A stretch of 64,000 nucleotides of DNA from positions 4,434 to 68,433 of the forward strand of contig CAJOJD010000003.1 in NCBI GenBank assembly GCA_905234745.1, given 5' to 3'. How positions within the stretch are numbered: the stretch's first letter is position 1; each line of letters begins with the position of its first letter. The position numbers were made by a program, and so were the translations under genes. Below are positions 1-64,000 of this stretch, piece after piece. This stretch comes from an uncultured Bacteroidaceae bacterium. Its GTDB lineage: Bacteria; Bacteroidota; Bacteroidia; Bacteroidales; Bacteroidaceae. Below the pieces are notes generated by a model. It had not been told where the DNA came from and searched no databases. It saw only the letters and a list, made by a program, of their open reading frames with translations.

Positions 1-532
1 ATGTATGTCGTGAGGGCCACTCCTCCTGCGGAATACCTCTGAGATACGGAATGACGCTGCGGCTGAAATAGAGTGCGTTCCAATTATCGTCAACAACCAC
101 CTTGGGGCTGTTGGGATTGGCCACCTTCTCAAAAGGCGTATCGGGAGCAAACGGTTTCACCAGTGTGGCAATATCAGTTTCCGGACTGTCGAACAGCCCC
201 TTGATTGTCTTGAGTTGTGAGGGTTGGATAAAGGGCTCGTCACCCTGGATGTTAACCACCACATCCGCTTTGACTCCGCACTTGCAGAATGCCTCGTAAC
301 AGCGGTCGGTTCCGCTCTTATGGTCGGTTCTGGTCATTATGGGAGTAAAACCTCCGTCCTTGACCGCATTGAAGATACGTTCATCGTCAGTAGCCACAAA
401 TACGTGGTCAAAAACCTTGCTTGCCTGCTCACAAACACGGATTATCACCGGTTTTCCACCCAATACCGCGAGCGGTTTGGCAGGAAAACGAGTGGAAGCG
501 TAACGGGCAGGTATGATAGCTGCAAATTCCAT
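1..532 (-). CDS. kdsB: 3-deoxy-manno-octulosonate cytidylyltransferase (CMP-KDO synthetase), 3' end cut by window edge
   Basis: Absent from the ORF track because it runs off the window. My reverse-strand translation from the ATG at 532-530 reads MEFAAIIPARYASTRFPAKPLAVLGGKPVIIRV...VVNIQGDEPFIQP, which are typical KdsB motifs. The start overlaps the stop of the upstream PBP gene (TGATG). Confidence 0.85.
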   Translation of the reverse strand, partial: MEFAAIIPARYASTRFPAKPLAVLGGKPVIIRVCEQASKVFDHVFVATDDERIFNAVKDGGFTPIMTRTDHKSGTDRCYEAFCKCGVKADVVVNIQGDEPFIQPSQLKTIKGLFDSPETDIATLVKPFAPDTPFEKVANPNSPKVVVDDNWNALYFSRSVIPYLRGIPQEEWPSRHT

Positions 533-2865
533 CAGAATGATTCTATTGAGTAATTGTCAATTATTTCGCCCTCCTCATCCAGATATCCGGCACACGGGTC
601 ATAATCTTTCGGGATGTCAAAGGTTGTACTGGGCAGATAACCCAGAACGGCCGAATCGGCATAAACCTTATCCATGAACATACCGAATATGGGAAGTGCC
701 GCATGGGCGCCCTGACCGTGATCCATATCATCAAAGTGTATGTCACGGTCCTCACCTCCTACCCAGCAACCGGCCACGAGGTCCGGAGTGTAACCCATGA
801 ACCATGCATCCGAGTGGTTATCGGTAGTACCGGTCTTACCGCAGCAGTCTACAGTGTAGAACGTGGGGAACAGACGTGAACTGCGCAGACGGGTTCCGGT
901 GCCTTCATTCACCACGGCACGCATCATGTCAATCATCTTGAACGATGCCTCCTCGCTTACAACCTCATTGCTGCGGGCTGTGAACTGCGCCAGGATATTA
1001 CCCTCGGCATCCTCTATGCGCGTTACGTACAACGGAGCGGTACGAATGCCGTGATTGACGAATGCCGTATATGCACTTACCATCTCCTCGACCGATACGT
1101 CACAAGTACCGAGACAAAGCGATTGAACCGGCTCGATAGCCTGGTTTCTGAGACCGAACTCATGCAGAAGGTTGACGAATGCATAAGGGCTGAGCTGATT
1201 CATAAGCCATGCCGTAACATTGTTGTTGGAACGGGAAAGACCCCACTTGAGTGTTACAAGCTGCCCAAGCATCTGCTTTCCGTCATCCTTGGGTTGCCAG
1301 ATCTGACCGGATTCGGTCAATATGGTCTGCGTTTCGTTTACGCACTGGTCACAGGGAGAAAAACCGCTCTCCATGGCAAGCGTGTACAGATAAGGTTTCA
1401 TTGTAGAACCCACCTGACGACGTCCGGCCGTAACCATATCGTACTGGAATGCACGGTAATCGGGACCACCCACATAGGCACGTACGAATCCGGTTCGCAG
1501 GTAGAATTTCATGTAACGGATGGAATCCATCGGAGTCATGACCGTATCTATGTCGCCGTCATATGAGAACAACGTCATCTTGCAGGGAGTGTTGAACACC
1601 TTGCGGATTGAATCCTCCGGAACGCCCCTGCCGTCCAGGTAACGGTAACGGTCAGTCTGACGTATGGCACGGTTCATGATGCGATCGACTTCATCGGTCG
1701 TAAGCTTATTGGTGAACGGTGCAGTCTTAAGCCCCTTCTTGGCAGCAAAGAAATCAGGCTGCAGATAATCCTGAAGTTGTGCAGCCACAGCCTCCTCGGC
1801 ATACTGCTGCATACGCGAATCAATGGTAACATAGACCTTCAGTCCATCGGTATACAGATTATACGGCTCGCCGTTCTGATTGAAATTCTTGTTGCACCAT
1901 CCGAAAAGAGGATCATTCTCCCAATCCAGCGAATCCTCATAGAACTGCTGCTGTTGCCATGAATGGGAATATTTGTTCATACTGCGGTCCGGCTTGGGGG
2001 CACCCAGTCTTGAACGCAGGTATTCGCGGAAATATGTTGCCTGGCCGACCGCATGGTCAACCTTATGGTAATTCAGGACAAGATCAGTAGCCTGGAGGGA
2101 ATCAGTCTCTGCCTCTCCCAGGAAACCGGCTTTTTCCATCTGGCTCAGAACCACGTTACGGCGTTCTCTGGTTCTCTCCGGCCTGCGCAAAGGATTATAC
2201 AGCGAAGAGTTCTTGCACATACCCACAAGCATGGCCGATTCCTCCGCGTTGAGTTCGGACGGCAGTTTGCCGAAATATGTCCTTGAAGCAGTGTGTATGC
2301 CGATGGCCCTGTTGCCGAAATCATACTTGTTCAGATACAGGGTCAGAATCTCCTCCTTGGTGTAGTAGCGTTCCAGTTTTACTGCAACCACCCACTCGGT
2401 AGGCTTCTGCAAAGCTCTCTGCACTGAATTTCTGGCAACGTGTTCCGTGTACAGCTGTTTTGCAAGCTGCTGGGTAAGAGTACTTCCGCCTCCCGCGCTT
2501 CGCTGCTGGAGTATGACTCGCTTGACAATAGCTCTCACGAGAGCCTTCAGGTCAATTCCCGAATGTTCCTGAAAACGGACATCCTCAGTAGCCACAAGAG
2601 CCTTTACGAGATACGGAGACAGTTCGTCAAAATCAACCCAGATGCGGTTGTCCTCGGTGCGTGCGAACGTACCCAGAGTAACGCCGTCGGCCGATATTAT
2701 CTGAGTTGCGAACTTGTCAATAGGATTCTCCAGATCCTCGACCGAAGGAGCATTACCTATCTTTCCGTTACTGATGCCTCTGAAAATGAAATATACCGTC
2801 AGGATACCGGCTATAAACACCAGCCACAATCCCAGGATAACACGCTTTACTGTCTTACTCATCAC
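532..2865 (-). CDS. mrcA: Class A penicillin-binding protein (PBP1A; transglycosylase plus transpeptidase)
   Basis: 777 aa with an N-terminal TM segment. GT51 motifs EDVRFQEHSGID and GGSTLTQQLAK are present, as are transpeptidase motifs STMKP (SxxK), SRSNN (SxN) and KTGTT. Confidence 0.9.
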   Translation of the reverse strand: MMSKTVKRVILGLWLVFIAGILTVYFIFRGISNGKIGNAPSVEDLENPIDKFATQIISADGVTLGTFARTEDNRIWVDFDELSPYLVKALVATEDVRFQEHSGIDLKALVRAIVKRVILQQRSAGGGSTLTQQLAKQLYTEHVARNSVQRALQKPTEWVVAVKLERYYTKEEILTLYLNKYDFGNRAIGIHTASRTYFGKLPSELNAEESAMLVGMCKNSSLYNPLRRPERTRERRNVVLSQMEKAGFLGEAETDSLQATDLVLNYHKVDHAVGQATYFREYLRSRLGAPKPDRSMNKYSHSWQQQQFYEDSLDWENDPLFGWCNKNFNQNGEPYNLYTDGLKVYVTIDSRMQQYAEEAVAAQLQDYLQPDFFAAKKGLKTAPFTNKLTTDEVDRIMNRAIRQTDRYRYLDGRGVPEDSIRKVFNTPCKMTLFSYDGDIDTVMTPMDSIRYMKFYLRTGFVRAYVGGPDYRAFQYDMVTAGRRQVGSTMKPYLYTLAMESGFSPCDQCVNETQTILTESGQIWQPKDDGKQMLGQLVTLKWGLSRSNNNVTAWLMNQLSPYAFVNLLHEFGLRNQAIEPVQSLCLGTCDVSVEEMVSAYTAFVNHGIRTAPLYVTRIEDAEGNILAQFTARSNEVVSEEASFKMIDMMRAVVNEGTGTRLRSSRLFPTFYTVDCCGKTGTTDNHSDAWFMGYTPDLVAGCWVGGEDRDIHFDDMDHGQGAHAALPIFGMFMDKVYADSAVLGYLPSTTFDIPKDYDPCAGYLDEEGEIIDNYSIESF

Positions 2866-2881
2866 TCATTACTAATTCATA

Positions 2882-2889
2882 CAAAAATA
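2882..2889 (-). promoter_or_regulatory. Candidate Bacteroides-type -7 box (TATTTTTG on minus strand) for the PBP1A-kdsB operon
   Basis: Plus-strand CAAAAATA is the reverse complement of TAnnTTTG. It lies 17 nt upstream of the ATG at 2865. No clear -33 TTTG was found. Confidence 0.35.
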
Positions 2890-3016
2890 ACACAAAAACA
2901 CCATACCGGAAATACTCATCGGGCAAAATTTGGCATTTTAGGGAAAGTTATGAACAGACACTCTTATAGTTGCTATTTTCTTAGTATTTTTGTGCTCCCG
3001 AACAAACTATAATAAA

Positions 3017-3937
3017 ATGGACCAAACAGGCAGAAGTCTGATTTCGCTCGAAGGGCTTGACAGGGAAGACATTCTCTGGCTTCTGGGTCATGCAGCCAAA
3101 TTCGAAGCCAGCCCCAACAGCAAGATCCTTGACGGGAAAATCGTAGCTACACTATTCTTTGAGCCATCCACCAGAACCAGGCTCAGTTTTGAAACCGCAG
3201 TGAACCGCCTGGGCGGCCGCGTAATCGGATTCTCCGACGCCGCCACCACAAGTTCATCAAAAGGTGAGACTCTCAAAGACACCATAATGATGGTCAGCAA
3301 CTACGCAGACCTGATCATTATGCGCCACTATCTGGAGGGTGCAGCCCGCTATGCCAGCGAGGTATCTCCGGTGCCCATCATCAACGCAGGTGACGGAGCC
3401 AACCAGCATCCCTCGCAGACCATGCTTGACCTCTACTCCATGCTCAAGACCCAGGGCCGTCTTGACGACCTGCACATACATCTTGTGGGAGACCTCAAAT
3501 ACGGCCGCACGGTTCACTCCATGCTCACCGCCATGAGGTTCTTCAACCCCACGTTCCATTTCATCTCGCCCGATGAACTGAAGATGCCAGAGGAGTACAA
3601 GGAGTACTGCCGCAACAACGGCATAAAATTCGAGGAGCACACCCGTTTTGACGAGGAAACCATAGCCGATGCCGACATCCTGTACATGACACGTGTACAG
3701 CGTGAAAGATTCACCGACCTGATGGAATACGAGCGTGTAAAGGATATGTTCATCCTTAAGAATGACATGCTCCGCAGCGCCAAGCCCAATCTCAAGATAC
3801 TGCATCCGCTGCCCCGTGTGAACGAGATTGCCCAGGATGTCGACGCAAACCCGCACGCATACTATTTCCAGCAGGCCAAAAACGGTCTGTACGTACGTGA
3901 AGCGCTGATTTGCAATGCACTTAACCTTCTAAAATGA
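3017..3937 (+). CDS. pyrB: Aspartate carbamoyltransferase catalytic subunit
   Basis: Motifs [13 protein letters not shown] and HPLPR are present. The track ORF starts at a TTG (2990); I prefer the ATG at 3017 (MDQTGRS...). Confidence 0.95.
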
Positions 3938-4407
3938 CAGATATGGAAAAGACAGGAAAATCAGAATTGCTGGTAGCGGCACTCAGAAACGGAACCGTTA
4001 TCGACCATATCCCGTCAGACAAGGTTTTCGATGTAGTCAACCTGCTCGGCCTGACCGGCATTAACAACCCCATTACCATAGGCGCCAATCTGAGCAGCCG
4101 GAAGATGGACAGCAAAGGTATCATCAAGATAGCCGACAGGTATTTCACGGAAGAGGAATGCAGCAAGCTGTCTGTAATAGCCCCCAACATAGCATTGAGC
4201 ATAATCCGCGACTACGAGGTAGTCGAGAAGAAAAAGATCTCGATGCCGGACCAGGTTCGCGGAATAGTAAAATGCGGAAATCCCAAATGCATCACCAACC
4301 ACGAGCCCATGCAGACCGTGTTTGATGTGGTTGACAAGGAAAACGGCACGTTGCGCTGCAGATACTGCAACAAAGACATACATAAAGGTGAAATAAAACT
4401 CCTCTGA
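3934..4407 (+). CDS. pyrI: Aspartate carbamoyltransferase regulatory subunit
   Basis: 157 aa. Its ATGA start overlaps the pyrB stop. The C-terminal zinc domain has four Cys (CGNPKC...CRYC). Confidence 0.9.
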
Positions 4408-4413
4408 TTACAA

Positions 4414-5127
4414 ATGAGAGCAGGCCGACTGACATTGATGGCACTCCTGTTGCTTTCCACTGCTGCCAGTGCACAGACACAAGGCAGAAGTTCGTTGCCG
4501 GCTTTCTCTACCAACTGGGGTGTCAAAGTAGGTTTTTCGGCCACCGCCTCATATCTGACGGACGGATACATGAACGGACACACACTGACCGAATACACAC
4601 AGGATACCCAGGTGGGTAATTTTGCAACATTTCTGCTAAGACTTAATTCCAGAACCGTTTTCCTGCAGACCGGAGTCGGCATAAACTACAACAAGTCCTG
4701 TTTCTATGTGGACATGAACAGTTGGGATCCGGAAGCCACGACCAGGAATGACATGTCGTGCGTTTTCAAATACGAGTCACTCACCGTCCCGTTCCAGGCC
4801 GGCTACCATATCATAAACCGTCCGCCATACTGCATGTCGGCATTTGCAGGTGCCCGTTTCAGGTATACACCGGACAAGTTCTACTCAGTCCAATATGAAA
4901 AACTCGATCCTTATCAGGTTTCTGAAAAACCTATGGAACTTATAATAGGTCTGTCAGCCGGATTGAGCATAAAGATTGGAAGAACGTTCCTGGATTTTGA
5001 ATATGAAGCCACGGTAAACACCATTACCGGACCCATATATGACATAAATGACCTGCAGCCTGCTCCGGATTTCAGGTTTGACAGACGTCTGGGCATAATG
5101 TCATTCTCATACGGAATATTATTCTGA
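4414..5127 (+). CDS. Putative outer-membrane beta-barrel protein
   Basis: Signal peptide [21 protein letters not shown], alternating amphipathic strands and a C-terminal aromatic residue (GILF). Function is unknown. Confidence 0.5.
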
Positions 5128-5155
5128 TAAGAAAGAAACCAACACAATAACAAAA

Positions 5156-6415
5156 ATGAAAAGAGATCAAGAGATTTTTGACATCATCGAGCGCGAACAT
5201 CAGCGCCAAGCTAAAGGCATCGAGCTTATTGCCTCCGAAAACTTTGTAAGCGACCAGGTTATGCAGGCCATGGGATCATGCCTGACCAACAAGTACGCCG
5301 AGGGTTATCCCGGCAAGCGTTATTATGGCGGTTGCGAGGTAGCTATTGCACGCATCAAGAAGCTGTTCGGCGCTGAGTACGCAAACGTACAGCCCCACTC
5401 AGGCGCACAGGCCAACGCAGCCGTTCTTCAGGCTGTACTTATGCCGGGTGAAACCTTCATGGGCCTTAACCTTGCACACGGCGGTCACCTTTCACACGGT
5501 TCAGCCGTAAACTCATCAGGTATCCTTTACCATGCCGTTGGTTATGACCTGAATCCCGAAACCGGTCGCGTAGATTACGACAAAATGGAACAGCTGGCAC
5601 TTGAAGTTAAGCCCAAGCTGATCATCGGTGGCGGTTCAGCATACTCACGCGAGTGGGATTACGCACGTATGCGCAAGATTGCCGATGAGGTCGGAGCTCT
5701 CCTTATGATTGATATGGCCCACCCCGCAGGACTCATTGCAGCCGGTCTGCTTGAGAACCCTGTAAAGTACGCCCACATCGTTACCTCAACCACCCACAAG
5801 ACACTGCGCGGTCCCCGCGGCGGTATCATCCTGCTGGGTAAGGACTTTGAGGATCCCCGTGGCCGTAAGACTCCCAAGGGCGAGACCAAGATGATGTCAC
5901 AGCTCATAGACTCAGCCGTATTCCCCGGAACACAGGGCGGTCCTCTGGAGCACGTTATAGCAGCCAAGGCAGTTGCATTCGGCGAGGCTCTCCAGCCCGA
6001 GTTCAAGGAGTATCAGATCCAGGTTCAGAAGAACGCCAAGAAACTGGCAGAGGAACTGACCAAGCGCGGTTTCACAATCGTATCAGGGGGAACAGACAAT
6101 CACAGCATGCTGGTTGACCTGCGTTCAAAATATCCTGATCTGACCGGTAAAGTTGCCGAGAAGGCTCTCGTTGCAGCCGATATCACCGCAAACAAGAATA
6201 TGGTTCCGTTTGACTCACGCAGCGCATTCCAGACTTCAGGTCTCAGATTCGGAACTCCCGCAATCACAACACGCGGAGCCAAGGAGGACCTGATGATTAC
6301 TATTGCCGAAATGATCGAGGAAGTTCTCAATGCTCCCGAGGATGAGGCAGTAATAGCAAAAGTACGCGCACGCGTAAACAGCATCATGAAGGATTACCCC
6401 ATGTTCGCATATTGA
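5156..6415 (+). CDS. glyA: Serine hydroxymethyltransferase
   Basis: 419 aa with [19 protein letters not shown] and the [17 protein letters not shown]-lysine motif. It appears about 7 aa short after GGCE (see findings). Confidence 0.95.
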
Positions 6416-6448
6416 TTCAAGTGTAGCAATCATACATATTTGAAAATG

Positions 6449-6479
6449 AAGCCCAGCCGCGTTGCTGGGCTTTATTTTT
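6449..6479 (+). terminator. Rho-independent terminator after glyA
   Basis: A 9-bp stem (AAGCCCAGC/GCTGGGCTT) with a 6-nt loop, followed by TTTATTTTT. Confidence 0.6.
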
Positions 6480-6520
6480 AAATCGTAAAAATTTTATTTT
6501 GATAAATTCGCAATATAATT

Positions 6521-6551
6521 TTTGCAAAATCGTAAAATTGTATTATATTTG
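6521..6551 (+). promoter_or_regulatory. Bacteroides-type promoter (-33 TTTG, 19-nt spacer, -7 TATATTTG)
   Basis: TTTG at 6521-6524 and TATATTTG at 6544-6551. The ATG at 6560 lies 8 nt downstream. Confidence 0.5.
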
Positions 6552-6559
6552 CATCGATA

Positions 6560-7696
6560 ATGCATCCAATCTATATGAAAAGAGCAATCATAAAAAGGAC
6601 TATTTGGGGATTGATTGGTGTTTTCACAATCATTTCATGCACTACAGAAGACAATTTTGAGACATTCGACGGTTTTGAAAAGACCAAGGATGTAAGCTTT
6701 GACATCACCATCACAAGGGATGGCCAGGTCAAGACAAGAGGTGAAGGAGGTTATGACAATTTCGCCACGGATCAGGACATGGAAGCCAGACTGGACCCCA
6801 GCAAGCCATTCGGACTTATGGGTGTGGACGCAAAGACCAATGCCGTGCTCATCAACAACGAGCGTGTATTTGAGACTGCAGGCATCAGGTCAACCACATT
6901 TGATTCACGTAACTGGTACAGCACTGAGAATATTCTGCTCAGCGCATATTATCCCTACGTAAGTGAAACCGAATTCATGTCTGGCAACAGGGCATACATC
7001 ATACCCTATAGCGCAAAAGACACCCAGGCCGGCCCTCTGGTATCACAGACCGTCCAGCGCAGCACATCATATCTGGATGTAATTCCTTTGGTTTTCCGCC
7101 ATATAACAAATGATATAGGATTCAGAGTATGTGATATTACCTATGATCCCGGTTTGCGCGGATTTATACGTCTTAAGAGACTGATAGCCCACAACTTTGC
7201 CACCGAAGGATTCTACATAGATTCAATAGGAAACAACGGAGGCAAATGGGTACAGAAGACCATTTGTGAAGAGATCGGGATATTCAACGGTGATGCCAGA
7301 GTCGGCGTAGGTTCAGAGAACGAGATGTTTGTCGGACAGAACCATCTTGTATCTGACCGCAAGCACAGCAGCCGTTTCTACGCTGTACCCGAGGACATCA
7401 AAATGGGCAAGCAATACATAGAGGTGATATTTGATGTGGATGCATTCGATTACAACGGGCAGCATTTCAACGAACTCAAGAATCAGGTTCAGAAATTCCC
7501 GATTTACGGAGTCCTGCCGGGCAACAGTTGCATATGCGGAAAGCAATACACATTCCACCTGGGACTTGATCTGGCCACTCTCTACCAGGCTATAGAATTC
7601 AGCGCAACAGTAGGTGATTGGGAAAACAATTACAATGTCGACATGAACAGTGTCTGGGGAGAAAACAAGATATATGAAGACAACGATTTCTTCTGA
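6560..7696 (+). CDS. Fimbrillin-like lipoprotein (hypothetical)
   Basis: Lipoprotein signal (...GVFTIISC). The mid-protein pattern ...IPLVFRHITNDIGFRV resembles the F-x-H-x-hydrophobic strand of Bacteroidales fimbrillin-family proteins. An alternative start exists at M6 (6575). Confidence 0.45.
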   Translation: MHPIYMKRAIIKRTIWGLIGVFTIISCTTEDNFETFDGFEKTKDVSFDITITRDGQVKTRGEGGYDNFATDQDMEARLDPSKPFGLMGVDAKTNAVLINNERVFETAGIRSTTFDSRNWYSTENILLSAYYPYVSETEFMSGNRAYIIPYSAKDTQAGPLVSQTVQRSTSYLDVIPLVFRHITNDIGFRVCDITYDPGLRGFIRLKRLIAHNFATEGFYIDSIGNNGGKWVQKTICEEIGIFNGDARVGVGSENEMFVGQNHLVSDRKHSSRFYAVPEDIKMGKQYIEVIFDVDAFDYNGQHFNELKNQVQKFPIYGVLPGNSCICGKQYTFHLGLDLATLYQAIEFSATVGDWENNYNVDMNSVWGENKIYEDNDFF

Positions 7697-7705
7697 TCAA
7701 AGGAT

Positions 7706-8791
7706 ATGATGACAACATTGTTGCTGTTCCTACCAAGCATGACATGCCTGTTCTGGCTTGCCTTGAATCCGTTGGTCCACGAAAAGGACAACGAGTTCAA
7801 GGCTCTTGAGCTTTTTATGGCTGTCACCGGAATTACACTGTTTACCAATGCCGGGCTGACATGCACTGAAGGCAGCGCAATGCTTTCTCTATTCCTTTTG
7901 AAACAATTCTCGGCACTCCTTATAATACCCGCAGCACTGGCTTATATCAGGTCAATTTCAGCAGATAGGGAGAAAGAATCCTATCTTCAGGCATTCATCG
8001 CCGTTCCCGTATCCCTGCTGGTAGCTCAGATTATCCTGCTTATTCTCACGGGATCTGACGGTTTCATAGAAATCATCAGGAATCCGGCAGCATATGATTC
8101 CGATAAAGCCGCGAAAATAATATATCTATGCTCATACTGGATCTACTATACCATTCTTGCCATCCAGATCATAGCGTTCTGGATCATTCTGGTCATAAAA
8201 GCAGTTAAAGAGGGACACCGGATCCAGTACTTGAACGTTTTGGCCGCAGCAACCCTCTACGGAATAGTGGAGATATCGGCCTTGTGGCCTCTTTGGGTAA
8301 AGGCGACGGTATCGGTTGTCCTGTCATTTATTCTGTTCATGCTCTCCTACTCCGGCATTTTCAAAGGAGAGAAGAGAGCCCAAACCGATTTGATGCCGGA
8401 GCGGATTCCGGACATAAGTCCGATAAAGGAGGCCGATATCCATCAGAGCCTGGCCGATGAAGATACTCTCAGAATAAGGTTCGAGGATCTGATAGTATCG
8501 GAACAACTGTTCCTGAAACAGGGTGTCCGACTGGCCGATATAGCCACCATGCTTGACACCAACCGCACATATGTGTCAAGGCTGGTCAACAACACCTACA
8601 ACATGAGTTTCTCGGACTATATCAATACACTGAGAATAGACTATGCCGAGCAATACCTTCTGCACCACCGGGATGCCAAACAGTCAGATATTGCTGCTGC
8701 ATGCGGTTTCCCGACCGCCTCGGCATTCAACAGTGTTTTCAAGAAAACAACAGGTGTCACCCCAAAAGCCTGGCTGGCCACCAACTCATAA
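7706..8791 (+). CDS. Polytopic membrane protein with C-terminal AraC-family HTH domain
   Basis: The N-terminal ~230 aa contain about 6 hydrophobic segments. The C-terminus (LADIATMLDTNRTYVSRLV...AAACGFPTASAFNSVFKKTTGVTPKAW) is an AraC/XylS double HTH. Confidence 0.75.
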   Translation: MMTTLLLFLPSMTCLFWLALNPLVHEKDNEFKALELFMAVTGITLFTNAGLTCTEGSAMLSLFLLKQFSALLIIPAALAYIRSISADREKESYLQAFIAVPVSLLVAQIILLILTGSDGFIEIIRNPAAYDSDKAAKIIYLCSYWIYYTILAIQIIAFWIILVIKAVKEGHRIQYLNVLAAATLYGIVEISALWPLWVKATVSVVLSFILFMLSYSGIFKGEKRAQTDLMPERIPDISPIKEADIHQSLADEDTLRIRFEDLIVSEQLFLKQGVRLADIATMLDTNRTYVSRLVNNTYNMSFSDYINTLRIDYAEQYLLHHRDAKQSDIAAACGFPTASAFNSVFKKTTGVTPKAWLATNS

Positions 8792-8802
8792 AAACCAACA
8801 TT

Positions 8803-9204
8803 ATGCAGACAACGGAGAACAAGAAAGATTATTCGAAGTATACGGTACTGATAGTTGACGACATACCTGTCAACATAATACTCCTTAAGACAATGCTCAC
8901 AAGGACCAACGTCAGGATTCTGACTGCCACAAACGGTCAGGAAGCCCTTGACATAGTACGCAGTTCAAAACCTGAGCTGATACTTCTGGATATCCAGATG
9001 CCTGTTATGAACGGCTGGGAGGTTCTGCAGACCATCAAGAACGATCCCGAACTTAAGGATACCGCCATCATTGTAGTTTCAGCCTACACATCGCCCGAGG
9101 ATATTGAGCAATCCATTAAACTGGGTGCAGCGGGGTTTATCAAAAAACCGATAATCATGGATCTTCTGCTGTCAAGTGTAACATCCCAGCTTGACAATAT
9201 TTGA
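8803..9204 (+). CDS. Stand-alone response-regulator receiver protein (CheY-like)
   Basis: 133 aa. It has VDD, LLDIQMP (phospho-Asp), VSA and KKP receiver signatures and no output domain. The track ORF (8701) overlaps the upstream gene; the ATG at 8803 is preferred. Confidence 0.85.
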   Translation: MQTTENKKDYSKYTVLIVDDIPVNIILLKTMLTRTNVRILTATNGQEALDIVRSSKPELILLDIQMPVMNGWEVLQTIKNDPELKDTAIIVVSAYTSPEDIEQSIKLGAAGFIKKPIIMDLLLSSVTSQLDNI

Positions 9205-9230
9205 TTATTCCGTTTTGTTGACTATATTTG
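9200..9230 (+). promoter_or_regulatory. Bacteroides-type promoter for the second receiver gene
   Basis: TTTG at 9200-9203, a 19-nt spacer, and TATATTTG at 9223-9230. Confidence 0.45.
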
Positions 9231-9256
9231 CAGTAAATAGATAAAGGACTATCATT

Positions 9257-9676
9257 ATGACACCGACCGACATCAAGAACATCGACTTATCCAAGCATAC
9301 GGTACTGGCAGTTGACGACATCCCCATGAACCTGCTGCTTATAAGCAAAATTCTTTCAAGACTTAACATAAGCATCAGTACTGCCGCAAACGGCAGGGAG
9401 GCACTTGACTTCATTGCCAAACAAAAGCCCAGTCTTGTACTTCTGGATCTTATGATGCCGGAGATTGACGGCTATGAGGTTCTTAAACGCCTGCGTGAGA
9501 ATCCCGAAACAAAGGATCTCAGAGTCGTGATCCTGTCAGCCCTGAATTCAAATGAGGATATTGTCAAAGGCTTCAATATGGGCGCCAATGACTTTATTAC
9601 CAAACCCATTATTCTGGAAAAACTGACCAGCTGCGTAATCACCCAGCTGCAACTTGTGGAGCTGGCTTCAAAGTAA
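9257..9676 (+). CDS. Stand-alone response-regulator receiver protein (paralog of 8803..9204)
   Basis: 139 aa. It has VDD, LLDLMMP, LSA and TKP receiver signatures and no output domain. Confidence 0.85.
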   Translation: MTPTDIKNIDLSKHTVLAVDDIPMNLLLISKILSRLNISISTAANGREALDFIAKQKPSLVLLDLMMPEIDGYEVLKRLRENPETKDLRVVILSALNSNEDIVKGFNMGANDFITKPIILEKLTSCVITQLQLVELASK

Positions 9677-9683
9677 AAAGTAA

Positions 9684-10109
9684 TCAGATGTGGATACCCT
9701 TCTCTTTCATTTCGGTATCCGCCTTCTTCTTTTCATCCATCAGCAGCATCAGGAGCCATTCGCTCTGCTCTTTGCCAATGCCCAGATCGCGGCATGCCGA
9801 CTCGTATCTGTTAAGCACCGCTTCCTGATAACGGTGATATGTAACTGATTTCTTTATCTCCTCTTCAATGGTTTCATGCTCTATCTTGTAACTGTCCTCG
9901 TAGTACTCACGATAGGTCTTTTCGGTCACGAGTTTGAGGCAATAATAGAACATGGCACCGGTCAGTATCACGACCCCAAGTACGCCTAACAGCAGAGGCA
10001 CTTTCTGAATGATGCTCATAAGAGCCAGAATGCCACCTGTAAGGAAACACAACACTGCGAATACTATATAACGGTTCTTGGCCAGAAATGACTTTATTCC
10101 GGATTTCAT
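9684..10109 (-). CDS. Small membrane protein (2 TM plus charged helical tail), hypothetical
   Basis: 141 aa with two hydrophobic segments near the N-terminus. Its ATGA start overlaps the stop of the upstream gene, which implies translational coupling. Confidence 0.55.
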   Translation of the reverse strand: MKSGIKSFLAKNRYIVFAVLCFLTGGILALMSIIQKVPLLLGVLGVVILTGAMFYYCLKLVTEKTYREYYEDSYKIEHETIEEEIKKSVTYHRYQEAVLNRYESACRDLGIGKEQSEWLLMLLMDEKKKADTEMKEKGIHI

Positions 10110-11416
10110 AACGGCATATTTGTTTGACGGTTCTGTAATATATTGGTTTTCATCTCATTCTCCAGTTCCTTGGAGTCTATAGCCTTGCGGTATGCGTTGC
10201 GTGCCTCAAGTTCCCGACGGTTACGTTCACGCATATGGTCCAGATTGTTTTTCAGGTTCCATTGCGAGAAGAGTATGGCCACCGTTACAAGCATGAACAG
10301 GATTATGAATCCGAACATGATGGACATCTCCTGCTGTGATTTGAGGCGCTGTGCCTCAAGTCTGAGCCGTGCATTGTTAAGCTCGGCATCCAGAACAGCC
10401 ATATCCTCATTCTGAACTGCGATGTATATGGAGTCCTTGGCTGCCATAAGGCCGTTGAGTTGGCTGTAGGCATTAAGATAATCATTATCCAGGGCGTAAA
10501 TGAGATGTTTCTGACCGAAACGCTCCTTATCGGTAGCCAGAGAATCAGATTTCTGCAACGCCTCCTGCAGCCTGCCACGCGAGCGCAGCCAGCATATGTC
10601 TATCATTAACCTGGTATCTCGGTCAGTCTGAGAACGGTACAGCGGATTATGGATAAGTTCCTGATAAACGCGGTCAAAATCATCGGCCCTGTCCTGGGCA
10701 TCATAGAGATATACCTTAGTCATCAGGGTCTTGACACGCAGTGACGGATAGAAATCCTGGAACTCCTCAGCCATGGAGCAGTACTCCTCCACCTCATCGA
10801 AACGGCCCAGTTTGATAAGTTCACGGGCTATCATATTATAAATGACGGGGAGTTCCTGTTCCTCCTTGGCTTTGACGCAGTACTCTGTGGCTTTCTTGAA
10901 ATTATATACGGCCAATTCGGAGTTGGAACGGTAAGACTGTATGAGTCCTATCACTCTATGGGCATACATCTGCCCCAGACTGCTCCCTGAATTGGCCGCG
11001 GCCGATGACATACCCCGGGCCTCGAGCATGGCATCCTGGATCCGTCCCGCCATGATAAGCATACTGCAATAGTCATACATGGTCAGGAAATAGAATTCCC
11101 GCATACGGGAGTTGTAGTTTGCCATGGATTTGAGCTCACCCACAATCTCATCCACACGCTCCCTGTCATCACGAATGAACCGCGGAGGCAGTTCAAGAGA
11201 CAGTGCCAGCATCCTGATACGGGAATCATTCTTATGGACTCCGTAACGGTAAATAGTGTCTGCAAGCAGGATGTTCGACTCGTCAAACTGCCTGATACGG
11301 CCGTTCGCATATTTCAGGTACAGTTCATTGCCAACCCCAAGACGGTTACGGATCTGGGCCGATGCACAGACCGAAACGGCAATCATAAAGAGCGCGACAA
11401 TACGTTTGATACCCAT
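10106..11416 (-). CDS. Secreted helical-repeat (TPR-like) domain, single TM, cytoplasmic coiled coil; no output domain
   Basis: The preferred start gives MGIKRIVALFMIAVSVCASAQ, a signal peptide. About 350 aa of helical repeats follow, then a TM segment (IMFGFIILFMLVTVAILF) and a charged coiled-coil tail. The longer track ORF (to 11626) overlaps the HK gene. Confidence 0.5.
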   Translation of the reverse strand: MGIKRIVALFMIAVSVCASAQIRNRLGVGNELYLKYANGRIRQFDESNILLADTIYRYGVHKNDSRIRMLALSLELPPRFIRDDRERVDEIVGELKSMANYNSRMREFYFLTMYDYCSMLIMAGRIQDAMLEARGMSSAAANSGSSLGQMYAHRVIGLIQSYRSNSELAVYNFKKATEYCVKAKEEQELPVIYNMIARELIKLGRFDEVEEYCSMAEEFQDFYPSLRVKTLMTKVYLYDAQDRADDFDRVYQELIHNPLYRSQTDRDTRLMIDICWLRSRGRLQEALQKSDSLATDKERFGQKHLIYALDNDYLNAYSQLNGLMAAKDSIYIAVQNEDMAVLDAELNNARLRLEAQRLKSQQEMSIMFGFIILFMLVTVAILFSQWNLKNNLDHMRERNRRELEARNAYRKAIDSKELENEMKTNILQNRQTNMPL

Positions 11417-11427
11417 AATACTACAAA

Positions 11428-13722
11428 TCAGTTCCTGATATATGCCTTGAACGTGGAATGGAAACAACTGCCAACACCGGGCTTGCTTTCCACGCCGACC
11501 TCTCCTTCCATCTTCTCGGTAAACATCTTGGCTATGGTAAGTCCCAGTCCCACACCTGTCTTGAACATATTGTCCTTCCAGAAAATATTGAAGACCTTGC
11601 CCAGTCTGCGTTCCTCGATTCCGCATCCCGTATCATCGACCGACAGACGCACCGTCCCGTCAGCCAGGCTGTAACTCCAGCTCATCCATACGGAACCCTT
11701 CTCGGTAAACTTGAACGCATTCTTGATATACTGACCCATTATGGCCTCCACCCTGGCAGGATCTATCATTGCAAAGATGCCCTCACGTCCGGTTTCAAGC
11801 CTGAACTTCAAGCCTTTGGGAACACTATCCTTCCAATTGTCATAAATCTGTTTCATCAGCGGAGCTATCTCGGTTTCAATGGGATTCACATCCACTCTGC
11901 CACTCTCAAAACGTGAGAACTGGAGAATATCCTCGATCATCTCGCCCAGAAGGGCCGAATTCTCACGGATCAGCCCCACGATCTCCTCTCTCTCCTTGCT
12001 GTCAATCAGTCCGTCGTCGGTACTGAGCAACTGGGCGAATCCCAGAATCGCATTCAGTGGAGTACGTATCTCGTGACTGATATTCATCAGGAAGGTCTCC
12101 TTGCTGGTTATCTCCTCAGCCACAAGTGCCGCCTCGGTCATATACTCGTTGTACAGCACCGAATCATTGATGTCTATCAATATACCGGAGAGTGATTCCA
12201 AAATATCCGTACGATGTTCATCGGCATCGGTTGTGACATTAGGTCTGAACTGCCACCACTTGTAGGTTTCACCTCCGTCTCTTGAAAGACGGAAATCCTT
12301 GGTTGACAATTCTTTGCCCGATGCCAGTCTGGTCAGTATCTCGGCAAATGCATCCGAATCCTCGGGGTGCAGCATGGGTTGCAGTTCCATTAGTTCATTG
12401 GGGGATCCTATAACGATACAATCGGCATTCTGAAGTGCCATATCCAGCATTATACGCTCATTCTCCAGGTCCGACAAAGCCGTCTGCAGATCCACATCCT
12501 TTTTACGGAAAAGAAGGTACAGCACATACAGGAGCAACGCCACGAACACCAGTATATCAAAGATGATGAACATCACGAACTGAACGGGATGCTGAACGCG
12601 CCAGGGAGCATTCACTATCACGAAATCATTGCAGTAGTCATCATAATCCATATCAAGCAATTCCATGGCTCTCCAGGACATATAAGCCTTGGCCTCATGC
12701 TCCATAATGGGCAGACTGCCGGCCTCCTCTCCCTTCATGACCCGTGCCACATACGATGCCTGGTCGCGGGCAACCGTTTCATACGAGGCGAAATATCCGC
12801 ATAATGAACGGCGCGATCCGTCCGCGAAACCGTCACGTACAGCCGAGAACTGCGGTTTAAGAGTCTTACTTAGCACCTGCTCGTTTTCAATATCTCTCTT
12901 GACGGTAATGAACGGAGTCATGGTCAGACTGTTCAGGACCCTGATTCTATGGGTATGATAATCACCGTCACTACGGTAATCGTTGAGCTCCGGACAGGCG
13001 TTTGAGAATATGTTTACAAATATGGAATCCTTAAACCTCTCTGAAATCTGTTCGAGCGGGAGATCCTTTACGTGATAATCCATATTGTTCACATACGGCG
13101 GACGGTCCAGTTCGGCACGCAGACGTTCCCTGATACGCCTTTCATACTCGGTGGTATCAAGTTCCATTACGACCACATTCGGATACATGGGCAATCCGGG
13201 CACCGAAACAAGCGGAGCCATACGGACTGCTATTTCAATATTCCGCTGGAAATTGAGCAGGTCAGTACATACCGCGATATTGGAACTGCGTCTTATCAGT
13301 GTCCAGTCCGGACAACGAAGACCTGCCGCCACAACCGGAACACTGTCAACCGCAGGCAGCCATTTGCTGTACATACCTTTAAGATAAAGGCTCAGAGTGC
13401 GGTCATCAATGCAGCATATCACATCCGGAACCCAGTTCTCTTCATACAGTTTCCTGAGCGGAGCATCGAAGGCGTCAGACTGGGCAAGGTCAAGCTGACC
13501 GGCAGAGTACACGTTCCTTATATCGGCATTGATACCATTCTCCCTGAGTGACGCAGCAAACTGTGTCTCATAATTTCTGTAGTTCTGGAATATGGAGTCG
13601 TAAACAAACAGGCAAAGCACGTTGCAGTCCTTACCGTTATCACGGGCCATCCGGTCTCCGGAACAGCCTGCCATCAGCAGCAGCGGCAGCAAAACAATCA
13701 ATATGTAACGTCTTACCCTCAT
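11428..13722 (-). CDS. Sensor histidine kinase with periplasmic binding-protein-like domain
   Basis: 764 aa. It has a lipoprotein-like signal (LLMAGC), a large extracytoplasmic domain, a TM segment, a PAS-like linker, an H-box SHEIRTPLNAILGFAQLL and a G-box GVGLGLTIAKMF. There is no receiver domain. Confidence 0.85.
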   Translation of the reverse strand: MRVRRYILIVLLPLLLMAGCSGDRMARDNGKDCNVLCLFVYDSIFQNYRNYETQFAASLRENGINADIRNVYSAGQLDLAQSDAFDAPLRKLYEENWVPDVICCIDDRTLSLYLKGMYSKWLPAVDSVPVVAAGLRCPDWTLIRRSSNIAVCTDLLNFQRNIEIAVRMAPLVSVPGLPMYPNVVVMELDTTEYERRIRERLRAELDRPPYVNNMDYHVKDLPLEQISERFKDSIFVNIFSNACPELNDYRSDGDYHTHRIRVLNSLTMTPFITVKRDIENEQVLSKTLKPQFSAVRDGFADGSRRSLCGYFASYETVARDQASYVARVMKGEEAGSLPIMEHEAKAYMSWRAMELLDMDYDDYCNDFVIVNAPWRVQHPVQFVMFIIFDILVFVALLLYVLYLLFRKKDVDLQTALSDLENERIMLDMALQNADCIVIGSPNELMELQPMLHPEDSDAFAEILTRLASGKELSTKDFRLSRDGGETYKWWQFRPNVTTDADEHRTDILESLSGILIDINDSVLYNEYMTEAALVAEEITSKETFLMNISHEIRTPLNAILGFAQLLSTDDGLIDSKEREEIVGLIRENSALLGEMIEDILQFSRFESGRVDVNPIETEIAPLMKQIYDNWKDSVPKGLKFRLETGREGIFAMIDPARVEAIMGQYIKNAFKFTEKGSVWMSWSYSLADGTVRLSVDDTGCGIEERRLGKVFNIFWKDNMFKTGVGLGLTIAKMFTEKMEGEVGVESKPGVGSCFHSTFKAYIRN

Positions 13723-16154
13723 GACTGTTTATCCTTTTGAACGTTACCTGTCGGCAGGCGGAACCAGAACCGGCTCCCTTGCCCAAGTTTGCTGGTGAAT
13801 CCGTACTCACCGTTCTGCTTCTCAATTATGGAGCAGCAAATATCAAGGCCCAAACCGGTGCCCTTATAATTGCCCTTTACCATTCCAAAGCGCTCCCTTA
13901 CCACTTTGCTGTCCTCCTCGCTGATTCCTATGCCGGTATCGGCCACATAAACCTCGACCGAACCGCCGTCTTCAGTAACCAGCCAGCCCAGAGTCACAGA
14001 ACCCTGAAGCGTATATTTGAAGGCGTTGCTCAGGAAATTATTTATAACCTGGCTGGTTCGGATAGGATCAGCCATAATCATGACATCATCTCCCTGATAC
14101 GGCTCAAACTTGAACTTAAGATGCGAAGGACACAGTATCCGGTTGGTATGGTAACTGTCCTGAACCAATTTGGCCGTACTGATGAGACGCATCTTGAAAG
14201 ACATGGAATCAGTACTGTCCGCCGGTTTACGTACAGCCTCGTCAATAAGGTCCAGCAGTTGTTCGGTATTATCCCTGATAAGGTCTGCAAAAAGCGTCTT
14301 GTCCTCGGGGCTGCACTCATCGGCCAGAAGTTGGGCGAATCCTGAGATGGCATTCAGAGGAGTGCGGATATCGTGGGTTATATTTGCAATGAAATTCTCC
14401 TTTGAAATAACCTCCTCTGCCCTGACAGCCGATTCCTGCAAGGTGCGTTCAAACTCCACCACCTTGTCTATGCTGATTGCCAGACCGATGATCATATCGC
14501 CATTGTCATTCCTGCGGAACGTCACCTCCCACCAGTGCCAGACATTATCCAACAGTTTGGCGCGTATCCTCACCTTGGTCTTTTCGGATTCAGCAGGTAC
14601 TATTCCGGCACAGATGTCAAAGGACCCGTAACTTTCAGGAGCGATATTTTTTTTCCGGTATTCTTCAATCGGCCACTCATGAGTCTCCTTATCTCTCTGC
14701 GAACTGTGCAGGAAACCTATACGACCGTCCTTCACCTTGTAGAACATGGAGTCGCTGCCCTCCAGAACCAGAATACAGCGCTGTGTCTCTCTCTTAAGTA
14801 CTCCGATAGCCTCCTCACGCTTGCTGTTTCTCTTTTTGAACCTGACCGATGTCAGATACGATATCAATCCAGCCATCAGAATGACCGCCAATGAAACCAG
14901 AAGGACGAACAGCATCCTGTACTCGACATAAAACGGAACGTTGATTATGATGAACTGCTCCCTGTAGTCATTGTAGTTAAATGGCGGATCCATCTGGATC
15001 ATGGCATTCCAGTCCATGTAATAATCCTTCTGGTGGGTTTCCACAGGAATATCCACAGGTCTTTCGCCCTGCATTATCCTGATGGCAGAATGAACCTGGT
15101 CCACAATCTGGGTTTCGACACTTGCAAAATAGCCGCAGAGGAACTTGGGACGCTCGTATTCATTGAGCATGCTTTCCATCTCATCGTTTCCCAACAGGTT
15201 ACTGAAACTACCGAACTGCTCGCGGATAGCGGTAATCTGTGGCTCGCGCGTCAAGTCTATCAGACTATTGCTGAACAGGTCATACTTAACCTGAATGTGT
15301 CCCTGACGGCCCTCGAACGTATATGATTCGGCCAGGTCCGATATTCTCATCCCTTCGTTGTACTGTCCCGTGGCGGAAATTGTCGGATTATCGGGCCTGT
15401 TCCTGTCCGGATCGGCCATAGTGACGAAACTCACCACAATCCGGTCATCATGAACGGCCGACGACGGATCATTATAATGGATCCTGAATCCGGAATTGTT
15501 TATGAATACGGTAGTATCGGATATACTGCTGAAAAGTTGTTCCCTCAAATCATCCTGATAACCACCGTAGTCCAACTCCACAAGCGGACTGCCCATGAAG
15601 CCAAGGTTACGGAAAAGATTACAGTTGGCAGCCAGATCCACCGGATCACGCCATCCGGTAAGCAGCGGATAATCCTGGTGGCTGTATGATACCACAGACA
15701 CTCCGGCAAAAACAGACGGGAAGAGGCTGAACAGTGTATCTTCATGCTCCATTATGTAATGGAAAGCCAAATCGTCATTTATCAGCAGGAGATCAGGATT
15801 GTAACTGCACACTGTGTCCACAAACATATCCACGCCCGATGTGGAAACAAACGGTGTTTCCTTATGTATCAGGTCCAGGTATATATGATCGGCATGGACA
15901 TTCATCCCGTGACGCCTGAAACAACGGTCCATGTAAATTCTGAAATAACTACCCTCCTGCCCCATATCATTGTATGAATGGAGTACAAGCACGGAATACT
16001 CACGGCCTGATTTCTGGCCACCCCAGTTGTTCATACTCGAAGTCCTGTGAAGGTGGTCATGCCTGTTTACCGGATCGCATGACACAACAATCAACATCAG
16101 GCAAAGCATACCGGATAACAGAACCAGGTCCTTTTTAATTCTGGATAGTAACAT
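13719..16154 (-). CDS. Sensor histidine kinase, tandem paralog of 11428..13722
   Basis: 811 aa with the same architecture. H-box THDIRTPLNAISGFAQLL and G-box GTGLGLDICCSIIE are present. The shared LCGYFAS... segment shows the two are paralogs. Its stop overlaps the next start (ATGA). Confidence 0.85.
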   Translation of the reverse strand: MLLSRIKKDLVLLSGMLCLMLIVVSCDPVNRHDHLHRTSSMNNWGGQKSGREYSVLVLHSYNDMGQEGSYFRIYMDRCFRRHGMNVHADHIYLDLIHKETPFVSTSGVDMFVDTVCSYNPDLLLINDDLAFHYIMEHEDTLFSLFPSVFAGVSVVSYSHQDYPLLTGWRDPVDLAANCNLFRNLGFMGSPLVELDYGGYQDDLREQLFSSISDTTVFINNSGFRIHYNDPSSAVHDDRIVVSFVTMADPDRNRPDNPTISATGQYNEGMRISDLAESYTFEGRQGHIQVKYDLFSNSLIDLTREPQITAIREQFGSFSNLLGNDEMESMLNEYERPKFLCGYFASVETQIVDQVHSAIRIMQGERPVDIPVETHQKDYYMDWNAMIQMDPPFNYNDYREQFIIINVPFYVEYRMLFVLLVSLAVILMAGLISYLTSVRFKKRNSKREEAIGVLKRETQRCILVLEGSDSMFYKVKDGRIGFLHSSQRDKETHEWPIEEYRKKNIAPESYGSFDICAGIVPAESEKTKVRIRAKLLDNVWHWWEVTFRRNDNGDMIIGLAISIDKVVEFERTLQESAVRAEEVISKENFIANITHDIRTPLNAISGFAQLLADECSPEDKTLFADLIRDNTEQLLDLIDEAVRKPADSTDSMSFKMRLISTAKLVQDSYHTNRILCPSHLKFKFEPYQGDDVMIMADPIRTSQVINNFLSNAFKYTLQGSVTLGWLVTEDGGSVEVYVADTGIGISEEDSKVVRERFGMVKGNYKGTGLGLDICCSIIEKQNGEYGFTSKLGQGSRFWFRLPTGNVQKDKQS

Positions 16155-16173
16155 ATTACGGGTTAGCGTATGG

Positions 16174-16181
16174 CAAACTTA
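16174..16181 (-). promoter_or_regulatory. Candidate -7 box (TAAGTTTG on minus strand) for the kinase operon
   Basis: Plus-strand CAAACTTA lies 19 nt upstream of the ATG at 16154. No clear -33 element was found. Confidence 0.3.
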
Positions 16182-16350
16182 ACATTTTTTCATCATGCAG
16201 ACAAGACATCAATAAGGTTTTTACTACATTTACGGCATTATGAGAGAACTCCTAAGAATCAGCTTCTTCATACGGCACTTTCCAAGAATAATATGACTGA
16301 TATTTGAGGTAAAAAAGCGAACTTTGTAAAATCAGACATCAAGCTTAAGG

Positions 16351-17484
16351 ATGAAAATAATATGTGATTCACATATTCCCTTTTTGAATGGCGTACTTGA
16401 ACCGTATGCCGATGTCGTATATCTGCCAGGAGGCAGAATCACCCGCGATGACGTACTTGATGCCGATGCCCTTGTCGTCAGGACCCGAACCCGCTGTGAC
16501 GCCAATCTGCTGGAAGGGACCAAAGTGCGTTTCATAGCAACCGCGACCATAGGATTCGACCATATTGACACTGGATGGTGTGAATCAAACGGCATTGCCT
16601 GGACCAACGCCCCGGGATGCAACTCATGGTCTGTACAGCAGTATATGGGATCACTCCTGGCAAACATGTCACAACGCATGGGGTTTGACTGCAAGCAGAA
16701 GACCCTGGGCGTAGTCGGCGTCGGCAACGTAGGCAGTAAAGTCGCCCGTCTGGCGGCACTGTTGGGTTTCAGGGTGCTTCTGTGCGATCCTCCCCGTGCC
16801 AGACGTGAAGGCAGTAACGGTTTCGTTTCACTTGATGAGATAATCGGAAACTGTGACATCATAACATGTCATGTTCCGCTCACATATGACGGAGAGGATT
16901 CCACATATCACCTTTTTGACGCCGCCCGTCTGGCAGCAATGAACGGCAGCCGGATACTCATCAACACATCCCGTGGAGAGGTGGTTGACTGCAAAGCGCT
17001 CAAACAGGCGCTTAAAACCCGTTCCCTGCAGGCAGCATCATTGGATGTATGGGAAAATGAGCCCGACATAGACAAGGAACTGCTGGGCTCTCTCTTTACA
17101 GGAACTCCACACATAGCAGGTTACTCAGCCGACGGCAAGGCCACCGGCACGACAATGTGCGTTCAGGCATTTGGCCGTTTCTTTGACCTGGCCTGCCGTG
17201 ACTGGCAAGCCACAGACCTGCCTGCACCCCTGCAGCCTCTGGAATTCACAATCGATGCGGCAGACCGCAAGCCACAGGAGGTACTTGCCGATGCCATCCT
17301 TCACACCTATGACGTAATGCAGGATGATGCAGAACTCAGGGCCGACGTCTCAAGATTCGAAAGGCTCCGTTCCGAATATAAGACAAGACGTGAATTCCCT
17401 GCATTTACGGTAAAACTCCTGAATGACCCCTCAGGAAGAGCCACTGTCTTTCTAAGGGAGGCCGGTTTTGACATATCTGAATAA
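16351..17484 (+). CDS. pdxB: 4-phosphoerythronate dehydrogenase
   Basis: 377 aa. The N-terminus MKIICDSHIPFL...ALVVRTRT...IGFDHID and the NAD motif GVVGVGNVGS are typical of PdxB-type D-2-hydroxyacid dehydrogenases. Confidence 0.8.
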   Translation: MKIICDSHIPFLNGVLEPYADVVYLPGGRITRDDVLDADALVVRTRTRCDANLLEGTKVRFIATATIGFDHIDTGWCESNGIAWTNAPGCNSWSVQQYMGSLLANMSQRMGFDCKQKTLGVVGVGNVGSKVARLAALLGFRVLLCDPPRARREGSNGFVSLDEIIGNCDIITCHVPLTYDGEDSTYHLFDAARLAAMNGSRILINTSRGEVVDCKALKQALKTRSLQAASLDVWENEPDIDKELLGSLFTGTPHIAGYSADGKATGTTMCVQAFGRFFDLACRDWQATDLPAPLQPLEFTIDAADRKPQEVLADAILHTYDVMQDDAELRADVSRFERLRSEYKTRREFPAFTVKLLNDPSGRATVFLREAGFDISE

Positions 17485-17510
17485 ACTTCACAATAATATA
17501 CATTTCACAC

Positions 17511-18761
17511 ATGAAGGAATTAGGAAAATACTCATTCGGCATTGGTGACCGTTTCTCACATGAAGGCAATGCCCAGCTCTCTGCCCTTACAGAAGCATAT
17601 ATAAAATATGGTATAAACTTCGTTCCCGTCTGGAACAAGTCCAATCGCGAACATCAGATTGTAAACACCAGTCCGGCCGATACCCGCCGCGAGGCCGATG
17701 ACGCCGTCAATTCTCTGGGTTACGGACAGCCCTATTTCGTTGATGCCGACCACATTAACATGAGCAATGTAGACAAGTTTACAAGTGTTTCCGATTTCTT
17801 TACAATTGATGTGGCTGACTACATAGGCAGGTCCGCCGCCAAAGAGGATATTGCCGCATTCACCGACAGCAACCTCAAGTATGTCGGAAACCTGATTGTT
17901 CCGGGCATCGGCCAGCCCTTCAGGATAGATCGGGAACTCATCGGGCAGATGGCCTCCAAATACCTGTTCGCCGTACAGGAGGCAGGCCGCATTTATCGGC
18001 ACATAGCAGAGAATAGAGGAGGCGATGATTTTGTCACCGAGGTATCGATGGATGAGGTTGACTCTCCCCAGACTCCCATTGAGATATTCTTCATACTGAG
18101 CGCTCTGGCGCAGGAAGGCGTTCCCGCCCAGACCATAGCCCCCAAGTTTACCGGCCGTTTCAACAAGGGCGTGGACTATGTAGGTGATACCGCACAGTTT
18201 GAGAAAGAGTTCCGCGAGGACCTTCTGGTGATTGATTTCGCCGTCAGGGAGTTCGGCCTGCCCCAGGGGCTCAAGCTGAGCATCCATTCCGGCAGCGACA
18301 AGTTCTCAATCTACCCCATCATGGGCCGTCTTATCCGTAAGTATGACAAGGGCATACATATCAAGACCGCCGGCACCACATGGCTGGAGGAGAACATCGG
18401 ACTGGCTTTGGCCGATGAAAACGCGCTCAATCTGGCCAAGAAGATAGCAATCTCGGCTCTGGGACGTATGGAAGAGCTTTGCGCACCCTACGCTACCGTG
18501 ATTGACATCAACCCCGCAAACCTGCCCACGGCAGAGCAGATAGCGTCTTGGAGCGGCACGGAGTATGCACGTGCACTGCGCCACAACCGTCAGGACGAAC
18601 TGTACAATCCTGATTTCCGCCAGCTGGTACATGTAAGTTACAAGATAGCCGCCGAACTGGGCACCGAGTACTATGATGCGCTGGAACGCAACAGCAGCGT
18701 CATAGCGGCCCAGGTAAAGGAGAACATACTTGAGAGGCATATAGCCCGTCTGTTTGAATAA
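17511..18761 (+). CDS. Tagaturonate/fructuronate epimerase (UxaE)-like protein
   Basis: 416 aa. The YSFGIGDRF and HSGSDKFS motifs are recalled from the UxaE family, and the gene sits immediately upstream of uxaC. This is a family call from memory only. Confidence 0.5.
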   Translation: MKELGKYSFGIGDRFSHEGNAQLSALTEAYIKYGINFVPVWNKSNREHQIVNTSPADTRREADDAVNSLGYGQPYFVDADHINMSNVDKFTSVSDFFTIDVADYIGRSAAKEDIAAFTDSNLKYVGNLIVPGIGQPFRIDRELIGQMASKYLFAVQEAGRIYRHIAENRGGDDFVTEVSMDEVDSPQTPIEIFFILSALAQEGVPAQTIAPKFTGRFNKGVDYVGDTAQFEKEFREDLLVIDFAVREFGLPQGLKLSIHSGSDKFSIYPIMGRLIRKYDKGIHIKTAGTTWLEENIGLALADENALNLAKKIAISALGRMEELCAPYATVIDINPANLPTAEQIASWSGTEYARALRHNRQDELYNPDFRQLVHVSYKIAAELGTEYYDALERNSSVIAAQVKENILERHIARLFE

Positions 18762-18777
18762 CAAAAAAACCGATTAT

Positions 18778-20181
18778 ATGAAACCGTTCATTCACGAGAA
18801 TTTCCTGCTGCAGAACGAGACTGCAGTGCATCTTTTTCACGATCACGCAAAGAAACTGCCCATCATAGACTACCACTGCCACCTCAACCCGCAGGAGGTA
18901 GCCGAGGACCACAGGTTCCGTTCCATAACCGAGCTGTGGCTGGGAGGCGACCATTACAAATGGCGTGCCCTGCGAACCAACGGAGTGGCCGAGAAATACA
19001 TCACCGGTGATGCATCTGACTGGGACAAGTTCCAGAAATGGGCCGAGACCATGCCCTACTGCATGCGTAACCCGCTCTATCATTGGACGCACCTGGAACT
19101 CAAGACCTGTTTCGGAATAGAAAAAGTCCTGAATCCCGACACCGCGAAGGAGATATATGACGAGTGCAACGAGAAGCTGGCCAGCCCGGAGTTCAGTGCC
19201 CGTAACCTGATGCTGCACTACAACGTTGAGGCTGTATGTACCACCGATGACCCCGTAGATTCACTGGAGTACCACAAGCAGGTACGTGAAAGCGGATTCA
19301 AGGTAAAGGTTCTGCCCACATGGCGTCCCGATATGGCCATGACAGTAGAGAACCCCGCAGCCTACCGCGACTACATTGACAGACTGGCCAAGGTGAGCGG
19401 AGTTAGCATAAACTGCTTTGACGATATCGTAAAGGCACTGCTGGTACGTCACAAGTACTTTGAGCAGATGGGTTGCCGCCTGAGCGACCACGGAATGGAG
19501 GAGTTCTATGCCGATGACTTCACAACCGCCGAGTTGGATGCCATATTCGCCAAAGTATACGGAGGCAAAGAGCTAACCGAGCCGGAGATACGCAAGTTCA
19601 AGAGCGCCATGCTCATTGAGTTCGGCAAGATGGACGCCGACACCGGCTGGACTCAGCAGTTCCATTACGGAGTTATCCGCAATCAGAACACCAAGATGTT
19701 TAAGCTTATCGGCAAGGACACCGGATTTGACTCAATGTCACAGGTAATGACCGCCAAGGCCATGAACCGTTATCTGGACCGGCTGAACAGCATGGACAAA
19801 CTCACCAAAACCATCATCTACAACCTGAACCCCAGCGATTTCGAGATGGTAGGCACCACGATAGGCAACTTCCAGGACGGAAGCGTACCCGGCAAGATAC
19901 AGCTTGGAGCCGGCTGGTGGTTCCTGGACCAGAAGAACGGAATGGAGCAGCAAATGCAGGTTCTGAGTATGCTGGGACTGCTTTCACGTTTTGTCGGAAT
20001 GCTTACTGACAGCCGTTCGTTCGTATCTTACGCACGCCACGAGTATTTCCGCCGCTTACTGTGCAATCTGATAGGAAACGATGTGGAAAAAGGCGAAATT
20101 CCGGTTAGCGAGATGCCCCGCATCGAACAGATGGTGGAGGACATATCGTACTTTAACGCAAAAAATTTCTTTAAATTCTGA
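18778..20181 (+). CDS. uxaC: Glucuronate isomerase
   Basis: 467 aa from the ATG at 18778. It reads MKPFIHENFLLQNETAVHLFHDHAKKLPIIDYHCHL, the canonical UxaC N-terminus. The track start at 18754 is a TTG that overlaps the upstream gene. Confidence 0.92.
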   Translation: MKPFIHENFLLQNETAVHLFHDHAKKLPIIDYHCHLNPQEVAEDHRFRSITELWLGGDHYKWRALRTNGVAEKYITGDASDWDKFQKWAETMPYCMRNPLYHWTHLELKTCFGIEKVLNPDTAKEIYDECNEKLASPEFSARNLMLHYNVEAVCTTDDPVDSLEYHKQVRESGFKVKVLPTWRPDMAMTVENPAAYRDYIDRLAKVSGVSINCFDDIVKALLVRHKYFEQMGCRLSDHGMEEFYADDFTTAELDAIFAKVYGGKELTEPEIRKFKSAMLIEFGKMDADTGWTQQFHYGVIRNQNTKMFKLIGKDTGFDSMSQVMTAKAMNRYLDRLNSMDKLTKTIIYNLNPSDFEMVGTTIGNFQDGSVPGKIQLGAGWWFLDQKNGMEQQMQVLSMLGLLSRFVGMLTDSRSFVSYARHEYFRRLLCNLIGNDVEKGEIPVSEMPRIEQMVEDISYFNAKNFFKF

Positions 20182-20244
20182 TTATTATTTTAACTTTGCC
20201 GCTAACCTGATATACTAACCTTAATAGAGGTAATTAATTGCTAT

Positions 20245-22338
20245 ATGAGAAAACTTAGATTTTTACTCCCTTGTTCTTTAATCGCTCTGGCATTAAGCAC
20301 CCTTACCCTATCAGGATGCTGGGAAGAGCAACACCCCGGTACATACTATACCTTTACCGGACAGACAGTAGCGGATGATCTGGCCCGCAGGCCGGAGTAC
20401 AGTGATTTTGTTCGCATACTCCAGAGATCAGGAATGTGGAACAACCTCCGCATCTACGGCTATAACACATGTTTTGCCCCCAACAACGATGCCATTGCAG
20501 ATTTCCTGAAGGAACGTGAGGCTTTTGCCAGAAAGATGGGATTGGACGTAACATATAACACCGTCGAAGACCTGCCTAAGGAAGACTGCGATACTCTGGC
20601 ATGGACACATCTGCTTGACATAACATGCTATCTGGGCGATTTGGATCCGGGACTGTTACCTAAAGTCAATCTGAATGACCGTTTCCTCATACTCACATTG
20701 GACTCAACCCATGTAGAGCAGCTGGGAGACTCAGTCGTAGCTTTGCAAAGACGTTTGAACAATGCAATAGTCGAGTTGCAGGATGACTCCTGCGAGAACG
20801 GTGTGGTTCATTTCATAGACCGCTGCATTGACTTTGGCGGAGACTATGTATACGACCTTGTGGACAAAGATCCCAACACTGTATTGTTCAGTGAGGCTCT
20901 CAAACTCTGCGGATTCCACAGCATCCTGAGCGAATGGTATGACATGACCTATAAGATCGGTGAGGATTCAGTGACCAAGGGTATCAAGCTGACCCAGGCC
21001 GGTAACCCCTGGAACGTTCACTATTGGGACAAGAGAAAGACAAACTTCACGTTGCTTGTTCCCACCGATGCAACATTCAGCAAGAACGGTATCAACAATG
21101 TCATTCCGGACATGTTCGACAAGGCGAACAAAGTCTACAATCCGGACAATCTCCTGCCGGACTCTATCCTGAATGATTACACCAATCCTCAGAACCCGCT
21201 GTTCAAGTTCCTGTCATATCACATTCTGCCTTTCCTGGTTGACCTGTCAAGAATCAACGGACGTAAGGATGTCATGAAAGACCACAGTCTCTTTACATTC
21301 GGCGAAAAGCAGGACAAGAAATACAGCCCGGAGGATTACTTTGAAACTTATCTTCCCAGAAGTCTCATGAGAATTACGACCCTCATCAATGAGAATCTGG
21401 AGATGGATATGGGTAAGGTTTTCATAAACAACCGTGGCGATGAAGGCAATGGAACCGTAGGATTCAGTGGTCCCAAATACAGAGGAGTCAAGATTCTGAC
21501 TCAGGAGGAAATGGGTGTAGATAAGTACAGCGCATTGAATGGCGTCTACCACTATGTAGATAACATCCTCTTATATGACGAAACCGTTCGTGAAGACATT
21601 CTGGACCGTCGTCTGAGAATTGACTGCGCTACCATATCACCTGACTTCATCACATCTGGTGCACGTCAGTTTGACAATTCCCCCACAGGAGACGGCGACT
21701 ACAGCTGGGGATTCAAGAACCCCAAGAACTTTGCTTCCTATCATCAGGATTACGTACTTCAGGTACGTCCCACCAAGAAAGGCAGCAGTTACGCTTACGA
21801 GGGAGACGGTGTCGATATTCAGGGTCAGTTTGATATGTATGTCAAACTTCCTCCCGTACCACATGACGGAACATGGCAGTTAAGACTCTCCTTCCGTTCA
21901 AACAGCCACTGCGGTATCATTCAGAACTATCTGGCTTCAATACCTGTAGGAAAGGAAGTTGAGCGTACTGACTGGAAACCGCTGGGTATACCTATTGACC
22001 TTCGCATTGAGCCTACTGACGCCACTGTAGGTTGGAAGGATGATGACAGCGATGAACTGGCTGGTGACGAATCACTCATCAACGCCCTTGACAAGTCAAT
22101 GAAGAACAAGGGCTGGATGAAGGGATCCGGAGTACAGACCATTACCGGTGGTTCAAAAACACATCGCCAGCAGAATACAATGGCTCGTATAATCCTTATG
22201 ACTGATTATCTGCAGAGCAACATGGACCATTATCTCCGTATCAAGCAGATCATGGACGACAGAAATGCCGAGTTCCTGTTTGACTACATGGAGTGGGTAC
22301 CCAAGTCAGTCTATGACAACAACGAGGACAAGAACTGA
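20245..22338 (+). CDS. Fasciclin (FAS1) domain lipoprotein
   Basis: Lipoprotein signal (LTLSGC). FAS1 H1-like motifs TCFAPNNDAIADFL and FTLLVPTDATF are present, followed by a long C-terminal extension. Confidence 0.6.
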   Translation: MRKLRFLLPCSLIALALSTLTLSGCWEEQHPGTYYTFTGQTVADDLARRPEYSDFVRILQRSGMWNNLRIYGYNTCFAPNNDAIADFLKEREAFARKMGLDVTYNTVEDLPKEDCDTLAWTHLLDITCYLGDLDPGLLPKVNLNDRFLILTLDSTHVEQLGDSVVALQRRLNNAIVELQDDSCENGVVHFIDRCIDFGGDYVYDLVDKDPNTVLFSEALKLCGFHSILSEWYDMTYKIGEDSVTKGIKLTQAGNPWNVHYWDKRKTNFTLLVPTDATFSKNGINNVIPDMFDKANKVYNPDNLLPDSILNDYTNPQNPLFKFLSYHILPFLVDLSRINGRKDVMKDHSLFTFGEKQDKKYSPEDYFETYLPRSLMRITTLINENLEMDMGKVFINNRGDEGNGTVGFSGPKYRGVKILTQEEMGVDKYSALNGVYHYVDNILLYDETVREDILDRRLRIDCATISPDFITSGARQFDNSPTGDGDYSWGFKNPKNFASYHQDYVLQVRPTKKGSSYAYEGDGVDIQGQFDMYVKLPPVPHDGTWQLRLSFRSNSHCGIIQNYLASIPVGKEVERTDWKPLGIPIDLRIEPTDATVGWKDDDSDELAGDESLINALDKSMKNKGWMKGSGVQTITGGSKTHRQQNTMARIILMTDYLQSNMDHYLRIKQIMDDRNAEFLFDYMEWVPKSVYDNNEDKN

Positions 22339-22353
22339 TTGACAGATACTTGA

Positions 22354-22396
22354 AATATGGCTCCGTTGAAGATTTCTTCGGAGCCATATTTTTTTG
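22354..22396 (+). terminator. Rho-independent terminator
   Basis: A 12-bp perfect stem (AATATGGCTCCG/CGGAGCCATATT) with a 13-nt loop and a T-run. Confidence 0.7.
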
Positions 22397-22416
22397 TAAA
22401 AAAGTTGGCAATTAGT

Positions 22417-22447
22417 TTTGGAGTACAAACAAAAAGGACTACCTTTG
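22417..22447 (+). promoter_or_regulatory. Bacteroides-type promoter for tRNA-Lys
   Basis: TTTG at 22417-22420, a 19-nt spacer, and TACCTTTG at 22440-22447. The tRNA starts 26 nt downstream. Confidence 0.5.
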
Positions 22448-22472
22448 CATCGCTTTACGAGAAAGCGTTGTT

Positions 22473-22545
22473 GCGCGATTAGCTCAGTTGGTAGAGCAAT
22501 TGACTCTTAATCAATGGGTCCAGGGTTCGAATCCCTGATCGCGTA
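22473..22545 (+). tRNA. tRNA-Lys (anticodon CTT)
   Basis: I folded the cloverleaf by hand. It has a 7-bp acceptor stem (G1-U72 wobble), D arm GCTC/GAGC, anticodon stem ATTGA/TCAAT with loop CTCTTAA, T arm CAGGG-TTCGAAT-CCCTG and discriminator A. CCA is not encoded. Confidence 0.9.
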
Positions 22546-22578
22546 CAAAAATAGGAGACCAAACAGGGATTCGCGTTC

Positions 22579-23382
22579 CTATTCAAAAACATAGAGTTCG
22601 CTGGGGGTGGTGCGCTTCAGGGCGCAGAGCTGGACGTCTTTTCCGGGGATGATTCCTACTCCTCTTAGTTCGTATTCTACGGTTTTGTAGGCTATTTCGG
22701 GGTGGTTGTTCTCGCCACTCAGGTGGCAGAGCCAGATGTTCTTGAGTCCCGGGTGCATGTTCTCGGCCAGGAACTTTGCCGTGGTCTTGTTGCTCAGGTG
22801 TCCGCGGGGGCTTGTAATACGGTCCTTGAGGAACTGCGGATAGTTACCCATGCGCAGCATATCCTCATCATAGTTTGCCTCCATGATAAGATAGTTTGCC
22901 TGAAGTATATACTTGGATGCAGTCTCGGTAATATGTCCAAGGTCTGTCACAAAACAGAACACCTTGCCGTCTATCTCAACCCTGTAGCCGACGTTATCGG
23001 TCCCGTCATGAGGAACCTCAAACGGTGTAATCACAAAATCGTGAAACTGGAACGGCACCTCCTTCTCGACATAATGCACGCTGCTGCATAGTTTCTCGGT
23101 CATGCAGTAGTTGTTGTTTATGCCCTCGTGAGTCTCGCGTGTGGCGTAAACCGGGATTGCACACTTCTCGCCCAGATTACCGAGCGCCTTGATATGGTCA
23201 GCGTGATCATGGGTCACGAAAACTGCCATGATTTTCTCAAACGGGATACCTACATCCTTGAGGTAGCCCTTAATCTGTTTTACCGGGATGCCGGCATCAA
23301 TCAGGATTGCATGTTCGTCTGTGCCAAGATAGTAGCAGTTTCCGCTGCTTCCACTTGACAAACTCATAAAGTAGATCTTCAT
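22579..23382 (-). CDS. MBL-fold metallo-hydrolase
   Basis: 267 aa with the HDHADH metal-binding motif and YycJ-like overall length. Confidence 0.8.
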   Translation of the reverse strand: MKIYFMSLSSGSSGNCYYLGTDEHAILIDAGIPVKQIKGYLKDVGIPFEKIMAVFVTHDHADHIKALGNLGEKCAIPVYATRETHEGINNNYCMTEKLCSSVHYVEKEVPFQFHDFVITPFEVPHDGTDNVGYRVEIDGKVFCFVTDLGHITETASKYILQANYLIMEANYDEDMLRMGNYPQFLKDRITSPRGHLSNKTTAKFLAENMHPGLKNIWLCHLSGENNHPEIAYKTVEYELRGVGIIPGKDVQLCALKRTTPSELYVFE

Positions 23383-23436
23383 TTTTATGTTGTCTTTTTA
23401 CCTTCTTCATATCCATAATGTGTCTCTCTGATTGGT

Positions 23437-25731
23437 TTAGAACGGATAGCCCACAGCCAGATGGAACGCGAAGTCCCTGCTCATATCGGGATGAACGAGC
23501 GGGAGCCTGCGGTATGTGGTACTTCCCGCAGGATTATAAGCCTTCATGCCACCGTCAAGTCTCAGGACCAGGAATCCGAAATCAAATCTGAGTCCCAGTC
23601 CGTATGACACGGCTATCTGCTTGTAGAATGAATCAAATTCGAACAGACCACCGGGCTGCTCGGCATATTCACGTATGGTCCATATGTTACCGGCATCCAC
23701 GAATGCGGCACCATTGACCTTCCAGAACAGTTTGGAACGGTACTCCAGACTCGCTCCAAGTTTTATGTCACCGGACTGTTTGATATAGTCTATGGTCTTG
23801 TCATCACCCTGATATCTGCCCGGACCAAGTTCACGCACGGCCCAACCGCGGACGCTGTTGGCGCCTCCTGCAAAATAACGCTTTTCAAAGGGCAAGCTGG
23901 TAGAGTTGCCGTAAGGAATTGCTATACCCCACTCCAGATGTGCCACCAGGTTGTTCATCCTGTCCAGTCTCCAGTTGGCAGTGACTGAGAAATCATGCTT
24001 TGCATACTGGGCGAACGCGACTCCCATCACCATTCTCTGTCCGCTCTCGTTCTTTTTGAATCCCAGCGGTTCGGCAAGCAGATTGAACATGTTGCCCGAT
24101 GTCTCCGCACCTATACGGACCGTATACTGGAAAGGTTCAACCGAGTTGATTCTGGCATTCGAATAATAGAATGTGTATCCGAACTTTGTAATAAGCAGAT
24201 CCTCATAGTTGTACTTAAGGATAGATCTGGCCGATGTAACCTGATCCAGATACTCTTCCCTGAAGTGGTCCGATATCCATGGCACCACAAGATAGTTCAC
24301 ATCGACCACATCCAACTGGTGTGTTCTCTGCCAGGTTTCTCCCCACTTGTAACTCCAACCTGCAGAAAATATGGTTTTCTGGAACTCGGGACGAAGCTGG
24401 GTATTGATCTTGGCGCTCAAACGAGATGTAGCCTGACTGCGGCGCTGAAGCTCCTGCGACATGAACGGCATCAGGAACTCAGGAAAATCCAGGTTAGCCT
24501 CAAATCCGTATTCCAGATAGGTATCACCTGTATAACCTGGCAGGTTGGATATGGATTCATAAGCGCCACGGACTTTCAGTGTCAGCTGTTCGGAACCGCG
24601 GAACAGGTTCCTGTCCGTAAATGACACCGATGCTGCGGCACCCAGGTCACCGGCTGTATTCGTACCCTCCACCTCGACCGCAAACGAGTGTTTGGGTAGG
24701 CTCATCAGCAGTACGTTGGCACTCAGTTCATTATCCTTACCCGGAATCCGCTCGACACTGATATTGGAGTATCTTAGCATTCCAAGTCTTGACAACGATG
24801 TATAGGTCTTGGAGATAGAATCAGAATTATAGATCATTCCCTCTCTGAGGAATGTATGGATATCTATGATTTTGGGTCTGAGCAACGGTTTCTTATCCAT
24901 TCCGGGATATGTCAGACGTATACCCTTGTAACTGTCAATAGTTGTGGAATTAGGAGAGCTCGGCAGGTTGCCGTTCTTATCGGACAGGATATAGTCAATT
25001 GATGAGATCGTGAACTGCTTGTGCGGATGTACCGTACCGTCATCGTCCGTACTCTCAGCTGCTACTATCATTCTCAGTCCCACCTTGTCGCTGCCCTTTG
25101 CCGTATCGGCCACGAATGACACATAATCCCTGTTGAAACTGTAATAGCCGTACTTGTGTACCAGATCCACTATCCTGATTCTCTCGTCATTGAGGATATC
25201 GGCATCAAGGTTAATGCCCGGAACAAGCAGGCTCTCGTCTATATGGTCATCTATTATCTTCCTGATGGCCTCATCCTGCACGGTTATCCTGACACTGTCA
25301 ACCACGAACATTTTTCCGGGCTCCAGCTTATACCTGACGGTTGTTTTGGGCCGACGCTTGTTTATGGACGAATATGATACCTCGGCGTTCAGGTAACCGG
25401 CGTTCATAAGAGCCCTTTTGATGTCGGTACGGGTAGCCTCCGACAGAAGCGGGTCATAAATAACAGGTGCCTCACCTGACTTGGTGCGTGTAAAAGAATA
25501 GAATCTCAGAGGAAAACGGAACAGTCCGAACCAACGTGAGTTTGGAGTCTGGTATGACAGATTCCTGTACTTGGAGACATCGGCCACTCCCTTGGCATCG
25601 GTCGTAACCTCAATCTTGTTGAGCAGATATTGATCCTCGGGTACGTACTTGTAGATAGAGCAGGATGCCAGCCACAAAACCGCGATCAGCGCCATTGCCA
25701 TATGTACAACCTTTCTGCTCATAGTTCTCAC
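23437..25731 (-). CDS. BamA/TamA-family outer-membrane protein
   Basis: 764 aa with a signal peptide, POTRA-like N-terminal repeats, a C-terminal beta-barrel containing RYFAGGANSVRGW, and a terminal Phe. Confidence 0.75.
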   Translation of the reverse strand: MRTMSRKVVHMAMALIAVLWLASCSIYKYVPEDQYLLNKIEVTTDAKGVADVSKYRNLSYQTPNSRWFGLFRFPLRFYSFTRTKSGEAPVIYDPLLSEATRTDIKRALMNAGYLNAEVSYSSINKRRPKTTVRYKLEPGKMFVVDSVRITVQDEAIRKIIDDHIDESLLVPGINLDADILNDERIRIVDLVHKYGYYSFNRDYVSFVADTAKGSDKVGLRMIVAAESTDDDGTVHPHKQFTISSIDYILSDKNGNLPSSPNSTTIDSYKGIRLTYPGMDKKPLLRPKIIDIHTFLREGMIYNSDSISKTYTSLSRLGMLRYSNISVERIPGKDNELSANVLLMSLPKHSFAVEVEGTNTAGDLGAAASVSFTDRNLFRGSEQLTLKVRGAYESISNLPGYTGDTYLEYGFEANLDFPEFLMPFMSQELQRRSQATSRLSAKINTQLRPEFQKTIFSAGWSYKWGETWQRTHQLDVVDVNYLVVPWISDHFREEYLDQVTSARSILKYNYEDLLITKFGYTFYYSNARINSVEPFQYTVRIGAETSGNMFNLLAEPLGFKKNESGQRMVMGVAFAQYAKHDFSVTANWRLDRMNNLVAHLEWGIAIPYGNSTSLPFEKRYFAGGANSVRGWAVRELGPGRYQGDDKTIDYIKQSGDIKLGASLEYRSKLFWKVNGAAFVDAGNIWTIREYAEQPGGLFEFDSFYKQIAVSYGLGLRFDFGFLVLRLDGGMKAYNPAGSTTYRRLPLVHPDMSRDFAFHLAVGYPF

Positions 25732-25744
25732 TGTCTCAATCTAG

Positions 25745-25752
25745 CAAAGATA
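25745..25752 (-). promoter_or_regulatory. Candidate -7 box (TATCTTTG on minus strand)
   Basis: Plus-strand CAAAGATA lies 13 nt upstream of the ATG at 25731. Confidence 0.3.
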
Positions 25753-25790
25753 CAAAAAATTACTATCTTTACGGCAATCAAAATGGCCCT

Positions 25791-26549
25791 ATGCTCAGCA
25801 AGAATGATATAAAAAACATCAAAAGTCTGGAACTTAAGAAGTTCCGTGATGAAAAGAGGCTTTTTGTAGCCGAAGGACATAAACTTGTAGGCGAACTGCT
25901 GGGTGTATTCAGGTGCATTCTTCTGGTTGCAACCGACGAATGGCTGGGCGGTCGCAGCAGAATACCCGCAGAACGTATCGAGGCTGTCACACCCGATGAA
26001 CTGAAACGTGCGAGCCTGCTCCGCGCGCCCCAGGATGTGCTGGCGGTATTCGCCATTCCCGATGACAACGCCACGCTGACACAGACTTCTTCAAATAATC
26101 TGGTGCTGGCTCTGGACGATGTCCAGGACCCGGGCAACCTTGGCACGATTGTAAGGATTGCTGACTGGTTCGGAATCAAGGACATTTTCTGCTCCAAGGC
26201 TACTGCCGATATCTACAACCCCAAGTCCGTTCAAGCCACGATGGGCGCAATATCAAGAGTAAGAGTTCATTATACCGACCTTGCAAAAGACCTTTCCGCC
26301 CTGCCCGGGCAGACTCCCGTATACGGGACATACCTGAACGGCGATACAATCTACGATACTCAACTTTCGTCCCATGGAGTGATAGTAATGGGCAATGAGG
26401 GTAACGGTATAGGAGCTGAAGTCGGAAAAAACGTCAACCGCAGACTGTTCATACCCAACTGGCCTGCCGGAGCGGCCACATCAGAGTCGCTCAACGTAGC
26501 AATAGCCACGGCTATTGTCTGCTCAGAGTTCCGGAGAAGGCAGTCCTGA
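25791..26549 (+). CDS. TrmH/SpoU-family RNA 2'-O-methyltransferase
   Basis: Motifs DPGNLGTIVRIADWFG, MGNEGNGI and ESLNVAIATAI are present. Confidence 0.85.
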   Translation: MLSKNDIKNIKSLELKKFRDEKRLFVAEGHKLVGELLGVFRCILLVATDEWLGGRSRIPAERIEAVTPDELKRASLLRAPQDVLAVFAIPDDNATLTQTSSNNLVLALDDVQDPGNLGTIVRIADWFGIKDIFCSKATADIYNPKSVQATMGAISRVRVHYTDLAKDLSALPGQTPVYGTYLNGDTIYDTQLSSHGVIVMGNEGNGIGAEVGKNVNRRLFIPNWPAGAATSESLNVAIATAIVCSEFRRRQS

Positions 26550-27332
26550 TACGGAGCTGACTGTATCTTTCACCTCTTTTCTGTGATAACGCATAAGTTC
26601 CATGTCCGTCAGAACGAGCATGCTGTTACGGTTATCGGTCGAATCCAGATAGTTTATTGAACCGCTTATGCCTGTGATATCCTTTTTGGAATCCAGGATA
26701 AGTGACAGTGCGACTTTACCGTTGTTTCGCAACAGGGTATCGGCCGATGACACACTGTCGGTGTAGTAAACGGAGAGCGACATATACGCATATGCCGGAA
26801 CGCCCGAATCGGTCGATACGAATGTCCCTGAAAGGTTCAGGCTTACCGTATCGCCCTTGTGGAATGTGGTATCGCGATTGATCTTGTACGTCAGTTTGTT
26901 CATGTAAACCGATGTATTGAGCAATGCGGTTGGATCAAGATACCACATGTTCACGCTGTCGCCTGACTGTATGGAGAATGACTTCTTCTCAATCTGTGAA
27001 AGTGAGCGGCTGGCAGCCTTGAATTCATCATCTATCCTGTTGGACAGACGTTTGTATATCTTGGCCAGTTCCTTGGGATAGCGTGTATACCAGACAAGTG
27101 AGCGGTTGAACTGCTCCGGAGTTATTCCGTTCTTGCTGTATGCCCAGTCAATATATGCCTTGGTCGTATACCTGTCTTCTCTGGGCAGTTCCTGGCCGAT
27201 GGCCTGTGCCAGATGATAATCATACAGGAACTGCTCCATCTTACGTGGCGCGAGCACATCATCGGGACGGTTCAGACGGCAGCCCGATAACAATAACAGC
27301 AGGGCTATTGCCAATAAGTCAGACCTCCTCAT
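26523..27332 (-). CDS. DUF4296-like lipoprotein with C-terminal extension
   Basis: Lipoprotein signal LLLLLSGC. The N-terminal segment MEQFLYDYHLAQAI is typical of the DUF4296 genes that follow lspA in Bacteroidota. Confidence 0.55.
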   Translation of the reverse strand: MRRSDLLAIALLLLLSGCRLNRPDDVLAPRKMEQFLYDYHLAQAIGQELPREDRYTTKAYIDWAYSKNGITPEQFNRSLVWYTRYPKELAKIYKRLSNRIDDEFKAASRSLSQIEKKSFSIQSGDSVNMWYLDPTALLNTSVYMNKLTYKINRDTTFHKGDTVSLNLSGTFVSTDSGVPAYAYMSLSVYYTDSVSSADTLLRNNGKVALSLILDSKKDITGISGSINYLDSTDNRNSMLVLTDMELMRYHRKEVKDTVSSVSGLPSPEL

Positions 27333-27966
27333 CGGTATTTCTGTAGTGAAGTCCCATATTCACCACCTTGGTGTAGAAGAGCAGAAGCGCTATCACGCCG
27401 CATGTGATACAGGAGTCGGCGAAATTGAATACAGGCTCAAAGAAAACGTCGCCACCTACCAGAGGCATCCATTCCGGCCAGGTCCACAGCGGGAAGTAGA
27501 ACATATCCACCACCTTGCCGTACAGGAACGGCGCATAACCGTCGCCTATGGATGTCATCGCAGCCTGGGTGAACGGCGTGCTCTCGGTAAATATCAGTCC
27601 GTAGAACATGCAGTCAAGCAGGTTTCCTATGGCACCTGCAATCACGAATGACACGGTTACCACATAGCCTGTGGGGAATCCCTTGTCAAGTATCTTAATT
27701 AGGTACCAGGTAAAGAATCCGATAGCCCCGATACGGAACAGGGACAGGAACAGCTTGCCTATGATTTCCATTCCGAACGCCATACCGTTGTTCTCGACAA
27801 ACAGTATCTGGAACCATGGGGTGACCTCTATGCTCTGGCCAATCTGCATGTGAGTCTTGACCGCGATCTTGATGATCTGGTCAATTATCAGCACTGAAAG
27901 TATGATAATCAGTGCCAATCTGTGCTGACGGGCACACTTAGGACTGTCCGGAACGTTGTTTTCCAT
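27319..27966 (-). CDS. lspA: Lipoprotein signal peptidase II
   Basis: 215 aa with four TM segments. The NNGMAFG and FNFADSCI motifs carry the catalytic Asp residues. Confidence 0.9.
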   Translation of the reverse strand: MENNVPDSPKCARQHRLALIIILSVLIIDQIIKIAVKTHMQIGQSIEVTPWFQILFVENNGMAFGMEIIGKLFLSLFRIGAIGFFTWYLIKILDKGFPTGYVVTVSFVIAGAIGNLLDCMFYGLIFTESTPFTQAAMTSIGDGYAPFLYGKVVDMFYFPLWTWPEWMPLVGGDVFFEPVFNFADSCITCGVIALLLFYTKVVNMGLHYRNTDEEV

Positions 27967-27974
27967 CTAAAGGA

Positions 27975-28352
27975 TCAATGCTTGTTCTGCTTTGCCTCAA
28001 TGCAAAGGGTTGCGTGAGGTACGGCGCGCAGACGCTCCTTGGGTATCAGCTTGCCGGTCTCGCGGCAAATACCGTAGGTCTTGTTCTCAATACGTACCAG
28101 AGCAGCTTGCAATGACTGGATGAATTTCATCTGACGCTGGGCAAGACGTGTGGTCTCTTCCTTTGAAAGGGTGTTGGCTCCCTCCTCAAGCACCTTATAT
28201 GTAGGCGATGTGTCGTCGGTGCTGTTGTTGTCAGCATTCATGAGAGAGGCCTTGAGTGCATCATAGTCCCTCTGTGCAATCTCAAGTTTTTCATTGATGA
28301 TCTGACGGAACTCCTCAAGTTCCTCATCTGAATAACGGTTCTTCTCTGCCAT
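27975..28352 (-). CDS. DksA/TraR-family C4 zinc-finger protein
   Basis: 125 aa with a coiled-coil N-terminus and a C-terminal C-x2-...-C finger region (CRETGKLIPKERLRAVPHATLC). Confidence 0.8.
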   Translation of the reverse strand: MAEKNRYSDEELEEFRQIINEKLEIAQRDYDALKASLMNADNNSTDDTSPTYKVLEEGANTLSKEETTRLAQRQMKFIQSLQAALVRIENKTYGICRETGKLIPKERLRAVPHATLCIEAKQNKH

Positions 28353-28383
28353 AATGGTAAAGTTATAGGTTAAGGTTTATTGA

Positions 28384-31300
28384 TTAAATTTTCTCTATCT
28401 GAAGTTTGAATGTGTAATCATCGAACGATATGTCCTCGCCCTGCTCCATTCCTGCCACGAGTTCTATCGAATCGGCCAGAACCTGGCTCTTGATCCAATC
28501 CTCATACTCGCGGACGGCGGCATCGGTCTCTGCATTCGAATTCAGGCGCACGCGGATGCGGTCGGTTATCTCCAGACCGTTCTGCTTACGTGAATCCTGA
28601 ATACGTTTCTTAAGCTCACGGGCTATGCCCTCGCGCTTGAGTTCATCGGTAAGCTGGATATCAAGGGCAACGGTGAGCGTACCCTCATTGGCAACTACCC
28701 AGCCCGGTATATCCTCACTGTAGATCTCAACCTCGGTGGTATCGACGGTGGCGGGAGTGCCGTTTATATCAAAGGTAAAGCTGCCATCCTGCTCAAGTTT
28801 TGCCACATCCTCCTGACTCATGTTCTGGACGGCTGCGGCTACACCCTTCATGAGCGGGCCGAATTTCTTGCCCAGGATCTTGAAGTTGCACTTGACCTTC
28901 TTGACCAGAACGCTTGTGGCGCCCTCTACGAACTCAATCTCCTTGACATTGACCTGGTCACGGATAAGTTCCTTAACAGGCTCCAGATGTGAGCGGAGTT
29001 CTGCTGTTACGGGGATGAGTATCTTCTGCAAAGGCTTGCGCACGTTGATCTTCACGTCATCACGCTTACGCAGTGCAAGTACCATGGAGGTAAGTTTCTG
29101 GGCAAGCTCCATACGGGTTTCAAGTTCCTTGTCAACCAGAGAATCATCGCATACCGGATAGAGTGCCAGATGCACTGACTTGGCAGCCTTGGGATCAGCC
29201 ACAGCCGTAAGGTCACGGTACAGACGGTCTGCATAGAACGGAGCTACGGGAGACATCAGTCTTGATACGGTCTCAAGGCAAGTATAGAGAGTCTGATAAG
29301 CGGCAAGCTTATCCTGGCTCATGCTGCTTCCCCAGTAACGGTCACGGGTCAGGTGAACGTACCAGTTGGACAGATAGTCATTTACAAAGCTTGTGATAAG
29401 ACGTCCGGCACGGGTAGGCTCATAGTCGTCAAGACTCTCACGAACCTCCTTGGTAAGAGTGTTGAGTTCACTCAGTATCCAGCGGTCCATAACAGGACGT
29501 TCACTGGCGGCAATCTGTGCGGCAGAGTTGTCAAAGCCGTCCACATTGGCGTACTGTGCAAAGAACTTGTATGTATTGTGCAGGGTGCCGAAGAACTTGC
29601 GGGTAACATCCTTCACACCCTCCTCGTCAAACTTGAGGTTATCCCAAGGCTGGGCGTTAGTTATCATGTACCAGCGCAGGGCATCACTGCCAAACTGCTC
29701 AATCTCCTGGAACGGATCGACGGCATTGCCCAGACGCTTGGACATCTTGTTGCCGTTCTTGTCAAGAACCAGACCATTTGATATTACGGTCTTGAATGAT
29801 ACGCTGTTCTTTACCATCGTGGCGATTGCGTGTAGCGTATAGAACCAACCGCGTGTCTGGTCCACACCCTCGGCAATGAAATCGGCCGGGAATACGGTGC
29901 CGTTGTCAATGAGCTCCTTGTTCTCAAACGGATAGTGCATCTGTGCAAACGGCATGGCACCACTGTCAAACCAGACGTCTATCAGGTCAAGTTCACGTTT
30001 CATTATGCGGCCTGCGTCCGATACCAGCACGATGTCATCAACATACGGACGGTGCAGGTCAATCCTATCATAGTTTTCGGCAGTATAAACACCGGGCTGG
30101 AAGCCTTTATCCTTAAACGGATTGGACTTCATGACGCCGGCCTTGACAGCCTTCTCAATTTCATTATAAAGTTCCTCTACGGAGCCGATGCACAGCTCGT
30201 CGCCCTCATCGTTGCGCCAAATAGGCAGCGGGGTACCCCAGTAGCGGCTGCGGCTCAGGTTCCAGTCGTTCAGGTTCTCAAGCCACTTGCCGAATCTGCC
30301 TGTTCCGGTTGATTCAGGTTTCCACTTGATGGTATCGTTAAGCTCCATCATGCGCTCGCGTGCAGCCGAAGCCTTGATGAACCAGCTGTCCAGAGGATAG
30401 TAGATGACAGGCTTGTCGGTACGCCAGCAGTGCGGATAGTTGTGTACGTGTTTCTCTATCTTGAAAGCAGTACCTGCCTGCTTCATGCGGATGCAGATGT
30501 ATACGTTCAGGTCCTCCTCCTTGGAAGCGGCAGCCTCGTCGTACTTGCCGCCCACGTTGAACTTGGGATCATAGGCGTTCTTTACGTATGCGCCCTGATA
30601 CTCGGTGTAGAGATCCTTGTCGATGCAGTTCTTTACAAAGTCGGGATCCAGCTCATCCATGAGCCAGTACTTACCTGTAAAGTCAACCATAGGACGGGTC
30701 TCCATCTTGCGGTTGACCATAAAGAGTGACGGGATTCCGGCGGCCTTGGCCACGAATGCGTCATCGGCACCGAATGTGGGTGCTATATGTACTATGCCGG
30801 TACCGTCCTCGGTGGTAACGTAATCACCCGGGATTACGCGGAAACCGGCATCGGATATCTGAATTGAACCGTCATCGGCCTTGAATACGGGCTTTACCCA
30901 CGGGAAGAGCTGCCTGTAGTGCATGCCCACCAGGTCCGATCCCTTGTACTCGGCTACAATCTGATAAGGTACTACCTTGTCACCCTGAGTGTAAGCGTTA
31001 AGGTCAAGTTCAGCGCCCTTGGGATCAAGGTAGGCGCTGAGACGCTCCTTGGCCATCACGATGGTGACAGGTGCACCGGTATAGGGATTGTATGTGCGGA
31101 CTGCAACGTAGTCAATCTTGTTGCCTACGCAAAGTGCTGTATTTGAAGGCAGAGTCCACGGAGTTGTGGTCCATGCTACGAAGCAGGGAGTTCCCCACCC
31201 CGTCATCTCGGGTTTGGGATCGGTCATCTCAAACTGGGCGGTAACGGTGGTATCCTTGACGTCGCGGTAGCAACCGGGCTGGTTCAACTCGTGACTGGAA

Positions 31301-31869
31301 AGACCGGTACCTGCTGCAGGTGAATAAGGCTGGATAGTGTATCCTTTATAGAGATAACCCTTGCCGTAAAGCTGCTTGAGCAGCCACCACAGGGTCTCTA
31401 TGTAACGGTTGTCATAAGTGATGTAGGGATTGTCCAGGTCTACCCAGTAACCTATCTTCTGTGTAAGGTCACTCCAGTGCTCCTTGTATTTCATGACCTC
31501 GGTGCGGCAGTTCATGTTATAGTCATCGACCGAGATCTTCTTGCCTATATCCTCTTTTGTTATGCCGAGCTTCTTCTCTACGCCAAGTTCTACCGGCAGT
31601 CCGTGGGTGTCCCAACCGGCCTTACGGTTAACCTGATAGCCGCACATGGTCTTGTAGCGGCAGAAAGTGTCCTTGATGGTACGGGCCATTACGTGGTGGA
31701 TGCCGGGCATTCCGTTAGCCGAGGGAGGTCCCTCATAGAATACGAAAGAAGGACAACCTTCACGCTCCTTTATGCTGCGTGCAAAAAGATCTTCCTTCTG
31801 CCAGTCTTCCAACACGTCTTTGTTTACCTGTGACAGGTCAAGCTGTCCACGCTCAGCAAACTTTTTCAT
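28384..31869 (-). CDS. ileS: Isoleucine--tRNA ligase
   Basis: 1161 aa. The HIGH-region reads PSANGMPGIHH and the KMSKS motif reads KMSKRLGN. Confidence 0.95.
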   Translation of the reverse strand: MKKFAERGQLDLSQVNKDVLEDWQKEDLFARSIKEREGCPSFVFYEGPPSANGMPGIHHVMARTIKDTFCRYKTMCGYQVNRKAGWDTHGLPVELGVEKKLGITKEDIGKKISVDDYNMNCRTEVMKYKEHWSDLTQKIGYWVDLDNPYITYDNRYIETLWWLLKQLYGKGYLYKGYTIQPYSPAAGTGLSSHELNQPGCYRDVKDTTVTAQFEMTDPKPEMTGWGTPCFVAWTTTPWTLPSNTALCVGNKIDYVAVRTYNPYTGAPVTIVMAKERLSAYLDPKGAELDLNAYTQGDKVVPYQIVAEYKGSDLVGMHYRQLFPWVKPVFKADDGSIQISDAGFRVIPGDYVTTEDGTGIVHIAPTFGADDAFVAKAAGIPSLFMVNRKMETRPMVDFTGKYWLMDELDPDFVKNCIDKDLYTEYQGAYVKNAYDPKFNVGGKYDEAAASKEEDLNVYICIRMKQAGTAFKIEKHVHNYPHCWRTDKPVIYYPLDSWFIKASAARERMMELNDTIKWKPESTGTGRFGKWLENLNDWNLSRSRYWGTPLPIWRNDEGDELCIGSVEELYNEIEKAVKAGVMKSNPFKDKGFQPGVYTAENYDRIDLHRPYVDDIVLVSDAGRIMKRELDLIDVWFDSGAMPFAQMHYPFENKELIDNGTVFPADFIAEGVDQTRGWFYTLHAIATMVKNSVSFKTVISNGLVLDKNGNKMSKRLGNAVDPFQEIEQFGSDALRWYMITNAQPWDNLKFDEEGVKDVTRKFFGTLHNTYKFFAQYANVDGFDNSAAQIAASERPVMDRWILSELNTLTKEVRESLDDYEPTRAGRLITSFVNDYLSNWYVHLTRDRYWGSSMSQDKLAAYQTLYTCLETVSRLMSPVAPFYADRLYRDLTAVADPKAAKSVHLALYPVCDDSLVDKELETRMELAQKLTSMVLALRKRDDVKINVRKPLQKILIPVTAELRSHLEPVKELIRDQVNVKEIEFVEGATSVLVKKVKCNFKILGKKFGPLMKGVAAAVQNMSQEDVAKLEQDGSFTFDINGTPATVDTTEVEIYSEDIPGWVVANEGTLTVALDIQLTDELKREGIARELKKRIQDSRKQNGLEITDRIRVRLNSNAETDAAVREYEDWIKSQVLADSIELVAGMEQGEDISFDDYTFKLQIEKI

Positions 31870-31932
31870 TACAATTATCTGATATATAAGGATTTACATT
31901 ATTATCACGAGCACCTTGCCCGTAATTTGGCG

Positions 31933-31940
31933 CAAATTTA
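31933..31940 (-). promoter_or_regulatory. Candidate -7 box (TAAATTTG on minus strand) for the ileS operon
   Basis: Plus-strand CAAATTTA lies 63 nt upstream of the ileS ATG. Confidence 0.3.
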
Positions 31941-31976
31941 CTACTTTTATTCTTAAGAATAAAGCTATAACATGGT

Positions 31977-31984
31977 TATCTTTG
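31977..31984 (+). promoter_or_regulatory. Candidate -7 box TATCTTTG
   Basis: It ends 5 nt before the ATG at 31990, implying a leaderless or near-leaderless transcript. It lies inside the longer track ORF, which argues for the 31990 start. Confidence 0.35.
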
Positions 31985-31989
31985 CAAAT

Positions 31990-32979
31990 ATGAAGATATC
32001 CGCAATATTACGGAAAGGACTGCTCCTGTTGTGCACGATGCCTTGTCTTGTGTTTGGACAAAGCACCTTGTCAGGCGTTGTTCTTGACAGACAGAGCGGA
32101 GAGCCGATGCCGTTTGCAACCGTCTACCAGAACGGCACCACCAAAGGTACCATCACCGATAATGACGGACTGTTTGAACTACACGGCGTGAAGTTCCCCA
32201 CAACGCTGGTTTTCAGTTTTGTAGGCTACAAGACTCAGGTTCTTGAACTGGACCGGGATCCCGGAGCACTGAAGATATGGATGGATACCAACGACGGACT
32301 GCCCGAAGTGACCATCACCGACTATGGCGAGCGCGAAAAATACATGGAGTACTTCAAGACCATGTTCCTGGGTGATGACCGATGGGGACGTCGCGCAACC
32401 ATACTCAACGAAGACGCCATTATGTTTGACGACTCCGGCACCGGTGAGAACGGAACCCTGTTCAGGGCTTGGGCAGGCGAACCCATTATCATCGACCTGC
32501 CCCTTTTGGGATATCAGCTTTATGCGGATCTGGTAAACTTTTCGGTGCTTCGCATAGACGGCAAGGCCATTTGCGATATACTCGGTTACTATTTCCACAA
32601 GCCTTACAGCCCTGAAAACGGGCGACAGAACGCCAAGTATGAGAAGAACCGCGCATCGGCCTATTACAACTCAAACAGGCATTTTTTGAGGTCTTTTTAT
32701 GAAAACCGGCTTGCAGAGAACGGATACCTCCTGTCTACGCCCGATTCGGGTGCGATTGACAAAACTCTCAAAATCCGCTATTATCATAAGATGGACGGTT
32801 CTCCGCTGGACTTGACAAAGTACAAGCCAGCGCTGCATCTGTTCTCAGAGTCCGGAATACATCTGCTTAATGACACCTGTACAATACTCAGCAACGGCAC
32901 CATTACCGACAGCAGTATCCGCTTTACAGGTGACATATCGGAGAAAAGAATCGGCGCCTCTCTCCCCGCTGATTACTAA
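31990..32979 (+). CDS. Carboxypeptidase-regulatory-like (CarboxypepD_reg) domain protein
   Basis: Signal peptide MKISAILRKGLLLLCTMPCLVFGQ, followed by LSGVVLDRQSGEPMPFATVY...TDNDGLFEL, the typical CarboxypepD_reg fold signature. Confidence 0.65.
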   Translation: MKISAILRKGLLLLCTMPCLVFGQSTLSGVVLDRQSGEPMPFATVYQNGTTKGTITDNDGLFELHGVKFPTTLVFSFVGYKTQVLELDRDPGALKIWMDTNDGLPEVTITDYGEREKYMEYFKTMFLGDDRWGRRATILNEDAIMFDDSGTGENGTLFRAWAGEPIIIDLPLLGYQLYADLVNFSVLRIDGKAICDILGYYFHKPYSPENGRQNAKYEKNRASAYYNSNRHFLRSFYENRLAENGYLLSTPDSGAIDKTLKIRYYHKMDGSPLDLTKYKPALHLFSESGIHLLNDTCTILSNGTITDSSIRFTGDISEKRIGASLPADY

Positions 32980-33019
32980 AAATTTGTAACTTCGCGGTCT
33001 GAAACAGATTCCAGACCAA

Positions 33020-33610
33020 ATGAACATTGCAATAGTCAAGTACAATGCCGGAAACATTCGCTCGGTTATAGGTGCGCTGAACAGACTTGGCGTAAATCCC
33101 GTTCTGACCGATAATGAGGAACTGCTGCGTAGTGCCGACAAGGTTATCTTTCCCGGTGTCGGCGAGGCCAGCACCACCATGGAGTACCTCCGGGCACATG
33201 GCCTGGACCGCATAATCAAGGACCTTAGGCAACCCGTTCTGGGTATCTGCCTTGGTCAGCAGCTTATGTGCAGCTGCAGCGAGGAGGGCAACACCGACTG
33301 CCTTGGCATTTTTGACGTTCCGGTACTGAGATTTCAGCCCCAAAGACATGAGGATAAGGTTCCGCACATGGGTTGGAACACCATAGAAACCACACAGGAC
33401 GGCCTGTTCAAAGGATTCACAAAACCCGAATACGTATATTTCGTACACAGTTTTTATGTACCGGTCTGCGACTGGACCGCCGCAAAGACAGATTACATAC
33501 TCCCGTTCAGCGCATCGCTCCGTAAGGAGAACTTTTACGCTACCCAGTTCCACCCCGAGAAGAGCGGCGGTACAGGAGAAAGTATTCTTAAGAATTTTCT
33601 TGACATATAA
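33020..33610 (+). CDS. hisH: Imidazole glycerol phosphate synthase, glutaminase subunit
   Basis: 196 aa with LGICLGQQ (catalytic Cys) and the FHPEKS motif. Confidence 0.92.
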   Translation: MNIAIVKYNAGNIRSVIGALNRLGVNPVLTDNEELLRSADKVIFPGVGEASTTMEYLRAHGLDRIIKDLRQPVLGICLGQQLMCSCSEEGNTDCLGIFDVPVLRFQPQRHEDKVPHMGWNTIETTQDGLFKGFTKPEYVYFVHSFYVPVCDWTAAKTDYILPFSASLRKENFYATQFHPEKSGGTGESILKNFLDI

Positions 33611-33615
33611 GAACA

Positions 33616-34338
33616 ATGGAGATAGTTCCCGCAATAGACATAATAGACGGTAAATGCGTACGCCTCACCAAGGGTGACTACAATGCGCAGAAGACCTACA
33701 GCGATAACCCGCTGGACATGGCGCTGCGCTTTCAGGATGCAGGCATAAGACGCCTCCATCTTGTAGATCTGGACGGCGCCCGCAGCAAGCATATAGTCAA
33801 CTATCCCACCCTTGAAGCCATTGCCGGACACACCGACCTTACTGTCGATTTCGGAGGCGGAATCAAATCCACACAGGACTTGGAGACCGCACTTGGATGC
33901 GGAGCCCAGATGGTAACCATCGGCAGCACCGCAGTAACCGAGCCTGAACTGATGGCCAGTTGGATAGAAGACTTCGGACAGGAGCACATAATCCTGGGGG
34001 CCGATGCCCGCGACGGCAAGATTTCCGTAAACGGATGGAAAGAAGACAGTGAGCTCACACTCAGCGACTTTATAAGCAGTTACATGCAGAAGGGAATCAC
34101 CCAGGTCCTATGCACTGACATAAACCGCGACGGAATGCTGCAAGGCCCGTCAGTAGAGTTGTACAAAGCTCTGCTCAAGAAGTTCCCGGGCATAAAACTG
34201 ATTGCCAGCGGAGGCGTCAGTTCCGTACAGGACCTGATAGACCTGAAGGAAGCCGGACTGCCCGCAGCCATAGTAGGCAAAGCATACTACGAGGGCCGCA
34301 TAACATTGGAACAACTCTCCCAACTTAGCCAGGAATAA
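33616..34338 (+). CDS. hisA: ProFAR isomerase
   Basis: 240 aa with the PAIDIIDGKCVRL start and GGGI motifs, positioned between hisH and hisF. Confidence 0.9.
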   Translation: MEIVPAIDIIDGKCVRLTKGDYNAQKTYSDNPLDMALRFQDAGIRRLHLVDLDGARSKHIVNYPTLEAIAGHTDLTVDFGGGIKSTQDLETALGCGAQMVTIGSTAVTEPELMASWIEDFGQEHIILGADARDGKISVNGWKEDSELTLSDFISSYMQKGITQVLCTDINRDGMLQGPSVELYKALLKKFPGIKLIASGGVSSVQDLIDLKEAGLPAAIVGKAYYEGRITLEQLSQLSQE

Positions 34339-34341
34339 AAG

Positions 34342-35097
34342 ATGTTAGCAAAGAGAATCATACCCTGCCTTGACATATGCAACGGACGCACCGTAAAGGG
34401 CACGAACTTTGTGAATCTGCGCGATGCAGGAGACCCCGTGGAACTGGGGCGTCTGTACAGCGAACAGGGTGCCGACGAGCTGACCTTCCTGGACATCACG
34501 GCATCCTTTGAAGGAAGAAAAACTTTTACAGAATTGGTTGAGCGCATAGCCGCCAACATATCAATTCCATTCACAGTGGGCGGAGGCATTCACGAGCTCA
34601 AGGATGTGGAGCGTCTGCTCTGTGCCGGAGCCGACAAGGTATCGGTCAATTCGGCCGCCATCAAGAATCCGGAACTGATTGACCAGATTGCACTTAACTT
34701 CGGATCGCAGGTATGTGTAGTGGCAATTGACGCCAAGCAGACACCGGAGGGCTGGCGCTGTTTCCTGAACGGAGGTCGCGTTCCCACCGAGCGTATGCTC
34801 TTTGAGTGGGCAAAAGAAGCCAATGAGCGCGGTGCAGGCGAAATCCTGTTTACCAGCATGGATCATGACGGAGTAAAGCAGGGATACGCCAACGATGCAT
34901 TGAGAAAACTCTCCGATGAACTTACGATACCGATAATCGCATCGGGCGGAGCAGGCAAAAAAGAGCATTTCCGCGACGCATTTACCATAGGCCACGCCGA
35001 TGCCGCACTGGCAGCAAGCGTTTTTCACTTCGGAGAAATACCAATTCCCGAATTAAAGCAGTACCTTTGCGATTTGAAAATTCCTATAAGAATATAA
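34342..35097 (+). CDS. hisF: Imidazole glycerol phosphate synthase, cyclase subunit
   Basis: 251 aa with RIIPCLD, FTVGGGI and ASGGAG motifs. Confidence 0.93.
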
Positions 35098-35109
35098 TTA
35101 TACCATAAG

Positions 35110-35706
35110 ATGGATATTAACTTTGAAAAAATGGGCGGTCTTGTACCCGCTATAGTTCAGGACAATGTGACACGCAAGGTCCTGATGCTTGGTTTCATGA
35201 ACAAGGAAGCCTATGACAAGACCGTAGAGACCGGAAAAGTCACATTCTGGAGCCGCACCAGAAACTGCCTTTGGACCAAGGGCGAAACCAGCGGCAACTT
35301 TCTGAACGTAAAGGAGATACTCCTGGACTGCGACCAGGACACCCTGCTCATAAAGGCCCGTCCCGACGGTCCCGTATGCCATACAGGTGCCGACACCTGC
35401 TGGAACGAGCAGAACAGCGTTGACCTGAACTTCCTGTCATACCTGCAGGATTTCATTGACCGCCGATACAAGGAGATGCCCGAAGGCTCATACACCACAT
35501 CGCTGTTCAAGAGCGGCGTGAACCGTATGGCCCAGAAGGTTGGCGAAGAGGCTGTTGAGACCGTAATCGAGGCCACCAACGGCACTGACGACCGTCTGAT
35601 TTATGAGGCATCGGACCTGATATATCACCTCATCGTGCTGCTCACCTCAAAGGGACACCGCATTGAGGAGCTGGCCGCCGAGCTGGTAAAGCGCCACAAG
35701 GAATAA
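35110..35706 (+). CDS. hisI: Bifunctional phosphoribosyl-AMP cyclohydrolase / phosphoribosyl-ATP pyrophosphatase
   Basis: 198 aa. The N-terminal half has a HisI signature (FWSRTRNCLWTKGETSGN, DCDQDTLL) and the C-terminal half a HisE signature (EEAVETVIEA...EASDLIYHLIVLL). Confidence 0.9.
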   Translation: MDINFEKMGGLVPAIVQDNVTRKVLMLGFMNKEAYDKTVETGKVTFWSRTRNCLWTKGETSGNFLNVKEILLDCDQDTLLIKARPDGPVCHTGADTCWNEQNSVDLNFLSYLQDFIDRRYKEMPEGSYTTSLFKSGVNRMAQKVGEEAVETVIEATNGTDDRLIYEASDLIYHLIVLLTSKGHRIEELAAELVKRHKE

Positions 35707-35718
35707 ACCCGCATATAG

Positions 35719-36429
35719 ATGGAAATAATTGATTATCGCAACGTTGAGGTCCGTCAGGAGGACATGTTCGTTCTGGGCGACGTCACTTTCACCGTACAGG
35801 AGGGTGATTTTGTCTATCTGATAGGCAAGGTCGGCTCAGGCAAGAGCAGCCTTTTCAAGACCCTGTACTGCGAGTTGGACGTACTCTGCCCTATGCCTGA
35901 CAGCCATGCCATAGTTCTGGGCATGAACCTGATGACAATGAAGAAGCGCCAGGTTCCCGGTCTGCGCCGTCAGATGGGAATCGTCTTTCAGGACTTCCAG
36001 TTGCTCACAGACCGCAACGTGTTCGATAATCTGAGTTTCGTACTGAGATCCACAGGCTGGAAAGACAAGAAACTCATTCATCAGAAGATATTCCAGGTAT
36101 TGGGACTTGTAGGAATGGACACCAAAGGATACAAGATGCCTCATGAACTGTCAGGCGGAGAGCAGCAGCGTATCTGCATAGCCCGCGCCCTGCTTAATGA
36201 CCCCAAACTGATTCTGGCCGATGAGCCCACCGGCAATCTGGACCCCGAAACCGGACGTCAGATCATGGAGATCCTGCACAAAGTTGGAAAAAGCGGCACC
36301 ACAATCCTTATGATTACCCACAACCTGCAGTGGATAGACGAATTCCCCGGACGCGTATTCAAATGCCAGGACCGCAAACTCCTGGTTGACGCCGATGTAA
36401 AGGAGACTCAAGATCAGAAAGATAACTGA
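35719..36429 (+). CDS. ftsE: ABC-transporter ATP-binding protein, FtsE-like
   Basis: Walker [10 protein letters not shown], signature LSGGEQQR and Walker [12 protein letters not shown] are present. No adjacent permease gene was seen. Confidence 0.6.
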
Positions 36430-36451
36430 AATAACCAAGACACACTATAAC

Positions 36452-37774
36452 ATGAAAGTATTGAAATTCGGCGGCACGTCAGTAGGAACCCCTGAGAGAA
36501 TGAAGGAGGTAAGCCGCCTTGTCACCCAAGACGGTGAGCAGAAGCTGGTAGTCCTGTCGGCCATGTCTGGCACCACCAATTCACTTGTAGAAATATCCCA
36601 GTACCTCTACGGAGGCAACAAGGCAGGCGCCGATGACGTAATCAACCGTCTGCGCACAAAGTACTATGCACACGTACCCGAGCTCCTCAGCAAGAAGGAA
36701 AACCAGGACGAACTGCAGAAATTCCTGGAAGATAAGTTCAACTATCTCCAGTCATTCTATATAGACAACTTTACCGAGAAAGAGGAAAAGATAATACTCG
36801 CCCAGGGTGAGCTTATCTCAACATACATGGTTACCTGCTACCTCAAGGAGCAGGGCATCAAGACCGCATTGCTGCCGGCTCTTGACTTCATGAAGACCAA
36901 TGCCGATGCCGAGCCTGACATGCAGTTCATAGCCGATAAGGCCGCTGCACAGCTCAAGGCTGTTCCAGGCATGCAGATATATATCACTCAGGGCTTTATC
37001 TGCCGCAACGTTCAGGGTGACATTGACAACCTGCAGCGCGGAGGCAGTGACTACACCGCATCAATCCTGGGTGCCGCCATCAAGGCCGACGAGATCCAGA
37101 TCTGGACCGACATTGACGGCATGCACAACAACGATCCCCGTGTAGTCGACAAGACCCAGCCCGTACGCCACCTCCACTTTGAGGAGGCAGCCGAGTTGGC
37201 ATACTTCGGAGCCAAGATACTCCACCCCACCTGCATTCAGCCTGCCAAGGCAGCCAACATATCCGTACGTCTGCTCAACACCATGGAGCCCACAGCTCCC
37301 GGCACTCTGATAGACAACCGTTCGGAGCCCGGCCGCATTGCAGCCGTAGCCGCCAAGGACAAGATCACCGCAATCAAGATCAAGTCCAGCCGAATGCTGT
37401 TGGCACACGGTTTCCTCAAGAAGGTATTCGAGGTGTTTGAGACCTACCGCACATCAATCGACATGATCTGCACATCCGAGGTGGGTGTTTCAATGTCAAT
37501 AGACAACACCAAGCATCTGGAGGAGATTGTGGCTGAACTCAAGAAATACGGCACGGTAACCGTCGACAGCGGCATGTGCATAGTATGCGTGGTCGGTGAC
37601 ATGGTTTGGGAGAACCTGGGATTCGAGTCACGCGCCATGGACGCCCTGGCCGATATCCCCGTACGAATGATATCATACGGAGGCAGCAACTACAACATTT
37701 CATTCCTCATCAGGGAGAGTGACAAGAAAGCCGCTTTGCAGCGCCTGAGCGATGTACTCTTCAACAACAAGTAA
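36452..37774 (+). CDS. lysC: Aspartate kinase
   Basis: 440 aa with the MKVLKFGGTSVG start, the RGGSDYTA motif and a C-terminal ACT-like region. Confidence 0.9.
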   Translation: MKVLKFGGTSVGTPERMKEVSRLVTQDGEQKLVVLSAMSGTTNSLVEISQYLYGGNKAGADDVINRLRTKYYAHVPELLSKKENQDELQKFLEDKFNYLQSFYIDNFTEKEEKIILAQGELISTYMVTCYLKEQGIKTALLPALDFMKTNADAEPDMQFIADKAAAQLKAVPGMQIYITQGFICRNVQGDIDNLQRGGSDYTASILGAAIKADEIQIWTDIDGMHNNDPRVVDKTQPVRHLHFEEAAELAYFGAKILHPTCIQPAKAANISVRLLNTMEPTAPGTLIDNRSEPGRIAAVAAKDKITAIKIKSSRMLLAHGFLKKVFEVFETYRTSIDMICTSEVGVSMSIDNTKHLEEIVAELKKYGTVTVDSGMCIVCVVGDMVWENLGFESRAMDALADIPVRMISYGGSNYNISFLIRESDKKAALQRLSDVLFNNK

Positions 37775-37778
37775 AAAG

Positions 37779-38903
37779 ATGCGCACACCATACTACCAGT
37801 ATGACCTGGGGATATTGGAGAATACCCTCAAGTCAATAGAAGAATGCGTAGGAGGCAATCCCGACTGGCACGTACACTACGCCATAAAGGCCAATGCCAA
37901 CCCCCTGCTGCTCAAGCACATCAACGAGTACGGTCTGGGCATAGACTGCGTCAGCGGCGGTGAGATCCAGGTTGCTTTGGACAACGGTTTCCCCGCATCA
38001 TCGATAGTATTCGCAGGCGTAGGCAAGGCCGATTGGGAGATAGATCTGGCACTTAATGCCGGAATAGCCTGCTTCAACGTGGAATCAGAGGCCGAGCTTG
38101 ACGTCATTGCAGAGCGTTGCGCCGCCTTGAACAAGACTGCACACATAGCACTCCGCGTCAACCCCGATGTCGATGCACATACACATGCCAACATAACCAC
38201 GGGAAAGGCCGAGAACAAGTTCGGAATAGAGATACCCATGCTTCTGCCCATAATCCGCAAGGCACAGCAGAATCCATGCTTTGTATTTGAGGGACTGCAT
38301 TTCCATATCGGCTCACAGATTCTTGATCTGGATCCGTTCCGCCTGCTCTGCCGGAAGGTAAATGACCTGCAGGATATGCTTGAGGCTGAAGGCATAAGAA
38401 TCAACAGCGTGAACGTAGGAGGCGGTCTTGGCGTTGACTATGTCAACCCCGAGCAGAACCCCGTTCCGGATTTCAAGCAATTCTTTGAAATATTCCGCAG
38501 TGACCTTAAGTTGCGTCCCGGACAGCAGCTCCACTTTGAGTTGGGCCGTGCCGTAGTGGCACAGTGCGGACGCCTTATAACCAAGGTCCTCTACGTCAAG
38601 CAGGGAACAATCAAGAAGTTCGCTATTGTTGACGCCGGATTCACAGAACTCATACGCCCCGCCCTTTACGGCGCACATCACAAGATAGTGAACCTGACCT
38701 CCAACGGTCCTCTCCAGAAGTATGATGTGGTAGGTCCCATATGCGAATCATCGGACATATTCGGAAAAGATGAAGTGCTACCGGAGGTTCACCGTGGTGA
38801 CCTGATAGCACTCATGTCTGCTGGGGCTTATGGGGAGGCTATGGCTTCTCAGTATAACTGCAGGGCTCTTCCTTCTTCCGGGTCTGACCCCTTTGCGTCA
38901 TAA
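37779..38903 (+). CDS. lysA: Diaminopimelate decarboxylase (C-terminus replaced by a repeat element)
   Basis: 374 aa from the ATG at 37779, 4 nt after the lysC stop. It has the YAIKAN PLP-lysine motif, HFHIGSQ, CESSD and GAYG. The last 8 codons and the stop lie inside the palindromic repeat at 38879..38933. Confidence 0.88.
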   Translation: MRTPYYQYDLGILENTLKSIEECVGGNPDWHVHYAIKANANPLLLKHINEYGLGIDCVSGGEIQVALDNGFPASSIVFAGVGKADWEIDLALNAGIACFNVESEAELDVIAERCAALNKTAHIALRVNPDVDAHTHANITTGKAENKFGIEIPMLLPIIRKAQQNPCFVFEGLHFHIGSQILDLDPFRLLCRKVNDLQDMLEAEGIRINSVNVGGGLGVDYVNPEQNPVPDFKQFFEIFRSDLKLRPGQQLHFELGRAVVAQCGRLITKVLYVKQGTIKKFAIVDAGFTELIRPALYGAHHKIVNLTSNGPLQKYDVVGPICESSDIFGKDEVLPEVHRGDLIALMSAGAYGEAMASQYNCRALPSSGSDPFAS

Positions 38904-38933
38904 CTTTGTTACGACGCAAAGGGGTCAGACCCG
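38879..38933. repeat. REP-like palindromic element (two GGGTCNGACCC cores forming a 21-bp perfect stem)
   Basis: CGGGTCTGACCCCTTTGCGTC (38879-38899) is the exact reverse complement of GACGCAAAGGGGTCAGACCCG (38913-38933), separated by a 13-nt spacer. It lies between the convergent lysA and the gene at 38944..40011. Confidence 0.85.
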
Positions 38934-38943
38934 GCTCGCTTAG

Positions 38944-40011
38944 CTAGAATTTCCACAATAAGCCGAGGGAGATGGGGAAGTCCCAGTAAAGCTGGCTGAC
39001 ATCCCCTTCCATGTGCTCAAAGATTCCGGCACCGCCGCTAAGGTCAAGTGCAAGATTCTTGCTCAGGAATATATCGTAGCCCAACTGACAGGTAAAGAAA
39101 TTCTCATGATGGTTACGTGTGGCGGGCTTTCCGTGGAACGACAGCGAGAAGGCTCCTATATCCAGCCCTGCGCCCAGGCTCCATGTAAATCCGGGCTCAA
39201 ACACGCCTTGCTCAAACAACGAACCGGTGGTGTAGCCCAGGTCGCCCATAAGTGATATTCCGCCGCGGTTACCCAGTCGGCATTTCATCTGCAGCACATC
39301 ACGTATGTTTCCTGTCTGGGTAAAAATCTGGAACTGAGGTGAAACTGAAAAGTACGGGAACCTGTCATCGGGAACATCCCAATTTTTGACAACGCCTATT
39401 ATCATTCCGGCTGATGCCACAGCAACTGCGGCCGCACCTATCAGCAGAGCGTCATCATCGACCTTTGTCAGATCCAGGTCCGAGTTCTTGGGACGGCTTG
39501 AACTGGAGTGGGTTTTATTGTAACGGCTCGAGTTAGAAGGTGTCCAGTTGTCATAATGACGGCCGTCATAGTAACGTGCACGGTGGGCCACGTCATACCA
39601 GAAGAGGTCGTGATAGAAGTCAAACAGGTCAACCAGCAGCATGGCCAGTACGGGATCATCGGGATCACTGGTGCTGTATTTCTTGCCTTCAGCATCGAGA
39701 GTGCTGTATACGATATTGTCAACAATCACCTCCTTTACAGGTTTGTCTACCGGCACGGGATCATGCAACTCGGCAACGGTATCGGGCATAAAGAGGTCAT
39801 ACATTACTGACTTGCTCTTATCCTTGTAAACAAAGTGGAACTGGGCGGTAACCTCGGCCGGACAGTTCTTGTACATGGTCAGATAGTCCAGTCCGTCATC
39901 GGCGGTCACGACCTCACCCCATACCATTATGTTTGATTTGTCTTTCTTCTTTCCGTAAACGGCTGTAAGCGGAAGCAAAACAGCCATCAGCATAATCATG
40001 AACTTCTTCAT
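38944..40011 (-). CDS. Hypothetical secreted/membrane protein with beta-barrel-like C-terminus
   Basis: 355 aa with a signal peptide, a Ser/Asn/Arg-rich low-complexity linker, a hydrophobic segment LLIGAAAVAVASAGMIIGVV, a Gly-rich amphipathic C-terminal part and a terminal WKF. Confidence 0.4.
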   Translation of the reverse strand: MKKFMIMLMAVLLPLTAVYGKKKDKSNIMVWGEVVTADDGLDYLTMYKNCPAEVTAQFHFVYKDKSKSVMYDLFMPDTVAELHDPVPVDKPVKEVIVDNIVYSTLDAEGKKYSTSDPDDPVLAMLLVDLFDFYHDLFWYDVAHRARYYDGRHYDNWTPSNSSRYNKTHSSSSRPKNSDLDLTKVDDDALLIGAAAVAVASAGMIIGVVKNWDVPDDRFPYFSVSPQFQIFTQTGNIRDVLQMKCRLGNRGGISLMGDLGYTTGSLFEQGVFEPGFTWSLGAGLDIGAFSLSFHGKPATRNHHENFFTCQLGYDIFLSKNLALDLSGGAGIFEHMEGDVSQLYWDFPISLGLLWKF

Positions 40012-40037
40012 AAAGCTTTCAGGTTTGAATCCGATGA

Positions 40038-40045
40038 CAAAGATA
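40038..40045 (-). promoter_or_regulatory. Candidate -7 box (TATCTTTG on minus strand)
   Basis: Plus-strand CAAAGATA lies 26 nt upstream of the ATG at 40011. Confidence 0.3.
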
Positions 40046-40106
40046 TGGAGGATAGTTTACCCGGGAACGGGTATTTTCCCTAAAAAGAGCAGGGGAAAAC
40101 CCTATT

Positions 40107-41372
40107 TCAGTCATTCTGCTCTTCAGGCTCGGGCAGCTCCGTCTCAGAGCTCTCCGTGTCTGCATCCTGCAGTTGCGGGATTGGATTCTTGGAACTTTGC
40201 TTAGCCCCCAGTTTCTGCAGTTTGGCACAGGTCTGGATTATGCTCTGGCCACTGGGTTCCAGTTTCTTTCCGGCTGCCTCATATGCCTTGCCTGCACTGT
40301 CAAGAGCCTTGCCTATAGCCTTGTAGCGGTCCATAAACTGGCCCACACGGTCCATCATCTCATTGGCAAGTTCATATACCATCTCATGATTCTGGGCCTG
40401 GGCTATCTGGGTCCAGGTAAGATTGATGATACGCAAGGCGGCAAACAGCGTCTGCTCGTCGGCAATGTATACGTTTTTCTCCATTGCTTTGCGCCACAGA
40501 TCAGGCTGAGCCTTCATGGCGGTCCAGAGGGCTCCGGTGTTGGGCACGAACATGATGACGTAATCCATCTTGACCTTGGGAGGCTTAACATATGATGAGT
40601 AATCCTTTTTGACCAAATCTTTCACATGCTTCTGAATACTCTCCACATGCGCCTTGAGGTATTTCTGACGGTCGGCCTCGTTGTCGGCGTTCACATAATC
40701 CATAAATGCGGTCAGGGATACCTTTGAGTCAATTATGACATCGCGTTTCTGGTCCAGATGCAGGATTACGTCGGGACGCATGCGGCGGTCATTCTCGTTG
40801 TGTACCACATCACCCTCGGCATCGCGGATGGTTGACTGAATCTCATAATGCACGCCTTTGGTAAGACCCTGTGATTCCAACAGTTCATCCAGGATTATCT
40901 CACCCCACTCGCCCTGCACGCGGCCTGCATGACGGAATACGCGGGTAAGTTCATCAGCACTCTCCTTGGCGGCTGCGCTCTGGCGCATCATGTTCTCGGC
41001 CTGGGTCTTTATCTCACTGCTTATGGAGGTCTGCTTTATGGTATTCTCCTTCATGGCCTCCTTCATCTTGTCAATTGTCTCCTTGAGGGGGGTTACGATC
41101 TGTCCAAGACTGGTGTTGCTTGAGGCTGCGAACTCCTCCTGGCGGCGTTTGAGCATATCCTCGGTGGCCGATTTCATCTGAGCCGTAACCTTGGCTATAG
41201 TCTCGTCAAACTTGGCCTGCTGGGCGGCCAGCATGTCATCATATGCTTTCTGACGGGAATCAAGCAATTCCTGTGTATGTACCTGATAATCTTTCCCGGC
41301 AGTTCTTTTACCATACAGATAACCGGCAAGAAGTCCAATGACTATGCAAAGAAGAGATAATATATATACCAT
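40107..41372 (-). CDS. rmuC: DNA recombination protein RmuC
   Basis: It has an N-terminal TM segment, a long coiled coil and a nuclease-like core (MRPDVILHLDQKRDVIIDSKVSL). The start is set at 41372 (MVYILSLL...) because a -7 box lies inside the longer track ORF. Confidence 0.8.
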   Translation of the reverse strand: MVYILSLLCIVIGLLAGYLYGKRTAGKDYQVHTQELLDSRQKAYDDMLAAQQAKFDETIAKVTAQMKSATEDMLKRRQEEFAASSNTSLGQIVTPLKETIDKMKEAMKENTIKQTSISSEIKTQAENMMRQSAAAKESADELTRVFRHAGRVQGEWGEIILDELLESQGLTKGVHYEIQSTIRDAEGDVVHNENDRRMRPDVILHLDQKRDVIIDSKVSLTAFMDYVNADNEADRQKYLKAHVESIQKHVKDLVKKDYSSYVKPPKVKMDYVIMFVPNTGALWTAMKAQPDLWRKAMEKNVYIADEQTLFAALRIINLTWTQIAQAQNHEMVYELANEMMDRVGQFMDRYKAIGKALDSAGKAYEAAGKKLEPSGQSIIQTCAKLQKLGAKQSSKNPIPQLQDADTESSETELPEPEEQND

Positions 41373-41393
41373 ATCTTTAGTGTTAACATAACG

Positions 41394-41401
41394 CAAAAAT
41401 A
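41394..41401 (-). promoter_or_regulatory. Candidate -7 box (TATTTTTG on minus strand) for rmuC
   Basis: Plus-strand CAAAAATA lies 21 nt upstream of the ATG at 41372. Confidence 0.35.
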
Positions 41402-41414
41402 GCAATTTTATCCA

Positions 41415-41422
41415 TATATTTG
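41415..41422 (+). promoter_or_regulatory. Candidate -7 box TATATTTG for the 41.4-49.7 kb operon
   Basis: It ends 6 nt before the ATG at 41429 and is divergent from the rmuC promoter. Confidence 0.4.
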
Positions 41423-41428
41423 CAAGAT

Positions 41429-42394
41429 ATGATTCACTCAGCCTTATTCAGTATTAAAAAGGGCGCAGCGCTGGCACTTACAGCTTGTCTGTTATCTGTG
41501 GCACTGAATGCACAGGAAAAGATAATCTTCACTCCGCAATGGACGACTCAGGCTCAGTTTGCCGGTTATTATGTGGCACAGGAGATGGGCTTCTACTATA
41601 AAGCCGGAATAGATGTCGAAATCGTACATCCGTCCGTAACGCAATCGGCCATCAGCCGAATCCGCGATAACGAAAGTCAGGCCACCACGCTTCAGCTTGC
41701 GCAGGCCATGGAGATAATCGATGACGGCATACCACTTGTCAACATACTTCAGACATCCATGAACAATGCCATGGTAATAGTCTCACGCCGGGGAATGAAC
41801 CCGCTGAAGCAGGTTGGCGAAAAAGTGGGAATCTGGAATGCCGGATTCGGACAGATTGCCATAGGAATGAGTCTCAAGGAGAATCTTGACTACCGTTGGA
41901 CTCCTTTTGCCAACAACGTGAACCTGTTCATTTCGGGAGCCATAGATGCAACCCTTGCCATGAGTTACAACGAATACTACCAACTGGTTCAGACAGGCTT
42001 TGAACTCAATGAAGAATGTGTATACAGGTTCCGGGATCACGGATACAACATCCAGGAGGATGGCGTTTACATGACAAAGGAGTATTATGAAAGCCATAAG
42101 GATCAGGCACGGAAATTCGCAGAGGCCAGCCGTCAGGGCTGGGAATGGGCTATCCAGAACCCGGAAGAGACTCTTGAGATAGTGATGAGATACGTCCAGA
42201 AGGATCACATTGCCACTAACAGGGTGCTCCAGAAACTTATGCTTGATGAAGTCCTGAGTCTTCTCAAGGACAGAGAATCAGGACAGTATGAGTTCCGTCT
42301 GCGCCCCGATATGGTTGAACAGGCCAGCAACCTGATGCTTGAAATCGGAATGATTGAACGCCAGATCACTTACAATGAACTTCTTGATGAGTAA
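41429..42394 (+). CDS. Orphan periplasmic substrate-binding protein, NMT1/THI5 (SsuA/TauA-like) type
   Basis: A signal peptide is followed by KIIFTPQWTTQAQFAGYYVAQEMGFYYKAGIDVEIV, typical of NMT1-like binding proteins. No ABC permease or ATPase gene is nearby. Confidence 0.65.
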   Translation: MIHSALFSIKKGAALALTACLLSVALNAQEKIIFTPQWTTQAQFAGYYVAQEMGFYYKAGIDVEIVHPSVTQSAISRIRDNESQATTLQLAQAMEIIDDGIPLVNILQTSMNNAMVIVSRRGMNPLKQVGEKVGIWNAGFGQIAIGMSLKENLDYRWTPFANNVNLFISGAIDATLAMSYNEYYQLVQTGFELNEECVYRFRDHGYNIQEDGVYMTKEYYESHKDQARKFAEASRQGWEWAIQNPEETLEIVMRYVQKDHIATNRVLQKLMLDEVLSLLKDRESGQYEFRLRPDMVEQASNLMLEIGMIERQITYNELLDE

Positions 42395-42406
42395 AACGGT
42401 GCCGGT

Positions 42407-44767
42407 ATGAAAAAGAAAAAGAAAAGATCACTTTCTACAAAACTGAGTCTTTGGACAGTGCTGTTCGCCGGACTCATTTTCATAGCTGCAATGGGCGTCT
42501 TCTTTAACGAGTCCCGCATGGCCGTTCAGAGAATCGCCATCAGAAACGCCATGCTCATCCTTGACAATACGATACAGCATGTAGACAACATATTGACCAA
42601 GGTCAAGGTTGCCACCGACAACACAGACTGGCTCATTACCAGGCGTCTGGATGCGCCGGATTCCATGTTTGTCTACTCCCGCCGTATCCTGGAGAACAAT
42701 CCCGACCTTAACGGTTGCTCCATATCATTCGAGCCGTTCTATTTCAAGGAGAAAGGTCAGTATTTCTCGGCTTATTCCCTGAACACCGGCGATGGGATTG
42801 AGACCACTCAGGAGGGCAATGTCCATTACCAGTATTTCTCAATGGACTGGTATCAGTTGCCTAAACTGTTGGATCGGCCCTGTTGGACCGAGCCTTATGT
42901 GGATTTCAACCCGGAAAACATCACATCGCCCGAGATGATCATTTCCTACTGCAAACCCATCAAGGACCATCAGAACAACTTCATAGGTGCCATATCCGTT
43001 GACCTGTCCATTGAATGGCTCTCACAGACCATATCGGCTGTAAAGCCCTACCCTAACTCCTATACCATAATGATAGGAAAAGGCGGAACGTTCTTTGTAC
43101 ATCCCGATACCACAAAACTGTTCTACCAGACCATCTTCACCCAGACCCTGCTTGAGCCGGATACTGCAATAACTAATCTGGGACATGCCATGCAGGCCGG
43201 TGAGGAGGGCTATCGCAAGTTGGATCTCTACGGTGAGGAGTGTTATGTCCTTTACAAGCCCCTTGGTGACACAGGATGGAGTGTAGGTCTGGTATGTCCT
43301 ACAAGGGATATATTCAGCGGATACTATCACCTGGCTAACACCATAGCCGGAATAGTTATAGTAGGCCTGATGCTTATGCTGATGATATTCAGCGGTGTCA
43401 TATCCAAGCAGTTGGAACCGCTTGAGGAACTTGCATATCAGGCCGAAGCCATAGCATCCGGGCGTCTGGACGAGGAACTGTCCGATCTTCACCGGAATGA
43501 TGAGATAGGACAACTGAGTCTGTCTTTCCATCACATGCAGCAGTCACTCGTCCAACAGATTGAGGAACTAAAGATTGCAAATGAGCAGAAAGGACGCATT
43601 GAGGGTGAACTCAAGATTGCGCGCGACATTCAGATGGCTATGCTGCCCAAGATATTCCCGCCCTTCCCCGAACGCGATGACATAGACGTATTCGGCCAGT
43701 TGACCCCGGCCAAAGAGGTAGGTGGTGATCTTTTTGATTTCTACATCCGTGACGAGAAACTGTTCTTCTGCATAGGTGACGTATCTGGCAAAGGTATTCC
43801 CGCATCACTCTATATGGTTGTCACCAAAGCATTGTTCCGCACCATATCCATACACGAATCCTCACCGGAACGTATCGTTTACACCCTTAACGAGGTGATG
43901 TCAAGGGACAACGATTCCAATATGTTCGTGACCTTCTTTATGGGCGTGCTTGACTTGCCTACGGGGCGTCTGCACTACTGCAATGCCGGACACGACGCGC
44001 CTCTGCTGGTGGGTCACACCGGAGCGGGATTGCTGCCTGTCGATTCAAATCTGCCTATAGGCGTAATGGGCGGATGGAAGTTCACCAAGCAGGAAACGCT
44101 GGTGGATCCTGAGACTACGGTTTTCATGTACACCGACGGACTTAACGAAGCCGAGAATATCGGCCATCAGCAGTTTGAAATGACACGGGTAATGGAAACG
44201 GCACGCAGACTGCAGCAAGACGACAATTTCAAGCCTATGGTAATAGTGGATGAGATGATGGGAGCGGTCCGCGCGTTTGTAGGTGAAGCCGACCAGAGCG
44301 ATGACCTGACCATGCTGGCCATCCAATACACAAAGCACCAGGAGGATATAACATACCAGCGCTCGCTTACCCTCACCAATGACATAAAGCGCGTCCCCAG
44401 ACTCAACGCTTTCATAGATGAGGTTTGTGAGGCCAACGGATTCGACATGGCAACCATTATGCAGATCAACCTGGCTATTGAGGAGGCCGTGGTCAACATA
44501 ATGAACTACGCATACCCTAAAGGAACCAAAGGTGACATAACGATTGAGGCAAAAGCCAACGACACCCAATTGTCATTCATAATAAGTGACACCGGCAAGC
44601 CGTTCGACCCCACAGCCAAAGCCGAGGTGGATATCACTCTGAGCGCCGAGGACCGCGCCATAGGAGGTCTTGGCATACACCTGATACGCCAGATTATGGA
44701 CAACATAAACTACGAGCGCATTGACGGTCATAACATTCTAACCCTTATAAAGAAACTGAGCAAATGA
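42407..44767 (+). CDS. Membrane sensor: Cache-like extracytoplasmic domain, HAMP, PP2C/SpoIIE (RsbU-like) phosphatase, fused RsbW/SpoIIAB-like HATPase kinase domain
   Basis: 786 aa with two TM segments flanking ~270 aa. A HAMP-like linker is followed by SpoIIE motifs (GGDLFDF, IGDVSGKGIPASLYM, YTDGLNEA, QSDDLTMLAI). The C-terminal ~135 aa carry an N-box (EEAVVNIMNYAY), DTGKPFD and GGLGIHLIRQIMD. Confidence 0.75.
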   Translation: MKKKKKRSLSTKLSLWTVLFAGLIFIAAMGVFFNESRMAVQRIAIRNAMLILDNTIQHVDNILTKVKVATDNTDWLITRRLDAPDSMFVYSRRILENNPDLNGCSISFEPFYFKEKGQYFSAYSLNTGDGIETTQEGNVHYQYFSMDWYQLPKLLDRPCWTEPYVDFNPENITSPEMIISYCKPIKDHQNNFIGAISVDLSIEWLSQTISAVKPYPNSYTIMIGKGGTFFVHPDTTKLFYQTIFTQTLLEPDTAITNLGHAMQAGEEGYRKLDLYGEECYVLYKPLGDTGWSVGLVCPTRDIFSGYYHLANTIAGIVIVGLMLMLMIFSGVISKQLEPLEELAYQAEAIASGRLDEELSDLHRNDEIGQLSLSFHHMQQSLVQQIEELKIANEQKGRIEGELKIARDIQMAMLPKIFPPFPERDDIDVFGQLTPAKEVGGDLFDFYIRDEKLFFCIGDVSGKGIPASLYMVVTKALFRTISIHESSPERIVYTLNEVMSRDNDSNMFVTFFMGVLDLPTGRLHYCNAGHDAPLLVGHTGAGLLPVDSNLPIGVMGGWKFTKQETLVDPETTVFMYTDGLNEAENIGHQQFEMTRVMETARRLQQDDNFKPMVIVDEMMGAVRAFVGEADQSDDLTMLAIQYTKHQEDITYQRSLTLTNDIKRVPRLNAFIDEVCEANGFDMATIMQINLAIEEAVVNIMNYAYPKGTKGDITIEAKANDTQLSFIISDTGKPFDPTAKAEVDITLSAEDRAIGGLGIHLIRQIMDNINYERIDGHNILTLIKKLSK

Positions 44768-46263
44768 TACCGTTGTCAATCTTCAATATTGATATTTCAT
44801 CGGGCAACCTTATTCTGCTCGTCTCTTTCCTCATGTTCTTGGCCATACTCATGGCAAAAGTGGGTACCAAGTTCGGCGTCCCCACCATGCTGCTGTTCCT
44901 TATCCTGGGAATGCTGGCCGGCGAGGACGGTCTGGGAATAAGGATTGATGAGCTGCGTGTGGGTGAGTTCCTGGGACATCTGGCCATGACCATCATCCTG
45001 CTTACCGGCGGCCTTGAGACTTCTATGGCCGAGACAAAGCCTATAATAAAGAAAGGTATCTCTGTATCCACGTTGGGAGTATTCATAACCATTCTTGTAA
45101 CAGGACTGTTCATCTACTACGCTTTCGGGACAAGGATAGGCGGTGCAGGCGCTTCCATTATGGGATGTTTGCTGTTGGCCGCCGTCATGTCATCGACCGA
45201 TTCGGCATCGGTATTCTCTATATTGAGGACCAAGAGGCTTACGCTGCGTGAGAATCTGGGACCGCTTCTGGAACTTGAATCGGGAAGTAACGACCCCATG
45301 GCATATGTGCTTACCATACTTCTGGTCAGCATACTGGAATCAGTACACGGCTCAACTGGAGAAATCCACACCTGGAGCATCATTCTGTCCGGTGTATGGA
45401 TCCTTATCAAACAGATTATTATAGGTTTTGTCGTAGCATTGGCTTTGGGATACGGAGCTCGCTGGCTGATTACCAGGATTCACCTGCAGTCCAGTCCACT
45501 CTATGCAATCCTTATACTCAGCATCGCATTGTTTGCCAACGGTGCGGCTTCATTCATAGGCGGCAACGGACTTCTTGCCCTTTATGTCTGCGCCATAATA
45601 ATAGGCAACACCAAGGAGATGCCGGCAAGAAAAGAGGTACTTATCTTCTTCGAGGTAATAACCTGGCTCTCGCAGCTCATGATGTTCCTGTTGTTGGGAC
45701 TGCTGGCCAAGCCGTCACAGATGCATACCGTTCTGGTTCCAGCCATCCTGATAGGACTGTTCCTGATGCTGGTGGCACGTCCGGCAGGTATCATGCTCAG
45801 CCTGCTGCCATTCAGAGGACTCTCTTTCAGGGCCAAGTTGCTCACATCATGGGTAGGACTCAAGGGTGCCGGTCCGATACTCTTTGCCCTTTACACCGTG
45901 ATTGAAGGCGTTGACGGATCAAGTGAGATATTCAACATAGTATTCACCATAACCCTCATGTCACTGCTTTTGCAGGGTATGACCATCTCTCCCATGGCCA
46001 AGCTGCTGAACATGAGTATTGACGATGACCCCGAGGTCGAGACATTCGGCATGGAGGTACCCGAGGAGATGGGAATGCTCCGTGACCATATCGTATCACA
46101 AGAGGATCTGGAGAGCGGCGAGACACTGCGCGACCTGCATCTGCCCCACGGCATTCGCGTGATGATGGTTCGTCGCGGCGACAAATATCTTGTCCCTCAT
46201 GGAAGCATGAAACTTACGGTCGGGGACAAGCTGGTGATTATTATGGGCGACACCGATGATTAA
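44764..46263 (+). CDS. K+/H+ (CPA1, NhaP2-like) antiporter with C-terminal TrkA-C/RCK_C domain
   Basis: 499 aa with about 12 TM segments and the SGSNDP motif. The C-terminal soluble domain reads LRDLHLPHGIRVMMVRRGDKYLVPHGSMKLTVGDKLVIIMG. Its ATGA start overlaps the upstream stop. Confidence 0.75.
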   Translation: MIPLSIFNIDISSGNLILLVSFLMFLAILMAKVGTKFGVPTMLLFLILGMLAGEDGLGIRIDELRVGEFLGHLAMTIILLTGGLETSMAETKPIIKKGISVSTLGVFITILVTGLFIYYAFGTRIGGAGASIMGCLLLAAVMSSTDSASVFSILRTKRLTLRENLGPLLELESGSNDPMAYVLTILLVSILESVHGSTGEIHTWSIILSGVWILIKQIIIGFVVALALGYGARWLITRIHLQSSPLYAILILSIALFANGAASFIGGNGLLALYVCAIIIGNTKEMPARKEVLIFFEVITWLSQLMMFLLLGLLAKPSQMHTVLVPAILIGLFLMLVARPAGIMLSLLPFRGLSFRAKLLTSWVGLKGAGPILFALYTVIEGVDGSSEIFNIVFTITLMSLLLQGMTISPMAKLLNMSIDDDPEVETFGMEVPEEMGMLRDHIVSQEDLESGETLRDLHLPHGIRVMMVRRGDKYLVPHGSMKLTVGDKLVIIMGDTDD

Positions 46264-46287
46264 TGAATCAAACAAGAATAAACTATT

Positions 46288-46593
46288 ATGGAAGTAAAAA
46301 TCAACAACCAAGACGGAATTACGACCGCACAGCTTATCGGTCGTCTGGACACACCCGCATCACAGGAGATAAGCGGTGATTTTGATAACCTGACACAGTA
46401 TGCCGCAGGAACCGTAATCCTGGATTGCACCGAGCTTGAGTACATATCAAGTTCCGGACTGCGTCTGTTCCTTTCACTGCGCAAGGCTGCTGCTTCAAAG
46501 GGAGGCAAGATCATCGTTAAGGCCATCAACAAAGACATCCGTTCAGTCTTTATGATGACCGGTTTCCTCAATCTGTTTGAGATTCAGGACTAA
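46288..46593 (+). CDS. STAS-domain anti-sigma-factor-antagonist-like protein (RsbV/SpoIIAA family)
   Basis: 101 aa. DCTELEYISSSGLRLFL contains the conserved phosphorylatable Ser context. Confidence 0.8.
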   Translation: MEVKINNQDGITTAQLIGRLDTPASQEISGDFDNLTQYAAGTVILDCTELEYISSSGLRLFLSLRKAAASKGGKIIVKAINKDIRSVFMMTGFLNLFEIQD

Positions 46594-46604
46594 AAAAACG
46601 AGCC

Positions 46605-47669
46605 ATGAAGAAGGCTAGGCAACTGGACCCTCACTGTGAGGCCATCCTTCAGGAATATCAGGATAACCTGCCCCGCTTCAGGGAAGTAGAGCAGGAGGTT
46701 AAGGAAAAGCTCAGACAGACATTGGCCGATGCCGGTCTGCTTGTGGCTTCTATTGAATCACGTGTCAAGGCATATGATTCGCTTGCCGGTAAGCTGGAGT
46801 TGAAAGGTCACAAGTACAACAGTCTGGCTGACCTGACCGACATTCTGGGACTCAGAGTCATTACCTTCTACATAGACGATGTCGATAAGGTGGCATCGGC
46901 CGTTGAGAGACTCTTTGAGATTGACTGGGAGAATACCGTCGACAAGCGCAAGATCCACGAGATAGATAGTTTCGGTTATCTGTCACTGCACTACATCTGT
47001 TCAGTGCCGGGTTTCCCCTACCGTTTTGAGATACAGATGCGCACCCTATTGCAGCACGCATGGGCAAACATGGACCATGACACCGGTTACAAATCGGGTG
47101 TGGAGATACCCAAACGCTATATGCGCAATATGAGCCGTCTGGCCGGTATGCTGGAACTGGTGGATGACGAGTTCAGCAAGATACGCATAGAGCTGACCGA
47201 TTACCGTCGCCGTGTCCAGTCACTGGTTCGCTCAGGCAACCTGGATGAGGTGCCCATTGACGGAGACACTTTCCGCAGTTATCTGGAGCTGGATCCGTTC
47301 GGCCAACTCAACAAGCGCATAGCCGCCATGAACCAGGCCGAGATACAGGAAGTACCGCTCATGCCCTATCTGGCTGTATTCAAAGGTATCGGACTCAAGA
47401 CGTTGGGCGACATATCGAATGTCATCAAGGAGTATTCGGAGGGAGCCTATCAGATAGCATGCTATCAGATAGGACTGACCGATCTGGATATCATCTCATC
47501 GTCCATCGGCCCTCAGGACCTGTGCATTGCGTTCATACTCAAGAACGGAGGCGGCAAAGCCGGCATCAAGTATATGTTTGACCTTCTGAACGGAGAGTCC
47601 GAGAGTAATGATATGATTGCCGAGATGCTGTTGGAACAGTCCAAGGACCTGCCTTTCATGAACAAATAA
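46605..47669 (+). CDS. RelA/SpoT-domain nucleotide pyrophosphokinase (small alarmone synthetase-like) with uncharacterised C-terminal domain
   Basis: 354 aa. Synthetase motifs are intact: SRVKAYDSLAGKL, DILGLRVITFYIDD, GYLSLHY and EIQMRTLLQHAWANMDHDTGYK. The ~150-aa C-terminus has no motif I recognise. Confidence 0.75.
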   Translation: MKKARQLDPHCEAILQEYQDNLPRFREVEQEVKEKLRQTLADAGLLVASIESRVKAYDSLAGKLELKGHKYNSLADLTDILGLRVITFYIDDVDKVASAVERLFEIDWENTVDKRKIHEIDSFGYLSLHYICSVPGFPYRFEIQMRTLLQHAWANMDHDTGYKSGVEIPKRYMRNMSRLAGMLELVDDEFSKIRIELTDYRRRVQSLVRSGNLDEVPIDGDTFRSYLELDPFGQLNKRIAAMNQAEIQEVPLMPYLAVFKGIGLKTLGDISNVIKEYSEGAYQIACYQIGLTDLDIISSSIGPQDLCIAFILKNGGGKAGIKYMFDLLNGESESNDMIAEMLLEQSKDLPFMNK

Positions 47670-47679
47670 ACCTTTTATA

Positions 47680-48246
47680 ATGGCAAACAAACCGCTTGAC
47701 ACCACCCTACTTGACCGCGCCATAATGTTTGCGGTCAAGGCCCACGCCGGCACCGAACGCAGGGGCAAAGGTTTTCCTTATATTGTACACCCCATGGAGG
47801 CGGTCGAGATTGTAGCGACCATAACACCCGACCAGGAACTTCTGGCTGCCGCCGCACTGCATGACACCGTCGAGGATACCGACGTCACCATTGACGATAT
47901 CCGCCGGGAATTCGGTGATCGCATAGCATCACTCGTGCAGATTGAGAGCGTAGGTGATGATGAGGGCACATGGCACGAACGCAAGAAAAAGGCCATAGAC
48001 CTAATCGCAGGTGCCCCACGTGATGCCAAGATTGTAGCCATGGGCGACAAACTGTCCAATATGCGTGCCATTGCACGTGACTATGCCGTACAGGGCGATG
48101 CTCTTTGGAAGCTGTTCCATGCCAATAATCCCAAGGACCACGAATGGCATTACCGCGGACTGGCCGATGCCCTGCGCGACCTCCAGGACACATTCGCGTT
48201 CCAGGAATTCGAGATGCTCATCAATCAGGTTTTCGGCAAGAAATAA
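47680..48246 (+). CDS. HD-domain small alarmone hydrolase (SpoT/Mesh1-like)
   Basis: 188 aa with HAGTERRGKGFPYIVHPMEV..., AALHDTVEDT and GDKLSNMR. These match the RSH hydrolase-domain pattern. Confidence 0.75.
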   Translation: MANKPLDTTLLDRAIMFAVKAHAGTERRGKGFPYIVHPMEAVEIVATITPDQELLAAAALHDTVEDTDVTIDDIRREFGDRIASLVQIESVGDDEGTWHERKKKAIDLIAGAPRDAKIVAMGDKLSNMRAIARDYAVQGDALWKLFHANNPKDHEWHYRGLADALRDLQDTFAFQEFEMLINQVFGKK

Positions 48247-49076
48247 TGGATGCCATAAAGATTTCACTCGACGACTACATACTGTTTGGCGGCGGTGCCA
48301 ACGGTGAGAGTTATGACCATAAGACCGATCCGGACCTTATGCTCAAACTCTATATGCCCGGCAAGACACAACAGCCTCTTGACGAGATGCTGATGGCCCG
48401 CAAGGTCTATGACTTGGGCATCCCCACCCCTGAGCCGGGTGATTATGTGGTGACTGAAGACGGCCGTTACGGCATCCGTTTCCGCCGCATCAAAGGAAAG
48501 AAATCTTATTCACGCGCCACAGGCGATAATCCGGAACTCGTAGGCCAATACGCCCATGAGTTTGCCCAGATGTGTCTTAAGCTCCACTCAGTCCATGTGG
48601 ATACCACTCAGTTTGAGAGCGTAAAAGAGCGTTATTTCCGCCTGCTCACGGAGAACCCGTTCTTCAGCACCGCCCAGAAAGACCGCATCGGCAAGTTTAT
48701 AGCCGATGCCCCCGATACCGATACCGCCATTCACGGTGACCTGCAGTACAGCAATGCCATCTTTGCGGGATCGGAACGTTATTTCATAGACCTGGGAGAT
48801 TTCTGCTACGGATACAACATGTTTGATCTGGGAATGGTATATCTGTGCTGCTGTCTCAGCGAGGAAAGTTTCATCAGGGAGACTTTCCATATGCCCAAAT
48901 CCCTGGCCATACAGTTCTGGCAGAATTTTGCGCCCGCCTACTTCGGATCAGACCGTCCGTTGAAGGACATAGAAGAAGAGATTCGCCCATACGCCGGACT
49001 CAAGACTCTAATAGTGGAACGGGACACAAAACGACCTATGCCGGAGTTACGGGCAGGAATGGATTTTTTGTTATAG
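48246..49076 (+). CDS. APH/choline-kinase-family phosphotransferase
   Basis: 276 aa from the ATG at 48246, overlapping the upstream stop by 1 nt (TAATG). It has the Brenner-type motif IHGDLQYSN and FIDLGDF. Confidence 0.65.
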   Translation: MDAIKISLDDYILFGGGANGESYDHKTDPDLMLKLYMPGKTQQPLDEMLMARKVYDLGIPTPEPGDYVVTEDGRYGIRFRRIKGKKSYSRATGDNPELVGQYAHEFAQMCLKLHSVHVDTTQFESVKERYFRLLTENPFFSTAQKDRIGKFIADAPDTDTAIHGDLQYSNAIFAGSERYFIDLGDFCYGYNMFDLGMVYLCCCLSEESFIRETFHMPKSLAIQFWQNFAPAYFGSDRPLKDIEEEIRPYAGLKTLIVERDTKRPMPELRAGMDFLL

Positions 49077-49099
49077 GACTATTAAAAACATAAAACACA

Positions 49100-49651
49100 A
49101 TGAAACGAATTCTTTATTGCATTGCATTCATGTTCATCTCCGTGATGATGTCAGCACAGGATATTCCTGCAGGTATGCGCATGGAGGTAGCAGAACTGGA
49201 GTTGGACAACAACGAGTACTCAATCTTCCAGTACAAGGATCCTGACGGCACTACCGCTTATTACCTGAGTCTGGGTAACGTTTTCCACATACTGGGATTC
49301 TTCCGCGATGATATCACAGACATGGCTATCGATCATTTTGACGAGGCATGCCTTGTTATCGGCAACACCCAGGAGGAGGCAATCGCATTCCTGGACGGAC
49401 TGCTTGAGCTCCTCAACCAGAAGATCGGTACTACGAAAGAATTCAAGTACAGGAAGACCAACGGAGCCGAAAGACTGACTGACACAGACGTATCGACATG
49501 CACCGTAACCAAACGGTTCCTGCAGAGCAAAAGGCTGAGTTTCCAGTTTGTAAGCGGAAACCGCACGGTCGAGACTGACCTCAAGAAATCAACGATCAAG
49601 AATCTGCGTCTGAACGTCAGGATCAACAAGAAACTGCATCCCGACAAGTAA
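49100..49651 (+). CDS. Hypothetical secreted protein
   Basis: 183 aa with signal peptide MKRILYCIAFMFISVMMSAQ. I recognise no motifs. Confidence 0.45.
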   Translation: MKRILYCIAFMFISVMMSAQDIPAGMRMEVAELELDNNEYSIFQYKDPDGTTAYYLSLGNVFHILGFFRDDITDMAIDHFDEACLVIGNTQEEAIAFLDGLLELLNQKIGTTKEFKYRKTNGAERLTDTDVSTCTVTKRFLQSKRLSFQFVSGNRTVETDLKKSTIKNLRLNVRINKKLHPDK

Positions 49652-49653
49652 CC

Positions 49654-50892
49654 TTACTCGAAGCGGATTGACTTGGAGGGAACGATGCGGGAAATCACGG
49701 CACTTGGGATGAGCATCATAAGCATGGAGAGAATGAACATCACTACGTTCAGAATTATGAGCCATCCCAGTCCCACCTGCATTGGCACGCTGTCCAGATA
49801 GTAATTGGCCGGATCAAGCGGGAAGATATGGAACCACTGCTGTGCCAGGCATATCACTATTCCCACAGCATTTCCGATAGCCATTCCCTTGAGTATTATA
49901 TATGAAGCCAGCCTGAGGAATATCTTCCTTACCGTCTTGTTTGATGCACCCATTGACTTTAGCATGCCAATGGTTGCAGTACGTTCAAATATTATTATGA
50001 GCAATCCGGAGATCATGGTGAATCCGGCTATTCCCATCATAAGCGCCAGTATTATCCAGACATTCAGATCCAACACTTCAAGCCAGGCAAACAAGCCCGA
50101 GTGTGTATCATAAAGCGTACGTACCAGAAAATCTTCGCCGGTCTGCTTCTCGATCGCATTCATCACATCACGTACCTGACCGTAACCTTCATCCACCTTG
50201 CTTACACTGGTCAGACCTATCTCAAGACCGCTGTACTCATAGGGTTCCCAGTCGTTAAGACGTTGCAGCAATTTGATCTCGGTTATACCGAACAACCTGT
50301 CATACTCCAGGAAACCGGTTTCATAAATACCGGTAACGGTAAGACGCCTGATCCTGACCTGATCCTGCATGAAATAGACATCGGCTTTGGTGCCAACATC
50401 CAGCCCAAGCATATCGGCTATATTACGGGACAGTATTACCCAGTTGTTGCCAAGTGAGTCCTTGGGCTCGGGAAAGCCTCCCCTCAACATATAACGGTTC
50501 AGGAAAGTGCGGTCATAATCTGCGCCAATGCCCTTGAGCATAAAACCATGGAAAGCCTCACTGGTACGGATAATGCAGGGCTTGTTCACATAGGGCTGGA
50601 CATGCTCTACTACACTCTGGGACAGAAGCGCATCCATTGTAGTGTCCATGCATACAACCGGATCCTCAATCACTCCAAGACCCACACGGGAATTGGTTAC
50701 GGTGATATGCTGGGAGAATCCCATCACCTTGTCACGTATCTGATTCTTGAAACCGCGGGTAATGGCAATGGTAAGTATCATAACAGCCAGACCCACCGCA
50801 ATGCCGGCTGTGGCAATGATGATAGCCGGACGCGAGCCGCCTTTTACGCCCTCATCCCTACCGTACAACCGTCTGGCCAGAAACTTCTCCAT
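49654..50892 (-). CDS. FtsX/LolC/LolE-family ABC transporter permease
   Basis: 412 aa from MEKFLARRL.... It has TM1, a large periplasmic domain and three C-terminal TM segments (FtsX fold). The track start at 50934 adds 14 unlikely residues. Confidence 0.8.
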   Translation of the reverse strand: MEKFLARRLYGRDEGVKGGSRPAIIIATAGIAVGLAVMILTIAITRGFKNQIRDKVMGFSQHITVTNSRVGLGVIEDPVVCMDTTMDALLSQSVVEHVQPYVNKPCIIRTSEAFHGFMLKGIGADYDRTFLNRYMLRGGFPEPKDSLGNNWVILSRNIADMLGLDVGTKADVYFMQDQVRIRRLTVTGIYETGFLEYDRLFGITEIKLLQRLNDWEPYEYSGLEIGLTSVSKVDEGYGQVRDVMNAIEKQTGEDFLVRTLYDTHSGLFAWLEVLDLNVWIILALMMGIAGFTMISGLLIIIFERTATIGMLKSMGASNKTVRKIFLRLASYIILKGMAIGNAVGIVICLAQQWFHIFPLDPANYYLDSVPMQVGLGWLIILNVVMFILSMLMMLIPSAVISRIVPSKSIRFE

Positions 50893-51060
50893 AACTGAAC
50901 GCGAAGATAGTTCTTTTGATGTTCCCAGACACATGATAAAACACCAAAAATGGCAAATGTCACTATTATTTCTATTTTGATACTGCTATTATTCAAGCTG
51001 AAACCCGCCCGCACAGAGTGCTTCATAAATTGCAGACCATTAAACCACACTAACAGCCTT

Positions 51061-51213
51061 ATGAGCAAAAAACGCAGAAAAAATTATGAGACACCCGTGA
51101 CACAGGTAATCGAGGTGAAAATGCAGGGCGTACTCGCAGCCAGCGGAGATCCGCTGGATCCGCTAAGTGATCCGTTATTCATTATTCCTTTTGGAGGAGG
51201 TGAAGATTGGTAA
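51061..51213 (+). CDS. Small ORF (50 aa), basic N-terminus and acidic Pro-rich C-terminus with DPL repeats
   Basis: MSKKRRKNYETPVTQVIEVKMQGVLAASGDPLDPLSDPLFIIPFGGGEDW. It ends 22 nt before the next gene. Whether it is really coding is unproven. Confidence 0.35.
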   Translation: MSKKRRKNYETPVTQVIEVKMQGVLAASGDPLDPLSDPLFIIPFGGGEDW

Positions 51214-51235
51214 TTAATAAAAAGGAATACAGTTT

Positions 51236-52909
51236 ATGAAAAAGGTATTTTTTATTCTTTTCGCACTTGCAGCGCTGACAGCCTGCGACACTGAAGGACT
51301 GGGTCTATTTCAGAACGACACGAGTCAGGATAATACAGCTAACAGGATAAAGGGGGATTTTGGAGGACTCAAACTTGATCTCACCATAACATTAGGTGAC
51401 GCAACAGCCGGCACCAAGGCTACTGTTAAGAATGATTTTGCTGTCAATGACGTGGTATTTGTAACCATAACCGGATACCATGCCAGCCACCACTATCTGG
51501 AATTGAAGAAAACAGGGGCAGACACATGGACAGCTACTCCTAAAAACGGATTCGACATAGAACTGTATAACACCACCGGAACAATGACCGCCGTCTATTT
51601 CCCATACGGCAGTTCATTGAATCTCAAGACTTCAACGGGAACTGTCGTATTTGAAGACCGCGAAGATCATCAATATAACTACGGAGGTCTGTTCTATCAG
51701 GCAGAGAACGCCGCCTATGAAGTCAATGGAGGAGTGTTGTGCGGTACACTGAACCTGGTGGCTCCCAATCTTTCTGCCGGTGGCCATGATGACGATAAAT
51801 TCATCCATTTTGACATAACAGGTTATACTGATGGTCATGATTACAAACTATATCAGGATTATGTGACACCTATCAGGTTTATGGGTATAAATGAAATGGG
51901 CATTGTATCCTGGGAGACTGGCAGCGCAGGTGCCGCGCTCCAAGGATATAAGGATAGTGGCAACGACATAATCTCTTTCTCAGGATTGCTTAATTCCAGC
52001 GCAGTAGGCAACGAGTTGGATTATCAGTTCTCAATCATTGACTGGACTGACTCAATAGCCTATACCCGTGATGCAGGCAACAAGACCCTGAGTACTTCAA
52101 AATACATAGGTATAGGTGATATCTCCACCAGCACATGGAATGCAATGGAGTTTGTTGATATGGGTACATCTGGAAGCAATCTTTATCCTATTTATTGGGC
52201 AAAGAGAAACGTTGGTGCCACTGCCGATAACGGTAGGGCAAGCTACGGCAAATATTTTGCATGGGGAGATGTAAACGGTTATTATATCGAAGAAGACCAA
52301 TGGCAACCATTTCCTGACACATATCCCGAATATATTTTTGATGTCTGCACTACCAACAGTTTCAATACACAACCTGTATGCGATGTTGACGGAGACGGAA
52401 ACCTTTTGCCGGCATATGACGGTGCAAAAGCCACTATGAAAGGTTTCTGGCGTATGCCCACCGAATACGATTATATGATATTGACATCAAACGCTTCAAA
52501 AACATATTCCGCAGGAGGAGCAACCCTGACCAGTACCATAGACGGGTATGAAGGCAGGCACTTTTTCTTACCCGCAGCTGGTACCTTGAAGTACAATGCA
52601 GAGTTATGGGCTACTTACAGTCGTTGCATGCTTTCGCGTACTGGAAGTGTATTAAGTGACCCTGAACTTGATCCTTCTGATCCCGCTAATTATATAGATA
52701 CTTTCAATGGCATGTATTGGACCTCGACCAAGGCAGAAATAATATTTCAAGGAAATCCTGTAGATAGGCCTGGTCATATATCACTGGACACCTACCTTGT
52801 AGAGCCTGATCCGGTCTATAGAGGTCGCATTAGCTCTGGTTACAGCTCTCTTGAAAGTGAGTTCACTGTGGGCAGACCGATTCGTGCCGTATTCCAGGTA
52901 CCGGAATAA
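51236..52909 (+). CDS. Lipoprotein: fimbrillin-like N-terminal half plus FISUMP/DUF1566-like C-terminal domain
   Basis: Lipoprotein signal ALAALTAC. The C-terminal half has the pattern WAKRNVGA...YGKYFAWGD...FWRMPTEYDY...FFLPAAG...MYWTST, characteristic of the Fib_succ_major/DUF1566-type domains. Confidence 0.55.
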   Translation: MKKVFFILFALAALTACDTEGLGLFQNDTSQDNTANRIKGDFGGLKLDLTITLGDATAGTKATVKNDFAVNDVVFVTITGYHASHHYLELKKTGADTWTATPKNGFDIELYNTTGTMTAVYFPYGSSLNLKTSTGTVVFEDREDHQYNYGGLFYQAENAAYEVNGGVLCGTLNLVAPNLSAGGHDDDKFIHFDITGYTDGHDYKLYQDYVTPIRFMGINEMGIVSWETGSAGAALQGYKDSGNDIISFSGLLNSSAVGNELDYQFSIIDWTDSIAYTRDAGNKTLSTSKYIGIGDISTSTWNAMEFVDMGTSGSNLYPIYWAKRNVGATADNGRASYGKYFAWGDVNGYYIEEDQWQPFPDTYPEYIFDVCTTNSFNTQPVCDVDGDGNLLPAYDGAKATMKGFWRMPTEYDYMILTSNASKTYSAGGATLTSTIDGYEGRHFFLPAAGTLKYNAELWATYSRCMLSRTGSVLSDPELDPSDPANYIDTFNGMYWTSTKAEIIFQGNPVDRPGHISLDTYLVEPDPVYRGRISSGYSSLESEFTVGRPIRAVFQVPE

Positions 52910-52919
52910 ACCATTGTAT

Positions 52920-52954
52920 AAAGCTGGTGGGGTTAGCCCTGCCGGCTTTATTTG
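52920..52954 (+). terminator. Possible terminator hairpin
   Basis: AAAGCTGG/CCGGCTTT outer stem (one G-U pair) with an inner GGG/CCC stem and a 4-nt loop, followed by ATTTG. The T tract is weak. Confidence 0.35.
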
Positions 52955-52986
52955 CATCATTATAGCTTAATCTCTATATTTACAAA

Positions 52987-54639
52987 GTGAAACGTTCGCT
53001 TCTGATTTTTCCAACAATTGCCTTTATGGTGGCGGGGTGCTCTACTGATCAAACCGGAGAACACTCTTTGACATCACCCGACGGAACTGTGTGGCAGTCT
53101 ATGACGGTTGAGAGGCTGCCGGACCTGAACACCCCAAGAGGAAACCACCGAACTTTTGTCTTAGGTGATGAGATTGTGGTCCTGGGTGGCCACACAGAAG
53201 GATTCAAACCGTTGGAAACGGGCGAGTATTACGCTGACGGCTCCTGGCACACAATGTCTATGCTCTATCCCCACCAGAACGGCTTTGCAGCAAAACTGCC
53301 GGACGGAAAGATAATGCTGGGCGGTGGTAACGCCGAGGCATTCGGCATAGGGCAAAGTTGGGGTGCCGAGATATATGATCCCCAAACGCATACCTTTTCT
53401 CCAACAGGCATTATGACTCAGAAGCGAGCCCTATCGTCGGCCCTTACACTGAATGACGGCAGGATAATGATTACAGGTAATTGGTATGCCGATGACAGTT
53501 ATGAGATTTGGTCTGAGAAAGAGGGTTTTGTCCCTGGAGACACGCTTTTACCGGGATGGTCAGCACCGTTTGTAATGCATGCATCCCAGGACGACATCAT
53601 CATATTCGGACGTTTTGATACCAGAGGCGATGACGTCTCCGGCATTGTGAAGCACATTAAGGGAAAAACTGAACAAATCCCGCTGTTGGAAAAATGGGAT
53701 GTTTCCCATAACTATTTCCTCTTACCTGGTGATTATCAGATTGATGATTACACTTATCTGATTCCTGCAACAGACATCACAGCCGGCCAGACTGCAATCA
53801 TTAAGGTTGCCAACGGGGAGTTCTCTCTACTGGAAATGGAGAAGCCTATCCCGTCTCAAGGGCCTGACGGCAATCATATATTCTGGGGATATCTACAAGT
53901 TGACCGCTCTGAAGGAATTTTCTGGCTACAGGGATTTGCTACTAAAACAGGCCGCATATACTTTGCGCGTTTAGGTTATGACGGCAAACAGCCCGCATCA
54001 TTCTTCTATGCTGACGCACCGGACGGATTCCAGAACGTCGTGGCCAGACTCATGCCTGGAAACAGGATGATTGTGGCGGGTGGCTTGGGTTATGTCAAGG
54101 ATTCATTTCCTCCTTTGGCCGACAACTTCAAGACATATTCATCGGCTTATATTTTCCATACGGATATACCTAAAAAAACGGCTGTTCCATTATGGGTAAT
54201 CATTATTTGCATACTTGCCGCAGCAGGCTTAATAATTTTCATTCTTTTAAAGAACAGAAAACGCGATGAAGAAGTCACGGTTACAACCGATGACAGCCGC
54301 ATCAACCTGATGGAGCAGATATCGACACTGATTGAGGAGAAGGAACTTTATAGGCGTAAGAATCTACGCATAACCGATGTGGCATCGGAACTTGCCACCA
54401 ACAAGACCTATGTAAGCATCATCCTGAACAACCTGTCGGGCGAAAGCTTTACCACCATGATAACCCGATACCGCGTCATGTACGCCCAGAAACTCCTGCG
54501 CGAGCGCCCCGACATGATGCTTGACGAGGTGGCCGATCAATCCGGATTCTCATCACGTACCACTTTCTTCCGCAACTTCAAAGTCGTTACCGGCATGACG
54601 CCCCAGGAGTGGAAGAACCAAACTGAAAAAAACGGATAG
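52987..54639 (+). CDS. Membrane-anchored AraC-family regulator with extracytoplasmic Kelch-like beta-propeller
   Basis: A GTG start gives the lipoprotein signal MKRSLLIFPTIAFMVAGC. About 380 aa of Kelch-like repeats follow (VLGGH..., DGKIMLGGG, DGRIMITGN), then a TM segment VPLWVIIICILAAAGLIIFILL and an AraC HTH (ITDVASELATNKTYVSIILN...SGFSSRTTFFRNFKVVTGMTPQEW). Confidence 0.7.
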   Translation: MKRSLLIFPTIAFMVAGCSTDQTGEHSLTSPDGTVWQSMTVERLPDLNTPRGNHRTFVLGDEIVVLGGHTEGFKPLETGEYYADGSWHTMSMLYPHQNGFAAKLPDGKIMLGGGNAEAFGIGQSWGAEIYDPQTHTFSPTGIMTQKRALSSALTLNDGRIMITGNWYADDSYEIWSEKEGFVPGDTLLPGWSAPFVMHASQDDIIIFGRFDTRGDDVSGIVKHIKGKTEQIPLLEKWDVSHNYFLLPGDYQIDDYTYLIPATDITAGQTAIIKVANGEFSLLEMEKPIPSQGPDGNHIFWGYLQVDRSEGIFWLQGFATKTGRIYFARLGYDGKQPASFFYADAPDGFQNVVARLMPGNRMIVAGGLGYVKDSFPPLADNFKTYSSAYIFHTDIPKKTAVPLWVIIICILAAAGLIIFILLKNRKRDEEVTVTTDDSRINLMEQISTLIEEKELYRRKNLRITDVASELATNKTYVSIILNNLSGESFTTMITRYRVMYAQKLLRERPDMMLDEVADQSGFSSRTTFFRNFKVVTGMTPQEWKNQTEKNG

Positions 54640-54677
54640 ATTCGGTGAACTGAAAGCGAAGATAAGCTTTTTACGTT

Positions 54678-54685
54678 TATCTTTG
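54678..54685 (+). promoter_or_regulatory. Candidate -7 box TATCTTTG
   Basis: It ends 5 nt before the ATG at 54691. Confidence 0.35.
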
Positions 54686-54690
54686 CCCTT

Positions 54691-57210
54691 ATGAGACGCA
54701 TAAAACAAATACTATTTTTCCTGTTTGCCCTTTCCTTTACAGGTCTCGGCGCAAGGGAGGTTGAGAACTTCAACGGAGATTGGAAATTCAGTCTTAATGT
54801 AGGGGCAAAGGAGAACCCTGAAGCACCCGAATATGACGACAGCGGCTGGCGGGAACTGAATCTACCGCACGACTGGGCCATCGAGGGTGATTTCGATGAG
54901 CACAATCCCTCCGGCACAGGTGGCGGAGCGCTGCCCGGCGGCATAGGCTGGTACCGCAAGAATTTCAAGGTAAGCAAGAAGGATCAGGGAAAGATTATCA
55001 GCATAGAATTTGACGGCATCTACATGAACAGCTCGGTCTGGATTAACGGACACCTGCTGGGCACACGCCCCTACGGATACATATCATTCAGCTATGACCT
55101 TACTCCTTATATCAACTGGGACGGAGACAATGTTATAGCCGTAAAGGTCGATAACTCCGACCAGCCCAACAGCCGCTGGTACTCGGGTTGCGGCATTTAC
55201 CGTGATGTGAGGATCGTAAAGACCGGTCTTATTCGTGTAGCCCAATGGGGTACTTATGTAAGAACTGACAGGATATCTCAAGATAAAGCCTTGGTCCGCC
55301 TCAATGTATCGGTCATTGATGAAGACCCTATTATATCCAAAGTAATAAGGACATTGACTGTCACATCCACAGTCAAGGACTCTAATGGTAAAAAAGTTGC
55401 AAGCAGCAGTACAAGCAGACAATTGGAATTCCGTGAGGTTCTTGATCTTGAAGACAGCATCTGGGTGGAAGCCCCGCACCTGTGGAGCGTTGATGACCCG
55501 TACATGTACACATTGGTCACCAATGTAAGCGTGAATGGAAAACAGGTAGACACATATGAGACCCCGTTCGGAATCCGCACAATCGAGTTCCGCGCCGACA
55601 GCGGATTCTTCCTGAACGGAGAGCACGTACGCATAAACGGAGTCTGCAACCACCACGATCTGGGCTGTCTGGGCGCAGCAACAAACGAGCGTGCCATAGA
55701 ACGCCAATTACAGATACTCAAAGGGATGGGCTGCAACGGAATACGCTGCTCACACAATCCGCCCTCACCCATACTGCTGGACCTGTGTGACCGCATGGGA
55801 TTCCTGGTAATGGACGAGGCATTTGATATGTGGCGCCGCCGCAAGACCGACCGCGACTACGCCCGATTCTTTGATGACTGGTACGAGCGTGACCTGACCG
55901 ACCTTGTAGTACGTGACCGCAACCACCCCAGCATAGTGCTGTGGAGCATAGGCAACGAGGTCCTGGAGCAGTGGTCCGATGCCAAGGCAGATACCCTGAG
56001 CCTTGAACAGGCCAACCTTATACTTAACATGGGACACAGCGAGGACCAGTTGGCCAAGGAGGGTGAAATGAACGTTAATTCAATGATCACCGCCCGCCTG
56101 GCAGAGATAATTAAGGAACTTGACCCCACCCGTCCGGTAACTGCCGGTTGCAATGAGCCCAGCCCCGGCAACCACCTGTTCCGTTCCGGCGCCATTGACG
56201 TGATAGGCTACAACTACCACAACCAGAATGTACCGGCAGTGCCGCGCCTGTTCCCTGGCAAGCCGTTCATCATCACCGAGAGCGTATCGGCCCTGATGAC
56301 ACGCGGATTCTATGAGATGCCGTCGGACCAACTCATGACACGCCCCGTGCGCTGGGACCGCCCCTACTTTAACGAGACATTCTCATGCTCGGCTTATGAC
56401 AACGTGGCCACCCCGTGGGGCAGCCATCATGAGGAGAACCTGATTTTCCTTAACAGCCAGCCATTCGTTGCAGGACAGTATATCTGGACCGGATTTGACT
56501 ATATTGGTGAGCCCACCCCTTACGGCTGGCCCGCCCGCAGTTCATATTTTGGAATTGTTGACCTGGCCGGATTCCCCAAGGACATCTACTATCTGTACCA
56601 GTCAGAGTGGACCGATACACCCGTGCTGCACCTGTTCCCCCACTGGAACTGGGAGCCCGGAGAGCAGGTTGACATGTGGTGCTACTACAACAATGCCGAT
56701 GAGGTGGAGCTCTTTATAAACAGTGTATCGCAGGGCATTCGCCATAAGGACGCAGAGCATCTGCACGTAGTCTGGAACGTGACATTTGAGCCGGGAACGG
56801 TTAAGGTCGTGGCCCGCAAGGACGGCGTAGAGACCGCCAGCCGGGAGATACATACCGCAGGTGAGCCCGCACAGATTCGCCTCACCCCCGACCGCAACAC
56901 CATCAAGGCCGACGGCAAGGACCTGAGCTTCATCACCGTCGAGATACTGGATGAGGACGGCAACCTGTGCCCCAATGCCGAAAACCTGGTTGAGTTCAAT
57001 ATCAACGGCAATGGTTTTATAGCCGGTGTGGACAACGGAAGCCCCATTTCACTGGAACGCTTCAAGGACAATAAGCGCAAGGCATTCTACGGAAAGTGCC
57101 TTGTAGTGGTCCAGAACGACGGTAAAAAGGGAAATATCCAGATTGAGGCCACGTCCGAAGGACTAAAACATGCACAAACTATAATAAAGTGTGCACCTAA
57201 AGTCAAATAA
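54691..57210 (+). CDS. Glycoside hydrolase family 2 (beta-galactosidase-like)
   Basis: 839 aa with a signal peptide, NLPHDWAIEG, RNHPSIVLWSIGNE (acid/base region) and C-terminal Ig-like domains. Confidence 0.85.
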   Translation: MRRIKQILFFLFALSFTGLGAREVENFNGDWKFSLNVGAKENPEAPEYDDSGWRELNLPHDWAIEGDFDEHNPSGTGGGALPGGIGWYRKNFKVSKKDQGKIISIEFDGIYMNSSVWINGHLLGTRPYGYISFSYDLTPYINWDGDNVIAVKVDNSDQPNSRWYSGCGIYRDVRIVKTGLIRVAQWGTYVRTDRISQDKALVRLNVSVIDEDPIISKVIRTLTVTSTVKDSNGKKVASSSTSRQLEFREVLDLEDSIWVEAPHLWSVDDPYMYTLVTNVSVNGKQVDTYETPFGIRTIEFRADSGFFLNGEHVRINGVCNHHDLGCLGAATNERAIERQLQILKGMGCNGIRCSHNPPSPILLDLCDRMGFLVMDEAFDMWRRRKTDRDYARFFDDWYERDLTDLVVRDRNHPSIVLWSIGNEVLEQWSDAKADTLSLEQANLILNMGHSEDQLAKEGEMNVNSMITARLAEIIKELDPTRPVTAGCNEPSPGNHLFRSGAIDVIGYNYHNQNVPAVPRLFPGKPFIITESVSALMTRGFYEMPSDQLMTRPVRWDRPYFNETFSCSAYDNVATPWGSHHEENLIFLNSQPFVAGQYIWTGFDYIGEPTPYGWPARSSYFGIVDLAGFPKDIYYLYQSEWTDTPVLHLFPHWNWEPGEQVDMWCYYNNADEVELFINSVSQGIRHKDAEHLHVVWNVTFEPGTVKVVARKDGVETASREIHTAGEPAQIRLTPDRNTIKADGKDLSFITVEILDEDGNLCPNAENLVEFNINGNGFIAGVDNGSPISLERFKDNKRKAFYGKCLVVVQNDGKKGNIQIEATSEGLKHAQTIIKCAPKVK

Positions 57211-57245
57211 TGGCAAATAAAAAAACAGCAGTGCCCGCCACTAAG

Positions 57246-57253
57246 TAACTTTG
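57246..57253 (+). promoter_or_regulatory. Candidate -7 box TAACTTTG
   Basis: It lies 17 nt upstream of the ATG at 57271. Confidence 0.3.
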
Positions 57254-57270
57254 CAGCGCTTTCACAGCAT

Positions 57271-57948
57271 ATGATCAAAGAGAACCTGAACAGAATCAAA
57301 GCCACACTCCCCGCAGGAGTAACGCTTGTAGCGGTATCCAAGACCCATCCGGTCGAGATGCTCCAGGAGGCTTATGATGCCGGCCAGCGCATATTCGGCG
57401 AGAACAAAGTTCAGGAGATGACTGCAAAAAGCCAGGTTCTGCCCAAGGACATCGAGTGGCATTTCATCGGCCACGTCCAGAGCAACAAGATCAAGATGAT
57501 GGCTCCGTACGTATCGGTCATACAGGGTGTCGACACCTTTGACAAACTGGTTGAGATAGACCGTCAGGCCGCCCGTTTCGGCCGTCACATAACCTGCCTT
57601 CTGCAACTGCACATTGCCTCCGAGGAGACCAAGTTCGGTTTCTCAGCCGATGAGTGCACCGCAATGCTGGATGAAGGTAAGTGGATGTCACTGCAAAACA
57701 TCACCATAGGTGGAGTAATGGGAATGGCCACCAATACCGATGATCTTGCTCAGGTACGCCGTGAATTCAGCCGTCTTAAGGAGCTTTTTGATACATACAA
57801 GCAGAAGTATTTTGCCGACAGTGCTGATTTCAATACCATATCGGCCGGCATGAGCGGCGATTATGAATTGGCTATTGAGGCTGGAAGTAATATGGTACGC
57901 ATAGGCAGTTCCATATTCGGAGAGAGAAACTACAATCTGAACAAATAA
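57271..57948 (+). CDS. yggS: YggS-family PLP-binding homeostasis protein
   Basis: 225 aa with LVAVSKTHP (PLP Lys), HFIGHVQSNK and GMSGDY. Confidence 0.88.
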   Translation: MIKENLNRIKATLPAGVTLVAVSKTHPVEMLQEAYDAGQRIFGENKVQEMTAKSQVLPKDIEWHFIGHVQSNKIKMMAPYVSVIQGVDTFDKLVEIDRQAARFGRHITCLLQLHIASEETKFGFSADECTAMLDEGKWMSLQNITIGGVMGMATNTDDLAQVRREFSRLKELFDTYKQKYFADSADFNTISAGMSGDYELAIEAGSNMVRIGSSIFGERNYNLNK

Positions 57949-57959
57949 CAACACATTAT

Positions 57960-59651
57960 ATGATAGATCACTACGACAGATCCGACAACGTCTTCACCGA
58001 GAAGAACCTGAATGCTTACATAGCCGGTTCCATAATCAAGAACTGGGACCTTGAGGCATTTACAGACTATAAAGGCGCTACCCTGCTCTACCGCGACGTA
58101 GCCCGCCGTGTTGCCAAGCTGCACATACTGTTTGACGAGGCCGGTCTGAAACCCGGTGACCGCATTGCTCTGTGCGGCAAGAACAGCTCCAACTGGGGCA
58201 CCGCCTGCATAGCAGCACTCACATACGGCGCTGTAGTGGTTCCTATCCTGCATGAGTTCAAGGCCGATAACATTCACCATATCATAAACCACTCCGAGAC
58301 CAAGCTCTTCTTTGCAGGAGACCAGATCTGGGAGAACCTGAACGAGGCCTCTATGCCCAACGTAGAGGGTATCATCACTCTTGATGAATACCAGCTGGTG
58401 ATTTCACGTAATGAGAAACTCACTTATGCACGCGAGCACCTGAACGAGCTGTTCGGACGCAAATACCCCAAGGAGTTCACCAAGAAGGATGTCAAGTATT
58501 ATGAGACCGGCTTTGATGATATGGCCATGATAAACTACACATCCGGATCGACAGGATTCTCAAAGGGTGTCATGCTGCCCTACCGCTCACTCATAAGCAA
58601 CCATCTGTTTGCCCAGAGAGCCCTGTACGTCATGAAATCAGGCGACAAGGTAATATCCATGCTCCCCATGGCTCACATGTACGGATTCGCATTCGAGTTC
58701 TTCCATGAGTTCCTGGAGGGTTGCCACGTATTCTTCCTGACCCGCCTGCCCAGCCCCAAGATCATATTCCAGGCTCTGGGTGAGATCAAGCCCATGCTTA
58801 TCGTATCAGTACCTCTGGTAATCGAGAAGATCATAAAGAAGAACATACTGCCCAAACTGGAAACTCCGTCCATGAAGCTCCTGCTCAAAGTGCCCATCGT
58901 GAACGACCAGATCAAGAAGAAGGTCTGCGATGAGATGATAAAGGGATTCGGAGGCAACTTCTACGAGGTAATCCTGGGTGGTGCTCCCTTCAATCAGGAA
59001 GTTGAGAGATTCATCTCATCCATACATTTCCCCTACACCGTGGGTTACGGTGCCACTGAGTGCGGTCCTATCATTGCTTATGATGACAAGACCACATTCG
59101 CTCCCGGATCATGCGGCAAGCCTGTTCCAAACATGGAGGTAAAGATCCTGAGTAACGATCCCGAGCATGTACCCGGTGAGATAATCTGCCGCGGCCCCAA
59201 CGTGATGCTTGGTTATTACAAGAACGAGAAACTGACCGAGGAGACCATCGATCCCGAAGGCTGGATGTATACCGGTGACCTGGGTATCATGGACAAGGAC
59301 GGCAACATATTCATAAAAGGCCGCAGCAAGAGCATGATTCTGGGTCCTTCAGGCCAGAACATCTATCCCGAGGAGATTGAGGATCACCTGAACAACATGA
59401 ATCTTGTAAACGAGTCAGTGGTTATCTCTGAGAGTGACAAGCTGGTTGCCCTGGTTTATCCCGACTTTGACGAGGCAATGAAGGCCGGTATGACCGATGA
59501 GCAGATTGCCGAGGTCATGGAGCAGAACCGCCAGGAGCTCAACAACATCCTGCCCGCCTACGAGAAGATCTCACAGATACGCATCTACCATGAGGAGTTT
59601 GAGAAGACTCCTAAGAAGAGTATCAAACGATTCCTCTATCAGAAAGAATAA
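57960..59651 (+). CDS. AMP-dependent synthetase/ligase (long-chain acyl-CoA synthetase-like)
   Basis: 563 aa with YTSGSTGFSKGV, GYGATE, YTGDLG and KGRSK motifs. Confidence 0.85.
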   Translation: MIDHYDRSDNVFTEKNLNAYIAGSIIKNWDLEAFTDYKGATLLYRDVARRVAKLHILFDEAGLKPGDRIALCGKNSSNWGTACIAALTYGAVVVPILHEFKADNIHHIINHSETKLFFAGDQIWENLNEASMPNVEGIITLDEYQLVISRNEKLTYAREHLNELFGRKYPKEFTKKDVKYYETGFDDMAMINYTSGSTGFSKGVMLPYRSLISNHLFAQRALYVMKSGDKVISMLPMAHMYGFAFEFFHEFLEGCHVFFLTRLPSPKIIFQALGEIKPMLIVSVPLVIEKIIKKNILPKLETPSMKLLLKVPIVNDQIKKKVCDEMIKGFGGNFYEVILGGAPFNQEVERFISSIHFPYTVGYGATECGPIIAYDDKTTFAPGSCGKPVPNMEVKILSNDPEHVPGEIICRGPNVMLGYYKNEKLTEETIDPEGWMYTGDLGIMDKDGNIFIKGRSKSMILGPSGQNIYPEEIEDHLNNMNLVNESVVISESDKLVALVYPDFDEAMKAGMTDEQIAEVMEQNRQELNNILPAYEKISQIRIYHEEFEKTPKKSIKRFLYQKE

Positions 59652-59695
59652 AAAAAGAGTACCATTGGGGTCAGACCCCAATGGTACTCTTTTTT
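59651..59695. repeat. REP-like perfect palindrome (22-bp arms around GGGGTC-A-GACCCC); probable bidirectional terminator
   Basis: AAAAAAGAGTACCATTGGGGTC A GACCCCAATGGTACTCTTTTTT. The A-run begins in the TAA of the plus-strand gene and the T-run ends in the stop of lepA. Confidence 0.85.
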
Positions 59696-61475
59696 AATCT
59701 AACTTCAGTACGGCCAGGAAGGCTTTCTGCGGAACCTCCACGTTGCCTATCTGTTTCATACGTTTCTTACCCTTCTTCTGCTTTTCCAGAAGTTTGCGCT
59801 TACGTGATACGTCACCGCCGTAGCACTTGGCGGTTACATCCTTACGCACCTGCTTGATGGTCTCACGTGCAATGATCTTGGAGCCGATAGCGGCCTGTAT
59901 TGCAATGTCAAACTGCTGGCGCGGTATGAGCTCCTTGAGTTTCTCGCACATGCGTCGGCCCAGGTCATAGGCATTATCCACGTGAGTAAGGGTTGACAGA
60001 GCATCTACCGGCTCTCCGTTAAGCAGAATATCCAGCTTGATAAGTTTTGAAGGACGGTATCCTGCGGGATGGTAATCGAATGATGCGTAACCCTTTGATA
60101 TGCTCTTGAGCTTGTCGTAGAAGTCAATCACAATCTCACCCAGAGGCAGCTTGAAGTATATCTCCACACGGTTACCCGCAATGAACTGCTGCTTTACCAG
60201 TTCTCCGCGCTTATCAAGGCACAGAGTCATGATGGGGCCGATGTAATCGGTCGTGGTAATTATCGATGCGTCTATGTAAGGCTCTTCAATATGGTCAATC
60301 AGAGTAAGGTCAGGCATACCGCTGGGGTTGTGCACCTCGGTCGCGTTACCCTGCTTGTCATAAACCATGTAAGATACGTTGGGCACGGTCGTAATAACGC
60401 TCATGTCAAACTCGCGGTCCAGACGCTCCTGCACAATCTCCATGTGGAGCAGTCCCAGGAATCCGCAACGGAATCCGAATCCGAGCGCTGCCGATGACTC
60501 AGGGAAGAAACTCAGCGAAGCATCGTTCAGCTGCAGTTTTTCAAGCGATGCACGCAGGTCCTCAAACTCATCGGCCTCAATGGGATAAACGCCGGCGAAC
60601 ACCATCGGCTTGGACTCCTCGAATCCGGCAATGGCGCTGCTGCAGGGACGGGCAACGTGGGTAATGGTATCGCCCACCTTGACCTCGGTCGATGTCTTGA
60701 TTCCGGATATGATGTAGCCCACATCACCTGTAGTCATCACGTCACGCGGCACCATATCCATTCGGAGCACGCCTACCTCATCGGCATCATACTCCTTGCC
60801 GGTATTGAAGAACTTTACCTTGTCACCCTTGCGGATTGAGCCGTTCTCTATCTTGAAATATGCTATGATTCCGCGGAAAGAATTAAATACGGAATCAAAG
60901 ATAAGTGCCTGGAGCGGGGCATCGGGATCACCTACCGGATGCGGGATGCGCTCCACGATTGCGTTCAGGATATCCTCAACACCCATTCCCGTACGGGCCG
61001 ATGCGCGGATAATCTCCTCACGCTTGCAGCCCAGAAGTTCGATTATCTCATCCTCAACCTCATCGGGCATGGCGCTCTGCATATCGCACTTGTTTATGAC
61101 CGGGATGATCTCCAGGTCATGGTCAATGGCCATGTAGAGGTTGCTGATGGTCTGGGCCTGGACGCCCTGAGTGGCATCGACCACCAGGATTGCACCCTCG
61201 CAAGCGGCGATTGATCGGCTTACCTCATATGAGAAATCCACGTGTCCCGGAGTGTCAATAAGGTTCAGGATGTATTTCTGACCCTTGTACTCATACTCCA
61301 TCTGTATGGCGTGGCTCTTGATTGTGATGCCGCGCTCCTTCTCCAGGTCCATGTCGTCAAGCATCTGTCCCTCGGTGATGTTTATGGTATGAGTATACTC
61401 CAGCAAGCGGTCAGCCAATGTTGACTTACCGTGATCAATATGAGCAATTATGCAAAAGTTGCGGATGTTCTCCAT
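59694..61475 (-). CDS. lepA: Translation elongation factor 4
   Basis: 593 aa with [18 protein letters not shown] and DTPGHVDF. The overall pattern is LepA-specific. Confidence 0.95.
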
Positions 61476-61494
61476 AGGGGGTGTTTTTACGCCG

Positions 61495-61502
61495 CAAAAT
61501 TA
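61495..61502 (-). promoter_or_regulatory. Candidate -7 box (TAATTTTG on minus strand) for lepA
   Basis: Plus-strand CAAAATTA lies 19 nt upstream of the ATG at 61475. Confidence 0.35.
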
Positions 61503-61506
61503 ATAA

Positions 61507-61547
61507 AAAAATGGCACATTGGGGTCAGACCCTTCTGTGCCATTTTT
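61507..61547. repeat. Degenerate REP-like palindrome with GGGTCAGACCC core; probable terminator of the 61561..63087 gene
   Basis: AAAAATGGCACA/TGTGCCATTTTT outer arms, an internal 2-3-nt mismatch and a central GGGTC-A-GACCC. It shares CATTGGGGTCAGACCC with the 59651 element. Confidence 0.7.
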
Positions 61548-61560
61548 GCAAACAAGGCAA

Positions 61561-63087
61561 TCAGAGTTGGACTACTGTGGCTTTGGGAACCTGACGCAGG
61601 ATATCGGCCTTCTGCTCGTCGGTCATGGGGGCCTTGATGGTCAGGCTCTCCATTTTATTTTTACGGTACCATTCGCCCAGGTCCTGCGGAACGGTTATGG
61701 GCTTTAGAGAGAGGAACACATTATTCTTATAGTGTAGTTCATTAGGATGTTTAACTAACATCGGGACATCAGGAAATCCTATGTAATACCATGTATCGGT
61801 AGAGCCAAATACTGAATAAATATCGGTCATGGTAATCCACTTCTTTCCGTCACCGTACTCATTCAGGAACTCCACCTCACGGGGTTCCAGTTTACCCATA
61901 TCCAGGCCGGAACCAATCTTTTCACGCATCATCCAGCTCATGACGGGTTTGAGCGAATGGTTTTCCCAATCCATCTCCATACCGATGAATCCGGCCCAAA
62001 GTTCAAGATTATGGGTTTCCTCATGATCGGGCCAGGTCATGACGTACTTGACATCGACCTTCTTTATCTCCGAGCAGACCTTTGTGTTGTGGGTAACGAT
62101 ACTTGGAGTGCGTACCACATGAAGCGGGCCTTCAAACCCGTTCTCTTCTTCACAGTACGGGAAAAATACCGTAAACCAACCGTTGTATTGCGCAGGAACT
62201 GTGCGGGGACCGCCGCAACCACCACTGCCGGCTCTGGCCGGAGAATATTGCTGAACCATATCAAGCCAGAACTTACGGTTTATATCTCCCTGGGATGCAT
62301 TCACGAACTCGTCAAGAACGGGTTCCAGTTTCTCACGCCACCATCCCAGTTCCAGAACATCAAGTCTCTTGATGCGCGAACGTATCTCCTTCCAGTCATC
62401 GGGAGTACCCAGCAGAGTGATATCCGGAATACCGCATCCCATTAAATGAACTACATATTTAAAGTATTTCTTGACGCTCTCCATCATGGTTATCTGTGAT
62501 GTAATGCGTTCAACCGTACCCGTTGTGCTGAAATTGCAGACCATCAGGTCAGAGAACCGTGCATTCATATTCCTGTCTATAGAGTCGCTGAATGCCTGTA
62601 TTATCCAGTTCCAGTCCTCCTCATGCTCAAACACATCCCTTAAGGTCGTTACAACAAGCTCTTTCTGACCATCAAAATCCACCAGACGGTCACGCAGATC
62701 CTCGGCATTATGATTTATATGAGTCGATATTCCCTGACTGATAAGCAGCCATATCATATCGGGCGACAGGACCAACGAGTAATGATTGTCAAAAGCTGTG
62801 AGGAAACCTTCAAAGCAGGCGTTGCGATCAAAGCATACAAGTTTAGTGTCACCTGCGCTGTGAGTCTTGATATTTGCGTTCGATGATGATATCCCGGATT
62901 CGCTGAGTATCTTTTCCCAGCACTGCTTTCCCGATATCTGAGTCAAAGGTATTTCGGGTGCATCCTTGTCTTCAATATGGAACTTAATTCCACCGTTCTC
63001 TAACCTTGTTACTTGCTCGTTGTTTTTTTTGGCAAATGCCACATTTACACATATAAGTGAAATGATGATAATGACTAGCTTTTTCAT
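61561..63087 (-). CDS. Secreted DUF4419-like protein
   Basis: 508 aa with a signal peptide. The segment AFDNHYSLVLSPDMIWLLISQGISTHINHNAEDLRDRLVDFDGQKELVV matches my recollection of the DUF4419 signature. Function is unknown. Confidence 0.45.
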   Translation of the reverse strand: MKKLVIIIISLICVNVAFAKKNNEQVTRLENGGIKFHIEDKDAPEIPLTQISGKQCWEKILSESGISSSNANIKTHSAGDTKLVCFDRNACFEGFLTAFDNHYSLVLSPDMIWLLISQGISTHINHNAEDLRDRLVDFDGQKELVVTTLRDVFEHEEDWNWIIQAFSDSIDRNMNARFSDLMVCNFSTTGTVERITSQITMMESVKKYFKYVVHLMGCGIPDITLLGTPDDWKEIRSRIKRLDVLELGWWREKLEPVLDEFVNASQGDINRKFWLDMVQQYSPARAGSGGCGGPRTVPAQYNGWFTVFFPYCEEENGFEGPLHVVRTPSIVTHNTKVCSEIKKVDVKYVMTWPDHEETHNLELWAGFIGMEMDWENHSLKPVMSWMMREKIGSGLDMGKLEPREVEFLNEYGDGKKWITMTDIYSVFGSTDTWYYIGFPDVPMLVKHPNELHYKNNVFLSLKPITVPQDLGEWYRKNKMESLTIKAPMTDEQKADILRQVPKATVVQL

Positions 63088-63118
63088 ATCGTTGTCGGTT
63101 TTTTGTTTGTTCTGCCGA

Positions 63119-63126
63119 CAAAGTTA
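63119..63126 (-). promoter_or_regulatory. Candidate -7 box (TAACTTTG on minus strand)
   Basis: Plus-strand CAAAGTTA lies 31 nt upstream of the ATG at 63087. Confidence 0.35.
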
Positions 63127-63156
63127 GAGTGGCTCTCAACCCACAACAAGAAATAC

Positions 63157-63201
63157 GCGTTGCATTACTGTTGCATTTTTTTTGCAACGTTTTTGCAACG
63201 C
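63157..63201. repeat. Nested inverted repeats of a TGCAAC half-site
   Basis: GCGTTGCA (63157-64), GTTGCA (63170-75), a T8 run, TGCAAC (63183-88) and TGCAACGC (63194-63201). Confidence 0.7.
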
Positions 63202-63270
63202 ACACAATAGGGTCAGACCCCTTTGTGTCATTTGAAAATGACACAAAGGGGTCTGACCCTATTGTGTGCG
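63199..63270. repeat. Long REP-like hairpin (about 35-bp arms, two GGGTCNGACCC cores)
   Basis: CGCACACAATAGGGTCAGACCCCTTTGTGTCATTT pairs with AAATGACACAAAGGGGTCTGACCCTATTGTGTGCG. It starts 2 nt after the stop of the uxuB-like gene. Confidence 0.85.
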
Positions 63271-63272
63271 CC

Positions 63273-64000
63273 TTAGCGGGCTTGGACGTACTTGTGCAGG
63301 GTCTTGCGAACGGCGCCGGGACCGGCGTAGAGTTCCTTGACCATACCCTCTATGCGCTCGCCAAGGCCTGCCTCATACAGGTCAACGGCAAATACATCCT
63401 TGCGGCTGTAGAGCTTCTTTAGGCATGAGTAGTCCTGATCAGGTTTGCCAACCTCAAGGGGAGCTACGATTGCCTGCATTTCGGCCAGCAGCGGATCTGG
63501 TGAAGGATCAAACGGTGTGCCGTCATCCTTTATGCCCTTGAGATAGCGTGCCCAGCCGGCAAGTGCCAGAGGTATGAGCACCAGGTTATCCATGTCAAGG
63601 CCACGTGCTATGTATTTCTTTATGGTCTCACCAAAACGGATTGGAATCTTCTGGCTGGTATCGCATGCTATGCGTTGAGGTGCATCGGGCATGAACGGGT
63701 TGGGCAGACGGCGGTTGATTACGGCGCCGATGAACTCATACGGGTTCAGGATTCCGGGATCAACCACTACCGGCATGGCCTCCATGTAACCCATCTTCTG
63801 GATGAAGGGACGGATATCCTCATCGGCCATCTCGGCACTGATAAGGGTGTAGCCCAGCATGCAGCCGTAGATGGCCATTGCGGTATGCAAGGGGTTGAGG
63901 CAGGTGGTTACCTTCATGGTCTCAACCTTATCCACAGTTTCACGTGTGGTGTAGAGGGCACCGCCCAAATCCAACGGTGGACGGCCGTTCGTGTAGTTGT
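63273..64000 (-). CDS. Mannitol-dehydrogenase-family oxidoreductase (UxuB/UxaB-like), C-terminal part; 5' end beyond window
   Basis: The reading frame stays open to the window edge. The sequence ...LNPLHTAMAIYGCMLGY...RLPNPFMPDAPQRIACDTSQKIPIRFGETI... is typical of the Mannitol_dh_C domain. Confidence 0.7.
   Translation of the reverse strand, partial: NYTNGRPPLDLGGALYTTRETVDKVETMKVTTCLNPLHTAMAIYGCMLGYTLISAEMADEDIRPFIQKMGYMEAMPVVVDPGILNPYEFIGAVINRRLPNPFMPDAPQRIACDTSQKIPIRFGETIKKYIARGLDMDNLVLIPLALAGWARYLKGIKDDGTPFDPSPDPLLAEMQAIVAPLEVGKPDQDYSCLKKLYSRKDVFAVDLYEAGLGERIEGMVKELYAGPGAVRKTLHKYVQAR

Follow-up and report, generated by a model that had tools for sequence, protein, structure and literature searches.

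The locus described here raises the question of what a partner switch controls when no sigma factor is encoded beside it. In a stretch of 64,000 nucleotides from an uncultured Bacteroidaceae bacterium (the window), a PP2C phosphatase, an RsbW-like serine kinase and a STAS protein are encoded together with a small alarmone synthetase (SAS), a small alarmone hydrolase (SAH), an APH-like kinase and a K+/H+ antiporter (Table 1). A sequence-only reading of this DNA had already claimed that the operon lacks a sigma factor. This is indeed the case, and a single-query search found no ECF-type sigma factor and no second STAS protein, kinase or PP2C in the 64-kb window. Judging from sequence comparisons, we consider it rather likely that the locus is a partner switch whose dedicated output is the SAS, which would stand in place of the sigma factor.

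Table 1. Features of the partner-switch locus and its flanks (positions in the window; Pfam scores unless stated otherwise)
Feature	Position	Strand	Score in bits (cut-off) or remark
RmuC gene (flank)	40107-41405	-	
-7 promoter motif TAtaTTTG, Bacteroidetes type	41415-41422	+	read from sequence; predicted
ORF 1, NMT1/THI5-type periplasmic binding protein	41420 (TTG) or 41429 (ATG)-42394	+	NMT1 97.8 (20.5), for 41429-42394
ORF 2, membrane sensor and bifunctional regulator	42407-44767	+	TM-dCache-TM-HAMP-PP2C/SpoIIE-HATPase_c_2
ORF 2, periplasmic dCache domain	about 42524-43288	+	MCP-like_PDC_1 76.7 (27); dCache_1 61.1 (45)
ORF 2, HAMP domain	43406-43552	+	43.8 (25)
ORF 2, PP2C/SpoIIE phosphatase domain	43751-44329	+	154.8 (25)
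ORF 2, RsbW-like HATPase_c_2 Ser kinase domain	44375-44752	+	89.2 (27.4)
ORF 3, NhaP2/CvrA-type K+/H+ antiporter (CPA1) with C-terminal TrkA_C (RCK_C)	44764-46263	+	Na_H_Exchanger 157 (26.2); TrkA_C 37.8 (27); NF003716 481.5 (355)
ORF 4, single-domain STAS protein, RsbV/SpoIIAA-like	46288-46593	+	STAS 59.5 (22.6); TIGR00377 62.5 (53.45)
ORF 4, predicted phospho-acceptor Ser55, motif YISSSGLR	codon 46450-46452	+	
ORF 5, small alarmone synthetase (SAS)	46605-47669	+	RelA_SpoT 68.4 (27)
ORF 5, N-terminal RelQ/RelP-like pyrophosphokinase domain	about residues 1-205	+	
ORF 5, family-specific all-helical C-terminal domain	residues 208-354, nt 47226-47666	+	
ORF 6, small alarmone hydrolase (SAH)	47680-48246	+	HD_4 61.9 (27.2)
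ORF 7, APH-like kinase, eukaryotic-protein-kinase fold, TIGR02172 family	48246-49076	+	APH 48.9 (23.2); TIGR02172 227.5 (228.2)
ORF 8, 183-aa product, signal-peptide-like N-terminus	49100-49651	+	
FtsX/MacB-type permease gene (flank)	49654-50934	-	

The eight co-oriented ORFs are separated by junctions of 12, -4, 24, 11, 10, -1 and 23 nt, exactly as first described, and seven of them exceed the curated profile thresholds for the domains that had been assigned to them. The start of the cluster had been placed at position 41415, where no ORF begins; this is the first base of the predicted promoter motif just 5' of ORF 1, for which we take TAnnTTTG to be the Bacteroides -7 consensus, and its position implies a 5' leader that would be very short or absent. 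A scan for sigma-70 promoters gave no matches above shuffled expectation. None of the junctions contains a terminator-like site, and the number of such sites in the region (12, against 8.2 +/- 3.1 in shuffled sequence) lies within expectation, which makes co-transcription of the eight ORFs plausible. The GC content is even over the window and the neighbouring genes are housekeeping genes. ORF 8, whose product belongs to no family in Pfam, NCBIfam or PADLOC, probably lies outside the module though co-oriented with the operon: it is absent from L089, although the SAS of that locus is 97% identical, Peptidase_M15 takes its place in L001-3, and among the loci compared a homologue was seen only in L005.

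The two regions on which the switch assignment depends, the kinase-like domain and the STAS protein, might have failed their profile thresholds, and both pass. The NCBIfam RsbW models align to residues 672-778 of the sensor with E values of 1e-12 to 1e-15, under their equivalog cut-offs, and its translation contains the PP2C motifs GDVSGKG, DGL and DDLT as well as the kinase N/G boxes EEAVVN, DTGKPF and GGLGI. The STAS protein also passes the cut-off of the anti-sigma-factor antagonist model TIGR00377. Its Ser55, which we equate by alignment to the Bacillus subtilis motif DSSGLG with S58 of SpoIIAA, shows no variation in 75 orthologues, and the same is true of Y52, S54, G57, L58 and R59. The input side is much more variable: compared with the sensor of L001, the PP2C and kinase portions are 77% identical and the dCache portion only 27%. 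The NMT1 protein, with its signal peptide and lipobox-like LTAC, had been regarded as an orphan. It instead goes together with the specific type of dCache-HAMP sensor encoded downstream of it, its gene being found immediately 5' of related dCache-PP2C genes in L043, L054, L075, L089 and L090, and being absent from L001-L003. Its probable role is to bind ligand as a co-sensor of the adjacent dCache sensor, and it is an accessory, lineage-specific component.

On the enzymatic side, the closest relatives of the SAS in the PDB are RelQ and RelP, true (p)ppGpp synthetases, both by sequence (1e-13) and by the fold of its AF2 model (pLDDT 93; E 3e-9, TM 0.8 on the target). Its catalytic residues are intact, and R53, K55, D79, R84, E142, Q144, H158, Y162 and K163 are unchanged in 30 family members. 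On the YjbM equivalog model, the protein scores 57 bits against a cut-off of 320. Its C-terminal domain, modelled with a pLDDT of 96, has no match in a PDB fold search (best E 2.1). More distant, stand-alone SAS members also carry this domain, which excludes it as a docking site peculiar to the switch. Candidate acceptors of the pyrophosphate group are GDP/GTP, ATP or tRNA, and the sequence does not choose among them. The SAH, which is predicted to remove the SAS product, has its nearest solved relatives in Lmo0812 (2e-21), the bacterial SAHs 7qoc/7qoe and MESH1, as against a partial match at 1e-8 to the (p)ppApp-specific Aph1 (7smg); its base-recognition site, ERRGKG, has the Arg pair of (p)ppGpp hydrolases rather than the Asp-Lys of Aph1. 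By these relatives and this Arg pair, it would be a (p)ppGpp-type hydrolase. The APH-like kinase keeps its catalytic K34, E47, H163, D165, N170 and D182 without variation, and a PDB profile search yielded only weak matches, to APH(3') (5e-4), MTR kinase and HopBF1.

The link between the switch and the SAS comes mainly from comparison among species. We examined 80 species-level loci, the best 80 of at least 530 matches, whose SAS proteins are 48-71% identical to that of the window and make up one clade of the SAS family; they include Paludibacteraceae, Prevotella and Xylanibacter, together with a few MAG-derived loci that bear a Firmicutes label and one locus each labelled Sphaerochaetaceae and Acholeplasmatales. 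On the same strand as the SAS and no more than 6 kb away, these 80 best-matching loci have a STAS gene in 67 cases (immediately adjoining in 54), an RsbW-like kinase in 64, a PP2C in 47, an SAH in 42 and an APH in 34. Within 3 kb of the SAS, STAS genes have a density of 14.9 per 100 kb, compared with 1.4 per 100 kb between 3 and 10 kb away. In 11 of the best 80 loci, neither STAS nor kinase lies within 6 kb; contig ends or more distant switch genes explain a few of these, and in the rest the SAS is alone or accompanied by SAH or APH only. Among more distant members of the family, two (31% and 41% identical) that lie beside HEPN or TIR genes and another (35%) among metabolic genes have no switch genes nearby, and two further contigs are too short to judge the neighbourhood. 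Gene order is the same as in the window (NMT1, sensor-PP2C-kinase, antiporter, STAS, SAS, SAH, APH) in L089. Other close relatives keep the module genes but vary in their order and chromosomal site, with APH, NMT1, sensor-PP2C-kinase, antiporter, STAS, SAS, SAH in L090 and SAS, sensor-PP2C-kinase, antiporter, STAS, SAH, APH in L001-3. There are two minimal cassettes. One, of RsbW, STAS and SAS in cultured Xylanibacter ruminicola and Prevotella strains, has the SAS where the sigma gene would be; in the other, an SAS of only 37% identity still has STAS, a short PP2C and an RsbW-like kinase encoded after it, in this order.

Domain fusions point in the same direction. The kinase is fused to the SAS (HATPase_c_2+SAS) in three clusters that share 81-82% identity and whose clade has no STAS gene nearby. 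There are also fusions of SAS with SAH (SAS+HD_4), of SAH with APH (in 7 of the best 80 loci), of STAS with APH (L068/L069) and, in L038, of all three of SAH, STAS and APH (HD_4+STAS+APH). The sigma-less PP2C, RsbW-like kinase and STAS module proposed earlier is thus strongly linked to alarmone enzymes across species. The eight-gene operon, on the other hand, is not an evolutionary unit: of the 80 best-matching loci, 2 have NMT1, 3 the CPA1 antiporter and 1 ORF 8 at a distance of up to 6 kb from the SAS. From these comparisons, the conserved core is SAS, STAS and RsbW-like kinase, with PP2C, SAH and APH-like kinase as its frequent companions.

We propose that binding of an extracellular ligand would shift the balance of phosphatase and kinase and so set the phosphorylation of Ser55 in STAS, which in turn would keep the SAS inactive or release it. 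The kinase domain might sequester the SAS, as RsbW does SigB, until unphosphorylated STAS displaces it; alternatively, STAS might itself make contact with the SAS, in the way that HsbA and SypA do with their non-sigma targets. The fusions are split between these two models, that of kinase and SAS favouring the former and those of STAS with enzymes the latter. Once released, the SAS could make a guanosine-type alarmone, (p)ppGpp or pGpp, and the SAH could reset the signal. The APH-like kinase, which is sometimes fused to STAS, may be one more enzyme under the control of the switch, with either the same nucleotide pool or one of the module's proteins as its target. The antiporter would be an effector added in this lineage and gated via its RCK_C domain or by STAS.

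It is also conceivable, if unlikely, that the SAS is a toxSAS-like effector and that the locus serves in growth arrest, as a toxin-antitoxin system or in defence against phage. The SAH would then be a type IV antitoxin like that of FaRel/ATfaRel, the partner switch an extra safety catch and the C-terminal domain a CapRel-like autoinhibitory or sensor domain. SAS and SAH do adjoin like FaRel/ATfaRel, with a 10-nt junction, and the two-domain layout and length of the SAS resemble CapRel, which is present among the fold matches. That match (1e-6, TM 0.37, rmsd about 15 A) is poorer than those to the housekeeping RelQ and RelP, and no structure in the PDB, CapRel included, matches the fold of the C-terminal domain. 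PADLOC gives a weak match of the SAS to the defence candidate PDC-S33 (2e-15), whose profile of 349 positions is close to the 354 residues of the SAS; it covers the N-terminal domain only, and none of the other module proteins is matched. Distant SAS members do lie beside TIR/LRR and HEPN genes. Against a toxic role, an SAH is lacking up to 6 kb from the SAS in 38 of the best 80 loci, a periplasmic dCache and binding-protein input suits extracellular chemicals rather than phage proteins, and the locus has an even GC content, conserved housekeeping flanks and no mobile-element or prophage genes nearby.

Quite unlikely, in our view, is a reading in which the switch really acts on a membrane transporter, with STAS as the transporter's detachable regulatory subunit, in the manner of MlaB for MlaFE or of SulP STAS domains, and with SAS and SAH as co-regulated passengers or acting downstream of ion flux. 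The antiporter lies inside the module in L001-3, L089 and L090, and its rarity near the SAS marks it as a lineage-specific accessory rather than a conserved output. The broader idea of a transporter target fares better, since three unrelated families (CPA1 with TrkA_C, CitMHS with two TrkA_C, and a fused ABC ATPase-permease) recur, embedded in the module in 17 and flanking it in 5 more of the 80 best-matching loci (22 together). In addition, the transporter gene sits between those for kinase and STAS in the window and in Prevotella, and the STAS protein has a weak match to the MlaB model (4e-4). Yet the remaining 58 of these best 80 loci keep STAS and kinase beside the SAS with no such transporter, as do the minimal cassettes, and the observed fusions tie switch parts to nucleotide enzymes and never to a transporter. 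Lastly, the reading that unrelated functions merely share an operon and that the switch controls a sigma factor or other target encoded elsewhere is strongly disfavoured and very improbable: Bacteroidetes operons are commonly mixed in function, and NMT1, antiporter and ORF 8 do vary among loci, but co-occurrence in 80 species (the best 80 of at least 530) despite shuffled order and relocation, the ten-fold local enrichment of STAS genes and the five kinds of fusion all speak against it.

A switch directed at the SAS thus remains our preferred reading. Our literature search found no paper on a partner switch wired to an SAS, and the presence of the module in dozens of gut and rumen species suggests an undescribed route from environmental sensing to a stress nucleotide. 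The Bacillus switches RsbU/RsbV/RsbW-SigB and SpoIIE/SpoIIAA/SpoIIAB-SigF use the same three families (PP2C phosphatase, GHKL-type Ser kinase with HATPase_c_2, and phospho-serine STAS). They differ from the locus in that an alarmone synthetase here occupies the sigma factor's place and the window's kinase shares one polypeptide with the phosphatase, tethered to the membrane behind a dCache-HAMP sensor. HsbR-HsbA of Pseudomonas and SypE-SypA of Vibrio fischeri likewise set STAS phosphorylation by a fused phosphatase and RsbW-like kinase, and their STAS proteins act on non-sigma targets, one of which, for HsbA, is a diguanylate cyclase. Whereas the window has a periplasmic dCache-HAMP sensor as input, HsbR and SypE receive theirs from a phosphorelay through a receiver (REC) domain, and their outputs are FlgM, diguanylate cyclase or biofilm polysaccharide rather than a RelA/SpoT-family enzyme. 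The same logic as proposed here is found in SiaABCD of Pseudomonas aeruginosa, where a PP2C and a kinase set the phosphorylation of a small partner protein that binds and activates a synthetase of a nucleotide second messenger (PMC8457831). On the SiaA model, the PP2C of the window reaches 62 bits where the cut-off is 700, which places it outside that family. Kinase (SiaB) and partner (SiaC) of the Pseudomonas system come from protein families other than those of the window, and its messenger is c-di-GMP.

Among synthetases, the toxSAS pairs (FaRel/ATfaRel) and CapRel share with the window an SAS beside an SAH and a two-domain SAS of about 350 residues; the window SAS is less similar to CapRel than to RelQ/RelP, its locus is not on a mobile element and the SAH is missing in nearly half of the best 80 loci. 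RelQ and RelP of Firmicutes have the nearest catalytic domains, with the conserved catalytic Asp/Glu and basic residues, and are controlled by transcription and allostery (pppGpp, RNA); no partner switch is known to act on them. Compared with them, the window SAS has about 150 extra C-terminal residues, which form a helical domain with no solved relative.

A small alarmone synthetase (SAS) and the parts of an RsbU/RsbV/RsbW-type partner switch stand in one operon in the window, and their genomic association is well supported by the sequences of related genomes. The window SAS was aligned with 29 representatives of its family, and this alignment was used to retrieve 80 species-level genome loci, whose SAS proteins are 48–71% identical to it. 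These 80, the top-ranking ones among at least 530 matches, belong to one clade. Every six-frame ORF of these loci, called stop to stop, was scored against the window proteins, and neighbours were counted if they lay no more than 6 kb from the SAS and on its strand (see table); as partners were detected by single-sequence phmmer, divergent ones may have been missed in these counts. The STAS and small alarmone hydrolase (SAH) genes, which the sequence-only reading had seen together with the SAS in the window, recur beside it in many of these 80 loci. STAS genes reach a density of 14.9 per 100 kb at less than 3 kb from the SAS, compared with 1.4 at 3–10 kb in the same loci, and the RsbW-like kinase forms one protein with the PP2C phosphatase in 41 loci and is a separate protein in 26. 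By the taxonomic labels of the metagenome-assembled genomes (MAGs), taken as deposited, the loci come chiefly from Paludibacteraceae, Prevotella/Xylanibacter and other Bacteroidales; a few are from MAGs labelled Lachnospiraceae, Christensenellaceae, Mogibacterium and Subdoligranulum, and single ones are labelled Sphaerochaetaceae and Acholeplasmatales.

The gene set is kept while its order and chromosomal location change, a pattern that marks a functional unit and not inherited synteny. Among relatives' loci that carry the SAS homologue (denoted by L-numbers), L089, with a SAS 97% identical to that of the window, has the same gene order minus gene 8. L090 (SAS 94%) has the order APH-like kinase, NMT1, sensor, antiporter, STAS, SAS and SAH at a different chromosomal site. 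In L001–L003 (SAS 89%), the order is SAS, sensor, antiporter, STAS, SAH and APH-like kinase, NMT1 is missing and a Peptidase_M15 gene replaces gene 8. A minimal cassette of RsbW-like kinase, STAS and SAS lies among housekeeping genes in cultured Xylanibacter ruminicola (strains Ga6B6 and D31d) and Prevotella sp. (P6B1 and MA2016). Further out in the family, for which about 918 clusters at 50% identity score below E 1e-30, a SAS 37% identical to that of the window is followed by STAS, a 141-residue PP2C and a 138-residue RsbW-like kinase. Members at 31% and 41% identity adjoin HEPN or TIR genes and not switch genes, and one at 35% sits among metabolic genes; two others, at 35% and 44%, are on contigs too short to show their neighbours. 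Linkage to the switch is thus a trait of a clade rather than of the whole family.

Features of the operon and its surroundings in the window, with the number of the 80 loci that carry each partner within 6 kb of the SAS on the same strand
Feature	Position	Strand	Match or size	Loci of 80
tRNA-Lys (anticodon CTT)	22473-22546	+	Rfam/ARAGORN	
Flanking ORF	38944-40011	-	355 aa, no Pfam match	
RmuC, upstream boundary	40107-41405	-		
Gene 1, NMT1	41420 (TTG) or 41429 (ATG)-42394	+	NMT1, 97.8 bits	2
Gene 2, sensor-PP2C-kinase	42407-44767	+		PP2C 47; RsbW-like kinase 64
Gene 3, CPA1 antiporter	44764-46263	+		3
Gene 4, STAS	46288-46593	+		67 (54 directly adjacent)
Gene 5, SAS	46605-47669	+		
Gene 6, SAH	47680-48246	+		42
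Gene 7, APH-like kinase	48246-49076	+		34
Gene 8	49100-49651	+	no family match	1
FtsX/MacB-type permease, downstream boundary	49654-50934	-		
Flanking ORF	50950-51213	+	87 aa	
Flanking ORF	51236-52909	+	557 aa, no Pfam match	

The layout first read from the sequence, eight plus-strand ORFs with junctions of 12, -4, 24, 11, 10, -1 and 23 nt, was confirmed, and profile searches agreed with all of the domains then named, gene 8 being without any match. No ORF starts at position 41415, where the operon had been taken to begin; what begins there is the motif TAtaTTTG (41415-41422), which fits the Bacteroidetes -7 promoter consensus. Since 6 nt separate this motif from the ATG at 41429, gene 1 may be leaderless or nearly so; assuming the likely ATGs at 41372 (-) and 41429 (+), the divergent RmuC and gene 1 starts are ~57 nt apart. 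A terminator scan found no terminator-like hairpin within any operon junction; promoter and terminator counts, however, were not above shuffled expectation and are uninformative either way on operon structure. From the sequence, a single transcript is plausible. Genes flanking the operon encode RmuC, the FtsX-type permease and a decarboxylase; the three flanking ORFs of the table have counterparts of the same size and position called in L001–L003. The tRNA, which Rfam places at 22473-22545, is the sole Rfam or ARAGORN match in the 64-kb window, and Rfam returned no riboswitch or other known RNA near the operon.

The switch proteins carry the expected catalytic parts. Gene 2 encodes, in this order, a PDC/dCache domain, HAMP, a SpoIIE-type PP2C (154.8 bits, cut-off 25) and HATPase_c_2 (89.2 bits, cut-off 27.4), so that phosphatase and kinase lie in one polypeptide with the STAS two genes downstream; its translation contains the PP2C metal-binding motifs GDVSGKG, DGL and DDLT and the N, G1 and G2 ATP-binding boxes of the kinase. 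The kinase matches RsbW models at 1e-12 to 1e-15, and RsbW and SpoIIAB models together at 1e-10 to 1e-15, in all cases below the equivalog cut-offs, and is therefore RsbW-like and not an RsbW orthologue. The input comprises dCache and HAMP, gene 2 giving no Response_reg (REC) match. Gene 4 passes the TIGR00377 anti-sigma-factor-antagonist model (62.5 bits, cut-off 53.45), and its predicted phospho-acceptor, S55, is invariant across 75 orthologues. The claim that the operon encodes no sigma factor is borne out by its gene content; single-sequence queries of the 64-kb window, which is as far as that search of the genome extended, found no ECF-type sigma factor or second switch. An ECF sigma gene does lie near the cassette of L043, and it is not a recurrent neighbour.

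The SAS consists of a RelA_SpoT domain as its only recognized domain (PF04607, 68.4 bits, cut-off 27), its N-terminal half aligning with RelQ/RelP, and D79, E142 and basic Arg/Lys residues are invariant in the family alignment. The folds nearest to its model (pLDDT 93) are RelQ/RelP (E 3e-9, probability 1.00), followed by CapRel (1e-6). It falls below the cut-off of the RelQ/RelP (YjbM/YwaC) equivalog (NF053588, 57.3 bits, cut-off 320), and, unlike these single-domain enzymes of ~210–230 residues, it has 354 residues and an additional C-terminal domain. That domain, residues 208–354, is helical (pLDDT 96 when modelled separately), has no Pfam match and no PDB fold match for its model (best E 2.1), and is common also to family members without the switch; nothing in the Pfam or PDB fold searches supports it as a mimic of a sigma domain or as a CapRel antitoxin domain. 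Distant homologues with the same C-terminal domain, in L093 (P0143) and L087 (P0164), stand alone beside TIR/LRR or HEPN genes.

Gene 6 has HD_4 only and is nearest to Lmo0812 (2e-21), bacterial SAHs and MESH1; its match to the Aph1 structure (7smg) is at 1e-8 over 79 residues. Aph1-type (p)ppApp hydrolases have the signature D24, R96, D116, R119, K133 and Y134 (PMC10083569). At the equivalent of Aph1 D24-K25 the window SAH reads R-R (ERRGKG), a comparison that covers the first signature position only. The Arg pair and the nearest relatives of the SAH point, only weakly, to a guanosine alarmone. Gene 7 matches APH, essentially reaches TIGR02172 (227.5, cut-off 228.2) and keeps the complete catalytic residue set. 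In PDB searches for its substrate class, a single-sequence query gave no match and a profile only marginal ones, to the small-molecule kinases APH(3') and MTR kinase as well as to the minimal protein kinases HopBF1 and NleH.

Several fusions physically link switch parts to nucleotide enzymes. HATPase_c_2 is joined to SAS in a 521-residue protein represented by three clusters, mutually 81–82% identical, and its reading frame runs unbroken through the DNA of two contigs; STAS is fused to APH in two Prevotella species, and HD_4, STAS and APH form one protein in a Lachnospiraceae MAG. SAS+HD_4 also exists, and SAH and APH are fused in seven of the 80 loci. None of the observed fusions joins a switch part to a transporter.

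The mechanism we propose builds on observations: the parts list, the invariant STAS serine, the conserved linkage and these fusions. The periplasmic dCache sensor, together with the NMT1 protein, would set the balance of phosphatase against kinase, and this balance would set the phosphorylation of STAS Ser55. The state of Ser55 would then decide SAS activity, and the SAH would reset the signal. The kinase domain might hold the SAS as RsbW holds SigB, a form favoured by the RsbW–STAS–SAS triad and the kinase+SAS fusion. Alternatively, STAS might bind the SAS directly, as suggested by the analogy with HsbR and SypE, by the adjacency of the two genes in 54 of the 80 loci and by the fusions of STAS to enzymes. 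More tentatively, it is possible that an extracellular chemical acts through a swappable dCache/binding-protein input and serine-phosphorylation partner switching on alarmone synthesis by a dedicated SAS, with no need of the ribosome or of amino-acid starvation, that the alarmone or the STAS gates RCK_C transporters, among them the K+/H+ antiporter, and that this pathway, not described before, is widespread in gut and rumen anaerobes.

The sensor and the transporters of the module vary. The window sensor shares 77% identity with that of L001 in the PP2C and kinase parts, but only 27% in the dCache part; the same dCache is 60% identical to that of an NMT1-linked dCache-PP2C of X. ruminicola that has no kinase domain (sensor regions compared: window 42407-43600, L001:11075-12100 and L043:17510-19435). 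NMT1 and its dCache-HAMP sensor thus travel as one portable input cassette. Recurrent transporters are CPA1 with TrkA_C, CitMHS with two TrkA_C and a fused ABC ATPase-permease; one of the three lies inside the module in 17 of the 80 loci and next to it in another 5. Gene 3 scores 481.5 bits on NF003716, the NCBIfam equivalog for K+/H+ antiporters of the NhaP2/CvrA type (cut-off 355), and combines a Na_H_Exchanger (CPA1) membrane part with TrkA_C at its C terminus. In this lineage the antiporter is an accessory; it might respond to the nucleotide through RCK_C, or to STAS. In Prevotella, a CitMHS permease with two TrkA_C, of an unrelated transporter family, is its positional counterpart between the kinase (or PP2C-kinase fusion) and STAS (L030:7539-9332; likewise L029, L031, L032, L075, L080 and L081).

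Other neighbours recur as well. A GerE/LuxR C-terminal HTH protein of 200–212 residues directly follows the SAS, overlapping its stop codon, in 13 loci (L037:11083-11685, L030:11061-11699 and 11 further Prevotella loci); absent from the window, it possibly serves the Prevotella module as a transcriptional output. A Y_phosphatase3 protein lies beside or inside the module in 22 loci (for example, L023:13269-14066) and a cytidylate-kinase-like P-loop protein in 9 (for example, L026:12417-13049), which hints at nucleotide or phosphate chemistry beyond the synthesis and hydrolysis of one alarmone. An uncharacterized protein of 267 residues recurs in about 10 loci. Peptidase_M15 (D-Ala-D-Ala dipeptidase-like) follows the module in two differently arranged lineages (L001:16587-17339 and L037:12441-13226), in L001–L003 at the position of window gene 8.

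The module might instead be a regulated toxic SAS or a defence system, which we regard as unlikely. As in toxSAS pairs, the SAH adjoins the SAS in the window, and distant SAS relatives lie beside TIR or HEPN genes, so part of the family may work in defence-type contexts. Yet the SAH is within 6 kb in 42 loci and absent from that distance in 38, and in none of the 80 loci do SAS and SAH by themselves form a two-gene cassette on a mobile element. PADLOC weakly matched the N-terminal domain of the SAS to the candidate system PDC-S33, which alone is insufficient for a defence-system label, and gave no match for the other seven operon proteins. The fold ranking of RelQ/RelP over CapRel, the extracellular-type sensor and the housekeeping gene context also argue against this reading. 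That the transporter is the primary target of the switch is disfavoured by the minimal cassettes that lack one. Chance juxtaposition of switch and alarmone genes is effectively excluded.

Control of the SAS by the switch would also bear on a wider question. Bacteroidota encode many PP2C, RsbW-like and STAS proteins and, to our knowledge, lack SigB/SigF-type sigma factors. The conserved, shuffled and at times fused module offers a concrete, testable answer, both for the targets of their switches and for post-translational control of SAS beyond allostery and transcription. If it is correct, an extracellular ligand could, via a modular sensor, trigger signalling by the (p)ppGpp family in the anaerobes that dominate rumen and gut, and gating of RCK_C transporters by alarmone or STAS would directly link alarmones to ion homeostasis.

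Partner switches with outputs other than sigma factors have been described, namely HsbR-HsbA, SypE-SypA, SiaABCD and, recently, Anabaena HenR; SiaABCD controls a c-di-GMP synthetase, as does HsbA. No description of a SAS under STAS/RsbW/PP2C control was found in openly searchable full text, including papers on toxSAS and Aph1 and a STAS review. The window operon shares with HsbR/SypE-type regulators the fused PP2C-HATPase_c_2 and a nearby STAS, but not their REC input. With the RsbU/V/W-type system it shares the PP2C, the RsbW-like kinase and the serine-bearing STAS, whereas the cognate sigma factor is absent from the operon. If the proposed control holds, the SAS would be the first RelA/SpoT-family enzyme to take the place of the sigma factor within a partner switch, and partner switching would govern second-messenger synthetases of the RelA/SpoT family as well as diguanylate cyclases.

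Follow-up and report, generated by a model that had tools for sequence, protein, structure and literature searches.

A two-domain small alarmone synthetase linked to partner-switch genes in rumen Bacteroidales

The operon and its genes

The window, which is the whole stretch of 64,000 nucleotides that was analysed, harbours an operon of eight genes on the same strand, with junctions ranging from −4 to 24 nt, in which a small alarmone synthetase (SAS) and a small alarmone hydrolase (SAH) follow a series of signalling genes (all coordinates given below are on the + strand). The locus is chromosomal, being flanked by rmuC and lolE, an arrangement that recurs in several genomes of its genus; its GC content is uniform and it does not lie within a prophage or a defence island. 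Terminator-like intergenic sites within the operon were in no excess over shuffled sequence, and the counts from a scan for sigma-70 promoters and terminators equalled the shuffled expectation, the sigma-70 model being one that does not cover Bacteroidetes promoters. We have analysed the conservation of the neighbourhood, taken as 8 kb, in 56 non-redundant SAS ortholog loci (48–99% identity), and have carried out a scan of 201 genomes of the family, of which 24 have the SAS and 177 do not.

The first operon gene (41420..42394) encodes an NMT1/THI5-like periplasmic binding protein (Pfam NMT1, E 1e-27), which stands ahead of the sensor in 11 of the 56 SAS loci. The sensor itself (42407..44767) is a protein of 786 aa in which dCache, HAMP, PP2C phosphatase (SpoIIE, E 3e-45) and RsbW-like kinase (HATPase_c_2, E 3e-25) domains are identified by Pfam, with the kinase domain at about aa 650–786 and with similarity to SiaA and RsbW evidenced by NCBIfam. 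Between the sensor and the STAS gene lies a cation/proton antiporter with a TrkA_C (RCK_C) tail (44764..46263; Pfam Na_H_Exchanger and TrkA_C), a lineage-specific insertion found in only 6/56 SAS loci. The STAS anti-sigma-antagonist-like protein (46288..46593; Pfam STAS, E 3e-16; TIGR00377 above its cut-off) has 101 aa and bears an ISSSGL motif with a predicted phospho-serine, read from the sequence, its stop codon being 11 nt from the SAS start. All elements of a partner switch are thus encoded in one operon, namely PP2C phosphatase, HATPase_c_2 serine kinase and STAS protein, the last having a phosphorylatable serine. After the SAH comes an APH-fold kinase-like protein of the TIGR02172 family (48246..49076; Pfam APH, E 9e-13; TIGR02172 227.5 bits for a cut-off of 228.2), whose start codon overlaps the SAH stop (TAATG) and whose gene is found within 8 kb of the SAS in 23/56 loci, usually straight after the SAH. 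Besides the SAS and the SAH, the same genome encodes two long RSH proteins.

Catalytic domains of the synthetase and the hydrolase

The SAS (46605..47669), characterized using the ORF list, Pfam, AlphaFold2 and Foldseek, is a protein of 354 aa composed of an N-terminal helix (aa 9–42), a RelQ/RelP-like catalytic domain (aa ~46–204) and a C-terminal domain (CTD). RelA_SpoT (PF04607; E 7.9e-19, 68.4 bits for a cut-off of 27, aa 52–165) is its sole Pfam domain, HD, TGS and ACT being absent. The first-pass annotation had stated that all synthetase motifs recognisable to it are kept in this protein, and indeed the ORF is exact, the motifs are found (RVK at 53–55, DxxGxR at 79–84, GYxSxH at 124–129, EIQMRT at 142–147 and HDxGYK at 158–163) and the residues R53, K55, D79, G82, R84, Y125, E142, Q144 and R146 are invariant across 33 SAS orthologs. 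Its description of a 188-aa HD protein with RSH hydrolase motifs 10 nt downstream is likewise borne out. The SAH (47680..48246), separated from the SAS by TAA-ACCTTTTATA-ATG, is a SpoT/Mesh1-type HD protein that matches HD_4 (PF13328; E 7.7e-17, 61.9 bits for a cut-off of 27.2), with H37-P38, H61-D62, E65-D66 and D123-K-L-S-N127 being invariant across 22 SAH orthologs and with Lmo0812 (4yf1, E 2e-21), the SAH chains 7qoc and 7qoe, and MESH1 as top PDB sequence matches. With HD_4 above cut-off, a single domain and intact metal and catalytic residues, it fits a small alarmone hydrolase. At 90% identity the SAS and SAH clusters have 269 and 134 members, respectively; both are real genes, far beyond chance. 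The pair resembles the HD-SYNTH half of the long bifunctional Rel/SpoT enzymes in opposing a hydrolase and a synthetase on one messenger, and in genome L017 a single ORF of 562 aa combines SAH, SAS and CTD in this manner; unlike the long enzymes, the window pair has no TGS, ACT or ribosome-binding domains and has instead a novel CTD and a putative partner switch.

The subfamily of the SAS, for which the first-pass annotation had suggested a placement among RSH subfamilies, was addressed through a proxy, namely a profile comparison with PDB chains together with a tree built in this analysis. RelQ/RelP proteins are the nearest in sequence (E 5e-19) and also in fold, being the best Foldseek matches (TM 0.78–0.84, normalised to the target) of the AlphaFold2 model of the whole SAS (pLDDT 89.3), whereas CapRel is much more distant in sequence (E 8e-5); beyond these and long RSH, the PDB-chain profile search returned nothing, including no other toxSAS. 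By the same PDB-chain proxy the SAS is not a member of the validated toxSAS subfamilies (FaRel, FaRel2, PhRel, PhRel2 and CapRel), and the toxSAS/CapRel class suggested at first pass does not agree with a catalytic domain so much nearer to RelQ/RelP in a chromosomally stable locus. Yet the protein is also below the cut-off of the RelQ/RelP equivalog NF053588 (57 bits as against 320), and its 354 aa with an added CTD contrast with the about 210–230 aa of single-domain RelQ/RelP, on which grounds we have rejected it as a RelQ/RelP housekeeping equivalog. Although RelQ/RelP (SAS1/SAS2, YjbM/YwaC of Firmicutes) share all catalytic motifs with the window SAS and are its closest known relatives in catalytic sequence and fold, the identity is only about 25%, and neither the 150-aa CTD nor the partner-switch and SAH context have a counterpart in them. 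Concerning the product, a search for residue-level rules that tell (p)ppGpp, (p)ppApp and tRNA acceptors apart gave none that is usable; we agree with the earlier statement that the product cannot be told from the sequence.

The C-terminal domain and the prophage-borne relatives

The CTD (SAS aa 205–354; 47217..47666) was analysed by AlphaFold2, Foldseek, Pfam, a cluster search and hhalign. Modelled alone, it is a mostly α-helical domain (pLDDT 92.7, pTM 0.87) to which no Pfam family corresponds and for which Foldseek finds no match in the PDB (best E 2.2) or among the viral structures of BFVD. The initial description of a C-terminal domain of ~150 aa lacking an assignment is therefore accurate, and what emerges is a confidently predicted domain without a structural relative. 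A search of 1.84 billion cluster representatives yielded 106 matches only, most of them C-termini of ~350-aa proteins or short fragments, and all five of the ~350-aa proteins with a CTD match that were scanned also carry RelA_SpoT. Two matches were discarded: in one (P0127) the SAS CTD follows an amidohydrolase N-terminus, a combination taken as a chimera or gene remnant, and the other is an LRR/COR protein (P0190), judged a spurious repeat match. Within the clade the CTD is conserved across genera, with a mean pairwise identity of 52%; a domain that is both folded and conserved to this extent fits a conserved cellular partner, and we propose that the CTD is a regulatory or docking domain.

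Over both of its domains the SAS has homologs in a large family of genes, of about 355 aa, that stand alone in prophage accessory-gene sites, more than 100 of these homologs being on prophage contigs; one such site, of P2 type, lies between the genes for tail completion and baseplate. The relationship is distant (30–45% identity), and hhalign indicates remote homology between the CTDs (probability 95%, E 2.6e-8). However, whereas the CTD of the Bacteroidales clade is conserved, the consensus of this domain in the prophage relatives is variable nearly throughout. In the SAS tree the Bacteroidales clade is nested among the prophage homologs, on a long stem. The fact that the SAS+CTD architecture is common to this prophage-borne family makes a toxSAS-like ancestry plausible; the members of the family are probably self-regulated and growth-arresting, and a clade whose nearest outside relatives are prophage accessory genes suggests toxicity or defence.

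This ancestry brings into consideration a CapRel-like abortive-infection effector, in which the CTD would auto-inhibit the SAS until released by a phage protein, and the role of the SAH and of the partner switch would be confined to limiting collateral damage. Such an effector would account for the length and the two domains, since CapRel(SJ46) is also one polypeptide of about 350–370 aa, in which an N-terminal synthetase is followed by a domain of regulatory size, and the same build recurs in the solitary prophage-contig homologs, to whose CTD that of the window SAS is remotely related. The PADLOC model PDC-S33 matches the catalytic part as well, but the match spans the generic synthetase core only, as it does in all relatives, and PDC-S33 membership was rejected. 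The CTD itself speaks differently: 7ztb, taken as the CapRel fold test, aligns with the SAS catalytic part and not with the CTD, the fold search of the CTD model retrieved nothing CapRel-like from the PDB, and the domain is conserved rather than hypervariable, which goes against a phage-sensing C-terminus of the CapRel type mentioned in the first-pass annotation. In fact, of the features that characterize a CapRel-type defence protein, neither the CTD fold nor a prophage or defence-hotspot setting is found, as the window gene is chromosomal and sits within a signalling operon; also, the extracytoplasmic dCache sensor and the periplasmic binding protein point to the sensing of small molecules. 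We thus regard an abortive-infection effector as highly improbable.

Linkage across genomes and the proposed partner-switch output

Partner-switch genes (STAS and/or PP2C/kinase) are located within 8 kb of the SAS in 42 of the 56 loci, despite extensive shuffling of gene order. A PP2C-kinase homolog or a separate kinase domain is present within this distance in 36/56, and the STAS gene is directly upstream of the SAS in 18/56, often translationally coupled to it. The SAH is within 8 kb in 36/56 loci and adjoins the SAS in 31/56, immediate adjacency being commoner for the SAH than for STAS (19/56). Overall, in rumen Bacteroidales linkage of the SAS to the partner-switch sensor is no less frequent than its linkage to the SAH; the 14 loci of the 56 with no partner-switch gene within 8 kb include both Fibrobacter loci. 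The sensor family occurs in 24/24 genomes with the SAS versus 36/177 of the others, and from its presence in 60/201 genomes, in few copies per genome of roughly 3 Mb, we estimate that the proximity of sensor and SAS would arise by chance in a few percent of cases. Mapped onto the SAS tree, the linkage extends to the deepest branches and to every major subclade, and parsimony reconstructs one gain and five losses. The cultured Prevotella sp. P6B1 has a minimal operon in which sensor, STAS and SAS overlap stop-to-start, the SAH not being nearby. A database protein (P0131) in which an RsbW-like HATPase_c_2 domain is fused to SAS+CTD was given little weight, since it occurs only once, on one contig, and may stem from faulty assembly or a frameshift.

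A distinct picture results for the SAH. Its 19 orthologs in the 201 family genomes all occur in genomes which contain the SAS, and the two genes co-occur even where they are unlinked; together with the adjacency in 31/56 loci, this upholds the idea of a split synthetase/hydrolase circuit. It also lends itself to a type IV toxSAS pair similar to FaRel/ATfaRel, in which the SAS would be a growth-arresting toxin, producing ppApp, (p)ppGpp or pyrophosphorylated tRNA, the SAH its antitoxin, and the remaining operon genes incidental. Indeed, SAHs are documented to act as antitoxins against every toxSAS protein tested (PMC7229694), and the 10-nt spacing, the patchy distribution of the pair (8/35 genera), the absence of any SAH without a SAS across the 201 genomes and the nesting of the clade among homologs at prophage accessory-gene sites are in line with such a pair. 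The FaRel–ATfaRel pair of Cellulomonas marina (PMC7229694) likewise places a SAS beside a small HD hydrolase able to reverse its product. Nevertheless, the SAH is beyond 8 kb or missing in 20/56 loci, being encoded elsewhere in three and absent in two of the five such genomes that were checked, and 5/24 SAS genomes have no SAH ortholog at all, with an intact SAS in four of those five. The claim that the genes have exactly the geometry of a toxSAS–antitoxin pair is not well supported by these counts, orphan SAS being common and orphan SAH not found, which is the opposite of the usual toxin–antitoxin pattern. Other observations go in the same direction, such as the uniform GC and the stable rmuC–lolE position, the lack of a close score to any solved toxSAS, and the fact that roughly one locus in three can dispense with the SAH or has it unlinked; the STAS/PP2C-kinase set is the stronger conserved partner (42/56 as against 36/56), and FaRel was not among the matches of the PDB profile search. 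The toxin–antitoxin reading is weakly supported, and we consider it unlikely.

We have also evaluated whether the SAS could be an ordinary accessory enzyme, trimming basal (p)ppGpp together with the SAH beside the two long RSH proteins, with a partner switch that targets TrkA_C transporters and does not regulate the SAS directly. The catalytic domain does resemble most the non-toxic RelQ/RelP in sequence and fold, and the two long RSH are already in the genome. Furthermore, in paralogous sensor–STAS modules without SAS other TrkA_C transporters take the position that the antiporter has in the window operon, and as these modules bracket the transporters, the primary output of the switch may be transport, with the SAS as a mere passenger; the linkage could be explained by co-transcription alone. 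However, the transporter is found in only a small minority of the SAS loci, and an accessory role leaves unexplained the conserved and family-unique CTD, the translational coupling of STAS and SAS in many transporter-less operons and a linkage that has survived many rearrangements. In our view such a role is improbable.

The explanation that we favour, with slightly better than even confidence, is that a prophage-type SAS+CTD was recruited as the output of a chromosomal partner switch in which the SAH acts as the reset enzyme, rather than forming a stand-alone toxin–antitoxin pair. The gene content, motif integrity, synteny, homology and phylogeny described above are observed; a contact of STAS or kinase with the SAS, the sign of the regulation, the product and the signal are inferred, and for these the following scheme may be put forward. 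A periplasmic signal would be read by the dCache-HAMP sensor, possibly together with the NMT1-type binding protein, and would set the balance between the PP2C phosphatase and the RsbW-like kinase of the sensor, which in turn would determine the phosphorylation state of STAS, the site of which is predicted, on the model of SpoIIAA and RsbV, to be Ser55 of ISSSGL. Either STAS or the kinase domain for which it competes would then bind the SAS, the conserved family-specific CTD being the likely docking site, and turn synthesis on or off. The reaction of the SAS would be a 3'-pyrophosphate transfer with ATP as the donor and, most likely, GTP, GDP or GMP as the acceptor, and the SAH would clear the product and reset the system. 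In evolutionary terms, an otherwise solitary prophage accessory gene would have been recruited into the operon in the Bacteroidales/Fibrobacter clade.

A precedent for this arrangement is provided by the SiaABCD partner switch of Pseudomonas aeruginosa, in which the STAS-like SiaC controls a diguanylate cyclase. Both systems combine a PP2C sensor, an RsbW-like kinase and a STAS-type protein with a second-messenger synthetase and no sigma factor, and the window sensor itself has similarity to SiaA. They differ in that a single polypeptide of the window comprises both the phosphatase and the kinase and that the output is a RelA/SpoT-type pyrophosphokinase instead of a GGDEF cyclase, its interaction being putative. 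In the library searched there was no paper linking partner switching or STAS proteins with alarmone synthetases. A bolder formulation, which we advance tentatively and rate as somewhat short of an even chance, is that this is the first partner switch with a RelA/SpoT-type synthetase output, consisting of a domesticated prophage growth-arrest SAS+CTD, an antitoxin-like STAS that docks on the CTD under phosphorylation control and a SAH that resets the system, with a product that might gate the RCK_C (TrkA_C) antiporter.

To our knowledge, the control of SAS enzymes is largely unknown outside transcription, pppGpp allostery and toxin–antitoxin or phage triggers. The hosts are dominant Prevotella-type Bacteroidales of the rumen and gut, in which alarmone control has been little studied, and the minimal operon of the cultured Prevotella sp. 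P6B1 makes the idea testable. If true, the path from an extracytoplasmic sensor through a partner switch to a SAS would constitute a new input route to stringent-type signalling and a new class of partner-switch output beside sigma factors and diguanylate cyclases, as well as an example of a prophage growth-arrest enzyme domesticated for host signalling.

The synthetase-hydrolase pair and its operon

The small alarmone synthetase (SAS; ORF call at 46605-47669, forward strand, 354 aa) and the HD hydrolase (SAH; 47680-48246, forward strand, 188 aa), whose gene follows that of SAS after a gap of 10 nt, belong to a run of eight genes that share one strand and are separated by -4 to 24 nt. All on the forward strand and in this order, the genes encode an NMT1-type binding protein, a sensor made of a dCache-HAMP-PP2C phosphatase with a fused RsbW-like HATPase_c_2 kinase, a cation/proton antiporter with a TrkA_C tail (44764-46263), a STAS anti-sigma-antagonist-like protein whose stop lies 11 nt 5' of the SAS start, SAS, SAH, a TIGR02172 APH-fold kinase (48246-49076) and a 183-aa protein; no sigma factor gene is present among the eight. 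The ATG of the APH-fold kinase overlaps the SAH stop (TAATG), resulting in translational coupling; such a kinase also follows SAH in many loci (L027-L035, L059, L062), lies near SAS in 23 of 56 collected loci, and neighbours, in an APH-like form, the SAH that is unlinked from SAS in another genome (L075). The host is a rumen Bacteroidaceae MAG (2.2 Mb, 80% complete), to which a contig from a yak-reticulum MAG is 99% identical, and since it already encodes two long RSH proteins, SAS and SAH represent an extra, accessory circuit.

The catalytic motifs listed by the first-pass annotation were all found, and their key residues are invariant in 33 SAS and 22 SAH orthologs. Using Pfam, RelA_SpoT matches SAS residues 52-165 (E 7.9e-19), with no further domain, and SAH is an HD_4 hydrolase (E 7.7e-17). 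In an AlphaFold2 model built from a 33-sequence alignment (pLDDT 89), the N-terminal 200 residues of SAS superpose on RelQ/RelP of B. subtilis and S. aureus (target-normalised TM 0.78-0.84, E to 6e-9), CapRel and long RSH proteins ranking far below. In agreement, the family profile run against all PDB sequences matches RelQ/RelP at 5e-19 to 2e-16, CapRel at 8e-5, and no other SAS. We agree with the earlier statement that the sequence does not tell which product SAS makes; its core, being like RelQ/RelP, would slightly favour pGpp or (p)ppGpp. Among PDB sequences, the nearest structures to SAH are Lmo0812, the bacterial SAHs 7qoc and 7qoe, and MESH1. In the distant genomes carrying loci L050, L058 and L042, SAH retains 73-79% identity to the window protein whereas SAS retains 49-52%; the two genes may differ in constraint or in history. 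In public records SAS is either a hypothetical protein or given the unspecific name of ppGpp synthetase; SAH appears as a bifunctional RSH or, in error, as an inositol monophosphatase. The name 'myo-inositol-1(or 4)-monophosphatase', found in some records of the SAH cluster (members P0243, P0246, P0247), is at odds with the HD_4 domain and the SpoT-type motifs.

The C-terminal domain and its prophage relatives

The C-terminal domain of SAS (CTD; residues 205-354) is predicted to be separate and mainly helical (pLDDT 92.7, pTM 0.87). It has no match in Pfam, and a structure search with its model retrieved no neighbour from the PDB (best E 2.2) or from BFVD. Only 106 proteins match it among 1.84 billion cluster representatives, mostly as the C-terminus of proteins of about 350 aa or as short fragments, and the full-length matches that were scanned all have a RelA_SpoT domain. 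Fused C-terminal domains can serve as phage sensors in CapRel-type proteins; speaking against a CapRel-type pair here, the regulatory domain of CapRel bears no resemblance to the CTD. Moreover, within the family the CTD is kept at a mean pairwise identity of 52%, against 66% for the catalytic core, whereas a consensus of the CTDs from the prophage relatives is variable at nearly every position.

These relatives constitute a wider family. Among PHROG families the window SAS matches phrog_9640 best (E 2.9e-56), an entry listed as of 'unknown function', and at least 110 IMG/VR contigs encode homologs of 350-375 aa with 30-45% identity, none of which has SAH, STAS, PP2C/kinase or APH-like neighbours. 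The ORFs on either side fall into conserved clusters, encoded on the strand opposite to SAS, and inspection of their sequences by eye suggests P2-type tail-completion and baseplate genes, and integrases; in one prophage group the SAS+CTD gene sits, on the opposite strand, between apparent tail-completion and baseplate genes of this type. Examples in GenBank are gp42 (MW584157.1), which lies beside the holin gene of a Mycobacterium abscessus prophage, and a gene carried as cargo by a Vibrio inovirus. Solitary SAS+CTD genes in prophages, including the IMG/VR contigs L079-L158, make up a large and diverse family (contig GC 32-63%), of which gene 12 of PQ189320.1 is a member. PADLOC v2 contains no dedicated model for this family, PDC-S33 matching only in part.

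Profile-profile comparison aligns the window family with the prophage relatives over 327 columns (E 2.7e-76), and the CTDs alone with a probability of 95% (E 2.6e-8). Homology therefore spans both domains, and the two-domain architecture is ancestral. The wider family, too, is closer to RelQ/RelP (9e-24) than to CapRel (4e-7). In a tree with Firmicute RelQ/RelP as the root, and with distant relatives drawn from viral collections only, the Bacteroidales/Fibrobacter SAS form one clade (SH-aLRT 100%) on a long stem (1.19 substitutions per site); the support for its nesting among the viral-contig homologs is 94%.

Conservation of the genomic context

We have analyzed 56 non-redundant SAS loci (48-99% identity) from Prevotella and other Bacteroidales, two Fibrobacter, one Alistipes and one MAG labelled Clostridia, counting features within 8 kb of SAS. 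STAS and/or PP2C/kinase genes are found in 42 loci, with STAS immediately 5' of SAS on the same strand in 18. SAH is within range in 36 and adjoins SAS in 31 (23 downstream, 7 upstream, 1 overlapping); 12 loci have the partner switch without SAH, 6 have SAH without the partner switch, and 8 have neither. Gene order has been reshuffled many times, for instance with SAS placed before the sensor (L008, L010) or SAH before the binding protein (L013), and the association is kept throughout. Mapped on the SAS tree, the linkage to the partner switch requires one gain and five losses. Prevotella sp. P6B1, a cultured strain, has sensor, STAS and SAS genes in which each stop overlaps the next start; no SAH lies nearby, its ortholog being at another place in the genome. 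SAS thus shows a genetic link, often with translational coupling, to a complete partner switch whose sensor is extracytoplasmic.

Two fusions were observed. One 562-aa ORF (L017:8024-9712, forward strand) encodes SAH-SAS-CTD, in the HD-synthetase order that long Rel proteins show in their N-terminal half; in L018, from the same genus, the two genes are in different frames. In P0131, a 521-aa database protein on a 23.8-kb NCBI contig, an RsbW-like HATPase_c_2 domain is fused straight to SAS+CTD; being a singleton cluster on one contig it is weak evidence, and its origin may be a genuine fusion of genes linked in function or the loss of a stop codon.

Among 201 genomes of the same family as the host, SAS orthologs occur in 24 (8 of 35 genera) and SAH orthologs in 19, all 19 having SAS; the five SAS genomes lacking SAH are each at least 92% complete. 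The sensor family is present in all 24 SAS genomes versus 36 of the 177 others. In one of the five, the SAS ortholog (G142:C14:26203-27282, locus L016) has an in-frame TAG; this genome is 98% complete and devoid of an SAH ortholog. No partner-switch gene was found near it, and this SAS gene may be decaying.

The adjacency of the two genes had been taken as the geometry of a toxSAS and its antitoxin. Against this reading, SAH is dispensable or unlinked in about one third of cases, and SAS genes without SAH are common, while SAH genes without SAS were not found in the family scan. Also, the locus is stably placed on the chromosome, with rmuC on one side and lolE on the other, and has ordinary GC content. 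A toxin-antitoxin pair of the classical toxSAS/SAH kind, or a defence pair of the CapRel type, is thus a weakly supported reading.

A putative signalling module

The unusually strong synteny rather suggests that SAS and SAH are parts of a signalling module. The opposing PP2C and kinase activities of the sensor would set the phosphorylation state of STAS, which would most likely decide which of the two, STAS or the kinase domain, is bound to the SAS CTD, thereby gating synthesis, with SAH resetting the signal. In this scheme the protein contact, the sign of regulation, the product and the signal are those we infer. An equally compatible wording is that STAS, under the control of phosphorylation, inhibits a potentially growth-arresting enzyme in the manner of an antitoxin. 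The SiaABCD partner switch, which controls a diguanylate cyclase, offers a parallel to the proposed logic.

Paralogous sensor-STAS modules in genomes or loci without SAS (L064-L068, L071) bracket CitMHS/SLC13-type transporters of 595-600 aa with two TrkA_C domains each, so transport may be another, or the primary, output. These transporters echo the TrkA_C antiporter of the window, and an Asp-Al_Ex/TrkA_C permease lies near the module in L065.

A full-text search of the literature library retrieved no paper mentioning both partner switching and alarmone synthetases, and a broader search likewise gave no relevant paper among the matches listed. Individually, SAS enzymes, SAH enzymes and partner switches are familiar; as judged from gene content and order, what appears to be new is their combination, in which the alarmone enzymes would be linked to a partner switch.

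Follow-up and report, generated by a model that had tools for sequence, protein, structure and literature searches.

What kind of element is the short palindrome that recurs at the ends of genes in this uncultured member of the Bacteroidaceae? The question is raised by the window, a stretch of 64,000 nt in which the self-complementary core GGGTCNGACCC (GGGTC-N-GACCC) occurs six times, at 38880, 38922, 59668, 61522, 63210, and 63249. The same count at the same four loci had been obtained from the letters alone (the sequence-only reading), where the palindromes were taken for a dispersed family of the REP/BIME or MITE type and not for terminators that had converged. Shuffling the window gave a mean of 0.06 cores, and none of 100 shuffles reached six. 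All four loci lie within 38.9-63.3 kb, which is no special cluster, the genome carrying on average about one core per 15 kb.

At 59651-59695, a single unit of subfamily A, AAAAAAGAGTACCATTGGGGTCAGACCCCAATGGTACTCTTTTTT, forms a perfect palindrome of 45 nt (22+1+22, centred on A59673) between an AMP-binding-domain gene on the + strand (TAA at 59649-59651) and lepA on the - strand (TAA at 59694-59696). It extends from stop codon to stop codon, as had been read before, and overlaps each of them by 1-2 nt. As RNA, both strands are predicted to fold at -33 kcal/mol, and both have a U tract. In nine sister species this junction is occupied by an ordinary terminator, TAAtcAAAAAGGTCGCTCggttGAGCGACCTTTTTTAatc. 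A single imperfect unit with B-like arms and A and T tracts, AAAAAAATGGCACATTGGGGTCAGACCCTTCTGTGCCATTTTT, is located at 61507-61547, 13 nt past the stop codon of a DUF4419 gene (61561-63087, - strand) and upstream of lepA; this copy, earlier called degenerate, has a predicted fold of -21 to -23 kcal/mol. The two loci with two cores each are both inverted doublets. That at 38880-38932 belongs to subfamily C, with GACGCAAAG arms (GGGTCTGACCCCTTTGCGTC, a 13-nt spacer, and GACGCAAAGGGGTCAGACCC). Its left arm provides the last 8 codons of lysA (37752-38903), the TAA of which (38901-38903) lies within the spacer; in the closest relative, G051, the element is absent and lysA has a different tail. The REPIN-like doublet of subfamily B at 63199-63270 consists of two ACACAATAGGGTCAGACCCCTTTGTGTCA units head to head with a 7-nt spacer; 2 nt separate its end from the stop codon (63273-63275) of a - strand gene of the mannitol dehydrogenase family. 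Folds of -50 to -55 and -67 to -70 kcal/mol, respectively, are predicted for the doublets, both of which are without a T tract. The shared flanks quoted in the sequence-only reading were confirmed: 59651 and 61507 have CATTGGGGTCAGACCC, while 38880 and 63210 have GACCCCTTTG(C/T)GTCAT. The sites near 6449 and 22354 that it had set apart are ordinary hairpin-plus-T-tract terminators, unrelated to the GGGTCNGACCC family. Rfam, run over the window at gathering thresholds, returned a single tRNA and no match to the palindromes. Within the species, movement was not seen directly: in three further assemblies (99.8-100 % identity), the elements at 59651, 61507, and 63199 are those found here.

A count over the whole genome, with comparison of the flanks, had been proposed as a check. 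In the 2.2-Mb draft genome, whose length would by itself lead one to expect about 2 exact cores, there are 146, and flanks and subfamilies are shared among them. The cores make up about 112 elements, namely 78 single hairpins and 34 inverted doublets. Subfamily A, AAAAAGAGTACCATTGGGGTCWGACCCCAATGGTACTCTTTTT, has 60 units and subfamily B, TGACACAAAGGGGTCWGACCCTATTGTGTCA, has 63; subfamily C is a minor doublet type. No unit pairs an A half-site with a B half-site, and a few combine a C-type half with an A or B half. The cores of A-A doublets are about 43 nt apart and those of B-B doublets mostly 36-39 nt; 18 doublets are of the B type, 12 of them pure B-B. Identical stretches of 31-43 nt, outer stems included, are found at many loci, the most frequent 31-mer being present in 11 copies. 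The hairpin feet read TGACAC in B and are A-rich in A (GAGTACC, TGATACC, or TAGTACC); no GTAG or GTGG consensus, the canonical 5' GT[AG]G tag, was found at them. A full-text literature search for the core in DNA and RNA spelling yielded primers and unrelated sequences only, and the core is not in the supplements of PMC6006769 or PMC3733652.

The cores are concentrated where genes end. Outside predicted genes, which were called crudely from open reading frames and codon bias, lie 134 of the 146 cores (92 %; binomial p about 1e-103 vs. 13 % non-coding DNA), and a few of the "genic" cases are due to over-extended starts. The enrichment at 3' ends, also suggested earlier as a check, is strong: the elements stand in 48 convergent, 48 tandem, and 5 divergent contexts, while 17.8, 60.4, and 22.8 would be expected from intergenic length (chi-square p = 2e-15). 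Core elements occupy 23 % of convergent junctions, or 31 % when related families are counted.

A search for a RAYT/IS200-like transposase elsewhere in the genome, the third of the proposed checks, revealed three RAYT-like genes of the Y1/HUH type, flanked by repeats. They encode proteins of ~265 aa with the motifs NHVH, FQxRF, and YIHQNP, and the N-H-x-H and Y..NP motifs are invariant. Pfam Y1_Tnp scores 42 and 36 bits (cut-off, 23), and NCBIfam REP_Tyr_transpos gives 53 bits, under its cut-off of 80. One of the two proteins scanned gave a sub-threshold HTH_23 score of 22.7 bits (E = 8e-5; gathering score, 24.6), and the other gave none. A search of the PDB with a single sequence gave no match, and a profile of 12 sequences was required to retrieve E. 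coli TnpA-REP (4ER8) as the best hit (E = 5e-7). The 3' end of the gene on contig C35 lies within a type A doublet; on the 5' side the contig breaks off. Twelve orthologues (80-100 % identity) were compared, and a full-length one is that of Bacteroidales bacterium UBA1182. Hairpins stand on either side of seven of the twelve, and an eighth is followed by a doublet about 1.4 kb downstream; among species, the hairpin cores around these genes co-vary from GGGGTC/GACCCC to GGGGAC/GTCCCC. For C31, C65, and the other paralogues, each clade is flanked by its own hairpin family, and TGACGCAAAGGGGTCGTTTCG adjoins C31 of this genome as well as its orthologue in G051. No RAYT gene with subfamily B flanks was found in this assembly, which is 80 % complete; a G051 paralogue with GCACACAGTAGGGACAGTCCCCTTTGTGTGC on its flanks comes closest.

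The gene and the motif also occur together across species. Within the genus, a RAYT gene (at least 47 % identity) is present in 9 of the 11 genomes with the motif and in none of the 13 without it (Fisher p = 4e-5, a value that ignores kinship among the genomes). The core was found neither in 13 of 24 sister species sampled nor in 16 other families of the order. As about 35-70 chance matches are expected in 596 Gb, only matches that were multi-copy, extended palindromes, or RAYT-linked were used further afield; RAYT homologues with the same flanking core occur in one MAG each of Eubacterium and Tissierellaceae (Firmicutes) and of Thermoleophilia and Iamiaceae (Actinobacteria).

We therefore read the palindromes, with a probability of roughly 85 %, as a REP-type family of single hairpins and REPIN doublets that RAYT-like HUH/Y1 transposases from other parts of the genome copy to new sites. 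Copy number, shared flanks, subfamilies, and RAYT linkage all agree with the REP/BIME side of the sequence-only reading. That the RAYT moves the repeats is most likely, the support, which is indirect, being the gain and loss of elements between species (see below) and the co-occurrence of motif and gene. The elements would be non-coding and non-autonomous, the transposase recognizing the folded hairpin on single-stranded DNA. Its tip, CA(A/T)(A/T)G-GGGTC-W-GACCC, would be the conserved part, with an outer stem that varies by subfamily and lineage. Copies would survive mainly at the 3' ends of genes because insertion is least harmful there.

No described equivalent had been known to the sequence-only reading, but REP/REPIN-RAYT systems, and specifically the TIRtron/TIRYT class, are on record (PMC3733652; PMC6006769). 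With the REP/BIME and REPIN-RAYT systems of Enterobacteria and Pseudomonas, such as E. coli TnpA-REP/YafM (4ER8) and the REPINs of P. fluorescens (PMC3116915; PMC3337134), the family shares short imperfect palindromes in about 100 or more extragenic copies, singlets next to inverted doublets, enrichment at 3' ends and convergent junctions, and a Y1/HUH gene bracketed by its own repeats (REPtron). Common to both, too, are a patchy, lineage-specific distribution and the presence in one genome of several RAYT paralogues that each have a family to themselves. Unlike classical REPs, the present elements lack the 5' GT[AG]G tag, have their conserved part at the hairpin tip and not at the foot, and include one subfamily with built-in A and T tracts. 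The protein exceeds classical RAYTs by about 100 aa, has a putative HTH-like region at its C-terminus, and is distant enough that 4ER8 is found by profile only.

The system is nearest to the published TIRtron/TIRYT class of Di Nocera et al. (2013; PMC3733652), which Quentin et al. (2018; PMC6006769) equate with TnpAY1 subclass 2.1. It is an element of a known kind, in a lineage, the rumen-type Bacteroidales, for which little has been described. Both have long RAYT-like proteins, which in TIRtrons carry HTH_23/HTH_28/DnaA_C-like tails and here a putative HTH-like one (HTH_23 being below the gathering score), and some of the repeat families are dispersed as singles, dimers, or clusters. The flanking inverted repeats with GGGGWSAS are also shared, the motif being fitted by GGGGTCAG (A, B, and C) and by GGGGACAG of sister species, while the GGGGTCGT and GGGGACGG families do not fit it. 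The flanking repeats of TIRtrons have been described as TIRs with low to moderate copy numbers (PMC3733652; PMC6006769), and according to Quentin et al. no REP-like hairpins lie near subclass 2.1 genes (PMC6006769); here, in contrast, the genes are flanked by self-complementary hairpins, the cores of which number 146, and 31 % of convergent junctions hold them or related families. The YIHQNP motif and the host phylum would also be compatible with Bacteroidetes subclass 2.6, with its "atypical secondary structures" (PMC6006769).

The elements turn over rapidly. Between this genome and G051, 32 of the 37 orthologous junctions that were paired (one batch of 28 elements was left out) differ. G051 keeps the element at four and one unit of a doublet at a fifth; it has another REP variant or family at nine, an ordinary hairpin-plus-T-tract terminator at six, including 59651-59695, and neither element nor terminator at 17. 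Some of these 17 are clean gains, with flanks that are 93-95 % identical and no target duplication seen. At many junctions the element replaces everything between both stop codons, unlike a simple insertion. Plain cut- or copy-and-paste is insufficient to account for such replacement unless deletions followed.

The position of the stop codon is also peculiar. Subfamily B units have TGA/TCA at their two ends, so a gene that enters such a unit in frame stops at once; in 40 of 66 cases where a gene ends near a B element, the stop codon falls between -15 and -13, counted from the core centre. The idea that this triplet always derives from the host was rejected, since TGA is also present at 34 of 64 ends that do not serve as stops. 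Some copies are translated in frame, giving the tail SGSDPFAS of lysA and a gene-internal NSTKGSDPNVS. GTAG REPs likewise supply the stop codons of flanking genes or lie in frame within genes (PMC3733652); unlike in those, the stop here is TGA (sometimes TAG or TAA), stands at the fixed distance of -15 to -13, and is found at both ends of a palindromic unit.

The fixed register of the stop codon and the replaced junctions can be read in another way, in which the same REP/RAYT family inserts specifically at stop codons or pre-existing palindromes (terminator stems or convergent TGA...TCA pairs), the hairpin being swapped in. At one junction TGA-ttaaataa-TCA has become TGA[CAC..GTG]TCA and at another TAA-gc-CTA has become TAG[..]CTA. 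At a third, the relative has TAAAAAAGAG-CCCCGCGGGG-CTCTTTTTTA, and in this genome a REP doublet is enclosed by the same tracts. Different REP families are also found at the same junction in different species. Many clean empty sites are, however, neither palindromic nor at stop codons, and the element ends in a TGA of its own also at sites not used as stops. The A and T tracts at 59651 differ from the ancestral ones, which fits insertion beside the old terminator followed by deletion, and purifying selection combined with deletion bias could yield the same picture. We consider such targeting rather unlikely. A strict requirement for a palindromic target was rejected on account of the non-palindromic empty sites and stands as a low-probability rival.

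With respect to transcription, the ordinary terminators of this genome consist of a hairpin and a T tract. At least five A upstream and at least five T downstream accompany 29 of 43 single A units, while the B and C doublets have no T tracts; the form of an intrinsic terminator (G+C-rich hairpin plus T tract) is thus limited to subfamily A. At orthologous sites, subfamily A units stand where relatives have ordinary terminators. Because of these tracts and sites, it is plausible that subfamily A, and only this subfamily, functions as a bidirectional terminator; its units, with A and T tracts of their own, would now serve the genes they follow.

The palindromes might also be bound by a dimeric protein, or serve as a DNA-uptake signal of the DUS/USS type, and be kept by selection for that role and not by transposition. 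Uptake sequences, too, are enriched in terminators, for example as DUS/USS pairs in Neisseria and Haemophilus, and in Neisseria DUS pairs and Correia elements, as here, the repeat forms the stem of many terminators. The dyad symmetry with compensatory changes on both halves and the putative C-terminal helix-turn-helix-like region of the RAYT-like proteins would suit a binding site. The link seen here is to RAYT genes and not to DNA uptake, however, and we know of no competence link for this order. Fast turnover of occupancy at orthologous sites, several families per genome that are each tied to their own RAYT paralogue, and the doublet (REPIN) architecture also make this explanation improbable. 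MITEs of a DDE-type insertion sequence, with TIRs, target-site duplication, and a conventional transposase, would likewise be short, palindromic, numerous, and non-coding. The MITE-like alternative of the sequence-only reading nevertheless has to be given up as very improbable: no target-site duplication was seen at clean filled/empty pairs, the units are single hairpins of about 31-43 nt and not TIR-bounded segments, and the linked genes are exclusively Y1/HUH. Convergence of independent intrinsic terminators on a G+C-rich GGGTC/GACCC stem, without any mobile family, accords with the hairpin-plus-T-tract form and the sites of type A units but is scarcely credible given the 31-43 nt identical at many loci, the doublets without T tracts, the copies in frame within genes, the RAYT genes bracketed by the same sequences, and the patchy distribution of the core.

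In conclusion, the REP/RAYT reading explains a conspicuous repeat of uncultured rumen and gut Bacteroidales and prevents its mis-annotation. Stop codons and short GSDP-containing protein tails come from these hairpins, which also interrupt assemblies and may stand in for terminators. Long RAYT-like genes with putative HTH tails are here accompanied by hairpin populations as large as those of classical REPs, whereas surveys had given them none or modest "TIR" families. The genus, of which 60 species genomes were searched, offers many filled, empty, and replaced junctions at which site choice and remodelling by REPs can be studied. A further, speculative reading, which we think unlikely, is that one clade of HTH-tailed TIRYT-like RAYTs and the GGGGWC-W-GWCCCC tip spread jointly in no fewer than three phyla (Bacteroidota, Bacillota, and Actinomycetota) and that the hairpins of this genus, beyond being tolerated where genes end, are targeted to stop codons and terminator stems, which they would overwrite as portable "stop codon plus terminator" cassettes. 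If so, the hairpins would be a main source of 3'-end architecture, at 23-31 % of convergent junctions.

The window contains six copies of the self-complementary core GGGTCNGACCC, at 38880, 38922, 59668, 61522, 63210 and 63249, against 0.06 occurrences expected from dinucleotide-preserving shuffles. This recount bears out the six cores at four loci of the sequence-only reading, and the shared flanks quoted there are present as well. The perfect 45-nt palindrome reported between convergent stop codons was also confirmed, at 59651-59695; its ends overlap the stops of an AMP-binding-domain gene and of lepA (names from Pfam labels). The inverted doublet at 38880-38932 is entered by lysA, to which it supplies the last eight codons and the stop, while a second one, at 63199-63270, has a stop codon 2 nt beyond its end. 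At 61507-61547 lies a single unit that is imperfect and carries A and T tracts. The core is absent from the sequence of G051, the closest relative, at the site orthologous to the latter. Two G051 contigs, C3 at its end and C24 at its start (L214, L221), break beside this orthologue (window ~61400-61500), and the assemblies were probably broken by repeats of this kind.

In the draft genome holding the window at C3:4434-68433 (G000; 2.2 Mb, 115 contigs, ~80% complete, 50% G+C), 146 exact cores are present where ~2 are expected from length alone, which supports the earlier proposal of a dispersed REP-like family. Only 45 one-mismatch variants were found, 33 of them intragenic and background-like. 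The 146 cores form 112 elements, 78 of them single and 34 inverted doublets, in which subfamilies could be told apart by half-site analysis. Subfamily A (60 units) carries GTACCATTGGGGTC, usually in the context AAAAAGAG...CTCTTTTT; in subfamily B (63 units), GACACAAAGGGGTC is paired with GACACA(A/T)T(A/G)GGGTC in a stem made imperfect by an invariant mismatch, and the minor subfamily C has GACGCAAAG arms. No unit in G000 pairs an A half with a B half; a C-type half is joined to an A or B half in a few units. Related families with other cores are represented by 53 copies of GGGGTCGTT and 40 of GGGGACGGTTC. By a rough in-house gene prediction (1702 genes, 87% coding), 134 of the 146 cores lie outside genes. 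The suggested check for enrichment at gene 3' ends revealed a convergent excess: elements are distributed over convergent, tandem and divergent spacers as 48:48:5 versus 17.8:60.4:22.8 expected by spacer length (p = 2e-15). A GGGTCNGACCC element occurs at 45 of 199 convergent junctions (23%), a number that rises to 62 (31%) with any related family. At C26:5096 and 5230, two type A units flank a short tRNA-gene-like stretch on the minus strand. At C2:216366-216470, two GACGCA-armed units, forming a doublet, lie on either side of an ordinary bidirectional terminator (GGTTGGAAgaaaTTCCAACC and its A and T tracts); every unit begins at a stop codon, and the whole layout is kept in G051 (L187).

A REP/RAYT system is, at a probability of about 0.85, the explanation for these palindromes. 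The RAYT-like transposase that had been proposed as a search target is present in G000: Pfam Y1_Tnp identified three genes of ~265 aa, each flanked by its own hairpins. The gene on contig C35, truncated by the contig end, has its 3' end inside a type A doublet, with its TGA in the outer arm of the unit. That at C31:21751-22548 has TGACGCAAAGGGGTCGTTTCG-type units on both sides, belonging to the family of ~53 GGGGTCGTT copies, and that at C65:9428-10222 is bordered on both sides by GGGCAAATTGGGGACG.CGTCCCCAATTTGCCC, of which only 2 copies exist. The proteins contain the motifs NHVH, FQxRF and YIHQNP, exceed the Pfam Y1_Tnp cut-off, and score 53 bits with the NCBIfam model for REP-associated tyrosine transposases (cut-off 80); one has a sub-threshold C-terminal HTH_23. 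The best solved structure for a 12-sequence RAYT profile was E. coli TnpA-REP (4ER8; E = 5e-7), and a single sequence as query gave no match among solved structures.

Twelve orthologues of the C35 gene (80-100% identity) were found in sister species, seven of them bracketed on both sides and one with a doublet ~1.4 kb downstream. The two halves of their cores change in concert (GGGGTC/GACCCC, GGGGAC/GTCCCC and mixed forms), and different RAYT paralogue clades of the genus go with different hairpin families. The G051 orthologue of the C31 gene shares its flanks with the G000 gene. A further paralogue, in G051, has B-like units (GCACACAGTAGGGACAGTCCCCTTTGTGTGC) at its flanks; since its orthologue was not found in the ~80%-complete G000 assembly, neither was a partner RAYT for subfamily B. 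Likewise, the RAYT of the GGGGACGGTTC family was found in sister species and not in the G000 assembly. In G042 ("Bacteroidales bacterium UBA1182" in its NCBI record, a member of the genus), a RAYT gene runs into its own downstream REP unit (L147, ~2290-2320), the stop being a TGA within the core (GGGGTC-TGA-CCCC) and the resulting tail ...RAIGV.

Among sampled sister species, 11 of 24 contain GGGGTCWGACCCC, in 2-52 copies, and none of 16 genomes from other families of the order does. A RAYT of at least 47% identity is present in 9 of the 11 motif-positive versus 0 of the 13 motif-free genomes (Fisher p = 4e-5, with genomes counted as unrelated and MAGs as complete); one motif-free genome has a relative at 39%. 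A scan for CAWWGGGGTCWGACCCYWWTG in one genome per species gave at least 113 stretches, and as 35-70 random matches are estimated, part of those listed are due to chance. The matches listed include Bacillota (Faecalicatena, Muricomes, Eubacterium MAGs, Tissierellaceae), Actinomycetota (Gaiellales, Iamiaceae, Thermoleophilia and others), Bacteroidota, Pseudomonadota and others; most are multi-copy and continue outward as lineage-specific palindromes. Of 145 non-redundant units, 44-62% are complementary at positions 11-16 from the centre, which lie beyond the search pattern, versus 25% by chance; all four pair types occur. Core-flanked RAYT homologues were seen in Iamiaceae, Eubacterium, Thermoleophilia and Tissierellaceae MAGs, and in a Muricomes MAG a unit abuts the 3' end of the homologue. 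In Faecalicatena and Muricomes (Lachnospiraceae; L006, L020, L047, L060, L074 and others), the core lies within far longer palindromes (AATATTCTGAAAATGG....CAAAGGGGTCWGACCCCTTTG....CCATTTTCAGAATATT) and in tandem core pairs, an arrangement that may represent a larger composite element.

The sites near 6449 and 22354, earlier regarded as ordinary terminators, are indeed hairpin-plus-T-tract sites (6440-6480 and 22350-22400), indicating that the organism employs canonical intrinsic terminators. On either strand, the folding energy of type A units is ~-33 kcal/mol; tracts of A and T border 29 of the 43 type A singles on both sides, and the ordinary terminators of G000 have the same form. Judged by these sequence features, A units are likely to terminate transcription in both directions, and at several junctions to have taken the place of an ordinary terminator. 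The doublets of subfamilies B and C (-50 to -70 kcal/mol, without T tract) are not canonical terminators.

Among the 66 gene ends lying no more than 80 nt from a subfamily B core, 40 have the final base of the stop at a distance of exactly 13 nt to the core centre, so that the stop is the T(G/A)(A/G) ahead of CACAAAG; twelve further ORFs run into a B element and terminate within or past it. The triplet at the B end is TGA in 26 of 40 ends used as stop and 34 of 64 unused ones, and TGA thus belongs to the element consensus TGACAC...GTGTCA. In subfamily A, the stop is part of the outer arm, which is rich in A, in the form TAAAAAGAGTACC or AAAATAGTACC. The same stop-supplying habit was noted for GTAG REPs by Di Nocera et al. 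(PMC3733652). Some copies are translated, as in the lysA tail. An in-frame B unit at C14:23769-23799 adds ~NSTKGSDPNVS to a predicted 653-aa gene, whose G051 orthologue has ordinary coding sequence at this site.

The junctions are hot spots with fast turnover. In nine of the closest species (88-93% identity), the junction of 59651-59695 carries TAAtcAAAAAGGTCGCTCggttGAGCGACCTTTTTTAatc, a bidirectional terminator of the ordinary type; in other species it is filled by GGGGACGGTTC-type elements, by longer inserts or by a doublet whose cores are GGGGACAGACCCC. For G051, 84 of the 112 elements were examined and both flanks were present at 37 junctions: the same element was kept at 4 and one of two units at a fifth, a different REP variant or family was present at 9, an ordinary hairpin-plus-T-tract terminator at 6, and neither at 17. 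At item 44 of this comparison, G051 has TAAAAAAGAG-CCCCGCGGGG-CTCTTTTTTA, while in G000 the tracts are the same and the 10-nt stem is replaced by a type A doublet. Item 53 reads TGA-ttaaataa-TCA in G051 versus TGA[CACATTAGGGTCAGACCCCTTTGTG]TCA in G000, and item 72 TAA-gc-CTA versus TAG[doublet]CTA. Items 22, 71 and 76 are clean gains without target duplication (flank identity 93-95% for item 76 and 87-96% for the others). The space between two stops is often filled exactly by the element, which fits insertion close to an earlier terminator, after which the redundant DNA was lost, for instance through a deletion between runs of A or T, with selection favouring compact spacers. Insertion aimed at such sites would also account for this fit but has a low probability, since several of the clean empty sites lie away from stops and lack a palindrome.

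All defining features of REP/REPIN-RAYT systems are shared by the GGGTCNGACCC family except the 5' GT[AG]G tag, which is absent. The sequence-only reading knew of no described equivalent; the closest match in the literature is the TIRtron/TIRYT class, with long RAYT-like proteins and flanking inverted repeats with a common GGGGWSAS (PMC3733652), a motif matched by GGGGTCAG. Quentin et al. assigned this class to TnpAY1 subclass 2.1, beside whose genes REP-like hairpins were not found (PMC6006769), and the flanking 16-mers of Group 1 of Bertels et al. have only ~12 copies genome-wide (PMC5581495). The NHVH, FQ and YIHQNP motifs, length and host phylum are compatible with subclass 2.1 or 2.6. The GGGTCNGACCC family thus belongs to an already known kind of system, and is of modest interest for its large hairpin population, built-in terminator form, fixed stop-codon register and cross-phylum core.
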